Shown here: positions 1-64,000 of the stretch, one piece after another
Position numbering within the stretch: position 1 is the stretch's first letter
Layout of the letters: every line of letters starts with the position of its first letter
Assembly (NCBI GenBank): GCA_964016885.1
Contig: OZ024745.1
Coordinates: 58,776,001 to 58,840,000 of the forward strand
From: Eledone cirrhosa
Taxonomy: Eukaryota
Direction: 5' to 3'
Length of the DNA stretch: 64,000 nt
Position numbers and translations under genes: made by a program
Notes under the pieces: model-generated
Told to the model about the DNA's origin: nothing
The model's input: the letters and a program-made list of their open reading frames with translations, nothing else
The model's database searches: none

Positions 1-307
1 TGCCAATCTTGCAGCAGTGTAATAGATTATATATATTATAAGCACTTCTCATAGATTAAGTGCTTTCTCACTTTTGTGTATCCTATATACAAGTACAATA
101 TACATATTTATATACACGAGACTCCGCTGAAAGGTTCATAGACTGGCTATGATGGAGTGATGCTAGAGCTGTGAAATCTTGCATGCATTAATATCAACGC
201 TTCTTATTAATGACTGCATTGTTTGTTCCCAGAAACTATGTTGAAAAATAAACCTCATTTGGTCATTCCATGAAAGCATATGAATTTTTTTCAACCGACG
301 CGCGCGC

Positions 308-384
<77 letters not shown>

Positions 385-524
385 AATCCGTAGATGAATG
401 ATCAGGAAAAAACGGTGCTCAATCTGTTGCAAGAGAACTTATTTAGTATAAACAAACTTTCATACACGTAACATATATATATATATATATATATGAGTGT
501 GTATATATATATATATATATATAT

Positions 525-587
<63 letters not shown>

Positions 588-669
588 TCACGAGTTGTGT
601 CGGGGAGTTAAGCACACTTAAAATAGTACTCAATACATTGGTAGAGTATAGGCATTTTTTTTTATTTTA

Positions 670-769
670 TATAGAAATGACTTCTACAGGACTAGAACCG
701 TACTAGAACCGTTTCCTGATAATTTCCTACAAATGAAACAGTTCTAGTTCTGTAGAAGACATTTCTATA
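670..769. repeat. Short palindromic module centred on a decayed HHR core
   Basis: Arms tatagaaatgacttctacaggactagaac / gttctagttctgtagaagacatttctata; centre CTGATAA-tttcctacaaat-GAAA-cag-TT-ctag; next to (TA)n. Confidence 0.6.
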
Positions 770-779
770 ATATATATAT

Positions 780-892
<113 letters not shown>

Positions 893-1090
893 TACTTGGG
901 GAGGGTCATGTTTGTGTAATATTGCCAGAATTAATAACAGAACACACTCACTGTTTGGTTGGTTTTCGCTTCTCGCTGTCTTTTATATCGGTAATCTAAC
1001 TTACTCGGTCCTCAATGTTGCCATTGACTGACCGACGGTCAAAAAATATAATACAGATACAATATAGACACAAACACATATATATAGTTT

Positions 1091-1132
1091 ATCATAAATC
1101 TTTCGTTGCACATCTGCAACATCGTCAGTGGT
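1091..1132 (-). ncRNA. Minimal type I hammerhead ribozyme in 3' pLTR (family A)
   Basis: acca-CTGACGA-t-GTTGCA gatg TGCAAC-GAAA-gatt-TA-tgat; stem I has one mismatch. Confidence 0.7.
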
Positions 1133-1371
1133 GTTATATTTTCCTCCTGTTGTGTTGTATGTCTACGCCATTTTTATTCAGTCTGTCTATATATTTATTT
1201 ATTTGCTTGTTTGTTTATTTTATTTTGTTTTCTTTGCGCATGCGTTTGCGTGTGTGTATAGTGTTATGTTTGTTGTGTGATGGGTGACTAGTGTGTGTTT
1301 ATGTGCTTGTTGTTATTGTGCTTGTGTATGTATATATTTATTTATTTATTTATCTTATTTTATTTACTTAT

Positions 1372-2050
1372 TTATACTTCTCTTAAGTCAGTGTTGTTTG
1401 TTTGGGTGTTGTTGTTATTCCATTCATTCTTTCTGTTTAGCTTTGGTCTTCTAATTTCTATTTCACTGGCCTCTCTGATTTGCCTATCTGCTGGGTCATT
1501 TCTATGTTTAGATATTATTCTAATTTCTATGTTGTCTATGTTAGCGTCATGTTGTTGTCTAGTATGTTCGTATAGTACTGACCCGTTTTTTCGTCCTTTT
1601 AGTTCCCCCCAGTGTTGGTCTATCCTTTCACCTATGCTACAAGCTGTCTCACCTATGTATGTTGTTGTCATGTTTCTGCAAGTACCCTCTGTACATCTTA
1701 TGCTATAGACTACGTTTCTAGTTTTACAGTTTATCCGGGGGTTCACCTTACATATGATACATTTCCTATTGGTACAGTGGGTTTTCTTAAAAGGGTAGGT
1801 TTTGCTGATCAGGGATTTTATGGTGGTTCCCGGCTTTTCTACCACCTTTATTTTTAAGTGGGTCTTTCTCAGGGCCTTTCTACACTGGTTAGCTAATTTC
1901 CCTCCAGGGGTGGCGTCCACAAACATGACACTCTGGTATCTCTGGTTGTCGTACCATGAGGTGGCTTTTCCTATCTTATGTCTAGCCCTATCTAAGCTAT
2001 TCCATGATTTGCTCCTGTATAATGGGCAAATTCCTTTCATGTCCAGGACA
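1372..2050 (-). pseudogene. PLE ORF C-terminal fragment: Cys-rich linker plus GIY-YIG endonuclease (Neptune-like)
   Basis: SVMFVDATPGGKLA, CTNRKCIIC..C, VVYSIRC...TYIGET...ERIDQH, SVLYEH, REASEI..PKLN. The N-terminus of ORF 1372..2247 is read-through into the inverted pLTR. Confidence 0.88.
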
Positions 2051-2129
2051 TGAAAGGAATATATAAAATATATAGACAGACTGAATAAAAATGGCGTAGA
2101 CATACAACACAACAGGAGGAAAATATAAC

Positions 2130-2171
2130 ACCACTGACGATGTTGCAGATGTGCAACGAAAGATTTATGAT
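2130..2171 (+). ncRNA. Hammerhead ribozyme in inverted pLTR (family A)
   Basis: Mirror copy of 1091-1132. Confidence 0.7.
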
Positions 2172-2416
2172 AAACTATATATATGTGTTTGTGTCTATAT
2201 TGTATCTGTATTATATTTTTTGACCGTCGGTCAGTCAATGGCAACATTGAGGACCGAGTAAGTTAGATTACCGATATAAAAGACAGCGAGAAGCGAAAAC
2301 CAACCAAACAGTGAGTGTGTTCTGTTATTAATTCTGGCAATATTACACAAATATGACCCTCCCCAAGTATAACAATATTTGTTTCGACACACGATTTCAT
2401 ATAAAAAACCTCGCAA

Positions 2417-2484
<68 letters not shown>

Positions 2485-2490
<6 letters not shown>

Positions 2491-2800
2491 TTTTGGATGG
2501 CCGTTGACTCTTATGAGTTCTTCCGCCATCCAAAAGTGTGTAAATATGTATATACACATGTACCGCGTGGTTAAACCACTGGGAGTGAAGGACCCCTAGC
2601 CTTTGTCAGGGCATTCTTCTAGGAGAAAGCAACTCAGGAAACTGGGATGACTCCGATATAAAACCTGCGGCTCAGTAGTTACCGATGATGTTGATCTTTT
2701 CTTCTTTTCGGGTTATCCCTACTGTCGCTCAGAGGGTGGGCTTGGTTCAGTGCACAGTCTTTCCTCACTTTAAAAAATATCTTCATGCACAGGCATTGTA
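2485..2800 (+). mobile_element. Probable RTE-type LINE 5' UTR fragment preceded by a strong hairpin
   Basis: gggcattcttctaggagaaagcaactc resembles a motif common in RTE 5' UTRs; 17-bp perfect stem at 2485-2541. Confidence 0.4.
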
Positions 2801-2890
2801 CGATAGAATTAATTAATAATTATTAATAATGGTATATCATGCAATGGCCATACTCGATAACGAAGGGGCAGCCATCATATATATATATAT

Positions 2891-3102
2891 ATATATTGAA
2901 AGGATAACAAGGACGATTGATTGGTTACTCCTTCATTACATTTATTGGTAGGTGACGCGCGTTTCGCCACTGATCAGCTCAAGGTTCGATCTGTATCGAT
3001 CTTACCCGACTCAATAATCGGCAGCTCGACGGACCCTTTAAAATGCTAGTAGAAAAATGAATGAAGGAGTAACCAATCGTCCTTGTTATCCTTTCAATAT
3101 AT
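2891..3102. repeat. Inverted-repeat module enclosing the 3' half of an HHR (minus strand)
   Basis: Arms 2891-2937 / 3060-3102; inner minus-strand gtggc-GAAA-cgcgcg-TC-acct with palindromic stem III. Confidence 0.65.
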
Positions 3103-3196
3103 TACACTCTGTATAGCTCTACACCTCAACACAGAAGTGAACCTAAACATCGAGTGCTCACCCGGGTGAACCTGCTGTAACTCCAAGTTACACTCC

Positions 3197-3317
<121 letters not shown>

Positions 3318-6300
3318 GAGAGGGGGGGAGAGAGGAACCTAATAAACTTAAATGATATACCAATATTTCCTGCAGCAGAGCCGCGGTGGGAACCTGTTAA
3401 CCTATTAACCGTGTCTTCGTACACTACTATGCAAACGGAAAAATAGTTTCCTTAAGTATTTTCAAATTATACGTGTCCCTTTCTCTGAACTTCAACCACC
3501 GATTTGTTGCTTCCATAAAACATTATACACTGATGGTCCTAAAGTTTCGTATCGTCTGTTTGTCATGTGTGATTCGGTAGAAAACTTTAATCTCTTGAGT
3601 CAGTCCTGTAGTATCACAATCAATTATTATGCATTGGGGACTTATACCTTTAACATTCCTGTGCACGGTGCAGGCTTGGGTAAGTTTTATTCTTTATTAT
3701 AGAAGACCAACAGTTGTCCCTGCATGCAAGTGTCCCGTCTCCACGCCTCCAATGTGGTCGATGAACATAATAAATAACTCTGTCATATCTAAGAAACCAG
3801 GATAACTGCTAACATCACCGTCACTGCCTTTTACATGCATTTGATCCTATCTCTTTACACACACTAAGATTTATGGAATTGTCAAACTTGACTCTTTGTT
3901 ACTGTTTAAAAGGCAATCGTGATCATCACCTGCATCACTTGCATGACTCGCAACAAACAGTGGCTTATTTCATTTCTTGTATGATAAATCGGAAAGATAC
4001 GTTATAGAAAACGTATGGTGATATTTCAATTGTTTTTAGATAATGCTTTATAACATTTTAGTGGGTAAAAAGAGCGTTACGTCATATATAGAGATGAAAT
4101 ATGGCAGTATATTATTCAATAGTTAGATAAAGTGTTTTTTGTTTCATTGGATGAATACGGTATTACATCATTCAGCGATTACTTCTGACCTAGTATCATG
4201 AGTTTATCATCATTTTACACAATATCAGATAAGGCCTTATATCATTTCCATTGTTGGAAATAACATGAGCTAATACAGTTTTCTATCATTGATTCAGTTG
4301 GCTAAGTTTGATGTTCACAACAAAGAAAATAGATTGGATATTGAGATTATAGTTCAGTAAGCTGAACAACATTCAAATCTAAAAGGAAGGCTTTTTACTT
4401 GTTACTTTAATTTTGTTTTGTTTGTCTTTTCTATTCTTTTATAGTAATGTTTATGCCCAGAATGACAATCTCGAGAATTTAGTTTGTTCTTATAATTAAA
4501 TTGATTTAAACAGGAGATGCATAAAATGTAAGAAAATATGAAGGGTGAAAAAACGATAAGGTACAGAACAAAGGAAGAAAAGAAAATTTTATTCTGACAT
4601 TTTGATAAATTTGGTTTGAAATGATTTCCTTATCCATGGTTATTTTATTGTGACATTATTCGTTAAAAAACTGTATATAAAGTATTTGTGTATATGTGAT
4701 TTATGTATGTGTCAGTTTGATCCCATATATATATATATATATATAGATATATACATACACCTGCATGCGTCAGCGCGCACGCACACGAATATGTATGAAA
4801 TACATGTGTTGTCTCGCTTTCAATATCTATATTCCTGTCTAGATATTTGTCTCTCCTTTCTCTGTGTGTGTATACATATATATATATACATGCATATACG
4901 CATATATGTGTACACTTATAAAATCAAACATATATAGATATCGGCATACGTATACATACGTCCATAATGACAGACCTCCTTTCTTGAATAAATGCTATGA
5001 TTTTTTACATGATTTGATATCTTTTGATAATGTATTTTACACCATTAAACAAATAACATTCATCAAATTGTATTAAAAATACGCGTGAATTGAAAGAAAT
5101 ATTCTGCATTAAAATGTCAGTATTAGGGATACCAAAATTCCAATATGAATGTAAATGTGTTTTTAATGAGTTTCGAAATATATTTAAAAGACACAGACAA
5201 AAGAAGTAATTTTGTGATGAGGTCTTCTAGAAATTATCATAAAAGATAAACTAATGTTATCTACCAGTCAGTTTACCATATAGAAACAGCAGCCAAATTT
5301 CGTTCAAATCCCATTCTGCCGTCTTAAATAAAAAGAAAGGATAAATTGGATAATGATATACAAAGCATGTGAATAGTCGCAAGTGAAGCGCCTTTTATCA
5401 TAGATTTGTTCGATCAGGCCTTACCTGGAGCTAAAACACAAAAGCAACGACCATGACGAAAGTAAAATAATTATGACGCCAACTTTAAAACAATCAAGTA
5501 ATTAGATCATCCATTGATTTTTGTGTGTGTGATTCAATTAACGACAAGTTAGGATAAAAAAAGTCTAAGATATCATCTTGAAGAAACTGAGTCATTGGTA
5601 TTGAAAGGATAGTTGATTGAAACTAATAGGGTCCAGTTTTACTATAGGTTTTTAGCTATGTATCCTGTTTCTCTGAGTCATTTTATACTGTAAAGCACTT
5701 GAACATGAACTGACTACAAATTTCACTGCGTTTAGTGGTTACGAGAGACGTGTCTTTCTAGTATAAGAGGATTTTAACTCTGCACTGCAATCAAATGACA
5801 TATACATCTATATAAGCTTAGCTATGTCTAAAGCAGTGTGTAATACTTTATTTGTAGTGAATATAAGTATGGCTAAAGTTGTTAAGAAGTTCGTGTCGAA
5901 ATGATGACTTTCCGTGTTCGATTCTACTGAGTAGCATATTGAGTAAATGTCTTTTACATTGCCTCGAGTTGATCCAATCCTGTTGAGTGCAACTAGATAG
6001 AAACAAAGTGCCACGATGCATCTGTCTGAGAATTATGTTAAGAGTATCCGTGAGTGTGTGTATGTGTGTGTAACATATCCACCAGCACCCTGTTGCTACA
6101 ACTTCAGTTAATCGAGCAATCAAATACTGAAAGTCAAAATCAATAGATCCAAGGTAGATACCTGTAATTAGGTGCACACACTGGGTGATTAAGAATTCAC
6201 TTTTATCGAGAAATATTGTTTTATTTGTAATATTGAATAACACGTGTTTTATTTTTGTTCGTATACGTGTAAAGCCATTCTATAATTGCGTACGTAAAGA

Positions 6301-7209
6301 TTGTTCTGTTAATAAATGAAATTCGCGAGGCAGCCAGCACGTGCGCCCTCATTTGCACAATAATGTCAGATGGGGAGAGCGGGAGAGACGGAGATGATGA
6401 CAGTGGGAGTTTAGTTCCTCTGTGTTTGGATCTGGTTTACATGTGTGTGTGACTGATTTAGTAATAGAACAATCTTTACGTACACAATTATAGAATGGGC
6501 TTACACGTATATGAAAATACGTTTTATTCACTTTTATTGCGATAGAATTCGAACTCAAATACTTCGGGAGCAAAACCAGCTAGTGTTCATAAATAATTAA
6601 ATGATAAGATGTAGCAGTGATTCTGTGAAGATGAAATGTTACAGATGTTCTTCAGGAGTGTTATTGACTTTGGAGAACATGGTTGATCATCTGGCAGAAT
6701 ACAAACCCCAATTACCGTATAATAAGTTGAAGCTGGAACGTAATGATAAGAACATCAAAATAGACATCAAAGAAATTGTGGTTACCAGACAGTTATTACC
6801 CCAAAGAAGATTTTGCCATTTAATGTTTATCTAATAGTTGTAAACTATATCTGTTAACCTTTACCACCGCTTTAACACTTACTTTCCTTATGTGACATAC
6901 AAGATGGTTTCTGTATTTCCGTGTGTTACTGTATTGAGTGATATATTGCATCGATAAATCTTAGCGATTACTGACCTGAATTCAGTCCCTGCTGGAAGCT
7001 CTTATCTGTTATCTAATATATGTTGCATATTTCGTATACAACTTCAGTCATGATGGAAAGTGGATGGTAAGAGTGTGTATGTGTGAGTGGGAGAGATACG
7101 TTATAACGGCGGTGGCGGGGTTGGTAATGGCAACGTCGAATTGTTTTTATTTAATCCCGTGCTGTAACATGCTCTTATGGAAATGGGAGGGTGTGTGAGT
7201 GTGTGTGTA

Positions 7210-7275
<66 letters not shown>

Positions 7276-7485
7276 TAGTGGTGGTGGAGGTGGTGTTGGT
7301 GGTAGTGGTAGCAGTAACATCAATATATATATATATATATATCCATATCCATGTGATGTTGCCAGGCGTGAGAATTAGTACTCAATACCGAAGTAAAATT
7401 TAATATTATTTATTATATCTGATGTTCTTGTGAGTACATTGGTGAAGCTCCAAAGTAACAAGACTCATTACTTAACTATAATAAA

Positions 7486-7556
<71 letters not shown>

Positions 7557-7559
<3 letters not shown>

Positions 7560-7748
7560 CGGAAGAAATGTGGTAAGGAACCAGGTGGACCATAACGCAC
7601 CAAAGTACTTAATACTTAGGGTAGTAGAGTGGGTAATAGGAACGAGTAGGACCCCGATGGCTGAGCTCAAGCTGTTTCGACGGCTAATTCTGGACTCAGA
7701 ATTAGCCGTCGAAACGGCTTGAGCTCAGCTGTCGGGGTCCTACTCGTT

Positions 7749-7753
<5 letters not shown>
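7557..7753. mobile_element. Non-autonomous pLTR-like module, family B, palindromic (7636-7753)
   Basis: ~57-bp arms with centre ctg-gact-cag; related copies at 29765, 30017 and 54090; flanked by (TA)n. Confidence 0.8.
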
Positions 7754-7791
<38 letters not shown>

Positions 7792-7799
7792 AGCGGGGT

Positions 7800-8470
7800 A
7801 ATGTAATTTTGTAAAGAATATCCAAGGTTGGGAGAACATAACCACCAAACACATTAGTGAAAGTTTCCTAGCCGTCCCCTTTAACTTAAACTCACACACA
7901 TAGAAATCTTACCACAAGCCATATAAGAGGCTTAGATACATCAACAGAAGACCATGTCACCCACTCGTAGTCTTCATGAATCTAATAGCCAGCATAAGTA
8001 AGAGAATCTCAGGCCTCTCTTCAAATAAAGATATCTTTGGTAGAGCCACCGCCTACTACAATAATGCTATCACCATCTTTAAAGATCAGTTTTTCTACTC
8101 CTCTGACCAACACACTTGTATATAATGGTTTTGGATTTAGACACGAGGTCTATTTTATTGACCTTGTAAGAATGAAAGGCAAAGCTAACTTTGGTGGGAT
8201 TTGAACTCAGAACGAAAAGGGACATAACTATATGCCATAAAGCATGGTGTCCGATGCTCTACAGGTACTACCAATTCACCGCCCTACTTGTACTAGAAAT
8301 AATAGACACGAATCTGTAAATTAAACGGCTTACACCTCGAGTGCCTCTAAATGTTAAGACGAATGCAGGGAAAAGATTTTTAGCTCATATAGACAAACAT
8401 TTCCTTAGGCCATAAATATAGAAATACTTTTAATAGACATGCCATTAAAGTCGGCTACTCTTGATCCTAC
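7800..8470 (+). pseudogene. Old degraded Naiad-like PLE RT/thumb fragment interrupted by a SINE
   Basis: Translates to LRYINRRPCHP...ISKRISGLSSNKDIF and NVKTNAGKRFLAHIDKHF...FNRHAIKVGYS, matching the 19.4-19.8 kb PLE protein. Confidence 0.7.
8128..8285 (-). mobile_element. tRNA-derived SINE (Meta-domain-like)
   Basis: Reverse complement of ctgagttcaaatccc...ctttgcctttcat...aaaata. Confidence 0.75.
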
Positions 8471-10008
8471 GCCACCAGCAAACCTATGAACTCCTTGACA
8501 CCGGATTGCTCATACAGAAGACCATTTTGAATCTTAAAGGCAGCAGTGCGAATTTCTCCATCAAATGTAAGATCCTATAAAGATCCCGGCTCTATTCAAA
8601 TGGCTCGAGGATGTATAGGACAGAAAGTTGGAATATAATCAATAACAGTTTTGGCACTAGGGCCGGTTTCTTCAATTGCCGTCCCCAACAACAACAGCAT
8701 CACCAAATTTATACTCAAGAACTGGAAAACACCACCCCCTAATTTGAATACCACAGATTCCAACCGCTAACTACCGATATCCTCTAATTACTTCCACATG
8801 GACCCTCCTTTGCAAACCCAAACTATTTTTTCTCCTCTTTATATGTGTGTCCTCCAAACGATATCTCTCTTTCATTTTTTTCTCTATCTCCATCTATCTC
8901 TCTTATCAATAAATAAATTACCTTCACCCTTTCGTTTTCCTTTAACACTTCATATATAAAACATCCTCCATGCATATTCTTTTTAATCTTTCTTCTCTTT
9001 TGGAAGTCTTTCACATTTGAAAGAAAAAATACAACCATTAGAAATTGGCGTCAATATATGCTGAAGAACTGGAATCTGTCGCTATGAAAAATCTTAAATA
9101 AGCGGCTAGCGATATAATTTTACCTGTTATTTCCTTCAACATTTATTAGAAAGATGAAAACTAATAAATTTGTAAAATAAAAGCAATCTTTATGAATGAT
9201 AATATTGTTCTAGCAATAAAACCTTGAAACAAATGAAGCCAATATTGTTTATACAAAATATACATTTTTGATGTCGATGAGAAAGGTTAACGCTACGGTA
9301 AAACCATGTTTTTCTCTGTGTGCTAATAAAAATTTATCGAGTTGACTAGTCTTTACCTCTACTAACACCTCATCAAAGTTCAGTTACTCACATTCTGTCT
9401 ACACAATGATAGGTGCATATCGTTATTTATAGTACGGACAAACTGTAACGGAACTAAATTGGTTTACCTAATTTATATAATGGTGCAAGTGTTAACATGA
9501 GTTAATCAAAGCAACAGAGAGAAACAACTACGCTGTTAATATTGAACGTTTGCCTTTCAATTCCATCTCCATATTCGAAAAGCTTAGTCATGCGAGCTTT
9601 TTTAAGCTCTTATATAATAGACTTCACACCACCCGGTCTGTCTTCCTCTATTCTTCCTTCTTACCTTTTCTACGTCTCAGTATCATTCTTCTTTGGCTGT
9701 ACGTTGGACTGCAGTTCATATTCTTTTCTGTTTCTCCTTTCTATATATTTTTCCCCTGTGGCTAAGAGCCGTTCTCGTTTTTTTTTTTTTTGTTAGTTAA
9801 TGCACTTGAGATACCTTTTCGTCTTTATTTCTGTAATTCACAGAAAGGCATAACTTGTCCTGTCTTTGTTACGTACCAATGTGCAATTAAATTAACACTA
9901 TCAGTCTTAATGTTCCAAACCTGTAGTGATTTTCAAAGGGTGGCTAAGGAAGGGTGACTGTCCCGTTTTTCCACTGATTGTTTCCATGTCTTTGTCCCGT
10001 TTTTTAAA

Positions 10009-10064
<56 letters not shown>

Positions 10065-10389
10065 ATTGAATATAAAAGAAAAACGAACACAGATATATAC
10101 ATATATGTGTTCAAATCGTAAGGGACCAGATTCGCTAAGGGGAAAATAATACTAACTATAGACAATAGGGTTTGCCTGACTCAATTTAAGAATAAATCAA
10201 GAAAATAAATACAAACCGGAATTGTGGTAACTACCAATCACCCAGACATCTTTTGATAATGGTGTTTCGCAATATTAATGTGAATAGGAATGCCAATTCT
10301 TTCTCATCAATTCAATTATAATACACGACTCGGAAAAATGTCTATCCTAGAGCTATTTTATTGTAAGAGACTATTTTGAGTTTCTAACT

Positions 10390-10651
<262 letters not shown>

Positions 10652-10666
10652 TATATATATATATAT

Positions 10667-12345
<1,679 letters not shown>

Positions 12346-12454
12346 ATATATATATATATCGACAGTCGATCGACGTTTTTGTCAATTTGGACCTAGAAAA
12401 CGATGTTTCCATTGGTCTTTCTAATTGCTAATATCGGTCGCAACTCCAGGTAGA

Positions 12455-12577
12455 AGGAGCAACGTGAAATAAACTGTCTTGCCCAAGGACATAACGCATC
12501 GCCTGGTCCGGGAATCGAACTCACAAGCTCACGATTGCGAATCCAATTCTCTAACCATTCAGCCACGCGCCTCCATA
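12455..12577 (-). mobile_element. tRNA-derived SINE (V-domain-like)
   Basis: Minus strand ggcgcgtggctgaatggttaga (A box)...gagttcgattcc (B box)...tgtccttgggcaagac. Confidence 0.75.
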
Positions 12578-12678
12578 TTATATTTATTAAAATAACAGAT
12601 TAAAGTTTAAGCAAAGAATCGCTGCAGTCACCCTTTGGATTTTAGTCTTCAAATTTATTATTATTACTATAAATAAAG

Positions 12679-12971
12679 ATGGCGTAGAAAATACAATGTA
12701 ACGGGAGGAAACAATAGCACCACTGACGAGGTTGCAGATGTGCAACGAAAGATTTATGATAAACTATATATATATATATGTGTTTGTGTCTATATTGTAT
12801 CTGTATTATTTTTGACCGTTGGTCAGTCAATGGCAACATTGAGGACCGAATAAATTAGATTGCCGATATAAAAGACACAAAAGCGAAAAGCGAAAACCAA
12901 CCAAACAGTGAGTGTGTTCTGTTATTAATTCTGGCAATATTACACAAATATGACCCTCCCCAAGTATAACT
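12679..12971 (+). mobile_element. Solo pLTR of family A with HHR (core 12723-12750)
   Basis: Close match to 2066-2373; CTGACGA-g-GTTGCAgatgTGCAAC-GAAA. Confidence 0.85.
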
Positions 12972-13037
12972 ATAATATATTATATATATATATAATATAT
13001 TATATATATATAAAATATTATATATATATATATATAA

Positions 13038-13360
13038 ATGAAGTAATTCCGTCGGAAAAGTCCAGGAAAAAAGAGTGCTCTATGTAGGTAACAGAGCTTA
13101 ATAGTTATGTAATAGACAACATAAGGCGATTATTCCATTTACCAGTGGTTTCTTAAAAGCAAAAAATTTTGCTTTCAATCATCAGAATGAAAGAATCCTG
13201 GTGTATTTATTGATATTGGATTCTAAAAAGGTTTTTAGAATCCAATATCAATAAATACACCAGGATTCTTTCATTCTGATGATTGAAAGCAAAATCTTTT
13301 GCTTTTAAGAAACCACTGGTAAATGGAATAATCGCCTTATGTTGTTTATTACATAACTAT
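13038..13360. mobile_element. Family E module: 130-bp-arm palindrome (13101-13360) with an HHR in each arm
   Basis: Centre ttctaaaaa-gg-tttttagaa; non-palindromic copy at 37608; terminal fragment at 23486. Confidence 0.85.
13269..13328 (+). ncRNA. Hammerhead ribozyme, family E (mirror copy ~13133-13192 on minus)
   Basis: tttCATT-CTGATGA-TTGAAAGCAAAA tc TTTTGCTTTTAA-GAAA-ccactgg-TA-AATGgaa; all core nucleotides canonical. Confidence 0.85.
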
Positions 13361-13429
13361 ATATATATATATATATAATATATTATATATATATAATATA
13401 TTATATATATATATAATATATTATATATA

Positions 13430-13475
<46 letters not shown>

Positions 13476-13486
13476 GTATATATATA

Positions 13487-13606
13487 ATTGTTTCTACTTT
13501 TGGCACAAGGCCAGCAAGAGACCCAGTGCATTACTGGTACTTTATTTTATCGACCCCGTAAGGATGAAAGGCAAAGTTTACCTCGGCGGGATTTGAACTC
13601 AGAATG
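13487..13606 (-). mobile_element. Meta-domain-like SINE, 5'-truncated
   Basis: ctggtactttattttatcgaccccgtaaggatgaaaggcaaag. Confidence 0.8.
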
Positions 13607-16127
13607 GCAATGTCCGTATTTTTTAATAACTAGGCAATAAAAAATTGTTTGAGCTACCAAGCAAGAAGGCAAAGTTAATATATCAGTAAACTAAAAGTAA
13701 AAACAAAGAAAGGATGAATTTTGTGTCGCCCTTCAGTATCTAAACTATAATCATTTAGGTTAGTTTCACTGTCACTCAATTGACGACATGTTGATAACAT
13801 TTTGACAATGTTATCAACATTAATCATCAACATCAGTGCTATTTTATCTCCCAATTTGTAGATGTCTCAAGACAGAGCTGCAAACGTGCTGATTATCAAG
13901 AGACGAAGTCGTTGAAAAAACGTATAACGTTAGCTAAAAGGTTAAATGGTAGTAGAGGGGAAATCGACAGAGTTGTTGAATATTGGCACTACTATAGTTT
14001 TGTAACAGAAAAAAATAAAGAATGGCATAAACAGAAATAATATCTACATATAAAAAAAATCTATGAAACCAGATAAGAACCACGATAATGAAGGAAAATG
14101 TTGAGTGTGCATATATGTCTTTTATTTTTTTTTTGTGGAGTGACAGATGGGGCGGGGGTGAGAAAGAGAGAGAGTTAGAGAGAGAGAGAGAGATGGAGGA
14201 AGAGAGAGAGTGAGAGAGAGAGAGAGAGAGAGATGGAGGAAGAGAGGGGGAGAAAGAGAAAGAGTTAAAGGGAGAGAGGTGGATAGAGGCAATTTGAAAA
14301 TTATTGGAGAACTTTATGTAGATAGTGTACGAAATTTGTATTCATCTATCAAAAGACATATTGAAACTATTGTGGAAAGTTAGAAAGTAGAATGTAAATG
14401 AATAAAGGTTGAAAAGTACAAAATATGTGTTTGATTTGAATCTAATGTTAAGTGCCAAAATCCTCTGTTGAATATGGCGCCATAGTGGTTCGATTTTGGG
14501 GAAATGGGCTGGTTACCTTCCAAGTAACAGTTCCTTGATAATCGATATCGGAATCAATAGTAATCAACACTACGTTAGATTTGCTAGTGAAACTTGACAC
14601 TCTTTTGTTCGATCGTTACTATAGATAAAAACATTGACAATTTGGATTATGGGAGATGGGGTAGGAGAGAAACAATGGGGCATGAGGTTTGTTATGAAGA
14701 TGCTAGATAGAGAAAATAGTCTGACAGCAGCCACTCACATTTTTAGAAAGAATCTACCCACAATCATGATTGTCTGTCATTTTAGATATTTTTTACATTA
14801 GTACTGAGTTCATAATTTACTTTAAAAATGAAGAGAGAAAACATTAAAGAGATGATATTACAATGATTCTGCCATGTTCAATAGTAAAAACATTTCTAGG
14901 GATTGGATCCGTTATTAGGTTCTGATTACATGTAACTGACTTATTTCACTTATATTTCTATTTATAACAAGAAGCACGACTTTCACAATTCTCTTTTTCT
15001 CATCCACTTAAATGACTCGAACTAATCACCATTAATTGATATGAATACTGAATGAGAAATTTAGGTATTTGATGATTGGCTATTTCAGTTGTTCAAGAAA
15101 TTGACAAGTTTTAAGTATACTAAAAATTCTGTTCATTTCATTAACCATAAATAAACAGTTGTCTTAACCATATATGTATGTTGTGTTAGTTATATAGTTT
15201 GGCATAAACTATATCTCTAAAGCTAACTTTAAAATGGGAAATTGAAGATCTTGATTGAGGCAGTAACATCATAATTTCTACTTTCTAGCAGAGTAAAATA
15301 AAAATGTAATCATATAACAAAATATAATGAAAAAAAAACGAAAAAAAAATGTGTTTAAAGAAGGTATTGAATATTAATTAAAATAAGGTAGGAATTAACC
15401 TTATTAAGATCCATTCCATGCATCTACTCATGCTCCAGTCACCTTCAGTAACAGAAAATGTCAGGTAATGAGACTAGAGATCAAAATATAAGTAGTCTTT
15501 TTTTTTCTTAATCCTTTCGATACTTACAATTAAACAAAAGATATTTCTGCATCTGCGAGAGGTTTTTTAGAATTTAGTCAGAATCGTAGCTGTTGTTGAG
15601 ATAAAACCATAAATTTCTTAAAGAGATAGAAATAGAAAGAGGGAGGGCCATTTGGATACATGAGACCTGAGAAGCGTGATCTCAGTAGTAAATTTTCATA
15701 AATTATACGCAGATCAGTGTGATTATTGCCATTCCCAATTTAATATTATATTTCAGAGTTTGAATGCGTTTTGTCATTGCAGAGGAACAATGAAAACCAA
15801 TAGTGACACATGTATTCTTGTATCCATAGACACGGTACTGGAAACAATCATTCATGCATTGTAATTCTAATAAACGTTAAAATAAGATGTCATACCATAC
15901 ATTAAGTAATGATTTCATTATATAATTCGAAAGTCGAACTCTGCTTTGGTTAAGCATTGAAACTGCTTAGTTAAATGTTTGCTTCTCTTATGTGTAATGT
16001 TTCTATTGGGGTCGAACTGTATTTAACCGTATATCTAAAATGGAATTGGTATTTGTTTCTTCCCCTAGAAACGTGATACAAACGATTTCAAAGAACTAAT
16101 ATTAGCTGGCGCGATTGTTCTAACAAT

Positions 16128-16314
16128 AATTGTTTCTACTTTTGGCACAAGGCCAGCAATTATCCAAGTACATTACTGGTACTTTATTTTATCGACCTCG
16201 TAAGGATGAAAAGCAAAGTTGACCTCGGCGGAAATTGAACTCAGACCATAAAGGAATGTAACTCTATGCTGCAAAGCATGATGTCTGACGCTCTACCGAT
16301 ACTACCAATCCGTC
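16128..16314 (-). mobile_element. Meta-domain-like tRNA SINE
   Basis: Same consensus as 28405-28592, reverse orientation. Confidence 0.85.
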
Positions 16315-16598
16315 GTTGAAATTGCTTGTAAAGTATTACATGAAACTATGGTTTACGAGTGAAGCAAATCGTTTGAAATGTCGAATCACTGGTTTACTGT
16401 CAAGATAATACGACTTTCTTTGACTTGGCATTCAGCCAAGTGATATTAAAACAATCATTTAAATAAGTAATATTTTAAAAAGCAATAGCAAATATTGAAA
16501 TCTTAAACATTTCAAATATAGTCAAAATGTGTATGTGAATCAACGAATGAAATATCTACGTAGGGTAAGAAACATCTGCAGAAAACTATACGTAATCA

Positions 16599-16822
16599 TC
16601 AGGTCGAACTTGCTCGGCTTTCTACGACACGTTTCCTCCATCCATCTCTGTCTCTCATAGCGTTTGCCAGTTCTTCCGCAGTTCATCCAGTATCGTTCTC
16701 AAGTTGCTTGACGTATGTCTTCTTGAGACGACCAGCGTTTCTTGCTCTATGAGATGGACTCTATAACAACACATCACCTGCTATTTCTCCCTTGCTGCGC
16801 CAACAGTGGCCAGCAAATCTGA
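16599..16822 (-). pseudogene. RTE LINE 3' fragment
   Basis: RFAGHCWRS...GRLKKTYVKQLENDTG...AMRDRDGWRKRV with in-frame stops. Confidence 0.75.
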
Positions 16823-17275
16823 GTCTCTGTCCACGTATTGACCTATACACGGATATACACTAATACAGATATAGAAGAGAATATTGTACAGCGAGAAAAA
16901 GATAAATACAGATAAGAATGGGAATAGATACAATGAAAGGTAGAACAAGAAAGTGGGAAAGAGATAAAGAAAGAAAGCAAGAGGAGGAAAGACTGGCGTG
17001 TTCAAGTACTGGGTCAAATAAATACGTTCCCGTAAGACTTAAACAAAGAATGGCTGTACGATGAGGTCATTACTGCATAATCAATATCATGATTTAATTT
17101 GATCTCATCAAAGCGTGTGCAAAAATAACTTTTTCTATCCAATCACTAAGCCTAGAAACTGTGATACAATTGCTTCAAGTGGTTGCAATTGATTCGAACT
17201 TGTTAAAAAGGTATGTATATGGCTTCGAATTCTTATATACATATATCTATCTAACTATCTATATATATTCTAAAG

Positions 17276-17377
<102 letters not shown>

Positions 17378-17485
17378 ATCAATATACATATATATATATA
17401 TATATAATGTATATATGCATATATATATATAGAGAGAGATATGTATATGTATGTGTATGTATATATATGTATATATACACATACC

Positions 17486-17599
<114 letters not shown>

Positions 17600-17660
17600 T
17601 GTATGTATGTATGTATGTATGTATGTATGTATGTGTGTATATATGTATGTATGTGTGTGC

Positions 17661-17692
<32 letters not shown>

Positions 17693-17710
17693 GTATATGT
17701 GTGTGTGTGT

Positions 17711-17929
17711 GTAAAAGGTAAACAGAAATAACAACACAATCGGTACAGTATATGGAAGGGATATATTAGGTTAACGCTTGATATAGCAGGAAGAGGGTCT
17801 TAACGTTTCGGACGCTAGTCCTTCATCAGAAGAAAGAATGAGAAATAAGATAGATTGAGGGGACGGGCAGGTTGGAATTGGAAAAAATGGCTTTAGATAA
17901 AAATAATAGGTCCATTCATGTTGACATCT

Positions 17930-17933
<4 letters not shown>
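17711..17933 (-). mobile_element. pLTR-like module family D with HHR (17798-17833)
   Basis: TCTT-CTGATGA-a-GGAC tagc GTCC-GAAA-cg-TT-AAGA; palindromic stem III AACGTT. Confidence 0.85.
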
Positions 17934-17999
<66 letters not shown>

Positions 18000-18165
18000 T
18001 TTATACTCCAGTCCTATAAATTGTTGAGTGCTACTTATCCGATATTTGCATTGCTTTATTGTGCTACAATAAAACTCACCTCCTACATTAACTTGCTCCT
18101 TGACTGTTTGTGCGCTAACTCTTATATCGGATACCTTCGATGGTCTCTAATTTTTCTTCTATAAC

Positions 18166-20535
18166 ATGGATTATTACAACATAACCAATTCAACTAAAGA
18201 CATTCCTATACCTGGTAAATCTGAATTCACTAAGCTTCTGATTGAAAAAACTGACTCTTTTGTGAGAAGGCTTGGGTGGATCGCTTTTTTCCACGACCAG
18301 CGCTTAAAAGGAAATGTTTATACTAAGGAACCTAACAACATTGATCATTTATTTAACTCTAGAAGAAATCCTCGTTTCAATAAAAATCTAGCACAGTTTG
18401 AGGAAGAATTAACTAATATTATAAGAGGACTTAAATTCAAGAGAAACCCTTATAGAGGACAGGAGCAGCTTATAAATCTAAGGAATACGATTTCGGACCT
18501 TAATTCCTCTAAAAAAGTCTTAGTCCATTCCGACAAAACTAATAATTTATATGGTGTATCCAAAGATAAATATAACAACCTTATCCTTAAGGAACTAAGG
18601 AAGAATTATCGTAAAACTAACCATGAGAATCTGGAATCTATAAACTTGGAAGATTCTGAGATTATGTCTAAACTTGGCATCGAGGAAAAGACCGAACCAT
18701 TCTTCCCAAGAACTCCGAGGATAAATCTTAAGGATCACAAAAGTAACTTCCGAACGGAATTGCCTGTTAGACTAATCGCCCCCTCTAAATCAAATCTGGG
18801 GGTTGTTAGTAAATCCATCTTGGATAGAATTATCCCAAAGTTTCGTTCTAATTGCTCTATTTCTAACTTAAATTTATGGATTGGTACATCTGATGTAATT
18901 AACTGGTTCAATGACCTGAATAATAAAAACAAACAAAAATTTATTCAGTTTGACATTGCCAGTTACTATTCTTCTATTTCGCCTTCACTTCTCAACAACG
19001 CTCTATCTTTCGTATTTAAATATTCTGACATTACTACAGATGAACTTTACATCATTCTCACCGCAAGAAAAACTATCCTGGAATTCAACAACGAATATTG
19101 GACTAAAGCTGATACTTCCAACAATTTTGATATCACAATGGGTTCGTCGAAGGATTTTGAATTCTTTAAATCGGAAAATTCCTCAACTTCGCGGTGGAAT
19201 TTATCGTGACGATGCCCTTTTTACTGTCTTAAACTGTAACTTAGTTAACCTTAATATTATTAAGAATAATATACTTGATCTATTTAAGCACCATAACCTA
19301 AAAATTGAATTTGAAAACAACGTCAAACTAGCTAACTTCTTGGATATATCCCTTAATCTTGACACCGGCCTATATTACCCTTACCATAAAGACAATGAGA
19401 ATCTAAATTATGTTAATTTTAAATCTAACCACCCTATTAACGTTAAAAATGCTATAGTCAGTAATGTTGAAAAAAGAATCTCAAATCTATCTTCTAATAA
19501 AGTTATCTTTGACGCTAAAGCCAATTATTACAATAATGCGCTTTCCAGAGCCGGTTATCCTGACAAAATGAAATACAATAAAGAAACCAATCATCGAGAG
19601 ACTTATAGTAATATAGTTAGTTATAAGCATTCCAATAACTTAAAGAAAAGACCTAGATATAAAAATATGATTTGGTACAACGCTCCTTTTTCTCTATCTA
19701 TTATTAGTAATATTGCTAAACTATTTTTTAGGGCCTTAGATAAATGCTTCCCTCCCTCGCATATTTATTGTAAGATCTTTAACAAACATACAATTAAATT
19801 CTCTTATTCCACCACTTCCAACATCTCTAACATTATCTCTAAACATAATAAAATATTAAGTAATAAATTATATCCATCCAACACTGACCGTCATAATAAT
19901 TTCAACAGTAAACCCGACGTCAATGTTAACTCTAGGCTAAATTCCGTAAATTTAAATACGACGTCAAACGTAACTCTGTCGAATGTTCATAACACCAATC
20001 TAAATCAGGAAACTTTAGCAACTATCGTAAATAACTTCTCCAATCCAATTCCTTCTATAAATAATACTAGGTCACTTGTTAATAACTGGTAATTTCTATA
20101 ATCGTAATTGCAATTGCCCTGTTAGAACTAAATGTTCTCTTAGTAACCAATGTCTTGATAAAAATTTAGTGTATGAATGTAAGGTTATAACTGGTACTAA
20201 TTCTTTTACCTATTTTGGTTCCACTTCCACTTCCTTTAAAGCAAGATTTTATAATCACAATTATTCTTTTAAATACCAACTTAAAAGAACTAACACGGCA
20301 CTCTCAGAACTCATATGGTCCTTAAAGGACAAAAATATTAACTACAACATTTCTTGGAGGAAGGTTTGCAACGCCTCTCCTTACCTGAATTCTTCCCTAT
20401 CCAGAACATGTAATCTCTGCCTAGCGGAGAAATTTACCATTATCTCTATTTTAATTCTATAATAAATAGACGTACGGATTTATTTTCGCTCTGCTTGCAT
20501 AAATCCAATAGAACTTTCCATAAAGTATACAGCTA
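18166..20535 (+). pseudogene. PLE reverse transcriptase plus C-terminal GIY-YIG endonuclease, frameshifted
   Basis: SDKTNNLY, LKDHK..F..P.RLI.P, FIQFDIASYY, ITMGS, GIYRDD, FLDISLNL, SNHP, IWYNAPFS, CNC.....C, LVYECKV...YFGST..FKARFYNH, CNLCLAEK, NRRTDLFSLCLH. Frameshifts near 19150, 20085 and 20455. Confidence 0.92.
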
Positions 20536-20908
20536 ATATCTTACTACCTAATTAGTTTAAAATCTTTTTTTCTCAAACGCTTTTATATCTTTTACAAATA
20601 TACCCATCTTTCTACCTTATTTCAGTATATTATACAATTTACTCATACTATGTCGTTAGCGGTCCCCTTAATTTACCATTATCTCTAATTTTAATTCTAT
20701 AATAAATAGACGTACGGATTTATTTTCGCTCTGCTTGCATAAATCCCATGAACCTTCCATAAAGTATACAGCTAATATCTTACTACCTAATTAGTTTAAA
20801 ATCTTCTTTTCTCAAACGCTTTTATATCTTTTACAAATATACCCATCTTTTCTACCTTATTTCAGTATATTATACAATTTACTCATACTATGTCGTTAGC
20901 GGTCCCCT
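20431..20908 (+). repeat. 240-bp tandem duplication of the ORF end and 3' UTR start
   Basis: aataaatagacgtacgg at 20461 and 20701; both units end gttagcggtcccct. Confidence 0.92.
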
Positions 20909-21741
20909 ATTTTTCTTCTTTTTTAATTTCTAATCTTTAATCTGCAACTTTTACTTCTCAATTACGTCTTAATTCATATTATAACTCACTATAGCATATT
21001 CCTTATACTCTCGGCCATACAAATTTTCATTTTTAATATATACTAATATTACCATTGTAAATTTTGTAAACATATATATTTTTTGACGTTATATATTTTT
21101 TCTTCCTTGAATTTTCTTCTTTCTTCTCTCCTTCCGTGCTCGTATTAAACCTATTATTTACTTTTTCATATTACATAGAAACAAACTTGGACCCTAACAA
21201 ATTCCTCTAAGTTCATAATTCATTTAACTTTTTCTTCATTCACCTTATCTCCTTAATATATTTTATTTTAATAATACATTTTAATAAATTCCTTTTCGCA
21301 CATATTATTAAACCCTTCAATATATAAACCTTAAATAAATAGTATTCTTAATTCCTTTTTCTTTAATCATAAGCATCTCCATTCATAAACCTCATTAACT
21401 TTTAATTTCTAAATTTTTTTAAAATTATGTATTATCTTACAACGGTTTTTTTAAATTTCTCTCTGTGAGACAGTGTTTCTCAGTATTAAAGGTTATCTCT
21501 CTCTCACTCATTTTCTCCTCCTCTCTCATCCTTCCTTCTTATACTCCTCCTCCGTCATCCTTTCTTTATTATTATTTTTTATTATTATTATATTCTTTCT
21601 TCCTCTTCCTTACCTTTTCCTTCCCCCCTTCCTTTCCTTTTTTCTCCCAATCTCCATATATCCATCTTATTTTATTTTTCATATGTTGATTTAACACTTC
21701 ACTGCTCGCAAGTGTTTTTTAAGCTTCATATCATGTCTCTC

Positions 21742-21812
21742 TATTTTATCTGATGAGAACGCAAATATCATCCCATGATGATATTTGTTTTTGAAATGCG
21801 CATAATAAAATA
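21742..21812 (+). ncRNA. Hammerhead ribozyme at the 3' end of the Naiad-like PLE (family F)
   Basis: TATTTTAT-CTGATGA-gaacGCAAATATCATC ccat GATGATATTTGTtttt-GAAA-tgcgca-TA-ATAAAATA. Confidence 0.88.
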
Positions 21813-21846
21813 TATGGAACACTTTTAACTATCTTTTGATTTTATG

Positions 21847-21932
<86 letters not shown>

Positions 21933-21966
21933 AGATTTGAATGGATACAGTTTAGTAGAAAGGAAT

Positions 21967-22086
21967 TTATTGACACGTGTTTCTATAACAGTTACATAAC
22001 CTAAAACAGCTGCTATCTACAAACTTTTAGTTATGCAGACATTCAATATTTCAATGTTATTATTTACTGTCATTTCATCAGAATAA
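21967..22086 (-). ncRNA. Hammerhead ribozyme with 91-nt extended stem II
   Basis: TTATT-CTGATGA-aATGACAGT...ACTGTTATa-GAAA-cacgtg-TC-AATAA. Confidence 0.7.
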
Positions 22087-22281
22087 TATTACTGAGGACC
22101 TATTTCGTTTTTATAGAGAATATTAGGAGGGAGGGGTGAAGTTGTTAGAAGAATAGTTGAAGGAGTGGTTTTTCGATAGCAGTGAGAATTCTTGGTGGCA
22201 GTGAGTAATTAGATTCCCATCTGTTGTTTTGACATTTTTTATAGAATATATTATTGGTTATTTTTCTAAATCTATTAGTTA

Positions 22282-22323
22282 ACATTAGTTAACAAATAAA
22301 AGAGATTATTGATGTTAAGAATA

Positions 22324-22373
<50 letters not shown>

Positions 22374-23565
22374 TATTCTTAACATCAATAATCTCTTTTA
22401 TTTGTTAACTAATGTATTTCGTGAATTGTGTGTGTTTAGCGTCTTTCATAAGTATAATTCATGCAATTGGAGTCTCTAAGAAGGTTTATTTACAATAACA
22501 TAACTTTACCGGTTTCATAAATTTCATGCTTTTCAAACGTTAAGAGAGATAGCGAGATATATGGCTGTGCGAGTTACATCTCTCTTAATGTTTCAAAATC
22601 TTGTGAAACCGGTAAAGCTATAGATTTTTTGTAAATAAACCTTCTTAAAGACTGCAATTGCATTTTCAACTTTGGACCGTCACATATCAGTATGACCAAC
22701 AAAAATAATATCCGACCATATACCCCAACAAACCTGAACCACACGTTCAACAACTAAAACTGGTACCGACCAAAATGAAACCCTACAATTACCCATGAAA
22801 CTAATCCAAACCTAGCCCGTTTAACGAACCGATTAAATCGAGCAAATTAAATTACATTAAAATACGATTCTGTCCAGTCATGTAAACAAACTCATCCCAA
22901 ACCTAACTATGAAGTTATAGGCTCAACAATTAAATGATCAAATTAAAACTAAATATAAGCTTAAAATAAACATTACCAAAATAGCCGTTACTTTGATATG
23001 CTATAGAAAAGGCTAAGTTGTAAACTAAAGAAGTATGTTTAAACTCAAATCAGAGTGGCATGGCAATCAAAATCAGAAGCTTACACAAAACAACATACAA
23101 ATGGTAGCAAACCCCAACAAACAAATGAATAGAAAGAGTTTGAAACCAAAGAATACCAAACTGAAGCACAAACATAACACGAAATAGTAAAGATTATATA
23201 ATAAAATATGATACAAAACAATCAATTAAATACAGCCACTTCCGTCTGGACAGCACCTCGTCCTTCCTACTCCATCCCTTTCTACTAAGTAATTAGTCTT
23301 ATCAACAGCAACCACCCTACTTTCACATCAGGTAGACTACACTACAACATAACACAAATACAACAACATACTTCTAATGAAACTATAGTTATGAAAGACG
23401 CTAAACACACAATTCACGAAATACATTAGTTAACAAATAAAAGAGATTATTGATGTTAAGAATACTGTGTATATATATATATATATGAAGTAATTCCGTC
23501 GGAAAAGTCCAGGAAAATATATATATATATATATATATACACACAGTATTCTTAACATCAATAAA
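22282..23565. repeat. Nested inverted pLTR-like repeats
   Basis: 22282-22330 / 22366-22415 inverted around (TA)n; 22366-22450 inverted again at 23390-23472; 22464-22550 / 22577-22662 inverted with gaaaccggta; acacagtattcttaacatcaataa recurs at 23542. Confidence 0.75.
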
Positions 23566-23635
23566 CCTAGGTTTATTAGTTTCACGCTCTCGACAGTGGG
23601 GGAGGGACCACGTTTCGGGCATAACCCCTTCTTCA

Positions 23636-23699
<64 letters not shown>

Positions 23700-23702
<3 letters not shown>

Positions 23703-23900
23703 CAAAGGGATATTTAATTTGTTGGTAATTCAACAAATATATTTATAACAGATTCGAAGCACTCGACAAGTTTTCAATGATATTAATAAATGGAAACTAT
23801 ATTTATAAAACTATATTTATTCTATTATATATATTTCAAGGGTACCAAAACTTTGGTACGCTCTCATCAGATAAAATACAAACTTTGTTTCATAAATAGT
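23700..23900 (-). mobile_element. Solo pLTR related to family F, with HHR (23818-23878)
   Basis: TATTTTAT-CTGATGA-gagcGTACCAAAgtTTTGGTACcctt-GAAA-tatata-TA-ATAGAATA. Confidence 0.8.
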
Positions 23901-25579
23901 GACATACCCAGGAATCAGACCTTAACGGTTCAAGTTCCGTCTGGAAAAGGCTAAGTTGTATACTTATATATATACCAGTGGTATATATATATTTATGGTC
24001 ATCAACTCACCCATATATATGTGTGTGTGTGTGCATACATACATGGTGGATGGAGGCATACGATTGCTCTACCTTTGTATTTTCTTCTAGTAGTTTTATC
24101 GTCAGCAGTGTATAAGAGTTTGTTCTTTGAAACCGCTATTGGCTAGTATGGTTTTATAGTACAGAGCTGTCCTGTCAAAAATGTATTTGTTTGGGTGCAA
24201 AGCTAGAGATTCTCCTGCTCATGTTATTAACTAAATTTTTAAAACTACATGTAGGTGGCAGGAATTTTTGTGAATATATCTAAACTTTTCACTTGGTTTG
24301 TGGCATCCACCTATAGTCTTTAAAAAAATCTAGTTAATAATATTTCATTCAACAAAGACATTTTCGAAATGTTCAATGTGGACGAACTGATGAACTGGGA
24401 GCGCTATATTTCTTCCTAATGAAACACGTGTATTCGGATAATATATTTTTGATGTAATAAAATATTGTGTGTGTGTGTGTGTGAATATCGATCTATTTCC
24501 CTCCCTCTTGTTGATTTTTAGAGAATAAACTGAAAATGTCATATTTTAAGAATATTATTGATCTTAAAATCAATAGGTATATTTAATTTTTCAGATGTAA
24601 AATTGTTAAATTGTGATAAAAGACAATGCCATTGTATCTAGTTTCAGCTAACACAAACAAAACGGTATGGAGTCACTCCATTTTTTTCATTTCAATAACG
24701 CTTAACGCTTATCTCTTAGTTTTATTTCATCTTTATTTTGAATTAATAATAGATACACATTCAAATGCCTTCATTTAATATGAGTAAAAGCCTTTTCGAT
24801 TCCTGTAACAAACTGGTTCGAGAAATCTGACCTGGAAATAAATATTTAAACATTATTGAAGTTTTAAGTTTTTTCCGCTAACATTTGTTTTGTTCACTTT
24901 TTCATCTTTTTTTTTATTTCGTATACTCCCACTACTATTGCTTGTAATAACAATAAAAATGTAATCTTAGGGATTTAGTTACAATCTAAATTTAATACTT
25001 CATATAAATCGAAGAATATAATTTAATGGTAACTTTCTCAAATAACCGAAACTAAAATGATGTAAGCATTATGAGATTGGTCCTAAGTCTCTGTATTTAG
25101 TGCCCCCAAAAATCCACCTAGAAGAAAACGCTATATACTAGACCAATTGTGGTGATTCTTAATTATTGCAATCACATTCATTTGAAGCAATATAAATACA
25201 TTAAATGAATTCAATAGACAGTTTCTGGAGTATCTTTATATAACCAGTTGTTCAAGGGATTTGTTATGCTATAAAAATCGTCATTCTTACCAGAAAATCT
25301 AATGCTGATCTTTTACCTAGCTCTGCATAACATAAACATATAAGTCTCTTCCTCATACCTTTGGAATAACAAAATAATAACAATATTATTTTCTTCGGAT
25401 AACATTTAACAGTATTCCTAAGAGTTTTATCCAGACTGAAGCTCTTGACATTTCAGATTTGAAATTGACTTGATATCTCAGTGTGTGTTGAAACTAAAAT
25501 AATTACTGCATGGATGAGTTATTTTAGCCATTAAAAATCACAACAAAAGTTTTAATTTTACTATATATATATATTTATA

Positions 25580-25627
25580 TATAAGTATCTATACGTACAT
25601 ACATATATGTGTACAGACGCACAGTAG

Positions 25628-25698
<71 letters not shown>

Positions 25699-26148
25699 GT
25701 ATGGGTTTACCGAACATTTATTATAATGTTCGGTTTGTTTGTAAACAAACAGCCCGAATTACGCCGTACAGTGCTCGGCAACCATCGTCGCCCTTTTGTT
25801 CAACACTGACACAAGAACGATGTACTAGTTTCAAGCTTATTAGCTATCGTCAGCATCGTATACCTTTCTGTCAGATGATTGAACGTCTGAATATTAACGA
25901 CTGAGCAGCCTAATTTGCATATCGGGTGAGTTAGTCGGCCGGGCATACCGAAAACGATAAATGGAAAAGAATCAAACGAAATTTCATTTCTCACTCTTAG
26001 TACGACTGATACCTAAATATAAGTATGTATACGTACATACATATATGTGTACAGACGTACAGTAGTATGTATATATATACATACATGCACACATATATAT
26101 ATGTACGTATGGGTTTACCGAACATTTATTATAATGTTCGGTTTGTTT
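25580..26148 (-). mobile_element. Family C element, ~1.3 tandem units, HHR at 25818-25858
   Basis: tatacgtacatacatatatgtgtacagacg repeated at ~25590 and ~26028; CGATG-CTGACGA-tAGCT aata AGCTt-GAAA-ctag-TA-CATCG. Confidence 0.88.
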
Positions 26149-26286
26149 ATATTTATATATATATATATATATATTAGTATTGGTGCTCTGAAATAGCGAT
26201 GTATACATGAATGTATAGTATATTTGGCAATATACCGTATGTTTAATTTTTAAAGTATTTTAATTAAACATACGGTATACTATACA

Positions 26287-26353
<67 letters not shown>

Positions 26354-26801
26354 GGGATAACAGGTTATCGTTATGGCAGTCCACTTAGATGTAGTCCAGT
26401 TGGAGTAGTTCTTGTAGTGGATAGTATTAACGTGTGGCTTAGTTTGACTCAACAAGACGTTTCCATAGTGATGCTGCGAGTTTGCGGTGATTTCTATGTT
26501 GTTTATACTTGGAGTAATAATAATTGTGGTATTAAACCAGAGCAATAGTTATGTTATTTTATCATTGATATTATTGTTCTGGTTTAATACCACACTTATA
26601 TAAAAACCGTGCCTTATGTATTTTCTTCATTTCACCCGCTCCGATAAAATAGACTGGTTATAAATAAAGTATTGGAGATCGATTGGCGCATAATCAGGTG
26701 TATAGCGAACTATAGACCTGCCAGATCAAAGAAACAATTGTCAGCAATGTGAATAAAGCCAGCCCTTATTGTATAGCGAACCATGTCAATCTTCTTTCTT
26801 G

Positions 26802-26886
<85 letters not shown>

Positions 26887-27684
26887 TTCTAGTATCAAAT
26901 TTTTCGTCGTACTATTGCGACCTGTTCATATTTGCAAAGACATTTACTGTTATTCATGTCCTTGTGACATCATTTGTATGACAACTCATTGTACAATGTG
27001 TGTAACACCAAAATTTGCCTCAGGTGTCAGGTTGACACTTGGCAAGATAGGAGAAAAAAGCAGAATTCAAACGGAGTTCCAAATAATGATAATAATGATG
27101 ATAATTTTAAAAAGGGAAACAACAGATATGGAAAAGGGCAATGATATTTATATTTACAGCAACAATTTACCGATATGCGAACAGGCGGTAGTCAAGCAAA
27201 TTACTTTCCCAAATGCAGTGCCAGACCACGCGACTAAGAATAAATCAAACAATTAATACAAGAATACTGGAATATAAACGAGCATTCAGGCGTAAATAGA
27301 CATCTTAGTGAAGCATGAAAGTATTGGGAGCATTTGAAGCACTAAACGATATTCTACTAGATTACACTACGACATTATATTATAGTACATATTAAATAGA
27401 AACATGCTACTACAGTTGAAAATTGCTTCTCTTTCTATTCTATAAAACCGATTGCATCAACAAGAATAATATCATTAACTGCTTAATAGGATCAATATTA
27501 CTTGCAGTTGTTTTCTGGTCATATTCTAGAGCAATAGTTACATTATAATACACTTTGTATAATTTTTTTTTTTTTTTTTTTTTTGTAAATGGATGTTCGC
27601 TAATTGAATTTCTCTTTACATGCGAAGACAGCTTAGTAAGATGACTTTAAATTTAGTATATTACTGATGATTTATTCACCTAGT

Positions 27685-27890
27685 AGCAGTGGATTCTTTC
27701 GGTGTTCTTGACCGCCACCGCCACCCCACCCTGGATCACATCTCTGCTCACTGCTATCGGAGCAGAAATTTCTGCTCGCATGTGCGAGTCCGCGAGGTGG
27801 AGTTGATTTTCCAGTGCGTTTCCCTTGCTAAAATCCGGGCAAGGTCTTCTCCATCCTGTCGACCGGGACCACGAGGCAGATTAGGATAGG
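27685..27890 (+). repeat. GC-rich interspersed repeat of unknown class
   Basis: Homologous in reverse orientation to 36447-36690 (gtgcgag..cgcgaggtg...ttccagtgc...tcttctccat..ctgt...accacgaggc). Confidence 0.65.
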
Positions 27891-28404
27891 TGTAGGGTGA
27901 CAGTATTCAGGCGAAAGGGTTAATAATGCTCACGCACACACATACACACACAATAATACATCACACTTCCCACATAATCTGGAAACAAATTTCTTAATAA
28001 AACAGCCATGCCTCTGCCCATACATTATTTAACATTGAATATTGTATGGAAGCCAGAATTGTATTGTATTGTCTCAGAATAGTGAGACTACACACTAGGG
28101 ATTGTAAATCTGACCTAGTCAACACTACAGACATACAGACTACGATTTTAACATAGATATGAATTCTACAAACTTCTCGAAGGTGATTTATCAACACACT
28201 GCCATGTAAAATAGTTTGGTAATATTAATACATTTATAGTACAATCATTCAGTAACATTTATGTTTGTTATGTAATTTGTCTTTTCATTTTTCTTCCTTT
28301 TGTATTATCGAATACTTACACATACGCTCAAACGGATATACACATGTACAATCATACACATACGTTTAGGCATTTCTAGTAACATTATATATATATATGG
28401 CAAG

Positions 28405-28589
28405 GGCGCAGGATTGGCAGTATCGGTAGAGGGTTGGACGCCATGCTTTGCAACAAAGATTTACGGTCCTTGCCATTCTGAGTTCAAATCCCGCCGAGGT
28501 TAACTTTGCCTTTCATCCTTTCGGGGTCGATAAAATAAAGTACCAGTAATACACTGGGTAATTGCTGGCCTTGTGCCAAATGTAGAAAC

Positions 28590-28592
<3 letters not shown>
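28405..28592 (+). mobile_element. Full-length Meta-domain-like tRNA SINE
   Basis: A box tggcagtatcggtag, B box gagttcaaatccc, core gcctttcatcctttcggggtcgataaaataaagtaccag, tail ctggccttgtgccaaa..tagaaacaatt. Confidence 0.88.
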
Positions 28593-28627
<35 letters not shown>

Positions 28628-28953
28628 AGGGGATTTTTTGGAAAACCAGCAGTCAGTCATGGAGAAAGACAAAAGCCGATGCAGCTTGGCACTAGAAACT
28701 TCGCACTCATTTCTAACGCTGAGTGAAGTGGAGTAACGAGAAATAAAGTGTTTGCAAGACATTTATATATTATATATATATAAGTTAACGAGATATCGTT
28801 TAAGGTAATCCAAGTAGAAGTATTGATTACTCTGTATCGAGGATAGTTTTAACGTTCGGCGTTGTTTGATTCAACAAAAAGTTTCCTCAGTCGGGTGGCC
28901 GGTTTAAGACAGTTCCTCAGTAAGCGGTTCTTGGAGTAATAACAGTAAATGGG

Positions 28954-29044
28954 TGAAGAATAACGTGGTCGGCTGTACAATAAGGTTTATTCAAAGTATA
29001 CTTTGAATAAACCCTATTATACACCCAACCACGTTATTCTTCAC
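28954..29044. repeat. ~45-bp-arm palindrome
   Basis: gtgaagaataacgtggt...tttattcaaagta|tactttgaataaa...accacgttattcttcac. Confidence 0.8.
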
Positions 29045-29074
29045 TCCATGTAAAGACCTGTTAGTTTTATCTAA

Positions 29075-29256
29075 AGACATTTTTTCCAATTCCAACCTGC
29101 CCGTCCCCTCAATCTATCTTATTTCTCATTCTTTCTTCTGATGAAGGATTAGCGTCTGAAACGTTAAGACCCTCTTCCTGCTATATCAAGCGGTAACCTA
29201 ATATATCTCTTCCATATACTGTACCGATTGTGTTGTTATTTCTGTTTACCTTTTAC
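29075..29256 (+). mobile_element. Family D module with HHR (29134-29169)
   Basis: TCTT-CTGATGA-aggattagcgtct-GAAA-cg-TT-AAGA. Confidence 0.85.
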
Positions 29257-29371
29257 ATACACATATATATATATATAAACTCATATATATATATACACAT
29301 AGAGAGTGATGTATACATGCACACACACACACACACACGCATACATGCACACATACACACACACACACATG

Positions 29372-29483
<112 letters not shown>

Positions 29484-29611
29484 GAGAGAGATGTTTTAAA
29501 ATGTATGTATAATATATATATTTAAAGTGTGGACGTGTAGAATCTTGGTCGTCTTCGAAAACGAAGGAGGAACGAGGACAGATACATATTATGCATACAT
29601 ATTAAAACATT

Positions 29612-29703
<92 letters not shown>

Positions 29704-29764
29704 GGTGTGTGTGTGTGTGTGTATACATCACTCTCTATATTTATATATATATATATATATATAT

Positions 29765-30270
<506 letters not shown>

Positions 30271-30597
30271 ATCTGTAACCCTTTAAACTGTCCACAAAGA
30301 CAATCCATTATGATATACAAACCGGTCTATCTCATTTCCAAATCGGATAGAGCGATTTGTATGGTATAATGCATTTGTACTAACAACTAGTTCAACAATC
30401 AGTTAACCAGTGCACTCACAATATTTTGTTTCAGTACTATACGGTGTATACAGTTAATATTCATAAATATACTTACCTATAACATATAACATTGAAAATA
30501 CATCGGAAACGCACCAGTGATTTGTTTATCGAACTAGATACCAATAATGCCTTATAATACGCAAGCCGTTCTGTTTATATATATATATATATATATA

Positions 30598-30755
30598 CAG
30601 GTAAAATTCCATTATAACGAATTTTTCAGTATGACGAACATTTTTCAATCCCCGGCCACACGCTCAATGTGTTAGGTCCATCTCGTTATGAAGAATTTTT
30701 CGTTGTAACAATTTTTTATATACGCCGTGAATTTCGTTATAACGGAATTTTACTG
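30598..30755. mobile_element. Tc1/mariner (pogo/Tigger-like) MITE
   Basis: TIRs cag(g)taaaattccattataacgaa / ttcgttataacggaattttactg, with TA on both sides. Confidence 0.8.
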
Positions 30756-30810
<55 letters not shown>

Positions 30811-30852
30811 GCGAAACATAAGTCAATTGTATGAACTCATAATCCTTTATTT

Positions 30853-30903
30853 ATATATATATTTCGATGATAGCCATTGAATGGCTATGACCTCATCAGG
30901 CAG
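30853..30903 (-). ncRNA. HHR core remnant (stem I lost)
   Basis: CTGATGA-ggtcATAGCCAT tca ATGGCTATcatc-GAAA-tatata-TA. Confidence 0.55.
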
Positions 30904-31097
30904 TTAGTCAGTTCTTAGATATGCCAGCTCTGTGTTTATAGTGTTGATGGTATCAGAGCCTTGGGACATATATATATATATATATAGCAAGTACAAATCG
31001 AGTTGTTTGAGGTAATCACAAAGCACCCAATAGAGTGGTATGTTAATACATTACACACACATATATATATGTGTATATATATATGTATATATATATA

Positions 31098-31172
<75 letters not shown>

Positions 31173-31173
31173 T

Positions 31174-31339
<166 letters not shown>

Positions 31340-31831
31340 TGAGGACCTATGTATTGTCACACATTCAAATACATAAATGGATGTCTACTATAAGATAGAG
31401 TGAAGTTGATATAAACGAAGGCTACGAATGAAAATGAATGTGTAAGTATGTGCGTATGTATGTACGTATGTATGAGTGCATGTGTGTATGGATGCGATAT
31501 TGAAGGGAAATACCAGGGAGATGGGGGAAGTGTATATATCTAACACTCTAAAGAAAAGATCTATTTTAAAATAGGTTAAGTTACTTTCTAGCGCGGTTGT
31601 GTACATCGATGCATAGTTGGAGTAGTGCATGTAAAATATTGAAAGTCACTCAGGCAAGCATGTAGACAGATGCACACAGATTTTTGACCGGCGTTGTTAC
31701 CAATATTCCGAATGATCGCATGATTGCAGTCACTCTCCTCCACTGTATATCTCAATTAAAATATTGTTTTGCTCCATTGAAATTTCGAGAGTTCTATCTC
31801 ACTGTATATCTCTATCTGTCTACAACATATA

Positions 31832-32383
<552 letters not shown>

Positions 32384-32583
32384 GAGAAAAACCACAGACC
32401 CTCCATCTCAATTCTACTTTTGAAAAGCAGAAGAACTGCGAAACCGGTAAAGGAACCAAATAAATATATATATTTTTTTAAAAATAAGATTCCAGTTGCA
32501 TTTTCGATTCCATCTTTTTTTCTTTATACTTTAACTCGTGTAGGACACCTCGGTTATTTTTCATTTTGTAAAAAAACCCTCAC

Positions 32584-32657
<74 letters not shown>

Positions 32658-34589
32658 CCCCATAGTTAGTCGATTGGTTGGATCACCCAACACTAATTAT
32701 CGAAATATATATATATTATACTATATATATACCTATAATTTAATATAATACAATACAATATAACACGTATGGTTTAAGGGATATTTTGTTGGTATTTATT
32801 TCTAGGAGGTCAAGTAGGTCATCATTATTGGCCCATTTAATATCAGTTGGTGTTATTTCTAATATGATAATGGTACAGCTTTTTACTAAATACAGTTCCA
32901 TCTTTCTGCACTACATGGTTATATTTGAAAACGCACCTCAGTCGAGATTTCGTTTCGTAACACTTGTATTGATAAAGTAAAAGCCTGATACGTAAATATT
33001 CATATCCATTATATACTTCTCATCCAAAAATCCCCCTCCTTTTAATAAATGGACAAATTATTAGACATCAATAGATTTATAAATGTTTAAAACTTGATAT
33101 TGAATGCTAAAGTAGATACAAGGTCACGAGTTAAAGTCAAGTGGGTTATAATCGATGAAATCAACTCCCATACTTGACTGGTACTTAATTTATCGGCCTC
33201 AGAAACTAAGGTCGACTGAGAACGCAATTCCATGCTGAAAGTAAAAGCAATAGATTACTATATAATATTTTTATAATTTCCTTTCTCTTAAATACTCAAC
33301 ATGTTTTGCTTTCCTTTATTAGATATTGTTCTTCTTGTCAGAACTATTCTCAGAACGCGAAATAAAACGAATGTTCTTGAAGAACTATTGATTTCTTTGA
33401 CCAGGCAGAAGGCCAAATTTTACAAAGTATTTAATTTGCTGCCCTACAGATTCTACCATTTCCCGTTTCCATTATTGATAATATTAATGCTATTAGTCGC
33501 AAGAGTTGTAATGCAAGAGTTGAACTACTGTCAAATCTGCATTAGAGGAGCAATTTTCGCTTGATCCCATTTCAGGTCACTTACACTGCTCACGTTCTTC
33601 AAAAAAGGTATACAACAATATTCTTTCTCCCACCCTAATCTATATAACTTATTCCTATCAAAAATAATTAATGTTATTTCCGTTAGTGTAGTAAGTAGTA
33701 TAAAGCAAATGATATACTTCCGGCAACCTGAATCGCGTGCCAGTTCCAATTTCCTGTTGTTGCCATTTCATATTGCTCAGGTTATAAATGCTTTTTGAAA
33801 AGGAATGAATGCCATATATTCGTATTCCCATCACCTATAAAACATGGCTCTACGACAAAAGGAAAAAAAATATTGCATTGTTTTATTAGAGTGGTGTTTT
33901 GGATAAGAAACTATAATTGGGATTCTTTTTCATTTTATTTAATTTTCCTCCTTACCTTTGTCAGTTCATATCTCGCCAGGATTAATTTTACCTTCGATCG
34001 TTATGAGAATTGATGTAGCTTCGGTGATGTGTACTGATCAGGTCAACCACTCAATTCTATCACAATTTCGTCAGCATTTTTGATCCACAATCTATTTGAT
34101 ATTCATCTCATCGTTGTTGATAAAAATACGCAATATATATATGAGTGGGTATGTATAAGAGAGAAAGAGAGAAGGGGGATAAAGAGAACATTCAGTCATG
34201 AATGACCATGGGATTTACTTCTAGGTTTCCCTTCCGGGTATAAATCTGGGCAGGGTGATTTTATGTAAGACTTGCAGTCGACCATGTTGTCCAAGGGAAA
34301 GGCAATGGCCGATACAGCGTTGTACCAGTGATATATCCTAATATATATTAGGGTATATCACAGGAAGCATCGTTAAAGAGATGGACAAAATGATTTGCGG
34401 TATCTAGTTCAAATATTATAAAAATCAGCTTTTGTTCAAATTTTGCGGCGATTAACTTTGTCTTACATCCTTCCAAAGTCGATAAAAGTACCACTCATAA
34501 ATCAGAATGGATTTAGTGAACTATACCCAACCCACCATAAAATGTATTGCGTTGTAGACAGAAATGTTTTAAGATAGAGAATGACAAAA

Positions 34590-34775
34590 TCATTAGAGTT
34601 CCGGACAAAATATATTGTGGTATTTAGTTACGGCCCTTTACGTTCTATATCTAAATTTCACTGATATCAACTTTGCCTTTCATCCTTCCGAAGTCGATAA
34701 ATTATGATATCAGTCAAGAACTAGGATCATTTTAATCGTCTATACCATCTTTAAAATGTATGGCCTTGTCAGAAA
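34590..34775 (+). mobile_element. Diverged Meta-domain-like SINE; another copy at ~34375-34500
   Basis: caactttgcctttcatccttccgaagtcgataaa. Confidence 0.7.
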
Positions 34776-36446
34776 TCCATATATTATGTTAAAACCAATA
34801 TATTAGGATAAATTTGGGTGTTCATACCACCAACTATGTGAAAATTGAGCTTAAGTCAGGTCAAAAGAGTTTAGTATTAGTTATTTTAGAATGTTCATTC
34901 TGTTTTGCGTTTTGAGAGTCATTCTACCTAGCAAAATATTATCTATAATAAAAATTGTATAAGAAACCACAAAGCATAGAATGATTTAAAGGTAAGAAAG
35001 GAACTACACAAATAATGAATCGAAAGCTGTTGCTTTATCTATTTATTTATAGTTGATTGTATTTACTTATTTACTTCATTATACGAATACACACAGACGC
35101 GTGCATACACACTCTTGCATACACACACAAACACACGCACACACACATACACACGTGGATACACACACAAATACATGCATACACTTACAGATAAAGAGAG
35201 AGAAAATGAGAGAATAAAACAAATAGAAGAAAACAAGGGAAAGAAAGAGATGTTGAAGAGATAGCAGCTGGTAAGAGAGATGAATGATAAAAATAACGAG
35301 AATTTTCTACTCAAGTTTGAAGCCCCGTGGGAAGAGAAAGGCGAATTCGTGGATTTCATAAGACCATTAGCTTAGTAAATACAGTTTTTGTAATTGTAAA
35401 TGGAAAGTTTATAGCTTCGGCAGTTACAACAAGCACAACAAAATATCTACAGTTAACAACGACAAATCAGCGATAACAATAACAAAAATCACAACCCTCC
35501 TTACCCCCGATATATATATATATATAACTTATAACTTATAATTGAGTCAAAACCATAAATCTTTCGGTCGATTGAATGGACGTAAATGGACGTAACTAAA
35601 TGGTTTAAGATATTTTATCCAGTGTTTTACTCTGTCTGGCATTCCACCATCCCAGTAATAATAATAATGCTCATTTCATACACTGAGACAAAGCTTCGAA
35701 TTTATTGTGGAAGAGACTAAATAGTAGACAGTATCAACCACTGTAGATAAAAAAAATACTTATTTTATCGAGTTCAGAAAGATGAAAAGCGAAGTCATAG
35801 TCCTTCGATATTTCAACACAAAATGTAAAAGGGGATTATCATTAATGATAAATAAATCGTTTTAGACGATGAGAATTCAGTTGTTTTATCAACTGAAACT
35901 TTTACTTGTTAAATTAACGTGTCAGTGGTTGAGTATACTACAGACCTATATGCCACAATTCTCATGCAGAATCAGTGTGACAAATTATGTGTGATTCCCG
36001 CACATTTTCTCTCAACTCAGTTTCACTTACAGGCTCTGGTCGACCTGGTGTTATAATAAAAAAGAATTGCTCAAGATATCACGCTGCAAGTTCGCATTAC
36101 GAATCTCATGGTTGTGAAGCGAACTTCTTAACCACTTAGGTGTGTTCGGAACAAATCAGTAGAAAGATATGCCAGAACTAATACAACACAATCAATACAC
36201 TATTCCCTGTGACACTCATCTCATCACTCGCAGAAATATCTCTGATAAACAGGATATTGAACTAACACATATGGAGGTGAGAATATGACAACTAATAGAA
36301 GTGTCTGTACTACATATCTTCACAGCAACCCTATAAACTCCTAATTCTATTACGTAAAAAGGGGGAAACAAAGTTCTACAGCCAACAAAGCAGAAATATA
36401 AGCTTAAGTAAATTTTTTCCACATGCTACCACCATAAATGAAACTT

Positions 36447-36690
36447 AAGAGGCAGTCCGCCTCGTGGTTCCAGCGAACAGAATGGAGAAGACATTGCTCC
36501 GGAGTATAACGAGAGAGATGCACTGGAACAACCACTTCACCTCGCGGGGCTCGCACTTCCGAGTAGTCAATTCCGCTCCGAAAACAGTGAATAGGGATGT
36601 GGTCCGGGGGTCAAGAACAATGAAAGTCTCCACTGCCACAGGCTCAACTACAAACCAATCAGAGAGCCACCAATTAACGAGGTAACTTAT
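36447..36690 (-). repeat. GC-rich interspersed repeat, same family as 27685-27890
   Basis: Reverse-complement similarity to 27685-27890. Confidence 0.65.
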
Positions 36691-37607
36691 GCATAGGTCG
36701 TCCGGAATACACTACGCCCGCAAATAAAAGCTGTGTTTGTCACGGCTAGAATGTCATTGTTCATAGGTCTGCTTGGTCAGAGCTGATTTGGGGATAAGTA
36801 ACAAAAACAACTACAAGAACATTGGCAGAATCATTAGTTACGGCCTTTTACGTTTCAACGCAAAATTCAAATCTTGTCGAAGTTAAATTTGCCTTCCGGT
36901 CTCGATAAAAAATGTAGTATTCAAATACTACAATCCATTTAATATTTCTATGCGGTATCCAAGACGTAAATGGAATTATAATAGAAGACTAAGAATAAAC
37001 AAGTAAATATAATGTTTTACAAACGAGAAAACATCTAGAATGTTGGGATTTATTTGCTTTGACTAAAGACGAGACCCCATACTTATTGAGAAATTGACTT
37101 TCGTACGATATATTTATTTCCTGAATGGTATGCAAGAAGTATTTGCATACATGATATATTTATAAAGTGACGAAGAATAACAAAATGATAGTTTTTCTTG
37201 TGAAATATTAAACATAGTAAAATATGTCAGAAGTTTCCTTTTCTATCCTACTTTGGTTAAGCAACGTAAGGATAAAAAATCTTGTTCAATCAAAAGCAGA
37301 ATAAAATTAAAAAAAAAAGAACTAGCTGAGAAAGCCTTCTAGAAAAAATGAAACAGATACACACACACACACACACTCACACATACATTTATACATACAT
37401 ATACACACACACATACATACACACACACATACATACTTACAGACACACTCACATATACGCACACAGACACACGGGTGAGAGTAACTCGATATATATTTTT
37501 GTGTGGCTGATTATGCTGATTGGGAGAGGAAATACTGTATATATTTTATCAAATGATTCTATGGACGTACTTTATTGTATATATATATATATATATGTGT
37601 GTGTGAT

Positions 37608-37785
37608 TGAAGTAATTCCGTCGAAAAGGTCCAGGAAAAAAGAGTGCTCTATGTAGGTTACAGAGCTTAATAGTTATGTAATAAACAACATAAGATAATT
37701 ATTTCATTTACCAGTGGTTTCTTGAAAGCAAACAAAATTTGCTTTCAGTCATCGGAATGAAAAAATCCTGGTGTATTTATTGACA
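37608..37785 (-). mobile_element. Family E module, single copy; HHR 37705-37759 with CCGATGA core
   Basis: Matches 13038-13215; core U4 changed to C. Confidence 0.8.
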
Positions 37786-37901
37786 GTGGATTATAAAAAC
37801 AAAAATATAATCTATATGAAAGTAAGGCTGGAAAAGGAAGAAAAGGAAACAGAATAAATATAAAAGTAGATAAACACACATGCACGCACGCACGCACGCA
37901 C

Positions 37902-37995
<94 letters not shown>

Positions 37996-38046
37996 ATATA
38001 TATATATACATACACACATATATACATATATATATATATATACATA

Positions 38047-39100
38047 TATACCTTCCTGCCAGATGATTGAACGTCCGAAAGTATATACTTTCCTTATGCA
38101 TATTAACGGCTGAGTAGCCCAATTTGCATATCGAGTGGGTTAATCGGCCGGGTGCACCGAAAACGAGAAACGGAAAAAATGAAACGAAATTTCATTTCCC
38201 ACTCTTAGTACGGCTGTTACTTAAATATAAGTATGTATACGTACATACATATATGTATACAGACGTACAGTAGTATGTATATATATAGATACATACATGC
38301 ACACATATATATATGTACGTATGGATTCACCGAACATTTATTATAATGCTCGGTGTGTATGTAAACAAACATCCCGAATCAAGCCGTAGTGTCTAGCAAC
38401 CACCGTTGCTCGTTTGTTTAACACTGACAAAGGAACGCTGTACTAGTTTCAAGCCTATTAGCTATCGTCAGCAACGTATACCTTCCTGCCTAAATGTTCG
38501 GTGAATCCATACGTACATATATATATATATGTGTGTGCATGTATGTATATATATATATACATACTACTGTACGTCTGTATACATATATGTATGTACGTAT
38601 ACATACTTATATTTAAGTAACAGCCGTACTAAGAGTGGGAAATGAAATTTCGTTTCATTTTTTCCGTTTCTCGTTTTCGGTGCACCCGGCCGATTAACCC
38701 ACTCGATATGCAAATTGGGCTACTCAGCCGTTAATATGCATAAGGAAAGTATATACTTTCAGACGTTCACTCATCTGGCAGGAAGGTATACGTTGCTGAC
38801 GATAGCTAATAGGCTTGAAACTAGTACAGCGTTCCTTTGTCAGTGTTGAACAAACGAGCAACAGTGGTTGCTAGACACTACGGCTTAATACGGGATGTTT
38901 GTTTACAAACACACCGAGCATTATAATAAATGTTCGGTGAATCCATACGTACATATATATATGTGTGCATGTATGTATATATATATATATACATACTACT
39001 GTACGTCTGTATACATATATGTATGTACGTATACATACTTATATTTAAGTAACAGCCGTACTAAGAGTGGTGAATGAAATTTTGTTTCATTTTTTCCGTT
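38047..39100. mobile_element. Family C: one ~430-bp unit joined to an inverted ~1.4-unit tandem; HHRs at 38436-38476 (-) and 38791-38831 (+)
   Basis: tataccttcctgcc at 38047 and 38477; taaatgttcggtg at 38491 and 38927; CGTTG-CTGACGA-tagctaataggctt-GAAA-ctag-TA-CAGCG. Confidence 0.9.
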
Positions 39101-39402
39101 TATATATATATATTAGTGCAACTTAACATAAGTATTATCTATACCTGTTGCCAATTTTGATATGTGTGTGTATGTTTGAATGTTCGTGTGCGTGCGTGTA
39201 TGGGTGGGTATCTGTGTGTGTTGGTGTCTGTCTGTGTGGGTGTGTGTGTGCGTACGTGTGGCGTTAATGGGGAAAAAATCCAACAAATGAGTAAAGCATG
39301 CTTTTCTGCACTTCTGTCTTTTATTCACACTCCCCATCTCTCTCTCTCTCTCACTCTCACTATCCCTCTCTCTTCCCCTTCCCCTCCCTCCCTCCCTCTC
39401 TC

Positions 39403-39455
<53 letters not shown>

Positions 39456-39795
39456 TCTATGCCTTTTCTGCTGTGCCCTTTAGTTTATATAGAAATTTGC
39501 TTTCTTTGTTGATGTTGTCAGATGTTACAGTGTTTGTTTTGATTTTCTCGTTCGATTTCTTGTGGCTTGTACTTTATACTCTTACAGCTGATACAGACCA
39601 ACAAAATACGCATACACACTTCTGTATACACACTTCTGTATACACACATACACAGTCCCTCGTATCACCATAATGTTGCTCGCAGCTTCGTACTTACAAC
39701 TAGTCACACTCGTTTACTTACTTATACACACACATATCCTCTTAGCTTCGTACAGACGTATGATAACACACACCACACACATACACACACGCATG

Positions 39796-39876
<81 letters not shown>

Positions 39877-40044
39877 AATACACACATACACACAAGCATA
39901 CGCCAGCACACACGTATAGTTCTATATACAAAAGGGGCTTTTTCTATTTCAGGTAGACGCGCTCCATCATCCACTTTTCTAAGAATGTATATCATACACG
40001 AAACGCCAGCATCAACAGTTTTTTTTTCCAAGAGATGATAACAT

Positions 40045-40479
<435 letters not shown>

Positions 40480-40911
40480 CTTGTATTTCTTTGGAATACA
40501 CATCGTCCAAATCCAGAATCAATATCCTGTCAATACTTTAGTATTATGTGCTAATATTGAAGTTGAAAGGCGTGTAGACAGTAATAGAATTATTTGACGT
40601 ACCTATTTGGTTGTCAACTGAATATATATATGTATACTTTCATTTTGTATGTATGTAAAACTTATATTTATTTTAAAGGTAATTTCGCGTGTAGAAAACA
40701 AACCTACATAATATTAGAACTATTACGTAGAATTTACTATGCAACATTTATTTCCTTCTAATCGCTTCCCTTTAATAGAAGGCGAAGATTAAAGTAGATT
40801 CTACGAAACAAAATTTCTGATAAAATGAGTTTCATTGTTTTATTATTACGACTAAAGCTCGCAGCAAGCCATGTCTGTGACCTGGTTGACAATTCATAGT
40901 TGAAGCCATAC

Positions 40912-40944
<33 letters not shown>

Positions 40945-40984
40945 TGTAGTGATGTATGTAGTGATGTATGTATGCATGTATGTA

Positions 40985-41017
<33 letters not shown>

Positions 41018-41068
41018 ATGTATGTATGTATGTATGTATGTATGTATGTATGTATGTATGTATGTATG

Positions 41069-43560
41069 TTCTTCTGGTTTTATAATTTCACAAAGTTTTA
41101 CCAATAGAGAGAGAGTCGGTTTCTAACATAGACACTAGACTCTCTCATTGGAATTTACACAACATCAACTAGGTAGATATGTATGTATGCATGCATGTGT
41201 AGATATGGATGTTATTGTATGTGTGCATGTGTATATGCTTTGTATCTGTACATGTGTATATGCAGTTATTAGATGCAAAATTTTTGGAATGTTTTACATA
41301 TTTTTACTGTTCCATTAATGGATTGTACTTGTAGTTTCCTAACTAGTTGTGTTCTTTCTGTTCCTGTGAAGCCTAGCTTCTCAAGATTTGTATTGAGGCA
41401 ATTACTAACATATCCCAGTGCCCCAATAATCACAGGCATAAATCTGAAGGTGTAATCAGGGTGGAGTATCTGCAGATTTCTCATCAGTTCTGCATAAATA
41501 TTCTCCTTTTCACTAATCTTTGATATTATATTGGCATCTGCTGGGCAGCTAATTTACACTACTCTGCATGTTTTCTTCTCCCTGTCCCATATCATAATAT
41601 CTGGTCTGTTATGCCTGCATTTCATTGGGGTTTTTACTGGAACATTCCACCAGTACTCTTTCATATTATGTACATAGATGTCTTCCAAATTGTTGTAGCT
41701 TTTAATGTGTTTATTATCGGGGCTATCTTTTTTACGAACTGCATTGTACAGTGTTTTGGCCACTACATCATGCCTCATAGGTAGATAGTACCGCGATGAC
41801 ATCTTTGGGCAGCTGCTAATGACATGGGTGATATACTCGATGTTAGTTCTGCAGAGTCTGCACTTGTTATCACATCTAGGTGTTTTGCCTGCATCCCTAT
41901 CTCTTTTGTGAATCAAGTATTTCGTGCTAATCTCCTGTTCTTGGATTGCAAAAGCGTATCCTTCAAAGTGGGAGCCAATATAGCGGTTGTTGGTCCAAGA
42001 TAGACTACTTTCCTTATCTATATTACACTCACTCTGGAGCTTCCTGGCAACATATCCATGCATGATTTTTTGCTGATAGGCATGCAGTTTTTCATCCATG
42101 GATTCACTGCGATACTGCTGAGCGACATCCCTGGATGTGAGTTTTTGATTATCACACAGGGAATATCTCTCAAGGAGTTCCTTCCCAACTCTCATGATCT
42201 TATCTGTTTCATGCAGATAGACTTGCTCAAGAAGCGGGCTCCTACGCTTCGAGGTTCGTAGATGTTGTCGGAGAGATATGATGCGACATTCAAATGTTGT
42301 CTGGACTGATGTTAGGCCTCTGCCTCCCTGCTTACGTTTCAAGTAAAGGCTGTCTATGTCCCTGTTGATGCAGAAGTTTCCGGTGTTGTTCAGTATTTTT
42401 CGAGTTCCAACATCAACTGCTCGGATTTCGTCTATCGTCCAATTGAGTATTCCAAACACATTGTGAGCCACTGTTTTGTTTTGCGCAGAGAGTTCCGATG
42501 ACCAGACCAGATCTTTCTTAATCGGGTGTAGTATTCCCTGGTTACGCGTTCTTTATTACAGATACCATTATAGGATATGTTCTCATCTATCCCCAGGTAT
42601 CTGTAGCAGTCCTCATCAGATATCGGTGAAACAGTTAGACCATTGATGACAATGTTGCTAGATTGGGTTGTTGTTTTTCCCCGCTTTACAGTCATGTATG
42701 AGCATTTATCTTGGCTAAACTCCATTCCTATATCCTTTGAGAACGTTGTAACAGGTCAAGATTTTTCTTCATCCCATCCATGTTCTTGGCATAGAGTTTC
42801 AGATCGTCCACAAAGAAGTTATGGGTTAGGTTCGTATTTCTCTCCTCCTGTGAGCCAATGATGTATCCCTCACATTTCTTGAGCAGAAAGGACAAGGGGT
42901 TTAATGACAAGATGAACAATATCACAGAGAGACTGTCCCCCTGAAATATACCCCTGCAATATTTTATTTTATCAGTGAAAATAGAGTCCTCCCTCTCTGT
43001 CTTTAACCTTAGGATAGTAGCCCAAGAAGAAGACAGCCTCTCTATGGCTCTGACAATAATGTCTGGGACTTTATCATCCAAGAGTGGGGAACAGAATCGA
43101 AAGCTTTCTTGTAGTCCAGCCAGACTGTAGCCATATTCCTCCTAAGTTGTCGTACCTCCGACATCGCAGTTTTGTTGATTAGGAGTTGTTCAGCACATCC
43201 CCAAACACTTTTCTTTCTAGCTGCTTGTTCATCTGTGATGATGTTATTATTTTCACAGTGATCTTGGAGGAATAGGTTCAGGCAGGCTGTATACATCTTA
43301 TACATCAGGTTCTGGCATGCAATGGGTCGGTAGTTTTTTGCCAAGTGGGTGTCTTTGTTCTTGGGGACCAGTAACGTTTGTGCTCATGTCAACCATTCTG
43401 GTATAACTGTATCTCCCTTAAGAACTTGTTGGTAGAGGTCAGTAAGATACCTCTGATAGAATATTAGTTTTTTGTACCAGTAGCCGACAATCATGTCTCT
43501 TCCTGGTGTTTTCTTATCTTGGAGTTTTCCTATCACAGTCTCAAGGTACCCTCACTTATT
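41069..43560 (-). mobile_element. 5'-truncated RLE-type non-LTR retrotransposon (R4/Dong-like), frameshifted
   Basis: NYRPIAC, WLDYKKAFDSVPH, GIFQGDSLS, FFVDDLKLY, YRYLG, GGRGL, CRLC..E...HV...C (CCHC), RHD, RPDIMIWD, IIGALG; 3' end runs into (CATA)n. Confidence 0.92.
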
Positions 43561-43600
43561 TCGTATGTTTTTGTTGTATGTATGTATGTATGAATGTATG

Positions 43601-44045
43601 TTCTTCTGGTTTTATAATTTCACAAAGTTTTACCAATAGAGAGAGAGTCGGTTTCTAACATAGAATTGGAATTTACATAACATTAACTAGGTAGATATGT
43701 ATGTATGCATGTATGTGTAAATATGGATGTTATTGTATGTGTGGATATGTATGTTTTGAGTTGTATGTGAGCATGTGTATATGCTTTGTATCTGTACATG
43801 TGTATATGCAGTTATTAGATGCAAAATTTTTGGAATGTTTTACATATTTTTACTGTTCCATTAATGGATTGTACTTGTAATTTCCTAACTAGTTGTGTTC
43901 TTTCTGTTCATGTGAAGCCCAGCTTCTCAAGATTTGTATTTAGGCAGTTACTAACATACCTCAGTGTCCTAATAATCACAGGCATAAATCTGAAGGGGTA
44001 ATCAGGGTGGAGTATCTGCAGATTTCTCATCAGTTCTGCATAAAT
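43601..44045 (-). mobile_element. Second, shorter 3' copy of the same RLE element
   Basis: Same 3' terminus (ccagaagaa-catac...) and ORF end; TATG repeats on both sides. Confidence 0.9.
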
Positions 44046-44843
44046 GTAGTGATATATGTATGTATGTTTCACTGTGTATGTATTTATGTGCGTATGTATG
44101 TATGTTTGAGTGTGTATGAATGTCTCTATATATGAGAGTGTATGTATATATGTGTGTGTATGTATATTTCATATTTTCTAAGTTTTTAGTGTGAAACCAT
44201 GTGTGATAATCGTTATTTGTTGCTCAAGGAGGGTTCATTTACCAACGATGACAATGACAGCGGCGACTATGATAACTATGATGATGACGATGAATATGGC
44301 GATAATAAAGATGATGATGGTGATGGTGATATATTGCGGTTGCTGTTTCTCTCATATACACTGACTCTAGGATTTAGAAAAAAGTCTTTCCTGTTTTCTG
44401 TACTTCAACACAACTGTTTTTTTTTTTATATATATATATATATTTCCTCCTAAACTACATTTTTATTTTTTTTTACAATATACATATCGCATAAATGTCA
44501 GTTACATGTTATTGTAATGTTACATTAAATATAATATCTAGCTCTTGCTGTCATCTAATCCTAATCTATATCTCGATTGCATCAAATTTATTAAGGTACA
44601 TGTATTTCTTTTGCTGGTAAATGTTTTACACAGTATGTATTGTTGTGTAGGCGAGTTTACATATATTTCTTATAATTTATCTTCTTTTACAGAGTAAACT
44701 ATATATTTCTATAATACATGTAATACATGGACTCAGGCATGGTCGAGTGATAAAGAAGCTCGCATTAGAATCATGGGGCTCTGGATTCGATCCTACTACG
44801 TATCAACTAGGAAATCTTTATTTTACTATAACCCTGGTTTGAC

Positions 44844-45134
44844 CAAACAATAGATACTTATTTCCCACAAACAATAGATACTTATTTCCCACAAACAATA
44901 GATACTTATTTCCCACAAACGATAAATACTTATTTCCCACAAACGGTAAATACTTATTTCCCACAAACGGTAGATATGTATTTCCCACAAACGGTATATA
45001 CTTATTTCCCACAAACGGTAGATACTTATTTCCCACAAATAGTAGACATATATTTCCCACAAACGGTAGGCATTTATTTCCCCCAAACGTTAGATACTTA
45101 TTTCCCACAAACGGTATATATTTATTTCCCACAA
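44844..45134. repeat. 24-bp minisatellite, ~12 units
   Basis: Unit aaac(aa/gg)tagatacttatttcccac, contiguous, no spacers. Confidence 0.92.
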
Positions 45135-47021
45135 AATATATTTTCTGAAAATCTCTTACTTGCAGCTGTTGATAGGACATATTTCTAACGTAAAACAGAC
45201 AGAAATGTGATGTTAATACATATTAACCCACACAATATAATACATATTAACCCACACAATAAAATAGAATTCTTAGAATATATATTTTACATAAACCATC
45301 TGCGCGCTCATTATTTTTATTTTATTGTTTTTGTTTCACATTCTATCTACCCGAAACAATTATTTAGTCTTGAATAATATATTCTATTTGTTGAAACAAA
45401 GTACATTCAGCTGCGATCTTTAATATTAATATATTAAAATTAATATATATATATTCCAAGTTGTAGCCCACGTTTGCACTGAATTAGCTGCTCTTTTCAA
45501 AGAGAACGTCATAGTATGTTTCTGAAATGTGTTCTCTTTTGCTACAAAAAAAAGAAAATTATGCTCACAAGCACTAGAATAAGCATTGGAAAAATTACTG
45601 ATTAAAAAAATAATTAATTTACCGTATTTATGTAAATATTCTCAGAATATAAAAAAATATAGGAGTGAATTTATATTTCAAGTTTTATATTTATCTGATT
45701 ATTTTTTGTGTATATGCGCATTTTTATGAAGCTCAATTTAAACTATCTCCTGATGTATCAGTTTTGTGTGAATGCGTGGTCTTGAACCAACTGAAATACT
45801 CAGTATTTTTTTAAAACAATGTATTCAAAATATAGTGAATCCATGTCATTGGTTTTATTTTAGCTATTTATAAATCCGAGCAAGGCCGAGTACTACTGCA
45901 ACTAAATTCCTTTAGAGACATTTGCTATAGTTATAAAGATATAAAACAAAAATACATAAATTCTTGTAATTGTATAAAAAGCTTCTCTGTGGATGGACAT
46001 GATTTTAGTGGAACATAATAGACACGTATAAACCCTTTTACTTTATAGCAATACAAAGATCATGTGTAGATGCAATTGATCACATAAGCAAATAGCCCAT
46101 CGGCTAGCGTTTGAAAAGCGCTAATGCCGTTTCAATAGTTGCACCAACATCTTAGACAAAATAATTTACTTAGATTGTGTCAATTTAAATCATTGTCCTC
46201 ACGTGACATGAAAGGAGAGAGTTCATTTGGTTATATTTATCTCTTCTAAGTATACTAAAGGTATGCTAAAGATGAATCTTTTATAATTGTGCCGAAAAAT
46301 AGAATAAGAAACTCTTCAAAGTAAGCCAATATGAATTTCACTGGAATGCAAAAAAAAAAAAAAGTTAAAATTAAAATCCAAAAGCCTAAGGAACACGAAG
46401 AAAAAAAAACATTCCTTTATTACGACTGTTATACCAGCTCATTGATAAAATGTCGACCAATATTGCATGCACACACATAAATGCAAACACATTAACTCAC
46501 TAACACGTATATGTGATCCTACACAGATCTTACAGAACTTTCTATAGGTGTTTTTATCCGACATTTAACTTGAATAGTTCTTAAATAATTTCTACAGTAG
46601 CTGAGCTTATTGTTAAGATTATTTTCTAGTCTATTATTAATGAGATCGAGAATGTAGCCTCTAAAACCGGCTTCAAAATATATAATTCTTCATTTTAAAA
46701 TAGAAAATACGTGAATAGACTACAAATAAGGATTAATTAGAACCAAGTTGAAACAAAAACTTTCTGTACGATATCAATTTATCTACCATTGAGTACTACT
46801 GTTTTTTATGAAGTTCTACTTGGTTTTGTATATGTAACGGTTCAGTTTGGTGTACATTCAGCGGCGGCGGTGGTGGTGGTGATCGTGGGGGGGGGGCGGT
46901 GGTGGTGTTAGTAGTAGTAGTGTCTTGTTTATATGTAGTCCTAGTCAGCACTGATCAAGCAGAACTTGATGGGTTGTAAGTTTATCAATCGGATGACTAA
47001 GTATAATTCACAGAGCCAGTA

Positions 47022-47535
<514 letters not shown>

Positions 47536-47543
<8 letters not shown>

Positions 47544-47728
47544 TAAAAGGAAAAGAAAATGCTGACAAATTGTTCCCAGTGAAAAATAGTTTAATTAGGA
47601 ATAAGTAAAAATTAGTAATAGTATTGGTTAGTATTCAGTTTTGGTTTTAAGTTTTACCGGTTGCGCATTTCTAATGCTTTTTCACTGGGAACAATTTGTC
47701 AGCATTTTCTTTTCCTTTTACCAATATA
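47536..47728. repeat. ~50-bp inverted repeat module
   Basis: tatattggtaaaaggaaaagaaaatgctgacaaattgttcccagtgaaaa and exact reverse complement. Confidence 0.85.
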
Positions 47729-48101
47729 TCATAACTCGTGTGTTACACCTCTATTCTTTTAAATATATATATATATATAGAAGTGGTTACACAACAGTTA
47801 GTTCACCATACCGAGAACAATTGTTTCACCTCAGCGGATCCTAGTACTTTTCCGATGATCCGGAATTTAACATCTGTGATTTGCCGATTAATGGTAAAAT
47901 ATATTTCTTTAATGAAATATATACAAAGGAGATTAATCATTATTGCAAGGTATCGATATTTGAGGTTCTCGTTAGTTTTTAATATGTTACCTACGTAACT
48001 ATGTGTGTCTACACTCTTTACAAATTATACCCTGTAATTGTTTGATGTGTGTATTTTATATATATATATATATATATATAGCATTAAATAAAAAATCGAT
48101 T

Positions 48102-48222
<121 letters not shown>

Positions 48223-48351
48223 ATATAGATAGATAGATATATAAATATATATATATATATATAGCATGCACTACTGAACTGATAAAATAACATTGTGCAC
48301 TTCATTGCTGATGAGATTTATCATATGAGGTAATGTCTAGCTCTCTGAAGT

Positions 48352-48560
48352 CACACGGCCTAATGGTGAGGATGCTGGATTTATGATTATAGTGTCGTGG
48401 TTTCGATTCCTGGACCAGGTGCATTGTGTTCCGGTACACTCAGCTGAAAGTGAGTACCAGCAGTAGCTGGGGAATTAATCCTGCGATAGACGAGCGTCAT
48501 GTCTAGGGAGAGTTTTATGCTCTGTCACTTATTGCCAAGGAAACTGGGGTTAAGCAGTCT
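48352..48560 (+). mobile_element. Diverged tRNA SINE (family of 12455; also ~44735, ~59755, ~63030)
   Basis: ggcctaatggtgagg...gtttcgattcctggaccagg...gagtaccag. Confidence 0.6.
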
Positions 48561-49019
48561 TAGAATAGACTTTAACTAACTAGCTCTCTGGTCGTATTGC
48601 ATATTTTTCGCTGACCAGTCAATCACTGTATACATTGTTACTGTGGCTGTTATTTCACCCCAATTCCAAAAGGATCGAGCAAATTTATTATCAATAGCCT
48701 TCCAGCCATCACTTCCGTCAAATGGAAGCCCATCAAAATGGTCTTCCATTGTTAACATCGTTACTTTCTGCTTATTGAGATCTGTTGGCGTGGTGTGTAC
48801 ATCTCGTATTTTGTGATGGGGAAGGTGTGAAGTAAACGTTTTGTTATGACTCATTATGGAGAGACAGATAATCCACGGAAGCATACCAAACTCTTCTATG
48901 GATTTGATATTTTATCTCTTTTAGCACACGTGCTATTAGCGAAATATGTTCTTTGAAAATATTCCTAGAGAGTTTGTACATTGTATTGCATTTTGTGCGA
49001 TGTTTTATATATGAGATAT

Positions 49020-49208
49020 TAATTGTTTCTACTTTAGGCACAAGGCCAGCAATTACCCAGTGCATTACTGGTACTTTATTTTATCAACCCCGTAAGGATG
49101 AAAGGCAAAGTCAACCTCGGCGGGATTTGAACTCAGATCGTAAAGGGACGTAACTATACTGGAAAGCATGGCATCCGTCCCTCTACCGATACTGCCAATC
49201 CACCCGCT
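49020..49208 (-). mobile_element. Full-length Meta-domain-like SINE
   Basis: Reverse complement of the 28405 consensus. Confidence 0.88.
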
Positions 49209-49493
49209 TTATATATGAGATATTAATGGTGTCGAAGTGTTTTGTATAATTCTCGGTATTTTTCTAGCGTGTATGCATGGTGTGCTTCTGTTTTAATTGT
49301 TACAAATTTACCTCAGAATACTTCAAGTCTCCCTAATTGGTGCAGCCAGCCGTTGGAGTGCCACTCGAGAGATTTGATTGTTTGTGCATCATGGCATTTC
49401 AGTGGGCCTCAGAAATGCTTGGCGGTGCCCAAGAGTTATATATATATATATATATACACACACAAACCCACATATATATATATATATATATAT

Positions 49494-49755
49494 CTAAGGC
49501 GGGTAAAATTCCCGAGATCCATGGACGAGTTCTCTCCAGCGGTCTCTGTCCCTCATTATCGCTGCCATATCCTGCATCTCCAACAGACCAGTGTCTGTCC
49601 TTAGGGCATCAACACATGTCAACCTTGGTCTTCCTCTTCTAGTGTGTCCATGTAGGGGCTCCCAAAGGAGCACTGAGTGCAATGTCAACTCTGGACGTCG
49701 GTGAGCATGTCCAGCCAACCTCAGTCTCCTCTGTGTCACTTTTGAGCTGACTTTT
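49494..49755 (-). pseudogene. RTE LINE 3' fragment
   Basis: RRLRLAGHAHRR...LLWEP.HG..RRGRPRLT..D.L..DTG...MRDRDRWR. Confidence 0.85.
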
Positions 49756-49763
49756 AAGAAAAG

Positions 49764-49840
<77 letters not shown>

Positions 49841-50039
49841 CACACACAACCCCCCCTCCCCATATATATATATCGTGTGTTCTAATATTACTTTTAGTGA
49901 ACGAATGGGGAAAGAGCAATTAATAGGTCTTATAAACATGCTTTACTTGAGCTGAATGTTTTTTATTGTTACACGAGTTTCACGCCTAACGTCTGAAAAT
50001 TACAGTTGTGTGAAACACTATCAGGAGATACCGAATTTT

Positions 50040-50108
<69 letters not shown>

Positions 50109-50215
50109 CTCTCGCTCTCTCTCTCTCATTCTCTCACCCTCTCTCCCTCTCTCTTTCATATATATATATATATATAATACATATATATACGTGCGTGTGT
50201 GTGTGTGGGGGGGGT

Positions 50216-50246
<31 letters not shown>

Positions 50247-50249
50247 GTA

Positions 50250-50313
<64 letters not shown>

Positions 50314-50362
50314 TATATATATACATATACATATATATATATATACATATATACATACATGT

Positions 50363-50409
<47 letters not shown>

Positions 50410-50411
50410 CA

Positions 50412-50553
<142 letters not shown>

Positions 50554-50587
50554 TATATTACATATATATATTACATATATATACATA

Positions 50588-50984
50588 TATATTAATAAGA
50601 GGAATTCCAACTTTGTCTGATTTACTCGTTTTATTTACAATCCTTTAAAATATATATAATATGGTATTATAATGAAATAGTATGATAGAATATTAAATTC
50701 TAAGTGTTAATTGAACAAGTACTTTCATGCTTTCGCAATCTTCAGGTTCATGATATGTGGTGACAGTCGAGTTTGCAATTTTCGACAGTTGAAAATTGCA
50801 AACTCGACTGTCACCACATATCATGAACCTGAAGATTGCGAAAGCATGAAAGTACTTGTTCAATTAACACTTAGAATTTAATATTCTATCATACTATTTC
50901 ATTATAATACCATTATATATATTTTAAAGGATTGTAAATAAAACGAGTAAATCAGACAAAGTTGGAATTCCTCTTATTAATATA
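50588..50984. mobile_element. ~195-bp-arm near-perfect palindrome with an HHR in each arm (family G)
   Basis: Centre aattttc-gacagtt-gaaaatt; embedded in long (TA)n. Confidence 0.9.
50824..50862 (+). ncRNA. 39-nt minimal hammerhead ribozyme (mirror copy 50712-50750 on minus)
   Basis: TGAAC-CTGAAGA-tTGC gaaa GCAt-GAAA-gtac-TT-GTTCA. Confidence 0.85.
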
Positions 50985-51067
50985 ATCTTCTATACACAAT
51001 CATACACACCCGTGTATATTTACCTATCTATATCTATATACATATATATATATACATATATATATAC

Positions 51068-51134
<67 letters not shown>

Positions 51135-51136
51135 CA

Positions 51137-51179
<43 letters not shown>

Positions 51180-51195
51180 ATATATATATATATGT

Positions 51196-51342
<147 letters not shown>

Positions 51343-51345
51343 TAC

Positions 51346-51381
<36 letters not shown>

Positions 51382-51669
51382 TAGATAATTTTATGAACAA
51401 TAAAAAAGAGGCACAGAAATCACCGAGACTATGAGTGTTGCCTTAATAATAACCATCTGCACTTATGTAATCTTCCATTATCTTCGTAAACACAATTAAA
51501 GATGGCAGATTCTACTATCACAATCCACACATGTTCAGCTGTTTAGCTTTGGTGAGATTTTGGAATGAGAGAGACGCTTGTGGATGAATTGAGTGAAAGG
51601 GGTGGAGAGAAAGGAGCAAATGGCTGATTGAGAAATCTTGGAAGTAGACATGAATGATAAACAATGTTC

Positions 51670-51712
<43 letters not shown>

Positions 51713-51785
51713 TTACATATATATATTTATATATATATATATACATATATATGTATGTATATATACATATATACATATATGTGTG

Positions 51786-51852
<67 letters not shown>

Positions 51853-51861
51853 AAACATATA

Positions 51862-52755
51862 CAAGGTGCGGACGATATTTGCTCGCAATTTTCAACTGCT
51901 AATTTTATGTAAATTTTTTTTACTTCCGTTGTCACTCTTGTCTTCATAAAAACAGTGACTATATTTCCATTATTTATTTTCAGAATAATTGATTATGAAT
52001 AATTTTGAACCTCCAAATTTGTAGAAGAGATACGGATTTCTTCTTAGAATCCGCGCCGGGGGGACAAATAAGACCAGAAGATCAACTCCTAGAACAACAG
52101 GTGGCTCGCTGTCTCATGCAAAGACGTGCCCAGAGTCATGCAGACAAAGTTTCCAACGACAACATTGGTCTTAAGTGTCGTCAGCAGTCAAGGTGACGTT
52201 ATGGCACCTCACTTCTTCTCTGATGGCCTCAAGCTGAACACCGATGGCTAAATCCGCGTTCTGAGGGAGGTAGTAAAGCCCTGGATCGACCAGGTAGCTG
52301 GAGGTAGGCCGTACGTGTGGCAGCAAGACTCAGCTCCCTGCCATACCAGCCGAAAGACCCAAGCCTGGCTGTCAGAGAACTTCGTCGACCACACTTCACC
52401 TGACATCTGGCCTCCCAGCTCGCCTGACTGTAACCCCCCTCGACTTCTTTGTGTGGGGTGCAGTGGTACGAGACACCAACAGATCTAGCTTCAATACGAA
52501 AGACGATCTGAAGGCCAGGATCACAAGTGCCTTTAGGGGCCTAAGTCGGGGGACAGTGACGAAGGCCTGTAGCAGGTTCCGAGGCCGCCTTGAGACCGTC
52601 ATCAAAACCAATGGCGGGTTTATCGAGTGAGATCGAAAGAACAAGTCATGAAGACAAACTGACTCAAGTTTGATAAATAAATCTTAAAAAATAAAACTAC
52701 TGCGTTATTTTTTTTTTAGACAGTAATCTTGCGAACAGATATCGTCCGCACCCTG
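51862..52755 (+). mobile_element. Internally deleted DD37D (maT) Tc1/mariner transposon
   Basis: TIRs ca(a/g)ggtgcggacgatat with TA TSD; WQQDSAPCH...WPPSSPDCNPLDFFVW with 37 aa between the last two D; +1 frameshift at ~52438; stop at 52630. Confidence 0.92.
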
Positions 52756-52779
52756 TATACATATATACATATATATATT

Positions 52780-52899
<120 letters not shown>

Positions 52900-52937
52900 C
52901 ACACACATATATATATACACATATATATATATATACA

Positions 52938-53006
<69 letters not shown>

Positions 53007-53119
53007 ATGTATCTATCTATATATATGTGTATATATATATATATGTATTAGTATGTACGTATATATATGTGTATATATATAAATATATATATATATATGT
53101 ATGTATATATATATATGTG

Positions 53120-53186
<67 letters not shown>

Positions 53187-53267
53187 GTGTGTGTATATAT
53201 ATATATATATATAAACATATATACATATATACGTATATATATTTATATATATATATATATAAATATA

Positions 53268-53323
<56 letters not shown>

Positions 53324-53336
53324 TACACATACATAT

Positions 53337-53499
<163 letters not shown>

Positions 53500-53539
53500 C
53501 ATATATTTATATGTATATATATATATATATGTGTGTGTG

Positions 53540-53720
53540 TTTTGAGCTGTTTAGCTTTGCGAGATTGTAGAGTAGGAGCGAAGCTTGTGGGTGAATTGAT
53601 AGAAGGCGAGGAGAAAGAGGAAGAAAGGGAGAGAGAGAAAGAGCAAATGGGTGATTGAGAGAGGTTGGAAGTAGAAGTAAATGATAAACAATGTTGAAAA
53701 TGAGTAGAGTTGGATGGTGT
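53540..53720. repeat. Interspersed repeat shared with 51535-51670
   Basis: agctgtttagctttg...gcttgtgg...gagcaaatgg.tgattgaga...ggaagtaga...aatgataaacaatgtt. Confidence 0.7.
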
Positions 53721-53850
53721 TATTCAATCTGGTGTATGTAATCTATGCGTTGAGATGAAATGCTAATAGATAAATTTGATATAGAGCGACAAAGAACTAC
53801 ACAGGTAGATAACCTATACAAAATACTGGATGTATGTATATATGTATATA

Positions 53851-53930
<80 letters not shown>

Positions 53931-53997
53931 GGTATATATGTATGTATGTATTTTTGTATATACGTGTATGTATATATGTAGGTATGCATGTACGTAA

Positions 53998-54089
<92 letters not shown>

Positions 54090-54279
54090 GAAAAAGTATG
54101 ACCCCGACGGCAGAGCTCAAGCCGTTTCGACGGCTATTTCTGGACTGAAATAGCCGTCGAAACTGCTTGAGCTCTTCCCGTCGGGGTCATACTTTTTTCC
54201 TATTACCCACTCTACTATCCTAAGTATTGAGTACTCTGGTGCGTTATGGTCCATCTGGTTCCTCACCAAAACTCCTTCG

Positions 54280-54283
<4 letters not shown>
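54090..54283. mobile_element. Family B module with palindrome 54090-54199
   Basis: Centre atttc-tggact-gaaat. Confidence 0.8.
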
Positions 54284-54362
<79 letters not shown>

Positions 54363-55179
54363 GTATTTGCAGTATTTATGTATATATCATATGATTTTTG
54401 CACCTGTGCTGGGCTGTTGTTGATGTTTAAACTTAGTTCAACTTTGAGCTAACAACATATCGATTGATGTACCTCTCTCCGTTTCGAGGCTGACAGTTCC
54501 TGTTGTTCGATCAACCGAACAGCCTACTCATTAAATTAACGTAGGTTTTTGAATAATTACAAGTACAGTTAATCTGACGGGCTTTCATATAGTTTCTGTC
54601 TACCCAATTCCGACTCCACAGCCAACAGGCATATTTTAGTTTCCATACATTTCGAATTTCTTACCATTCCTACTTGCAAATAACATTTGGATGGAATGTA
54701 TATTAAGATGAGGATATATTTGGCTTCAGCTACTATTTATACATTGGTAGGTTCTGAGCGTCAAAGAAAATGTTTTCTGGTATTTGCTCCGGCGCCTTTA
54801 AGGTTCGTAGTTCAAATACCCTCGTGGTTCACCTTGCCCTTCATCTATCCGGGGGTTAATAAAATAAAGCACTAATCAAATACTGTGCTACTACCTTCCT
54901 CTGCATTAGTTTAGCCTTAGACTTTCAAGTTTAATTCACAGCACATTAATATAGTTTTTATCTAAAGCATCTAGGATCTAAAGCGTAACAAAAGAAATGT
55001 ATGTATGGCCCCGTAACTCCTTATAGAGTCATAGGGGTGCCGTATTGACATAAAGGGTTTCTTGGGCATTTTAAGCCTTGCGGATCCCATCCCTCTCCAG
55101 GTCTAAGTACAGCAGATCTTACAGAAAGTAAGAGAGAAGAAATGAGAAAGAGATATAGAGAAAGAATTTACTTCGGTAC

Positions 55180-55313
55180 TAGACTGATACTTTTTATCGA
55201 CCTCGAAATGATGAAAGGCAAAGTTGACCTTGGTGGGATGTGAACTCAGAAAGCTGGAACGAATACCATAAAACATTCTATCCAACGTTTTAACGACTCT
55301 GCCAATTTGCCCC
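55180..55313 (-). mobile_element. Meta-domain-like SINE
   Basis: ttttatcgacctcgaaatgatgaaaggcaaagttgacc. Confidence 0.75.
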
Positions 55314-55723
55314 CTAATAAAAGAAATACTTTGTGTATAACAAGTATTTCTGGTATTGACGATATCACGATGAAGAACAGTGATTTTTTAATATCGAATA
55401 TGAACTAGATACTGTTTGTGCATATAGTCTGTGAAGTGTAAATGTGTATATAGTTGTACGTGTATAGTGTGTTGTGGTAGTTTATGAAATGAAAGGGTGT
55501 AAATGGGTAGTAAGCTAAAGGTTACTACACGGTTCAAACCAAAGATAACAGAGGAACGAACGTGGAAAACAAGACAGTGATCCTGTGTATGTAATATATA
55601 CTTGTATATATAAAATATATAGTGAAAAATTATATACATACACTCTACTTTACCAAGTATCGAGTACTTAGCTGAATATAGTTTAACTAGTTTAAGTGTA
55701 ACCCCCAATATATATATGTATAC

Positions 55724-56164
55724 TAGACCTGAAAAATGCGCAAGCTCAAAAGAGCCACAGAATGTTATAATAAACCTTCAAAAGTGTGGGACTAGAATTG
55801 TTGCTCAAAAATATTGTAATCATTATCTATCGTACACTCTGTGAAATCCTTTTATAAAAAAGAGACTCATAACGAACTCGAGACGACACGATAATTATTT
55901 AAGCTAATGTTCAATATCTCATATTAGATGTTTAGTAATGATTAATACGAAATGCACTTAAACCGAATTCTATATTATAAATTCACTTAAATAATTATCG
56001 TGTCGTCTTGAGTTCGTTATGAGTCTCTTTTTTTTTAAAGGATGCCATAGAGTGTACGATAGATAATGATTACAATATTTCTTAGCAACAACTCTAGTCC
56101 CACACTTTTGAAGGTTTATTATAACATTCTGTGGCTCTTTTGAGCTTGCGCATTTTCAGGTCTA
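55724..56164. mobile_element. Foldback/MITE DNA element with ~180-bp inverted arms
   Basis: tagacctgaaaaatgcgcaagctc... / ...gagcttgcgcattttcaggtcta; no HHR motif; no clear long TSD. Confidence 0.85.
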
Positions 56165-56910
56165 ATTTAATATTTTATTAATGCAACGCTTGTAATAACT
56201 CTAGTTAAACATGATATATATTAATAATAAATTATCGTTGTAATGTAATTAGATTATATAATTGTTATTTTATAAATGATCTTATAAATATTATTGTAAG
56301 ATGTATAAAAATATTTTCAGACTTTTAATAGTTAATATAAATTTAAAAAATCATATATAAATTAACAATATAACTTACCAAAACGAGAAAAATATTTTGA
56401 TGATAAACGACGAAATACTGGAGGAAGATTCGAAAGCGAAACGATAAATAAACGTGCAAACAAAGTGGCGGATGCTTTTGAGCAACAATTACTCTCGTTG
56501 GTTCATTAACCAATAAGACAATGAAATTAGCCAATAAGACGATACATTAGAAAAGATGTTTGGGAGGGATCACCACGGCCAGCGATACTCCTTGAATTTT
56601 TTATTCACAAGCTACGCATGTATGTCAGTCAACACAGACACGCAGACTTAAAACATTCTGTTGTTAGTCACTGAGTGTCTAACAGATATATTTGTGTATA
56701 TGTGTATATACATATTCATTGATACATATGTGTGGGTGTATTTTGATGTGTTGTACGTGCTTAAATACATTTGTATGTATTCCCGTGTACATACACATGT
56801 ACACACTTATACACTAATTTTCCCCAATAACGTTACACCTCAACGCTTACAAATGGCCTAACAGCTGATACGCTTACATAAATACACCCACCTACACTTA
56901 CACACATAAA

Positions 56911-57027
<117 letters not shown>

Positions 57028-59526
57028 TTTTTTCCAAATTATCCATCCTGTGTAATAATCAATATGAATTGTGTCTTCCATATTATCCATCTGTTACCTT
57101 AAACCTTTCACCATGGACCTCCGCCTGATCGCTCGATCAATTATCAATAACACACATATTTCTCTCAAACCACACTTTACAATCTTAAAAATATCCAACA
57201 TATTGCATCCTTAGCTAAAATGTTCTGGAAAGAAAATAACTCGATGTTCATGCTTTACATTTCATTGATCCTATGTATCCTCGATCATGGCTGACCTGGG
57301 GTTCAACAAGAATAATAATCCTTTTAACCCTTAAAAGAACTAAAGAACTGCATTCTATTGTTTGTTAGCTTCATTTATGAACTAGCCTCTATTGAGAAGC
57401 TCGGTGAACATAAACCAATAAAAACAAAAAAAAACAAAAAATCAGCAATCACGCGGGTTACTAACGCATGATTAATTAAGTAAGAGATTGCTGTTTATAC
57501 ATTCAACTAGTGCGGTTTCTTTGTACTAATATATATAGATGATATAACTAATTTAAAACAGAAAAAATGTACATAAACTAGCTTTTATATTCAACATAAG
57601 TTCAGCGGTTTGGTGCAAGGTTAAAGTGACATATCTTGCGTCAACATTGATTTTTCGTAATGATAGGTAACACATTGAGATAAGGAATTGCGTATTAAAC
57701 TATCACGAATTCTGCTAGCAATATTCTGACAATGTGACAATCTAATGTTTTTTCAGATATTAAATTCGAAGCACATATAAAAATATTTCTATATATTGTG
57801 TTGGTAATTTAATATATCGAAGGTTTAAGTAGCTTCATTATCATACAACATTATATTTTATGTCGATATGTTAATTAAAATCCTAATAGCAACACTCGGT
57901 AATTCTTCATATATCCCTAGAAATCAGCAACGTACCTGTGAGTAGATACGTAGTTCTATTTTCATGATGCAAAGCGAATGAAAGTTAAATAAACCATTGT
58001 ATTAAACACCAGTATATTGCAGGTACATTTTCCAGGTGATCTTTGAACGTATTCCCTACAGTTGAACTGTTGCAATGTATGATAAAGGACCCTGCAAAGT
58101 AAAATAGTGTAATGCTAGTAGGAGACTTGAACTCATGACTCATGACCATTATGTCTACAGAACGACAGGAAATAAGTGAAAGAATATCGCTACTTTCAAG
58201 ATTCCAACGATATGGGCACAGTACTATTTTCGTCATGCAGTCATTTAAAATAGGCTTAGCCGTGTGGAGTCGTTATTTTAAACTTGTTAATATGTTGACC
58301 ATTCGAGAAGGAGATCATAAACCGTCTTGGTCCTGAGTTGTCTCCAAATATACTTACTGCTCTTTCACTAACAGCAGTTTAAAACAGAAAGAGGGAACTG
58401 ATAAAATACTGACTTAATTAGTAACTCAGTAGAAAGCCTTTGATGTGATACTAGAATAGATTAATGTAGTCACATTTGTGGTCACCATTGACAGAATTAA
58501 GATCATTGTCAGTTTCATGTCAACAATTTTGGTCGTTCATAAGTCAAGATTATGTTACCAATCCTCTCTAAAATAGCTATTGTATTAGGAAATATTTTAA
58601 GGCCAAATGATTCCACTTCGGTTTCTTGTTGGTCCTTAATTTATCAAATTGCACCCGACATCTGCAGTATTTGACCGGAAATTCACATTTTTCATACCAC
58701 AAACCATCTACACCGTTCATCCTAAACATCTCTGTAATTAACCTTAAAATCTCTGAGATGAGTTATAATTACGGTCATAATTTTTCTAACTTTCAAGCCT
58801 GTGGTGAAAATGGGTTTGGAGAGCCACATAGATACTACTAGAACTATGATGACAGTTTAAGGAATTTTAGGGGAATATCTAAAATAATCTTACCTATAGA
58901 TACGGTTGCGATGATACTATGATGGAGTACAAGGATAGGAAGTAGTTTATGATATCACTATCATGCTAAGAAAAAATACAAGATAATATTCACAGCCTGG
59001 AGGTTGAGATATAATGATTAAAGATGTAAAATAGCACAGAAACACCTGTCTCATCGCTTCCACTATACTCATTAAATTCGTTAATACTGATGTAAACGTC
59101 ACTTTCTGTCAACAGGTCATTTTTTATACACCAAAATAATTACTACTTTGATATCCATGTTTCTTTGTTGGCCGACAATCTAACGCATGGCCATATTAAT
59201 AATGTAAAGTTTTATATTGGAATAATATCTAATACATCAAATTATACGGATTACTTACAAAGCAACGTGGTTTTACGATGGAAATAAGAAATATAATACA
59301 AACAGCAACCTCACTTCACTCCTTTCCAAAAACTGAAAAGTGCGGGTGTCAAGGCTCATGTACACAGACGCAACTTGATCTCACATTATCTTACTTCATC
59401 TTTCAGAAAACCACGTGGTGGATATTCCAACCCACTAACCCCCAACAATCCAGTCAGAATACTGAGGCACATTTATTGTATAGTCTTCTATGAATTAATC
59501 TCTATTATGAGAAGTGAATAGAGGGT

Positions 59527-59727
59527 GGTGGTTTGGCAGAGTTGTTAGAACAGCGAACAAATGCTTGTTCCGGCTTTTTAAGTTCTGATTTCAAATCTCG
59601 CCGAGGACAACTTTGCCTTTCATCCTTTCCAGATCGATAAAATAAAGTTTTAGTACAGTACTGACGTTGATATGATTGATTTTCCCCTTTATATAAAAAG
59701 CTGGCCTTGAACCTAAATTAGAAATTA
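59527..59727 (+). mobile_element. Meta-domain-like SINE
   Basis: tggcagagttgttaga...caactttgcctttcatcctttccagatcgataaaataaag...ctggccttg. Confidence 0.8.
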
Positions 59728-60644
59728 AGATAACTGAATGCAAGTATAATTATAGGCGCGTGACTTAGTGGTTAGAGAACCGTGAGGTTGCGATTCCGAT
59801 ACCCGAAACGGGTGATGCGTTATGTCTTTTCACGTTGTGACCGGTAGAGAGTATCAGCAATGAAAATATTGCTTCCTTGTCCCTATTTGATTAGTTCCAC
59901 CCCACTCGGTAAGTGAGGTCTGGGATATTAATGAGCGATTCCATAATATATAAGAAAGTAATTTTTTTAAAGTTGACTAAGCATAGTTAATAATGAATTT
60001 CTCCATTAGCAGACATTGAAAATGCACCCCCACCTCCGGAACCGTACGCCAATGTATCCACACATTTCCCTCACTGTTTTGAGAGCATATTTATAATATT
60101 TAAATGTAGATAGCTTCATAGATATGAACGTTGCTAACACTATTTAGACATAAAAGATCCTATTTGAAACCCAGTATGAGACAAGACACATATTCAAGAA
60201 TAAAACGAGATTTAACCTGTTGAAACGTAAATAAAATGTATTTAGTCCACACATAGTTATTTAGCAAAAATATACAGAAATTGTGAATTAATTCATAATT
60301 GCAATTATTGTTCTTTTAAGTAGCTATCAGTTTTAATATTCAGTTATTGCTACTACGACCATTTTTCTCTAATCTCGCTTGAAAACATTTCACCTTAATA
60401 CTATTTATGCTCTTTGGAAAAGCTTTGACGTCACAGTTTTCCATTTCCTGCGTTAATATATATCTGTCTGTATGTTGTATTTACGTGGGTGATTATGGGC
60501 GTGCCTTCAAGCGGTAGTAAGGATATTTTGCTTGCCCAGAAAATATAACAGCACAACACAAACATCCCAACATAATATATTACAACGAATTACATCATTT
60601 TAAATACATAAATGCAATAGGTAAACTGAGAAAACTATAGAAAG

Positions 60645-61816
<1,172 letters not shown>

Positions 61817-61818
<2 letters not shown>

Positions 61819-61897
61819 TGTTTCTTTATTAGCCACAGGTGCACAAAAGAAGGGGACAAATACAAAGGGGGAAGTTTACATACAATAAAAACGTGTA

Positions 61898-61900
<3 letters not shown>
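61817..61900 (-). mobile_element. Second, diverged 3'-end fragment of the Tx1-like family
   Basis: tttattagccac..gcacaaaag...ggacaaatacaaaggggg.agtttaca matches 60760-60815; GATA on both sides. Confidence 0.8.
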
Positions 61901-61954
<54 letters not shown>

Positions 61955-62002
61955 ATCATACATACACATACATTTATTCTAAAAACAATCACTAATACAC
62001 AC

Positions 62003-62081
<79 letters not shown>

Positions 62082-62331
62082 ATAAGTAAACAAATATGTA
62101 GGTGGATAAACAAATAAATAATTTACAATTATTGGGAAAACGAAATATATCGGGGATAGCTTAGAACTCTTAATCCGGCTTACAAACTTTCCAACACGCA
62201 ACTTCCATATTTTAAAATCCCCATAGAAACAATTCCCCCCCTCCTTCTCATTTATTTTTTCACTTTCTCAAACTCAACATCATCATCACTATTTTCATGG
62301 ATAACATCTATCCAACCGTAATCTAATATAT

Positions 62332-62376
<45 letters not shown>

Positions 62377-62869
62377 TACACACTCACACACTCACTCACT
62401 CACACTCCAAAGAGCACATGCGCATAGTCATACACAACCACAAATATATATATATCCGCCATACACCCTGATATACATACATATACACGCGTGCGCCCAC
62501 ACAGTCACACACGCATATACATACTAATTATTCTAAATATAGATTTGGGGGAAATATTACCAAACCCATTACTATATCCCGACGTTTCTCTGTTTTGTTT
62601 TACCTGAGTTTGATTGAAAACACAACTGTCAAAAGAATCAAACACTTTCTGAAACTACTCCATATACCTGAGTTATTTCTAACAATTATGGGTTTTAAAA
62701 TGTATTAGTTTGCTTATTTAATTTTGTACTTACACATATTAGTATAGGAGAGAAAGAAACAGCAAGGAATAGAAACGAAAGCTCCTCTCCTTCGCATTTG
62801 ATCAATACTATCCATGGGTTCTGTACTCATGACTAACTGACCATATGTTTACCTCAACGAGACATAAGC

Positions 62870-63120
62870 CATGATACAATCTTTTGTACGGAAGACCAAC
62901 AGTAGCCCACACATTCATATCTCCCTATTGCCCTTCCGATGTTTTCCAAGGGAAGGGCAAATGCCGATACAGCTTGGCACCAGTGTCAACGCAAATCACT
63001 TTCCCAGCTAAGTGACCTGGAAGAACATAAAATAAAGTGGCACTCTCCAGGACACAATGGGAATCGAACTTACAGACTTACACTCGTGAGAACAGCTCCC
63101 TATCCACTAAGCCACGCGAC
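62870..63120 (-). mobile_element. SINE-like repeat (related pieces at ~28625 and ~34195)
   Basis: ccaaggga..ggcaa..gccgatacagc.tg..accagtg shared; tRNA-like head cgcgtggcttagtgg on minus. Confidence 0.6.
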
Positions 63121-63432
63121 ATGATTAAGTAACTGGTAAAAAAAAACTACATAACACGCTACAGTTATGTAGTGCTTTACTTTTTATTGATTTTTATTAT
63201 TATTTCTTTCAATCATTCAATATTTAGATCTCGAAGGATTTTCATGAAAATAAAGTTTAAATTATAAGACAACAAAATTTCTTGAAGATTTCCTGTTATT
63301 TTTGGTATTTTTTAAAGAGTTTATTGTAATTCATTTTTGTATTTTTGTTGGCTGTTCTAATTTTGTATAAGTAAAATTTTCTATTTATCTATCAATTCAT
63401 CTACCGGCGCTATCTCTCCCTCATCCTCTGTT

Positions 63433-63499
<67 letters not shown>

Positions 63500-63729
63500 A
63501 GAGGGAGAGAGAATGAGAGAGAGAGAGTTAGAGAGAGAGACACACAGAGAGAAAGACAGAGAGAAAGAGAGAGACTAAGAAGTGCGCTAGCAGCAGAAGT
63601 GTATAATAAAGTTATATAGTGTGTAACCGAAACTGCACCAGTGTGTATAAATATGCACACATCTAATATGTAGGCATATAAACATGCCAAAAATATACGA
63701 ATTTCGCTATAAATTGAAAAAATGGTAAA

Positions 63730-63776
63730 CATCTTTAATCGATTTTCGGGTCTAATTGAACCCTCATCAAAAGACG
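63730..63776 (-). ncRNA. Hammerhead ribozyme with U3 variant
   Basis: CGTCTT-TTGATGA-GGGT tcaattag ACCC-GAAA-atcgat-TA-AAGATG. Confidence 0.7.
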
Positions 63777-64000
63777 TATATATCATCAAATCAGCCACAA
63801 GGACATGGAGTTGATGGGTATATATATCCATTCACACTTGGTATTTTTCTAAAAATGGACGTACTAATTTACGCTGGTGTTGGTAACTAATTTAAATAGT
63901 AAGAAGTACTCGAGCAGTAGAAGTGTGTATGAAAAAGTTGTACAAGTGTGTGTTTAACTACAGTTACGGGCGGTGCGCCGTATGAAGCACTCAATACTCT

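Follow-up and report, generated by a model that had tools for sequence, protein, structure and literature searches.

The insertion at positions 38047-39101 of the window, by which we mean the whole 64,000-nucleotide stretch of Eledone cirrhosa DNA analysed here, is a copy of an ORF-free, hammerhead-bearing repeat of 436 bp, which we identify as a non-LTR retrozyme and refer to as family C. It is built as a head-to-head inverted pair with one hammerhead core in each arm. With phases counted from the base just behind the predicted ribozyme cut (38827, phase 1), the left arm (38047-38490, minus strand, 1.03 units) runs from phase 387 across this cut and on to phase 400, and the right arm (38491-39101, plus strand, 1.41 units) from phase 101 across it to phase 279. 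The reference copy, obtained by mapping to the rotated unit, is one full 436-bp unit without an ORF at 38491-38926 (plus strand), with a GC content of 37.6%; it includes a TA/CA-rich self-complementary block that makes a long hairpin (38506-38618, plus strand) and that was masked in the variant counts. The pair lies between target tracts, neither of which is assigned a strand, one (TA)n-rich on the left (37995-38046) and one of (TA)6 on the right (39102-39113), in a window that is AT-rich and full of (TA)n tracts. The end of the right arm at phase 279 is the long, 'tail' end of the family: the 57-nt tail (39045-39101, plus strand) fills the interval between the two positions, phases 222 and 279, at which 3' ends cluster family-wide, and contains a hairpin. 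The outer end of the left arm, at phase 400, is atypical, with a short TATA match where it meets the (TA)n tract.

Self-BLAST, a motif scan and mapping to the rotated unit assign three loci of the window to this one family. The second copy (10759-11276) is an inverted pair in a long (TA)n tract, of which the minus arm ends at phase 222 and the plus arm at phase 279, and it lacks an intact ribozyme because the CUGA box has been cut off. The third (25575-26148, minus strand) is a plain tandem of 1.33 units from an older subfamily, 82% identical, with a single ribozyme (core 25853-25823, minus strand) and a 3' end at phase about 226. The initial annotation had described the three loci as tandem copies, 1-1.4 units long, of one ORF-free unit of about 430 bp. 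The single family stands, with 436 bp as the unit length, and so does the absence of coding sequence, the longest stop-free run in a fourfold concatemer being 67 codons. The tandem arrangement applies to 25575-26148 only, as the loci annotated at 38047 and 10767 are both inverted pairs (1.03 + 1.41 and 0.52 + 0.70 units). Nor does each unit carry one hammerhead: intact cores are found at 38796-38826 (plus), 38471-38441 (minus) and 25853-25823 (minus), and none at 10767.

A 35-nt core of family C has 9,281 exact matches in the genome (3.0 Gb), against 0 for a reversed-pattern control, so that a chance origin of the hammerhead-bearing repeat can be set aside; the copy number is roughly ten thousand. 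None of the window loci has two ribozymes on one strand, and all three fall outside the 'active' class of Li et al., which comprises two or more successive units whose ribozymes are complete. Judged by their sequence the three are inactive derivatives, and the copy at 38047 would be a dead-end product because it has only one ribozyme per strand. Contigs that bear the labels of two other organisms also carry family C at low depth, either as relatives or as carried-over DNA.

Two sister families share this organization. Family Y is ORF-less with a unit of 472 bp, 79.5% identity to family C and 10,354 core matches (loci L162, L178-L207, L260-L270 and L302-L321), and family Z, likewise ORF-less, has a unit of 466 bp, 62% identity to family C and 5,067 core matches (loci L161, L208-L237, L252-L259 and L282-L301). 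Together the three families account for about 25,000 ribozyme cores in the genome. They are homologous over the whole unit (62-80% alike), and both Y and Z keep the 3' hairpin and the pattern of two 3' ends, with tails of about 62 and 72 nt, which points to an old and self-contained retrozyme lineage. Family Z itself is very young, and over a length of 281 bp its best 40 matches show about 100% identity. For experimental work it is preferable to family C. Inverted arrays of at least 20 identical units also occur in family Z.

The ribozyme motif of the right arm (38781-38835, plus strand) has the topology of a type I hammerhead, and is thus not type III. Its CUGACGA core starts at 38796, and the predicted cut, between GUA and CAGCG as initially annotated, falls between 38826 and 38827. 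Stem I is bulged, stem II consists of 4 bp with a U-U pair at its base, GAAA follows, and stem III is 2 bp long with a palindromic ACUAGU. The second hammerhead, in the left arm (38432-38486, minus strand, core 38471-38441), carries the same rare stem-II G as the first. Across 33 aligned copies from families C, Y and Z (22 of them distinct) the core is invariant except at position 7, 98% of the cells in proximal stem I pair, and the ACUAGU palindrome is kept in 33/33, all of these copies having been chosen with the motif. Among the 22 distinct sequences stems I and II covary, with 6/16 pairs changed on both sides; 0/500 shuffles reach this value and all slid controls are lower, in a set whose sequences are related, which inflates the test, and were chosen with the motif, and in which the changes in stem II come from family Z alone. 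Stem II starts from a U-U pair in families C and Y and from G-C in family Z, the usual G10.1-C11.1 being absent from family C.

Rfam gave no gathering-level match in the window, and its 114 weak matches at the locus include no hammerhead model and are mostly miRNA models on TA repeats; the ribozyme assignment therefore rests on motif, folding and covariation. The 70-nt ribozyme region folds no better than its shuffles (z -0.4 to -1.3). The circular fold of the unit reaches z -8.1, a value inflated by the TA repeats; without them it is -4.4 for the sense and -4.1 for the antisense strand, so nearly equal that folding provides no evidence on strand. Hammerheads with a short palindromic stem III are thought to work as dimers and to cleave weakly (PMC4209133), and the short palindromic stem III predicts that family C, too, would cleave as ribozyme dimers.

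How the copies were inserted is best seen from their ends. The end map drew on 109 loci (27 found by DNA similarity, 79 taken from the head of the C1 listing and the 3 loci of the window) and yielded 115 insertions once nine duplicates were dropped and pieces shorter than 150 bp or cut by the end of a locus were removed. Outer 3' ends number 169, of which 66 fall at phase 200-232 (mode 222) and 78 at phase 258-284 (mode 279), so that 144/169 lie at two sites 57 nt apart, in intervals that make up 13.8% of the unit and were chosen after seeing the data; the left arm at 38047 is one of the 25 exceptions. Inverted pairs make up 54/115 insertions, 38 with both ends in these intervals and 16 with one unclassified end. 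Among the 38, one short and one long end are combined in 36, two short ends in none and two long ends in 2 (p 5e-9); in family Z all 28 classifiable pairs (from 44 loci) combine one short and one long end. A (TA)4 is present within 30 nt of 133/169 3' ends compared with 23/61 free 5' ends. These 5' ends are scattered over the whole unit with no pile-up at the cut site, which the arms cross, some reaching 4.6 to 7 units in length. The proposal that start and end points differ per locus therefore applies to the 5' ends, and fails for the 3' ends with their two clusters. Most insertions are dispersed, 0.7-3 units long, about half with inverted arms, and set in (TA)n. At least two intact cores on one strand occur in 13/115, a sample estimate from the mapped insertions, which places the family as a whole in the 'active' class of Li et al.

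Two other routes to inverted arms were considered and rejected on inspection. Twin priming of the L1 type on one monomer does not serve as a general rule, as the inner ends of the long-tail arms are not tied to phase 222, and fold-back copying of a single cDNA does not fit pairs such as L010, in which neither arm is contained in the other. A consensus search of the unit revealed no Pol III A or B boxes.

Inverted arms, fixed 3' ends and (TA)n targeting did not feature in the initial annotation, yet they identify the mobilizing enzyme. Insertions of Penelope-like elements (PLEs) are 5'-truncated partial tandems, often with an inverted copy, a one-sided tail and a bias toward microsatellites or (TA)n (PMC8557442). 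On AT-rich DNA, purified PLE protein cleaves both strands and extends them, and in vitro its reverse transcriptase (RT) starts at two internal RNA sites, the gap between which is the tail (PMC11167929). The combination of one short and one long 3' end per pair, set in (TA)n, is this PLE 'tail' signature of internal RT initiation. We consider it very probable that family C is a PLE-mobilized non-LTR retrozyme, because its 3' ends carry the signature and no PLE ORF lies upstream in the sampled 5' flanks. The unit, with no RT and GIY-YIG ORF, is not itself an autonomous PLE.

The genome is rich in autonomous PLEs, with 35,676 and 55,054 first-look candidates. One of them retains an intact frame of 1171-1217 aa and a tail of 45-59 nt, and in 11/11 of its inverted pairs a short arm is combined with one that is 45-59 nt longer, a difference similar to the 57-nt tail of family C; window positions 1372-2262 are a fragment of this family. 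Its frames contain what we take to be RT and GIY-YIG motifs and a Neptune-type cysteine linker. Identification as a PLE relies on these visible motifs and a UniRef label, as Pfam gave no family for the PLE proteins and a PDB search returned weak RT matches only (E 0.058 and 0.18). Family C shows no sequence similarity to either of the two PLE families examined, and with no sequence common to it and family C, the intact PLE is a candidate partner only. The window fragment of this young, very abundant PLE is its 3' part (880-2262, minus strand); full frames of up to 1217 aa are found at L247 and L248. In full copies the tail runs directly into the 5' start of the element and the 3' UTR holds a CUGACGA...GAAA core without an evident stem I. 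This element is our candidate mobilizer. A second PLE lineage (18151-21848, plus strand) has frameshifted RT and GIY-YIG frames, an internal duplication of 240 bp (20431-20908), a hammerhead at 21750 and an end in (TA)n, and its relatives have a longer, optional tail of roughly 90 nt.

Could the copies instead be solo pLTRs, that is, the 5'-truncated ends of an autonomous PLE with an ORF outside the sampled sequence? The insertion architecture is of PLE type, autonomous PLEs are very abundant in this genome, Xenopus retrozymes are described as related to PLE pLTRs (10.64898/2026.07.22.740005), and the search for a parent covered two PLE families and flanks of up to 1.2 kb. Upstream, however, the unit always continues into itself. 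Among the 65 free 5' flanks of 123 insertions, a PLE fragment on the same strand occurs in one, at a distance of 625 bp, and different loci have no foreign sequence in common at their junctions; flank comparison, tblastn and a five-monomer profile run over the sampled loci and the window found no autonomous parent of family C. Moreover, three ORF-less families homologous over the whole unit point to long independent descent, and we regard solo pLTRs as improbable. The initial annotation had named as its own refutation that the unit always occur as the pLTR of a full-length PLE; the 5' flanks, with no PLE ORF upstream, show otherwise, and the class it proposed, an animal non-LTR retrozyme, holds. 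Less probable still, to the point of being a very slight chance, is a DNA-level repeat (a minisatellite, MITE or Helitron-like element) with a hammerhead-like motif by coincidence. TA-rich palindromes, an antisense strand that folds nearly as well as the sense strand, the unremarkable z scores of the ribozyme region and a motif that Rfam does not score would all suit such a repeat, but its copies would not be expected to have polarized ends, fixed at 3' and scattered at 5', with a one-sided tail, nor ribozyme stems that covary, nor to be dispersed over many contigs.

What kind of RNA served as template? Copying of a cleaved linear monomer would give cDNAs of at most 279 nt that end at phase 1. 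The absence of such products implies a template that was either circular or uncleaved. To this extent the circular or multimeric RNA template inferred in the initial annotation is upheld, by arms that cross the cut and by the lack of a 5' pile-up there. Its argument from circular permutation is not: with a PLE RT that initiates within the RNA, at two fixed sites, and that uses uncleaved RNA in vitro, units permuted with respect to the ribozyme need not imply a circle. At 38047 we think that a PLE RT and GIY-YIG endonuclease probably wrote the retrozyme into (TA)n from a circular RNA. In this scheme, copies with two or more ribozymes on the same strand (13/115) would be transcribed, dimer-type cleavage would free monomers and some dimers, and a host ligase would circularize both; with respect to the cleavage step, 8/9 Xenopus retrozyme dimers are reported not to cleave (10.64898/2026.07.22.740005). 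As suggested by PLE biochemistry, the PLE protein would then nick both (TA)n strands and prime cDNA from each end, at phase 279 and at phase 222. The product visible in the genome consists of head-to-head arms, one with the 57-nt tail, with scattered 5' ends and continuous through the cut. Rounding of the circle by the RT could account for more than unit length, with occasional template switches on the way.

On sequence grounds we lean toward circles over linear multimers, and the strongest evidence for a circle comes from family Z rather than family C. Both arms at 38047 carry 280C, which 0/89 other loci have, and 422G, which has 18 matches genome-wide compared with 9,281 for the family core, and they differ from each other at 10/383 compared sites; alleles common to both arms could also stem from conversion between the arms of a palindrome. 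Units are closer within than between arrays, by 7.9 vs 22.8 differences in family C, where the comparison takes in one older-subfamily array, and by 0.4 vs 3.8 in family Z; the same holds for family Y. Unit length is specific to the array in family Z (465, 467 and 468 nt), and in the Z array L252 18 letter-identical monomers of 468 nt extend over both arms with three private A>G changes common to all. Assembly smoothing is a possible source of identical units in arrays. The family C array L061 alternates ABAB over the whole of its 4.58 units, with 41/1055 differences at lag 1 and 1/747 at lag 2, and a lean to alternation is seen in the Y arrays L186, L197 and L200 (3/11 arrays with at least three units) and likewise in L260. 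Such period-2 structure is present in only 1/8 family C arrays with at least three units, and no period was found in 3/3 Z arrays tested.

A linear, uncleaved multimeric transcript of the same element, copied by the same PLE enzyme, is the main competitor; we judge it unlikely, though with an appreciable chance of being right. Here master arrays, homology-driven template switching and later DNA duplication or conversion would keep arrays long, and the ribozyme and any circles would be bystanders. In vitro, uncleaved RNA is the main PLE substrate, the RT initiates inside unprocessed RNA, and mutation of the ribozyme leaves insertion normal, making cleavage dispensable (PMC11167929). Haplotype switches, which one monomer circle cannot give, are found inside the family C arms L004, L012, L064 and L097 and between the arms of L030; 7/8 long family C arrays show no period, long source arrays exist, and Li et al. 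prefer an origin by local amplification of units derived from pLTRs (10.64898/2026.07.22.740005). Under linear copying, however, random 5' truncation can only shorten arrays, whereas in many young arrays the unit length is particular to the array and all units, in the two arms alike, carry its private variants. A single dimer duplication in L061 predicts about 6 differences at lag 2, compared with the 1 seen (P about 0.017). An idle ribozyme would also leave unexplained why the core is invariant and the stems covary across families only 62% alike.

Variants common to every copy in a locus should derive from the template. In family Z such locus-wide variants comprise 13 A>G and no T>C out of 22 (ribozyme strand, 48 loci), compared with 6 A>G and 8 T>C out of 106 single-copy variants in the same loci. 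The excess was first noticed in the data, and the test was then run again on a further 40 loci chosen beforehand: the 20 new Z loci gave 6 A>G and 0 T>C, at four distinct sites, two of them in two loci, and the new Y loci, with 12/20 usable and mixed subclades, gave 3 to 3. Locus-wide A>G:T>C counts fell as loci were added, from 10:1 to 7:0 in family Z and from 6:0 to 2:0 in family Y; family C has 3 A>G and 1 T>C out of 21. Predicted pairing covers 11/13 of the Z A>G sites, and there is no depletion of 5'-G at these sites (2/13, with about 2 expected). When all rare variants are considered, an A>G strand bias is absent from family C (64 vs 56 among young and 29 vs 21 among older copies) and weak in family Y (10 vs 3) and family Z (6 vs 2).

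Cephalopods are an animal group with very high RNA editing (PMC5625713), and A-to-I editing of the template is plausible for family Z; the A>G excess does not extend to the new Y loci (3 to 3) or to family C (3 to 1). If the A>G changes are indeed editing, they mark a route from RNA edits to heritable DNA. We offer tentatively, and with somewhat more doubt than confidence, a combined scenario in which two PLE RTs, starting at the two fixed sites from opposite ends of the break, copy one circular RNA, sometimes edited or dimeric, as many as about 20 times, so that edits become heritable DNA in both arms. In the Z array L257 (G000:C1:56386800-56396700) one A/G site reads a-a-b-b-a-b-b-a-b-b along the minus arm and almost all a along the plus arm, for which a trimeric template, variable reading of inosine or later duplication are candidates.

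Animal non-LTR retrozymes, their circles and their proposed mobilization by PLEs have been described previously (PMC7229834, Cervera and de la Pena 2020; 10.64898/2026.07.22.740005, Li et al. 2026). As in family C, each unit of these elements is a few hundred bp in length and contains a single type I hammerhead; they have a GC content below 50% and no ORF, and occur in thousands of copies, from monomers to multimers, alongside PLEs. Where they have a target-site duplication, it is longer than 4 bp; the targets of family C are (TA)n, and the comparison with a paralogue covered one site outside microsatellites (L050). Family C, with 436 bp, 37.6% GC and 9,281 cores, fits their range of about 150-450 bp and GC below 50%, and its stem II U-U pair resembles that of the axolotl HHR_Amex2. 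Expression as a circle has been shown for metazoan retrozymes, whereas family C is known here from genomic DNA; conversely, two fixed 3' ends with a one-sided tail are not described for metazoan retrozymes in the accessible text of these two papers.

The insertions also resemble those of endonuclease-positive PLEs (PAc/Poseidon, PMC11167929; Neptune and Naiad, PMC8557442), which share with them partial tandems, an inverted 5'-truncated copy, a tail at one end, microsatellite targeting and a hammerhead upstream of the RT start sites. Unlike these elements, family C has neither RT nor endonuclease in a whole unit of 436 bp, and the tails of 57 nt, and of 62 and about 72 nt in its sisters, exceed the 30-40 bp described for PLEs, as do the 45-59 nt of the intact PLE in this genome. 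The non-autonomous Chlamys elements, such as MRC1 (PMC8557442), are likewise ORF-less PLE dependants with pLTRs and head-to-tail multicopy insertions. Their 3' ends are similar to those of the autonomous partner, and canonical hammerheads are absent from most of them, whereas the ribozyme of family C is conserved and no similarity to a partner was found in two PLE families. Minimal PLE hammerheads (Cervera and de la Pena 2014, PMC4209133) share the type I topology, the very short palindromic stem III and the predicted dimer, but usually have G10.1-C11.1, where family C has U-U and family Z G-C; circular templates for PLE copies of more than unit length were proposed in the same paper. Plant LTR retrozymes (PMC5680766) are non-autonomous and ribozyme-bearing, too, and propagate via circular RNA, yet they have a type III ribozyme, LTR, PBS and PPT and a 4-bp TSD, in contrast to the type I ribozyme and PLE-type insertion of family C.

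We found no report of retrozymes from cephalopods, of these families or of this genomic signature in the literature searched, which consisted of main texts and took in few subscription papers. The accessible text of Li et al. names no cephalopod among the sampled groups (10.64898/2026.07.22.740005), and the main text of an O. vulgaris repeat annotation, as far as accessible, mentions no hammerhead, ribozyme or retrozyme (PMC13282606). The present data bear on two standing proposals, that PLEs mobilize animal retrozymes and that circular RNAs template insertions of more than unit length (PMC7229834, PMC4209133, 10.64898/2026.07.22.740005). Mobilization by PLEs is now supported by insertion anatomy, a two-site tail on ORF-less units, and not by co-occurrence. 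The circle proposal becomes directly testable in a genome with about 25,000 cores in three related families, one of them very young, beside an intact-frame PLE, and the exact RT start sites, the conserved 3' hairpin and the array-private variants allow precise predictions.

Finally, other elements accompany family C in the window and in the sampled loci. Small, perfect-looking palindromic insertions of other families, with a hammerhead core on both arms, lie at 13140-13321 and 50717-50857, and further type I hammerhead motifs at 17802-17829 (minus), 29138-29165 (plus), 23826-23870 (minus) and 47301-47350 (plus) belong to at least two other families. The sequence downstream of the 17829/29138 family recurs as a short inverted repeat at about 10496-10650, beside a family C copy. 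The intervals 41554-43383 (minus), 52229-52630, 61021-61875 (minus) and 44844-45135 include what are presumably broken non-LTR RT frames (R2/R4-like) and a Tc1/mariner-like fragment, as well as a zf-RVT frame and a 24-bp minisatellite of 12 copies; the best protein match of a transposon frame in the window is from Octopus vulgaris (61% identity). Another hammerhead tandem family, with a unit of 310 bp, is present at L065:133-1454, where it has inverted arms, and at L091:1152-1557.
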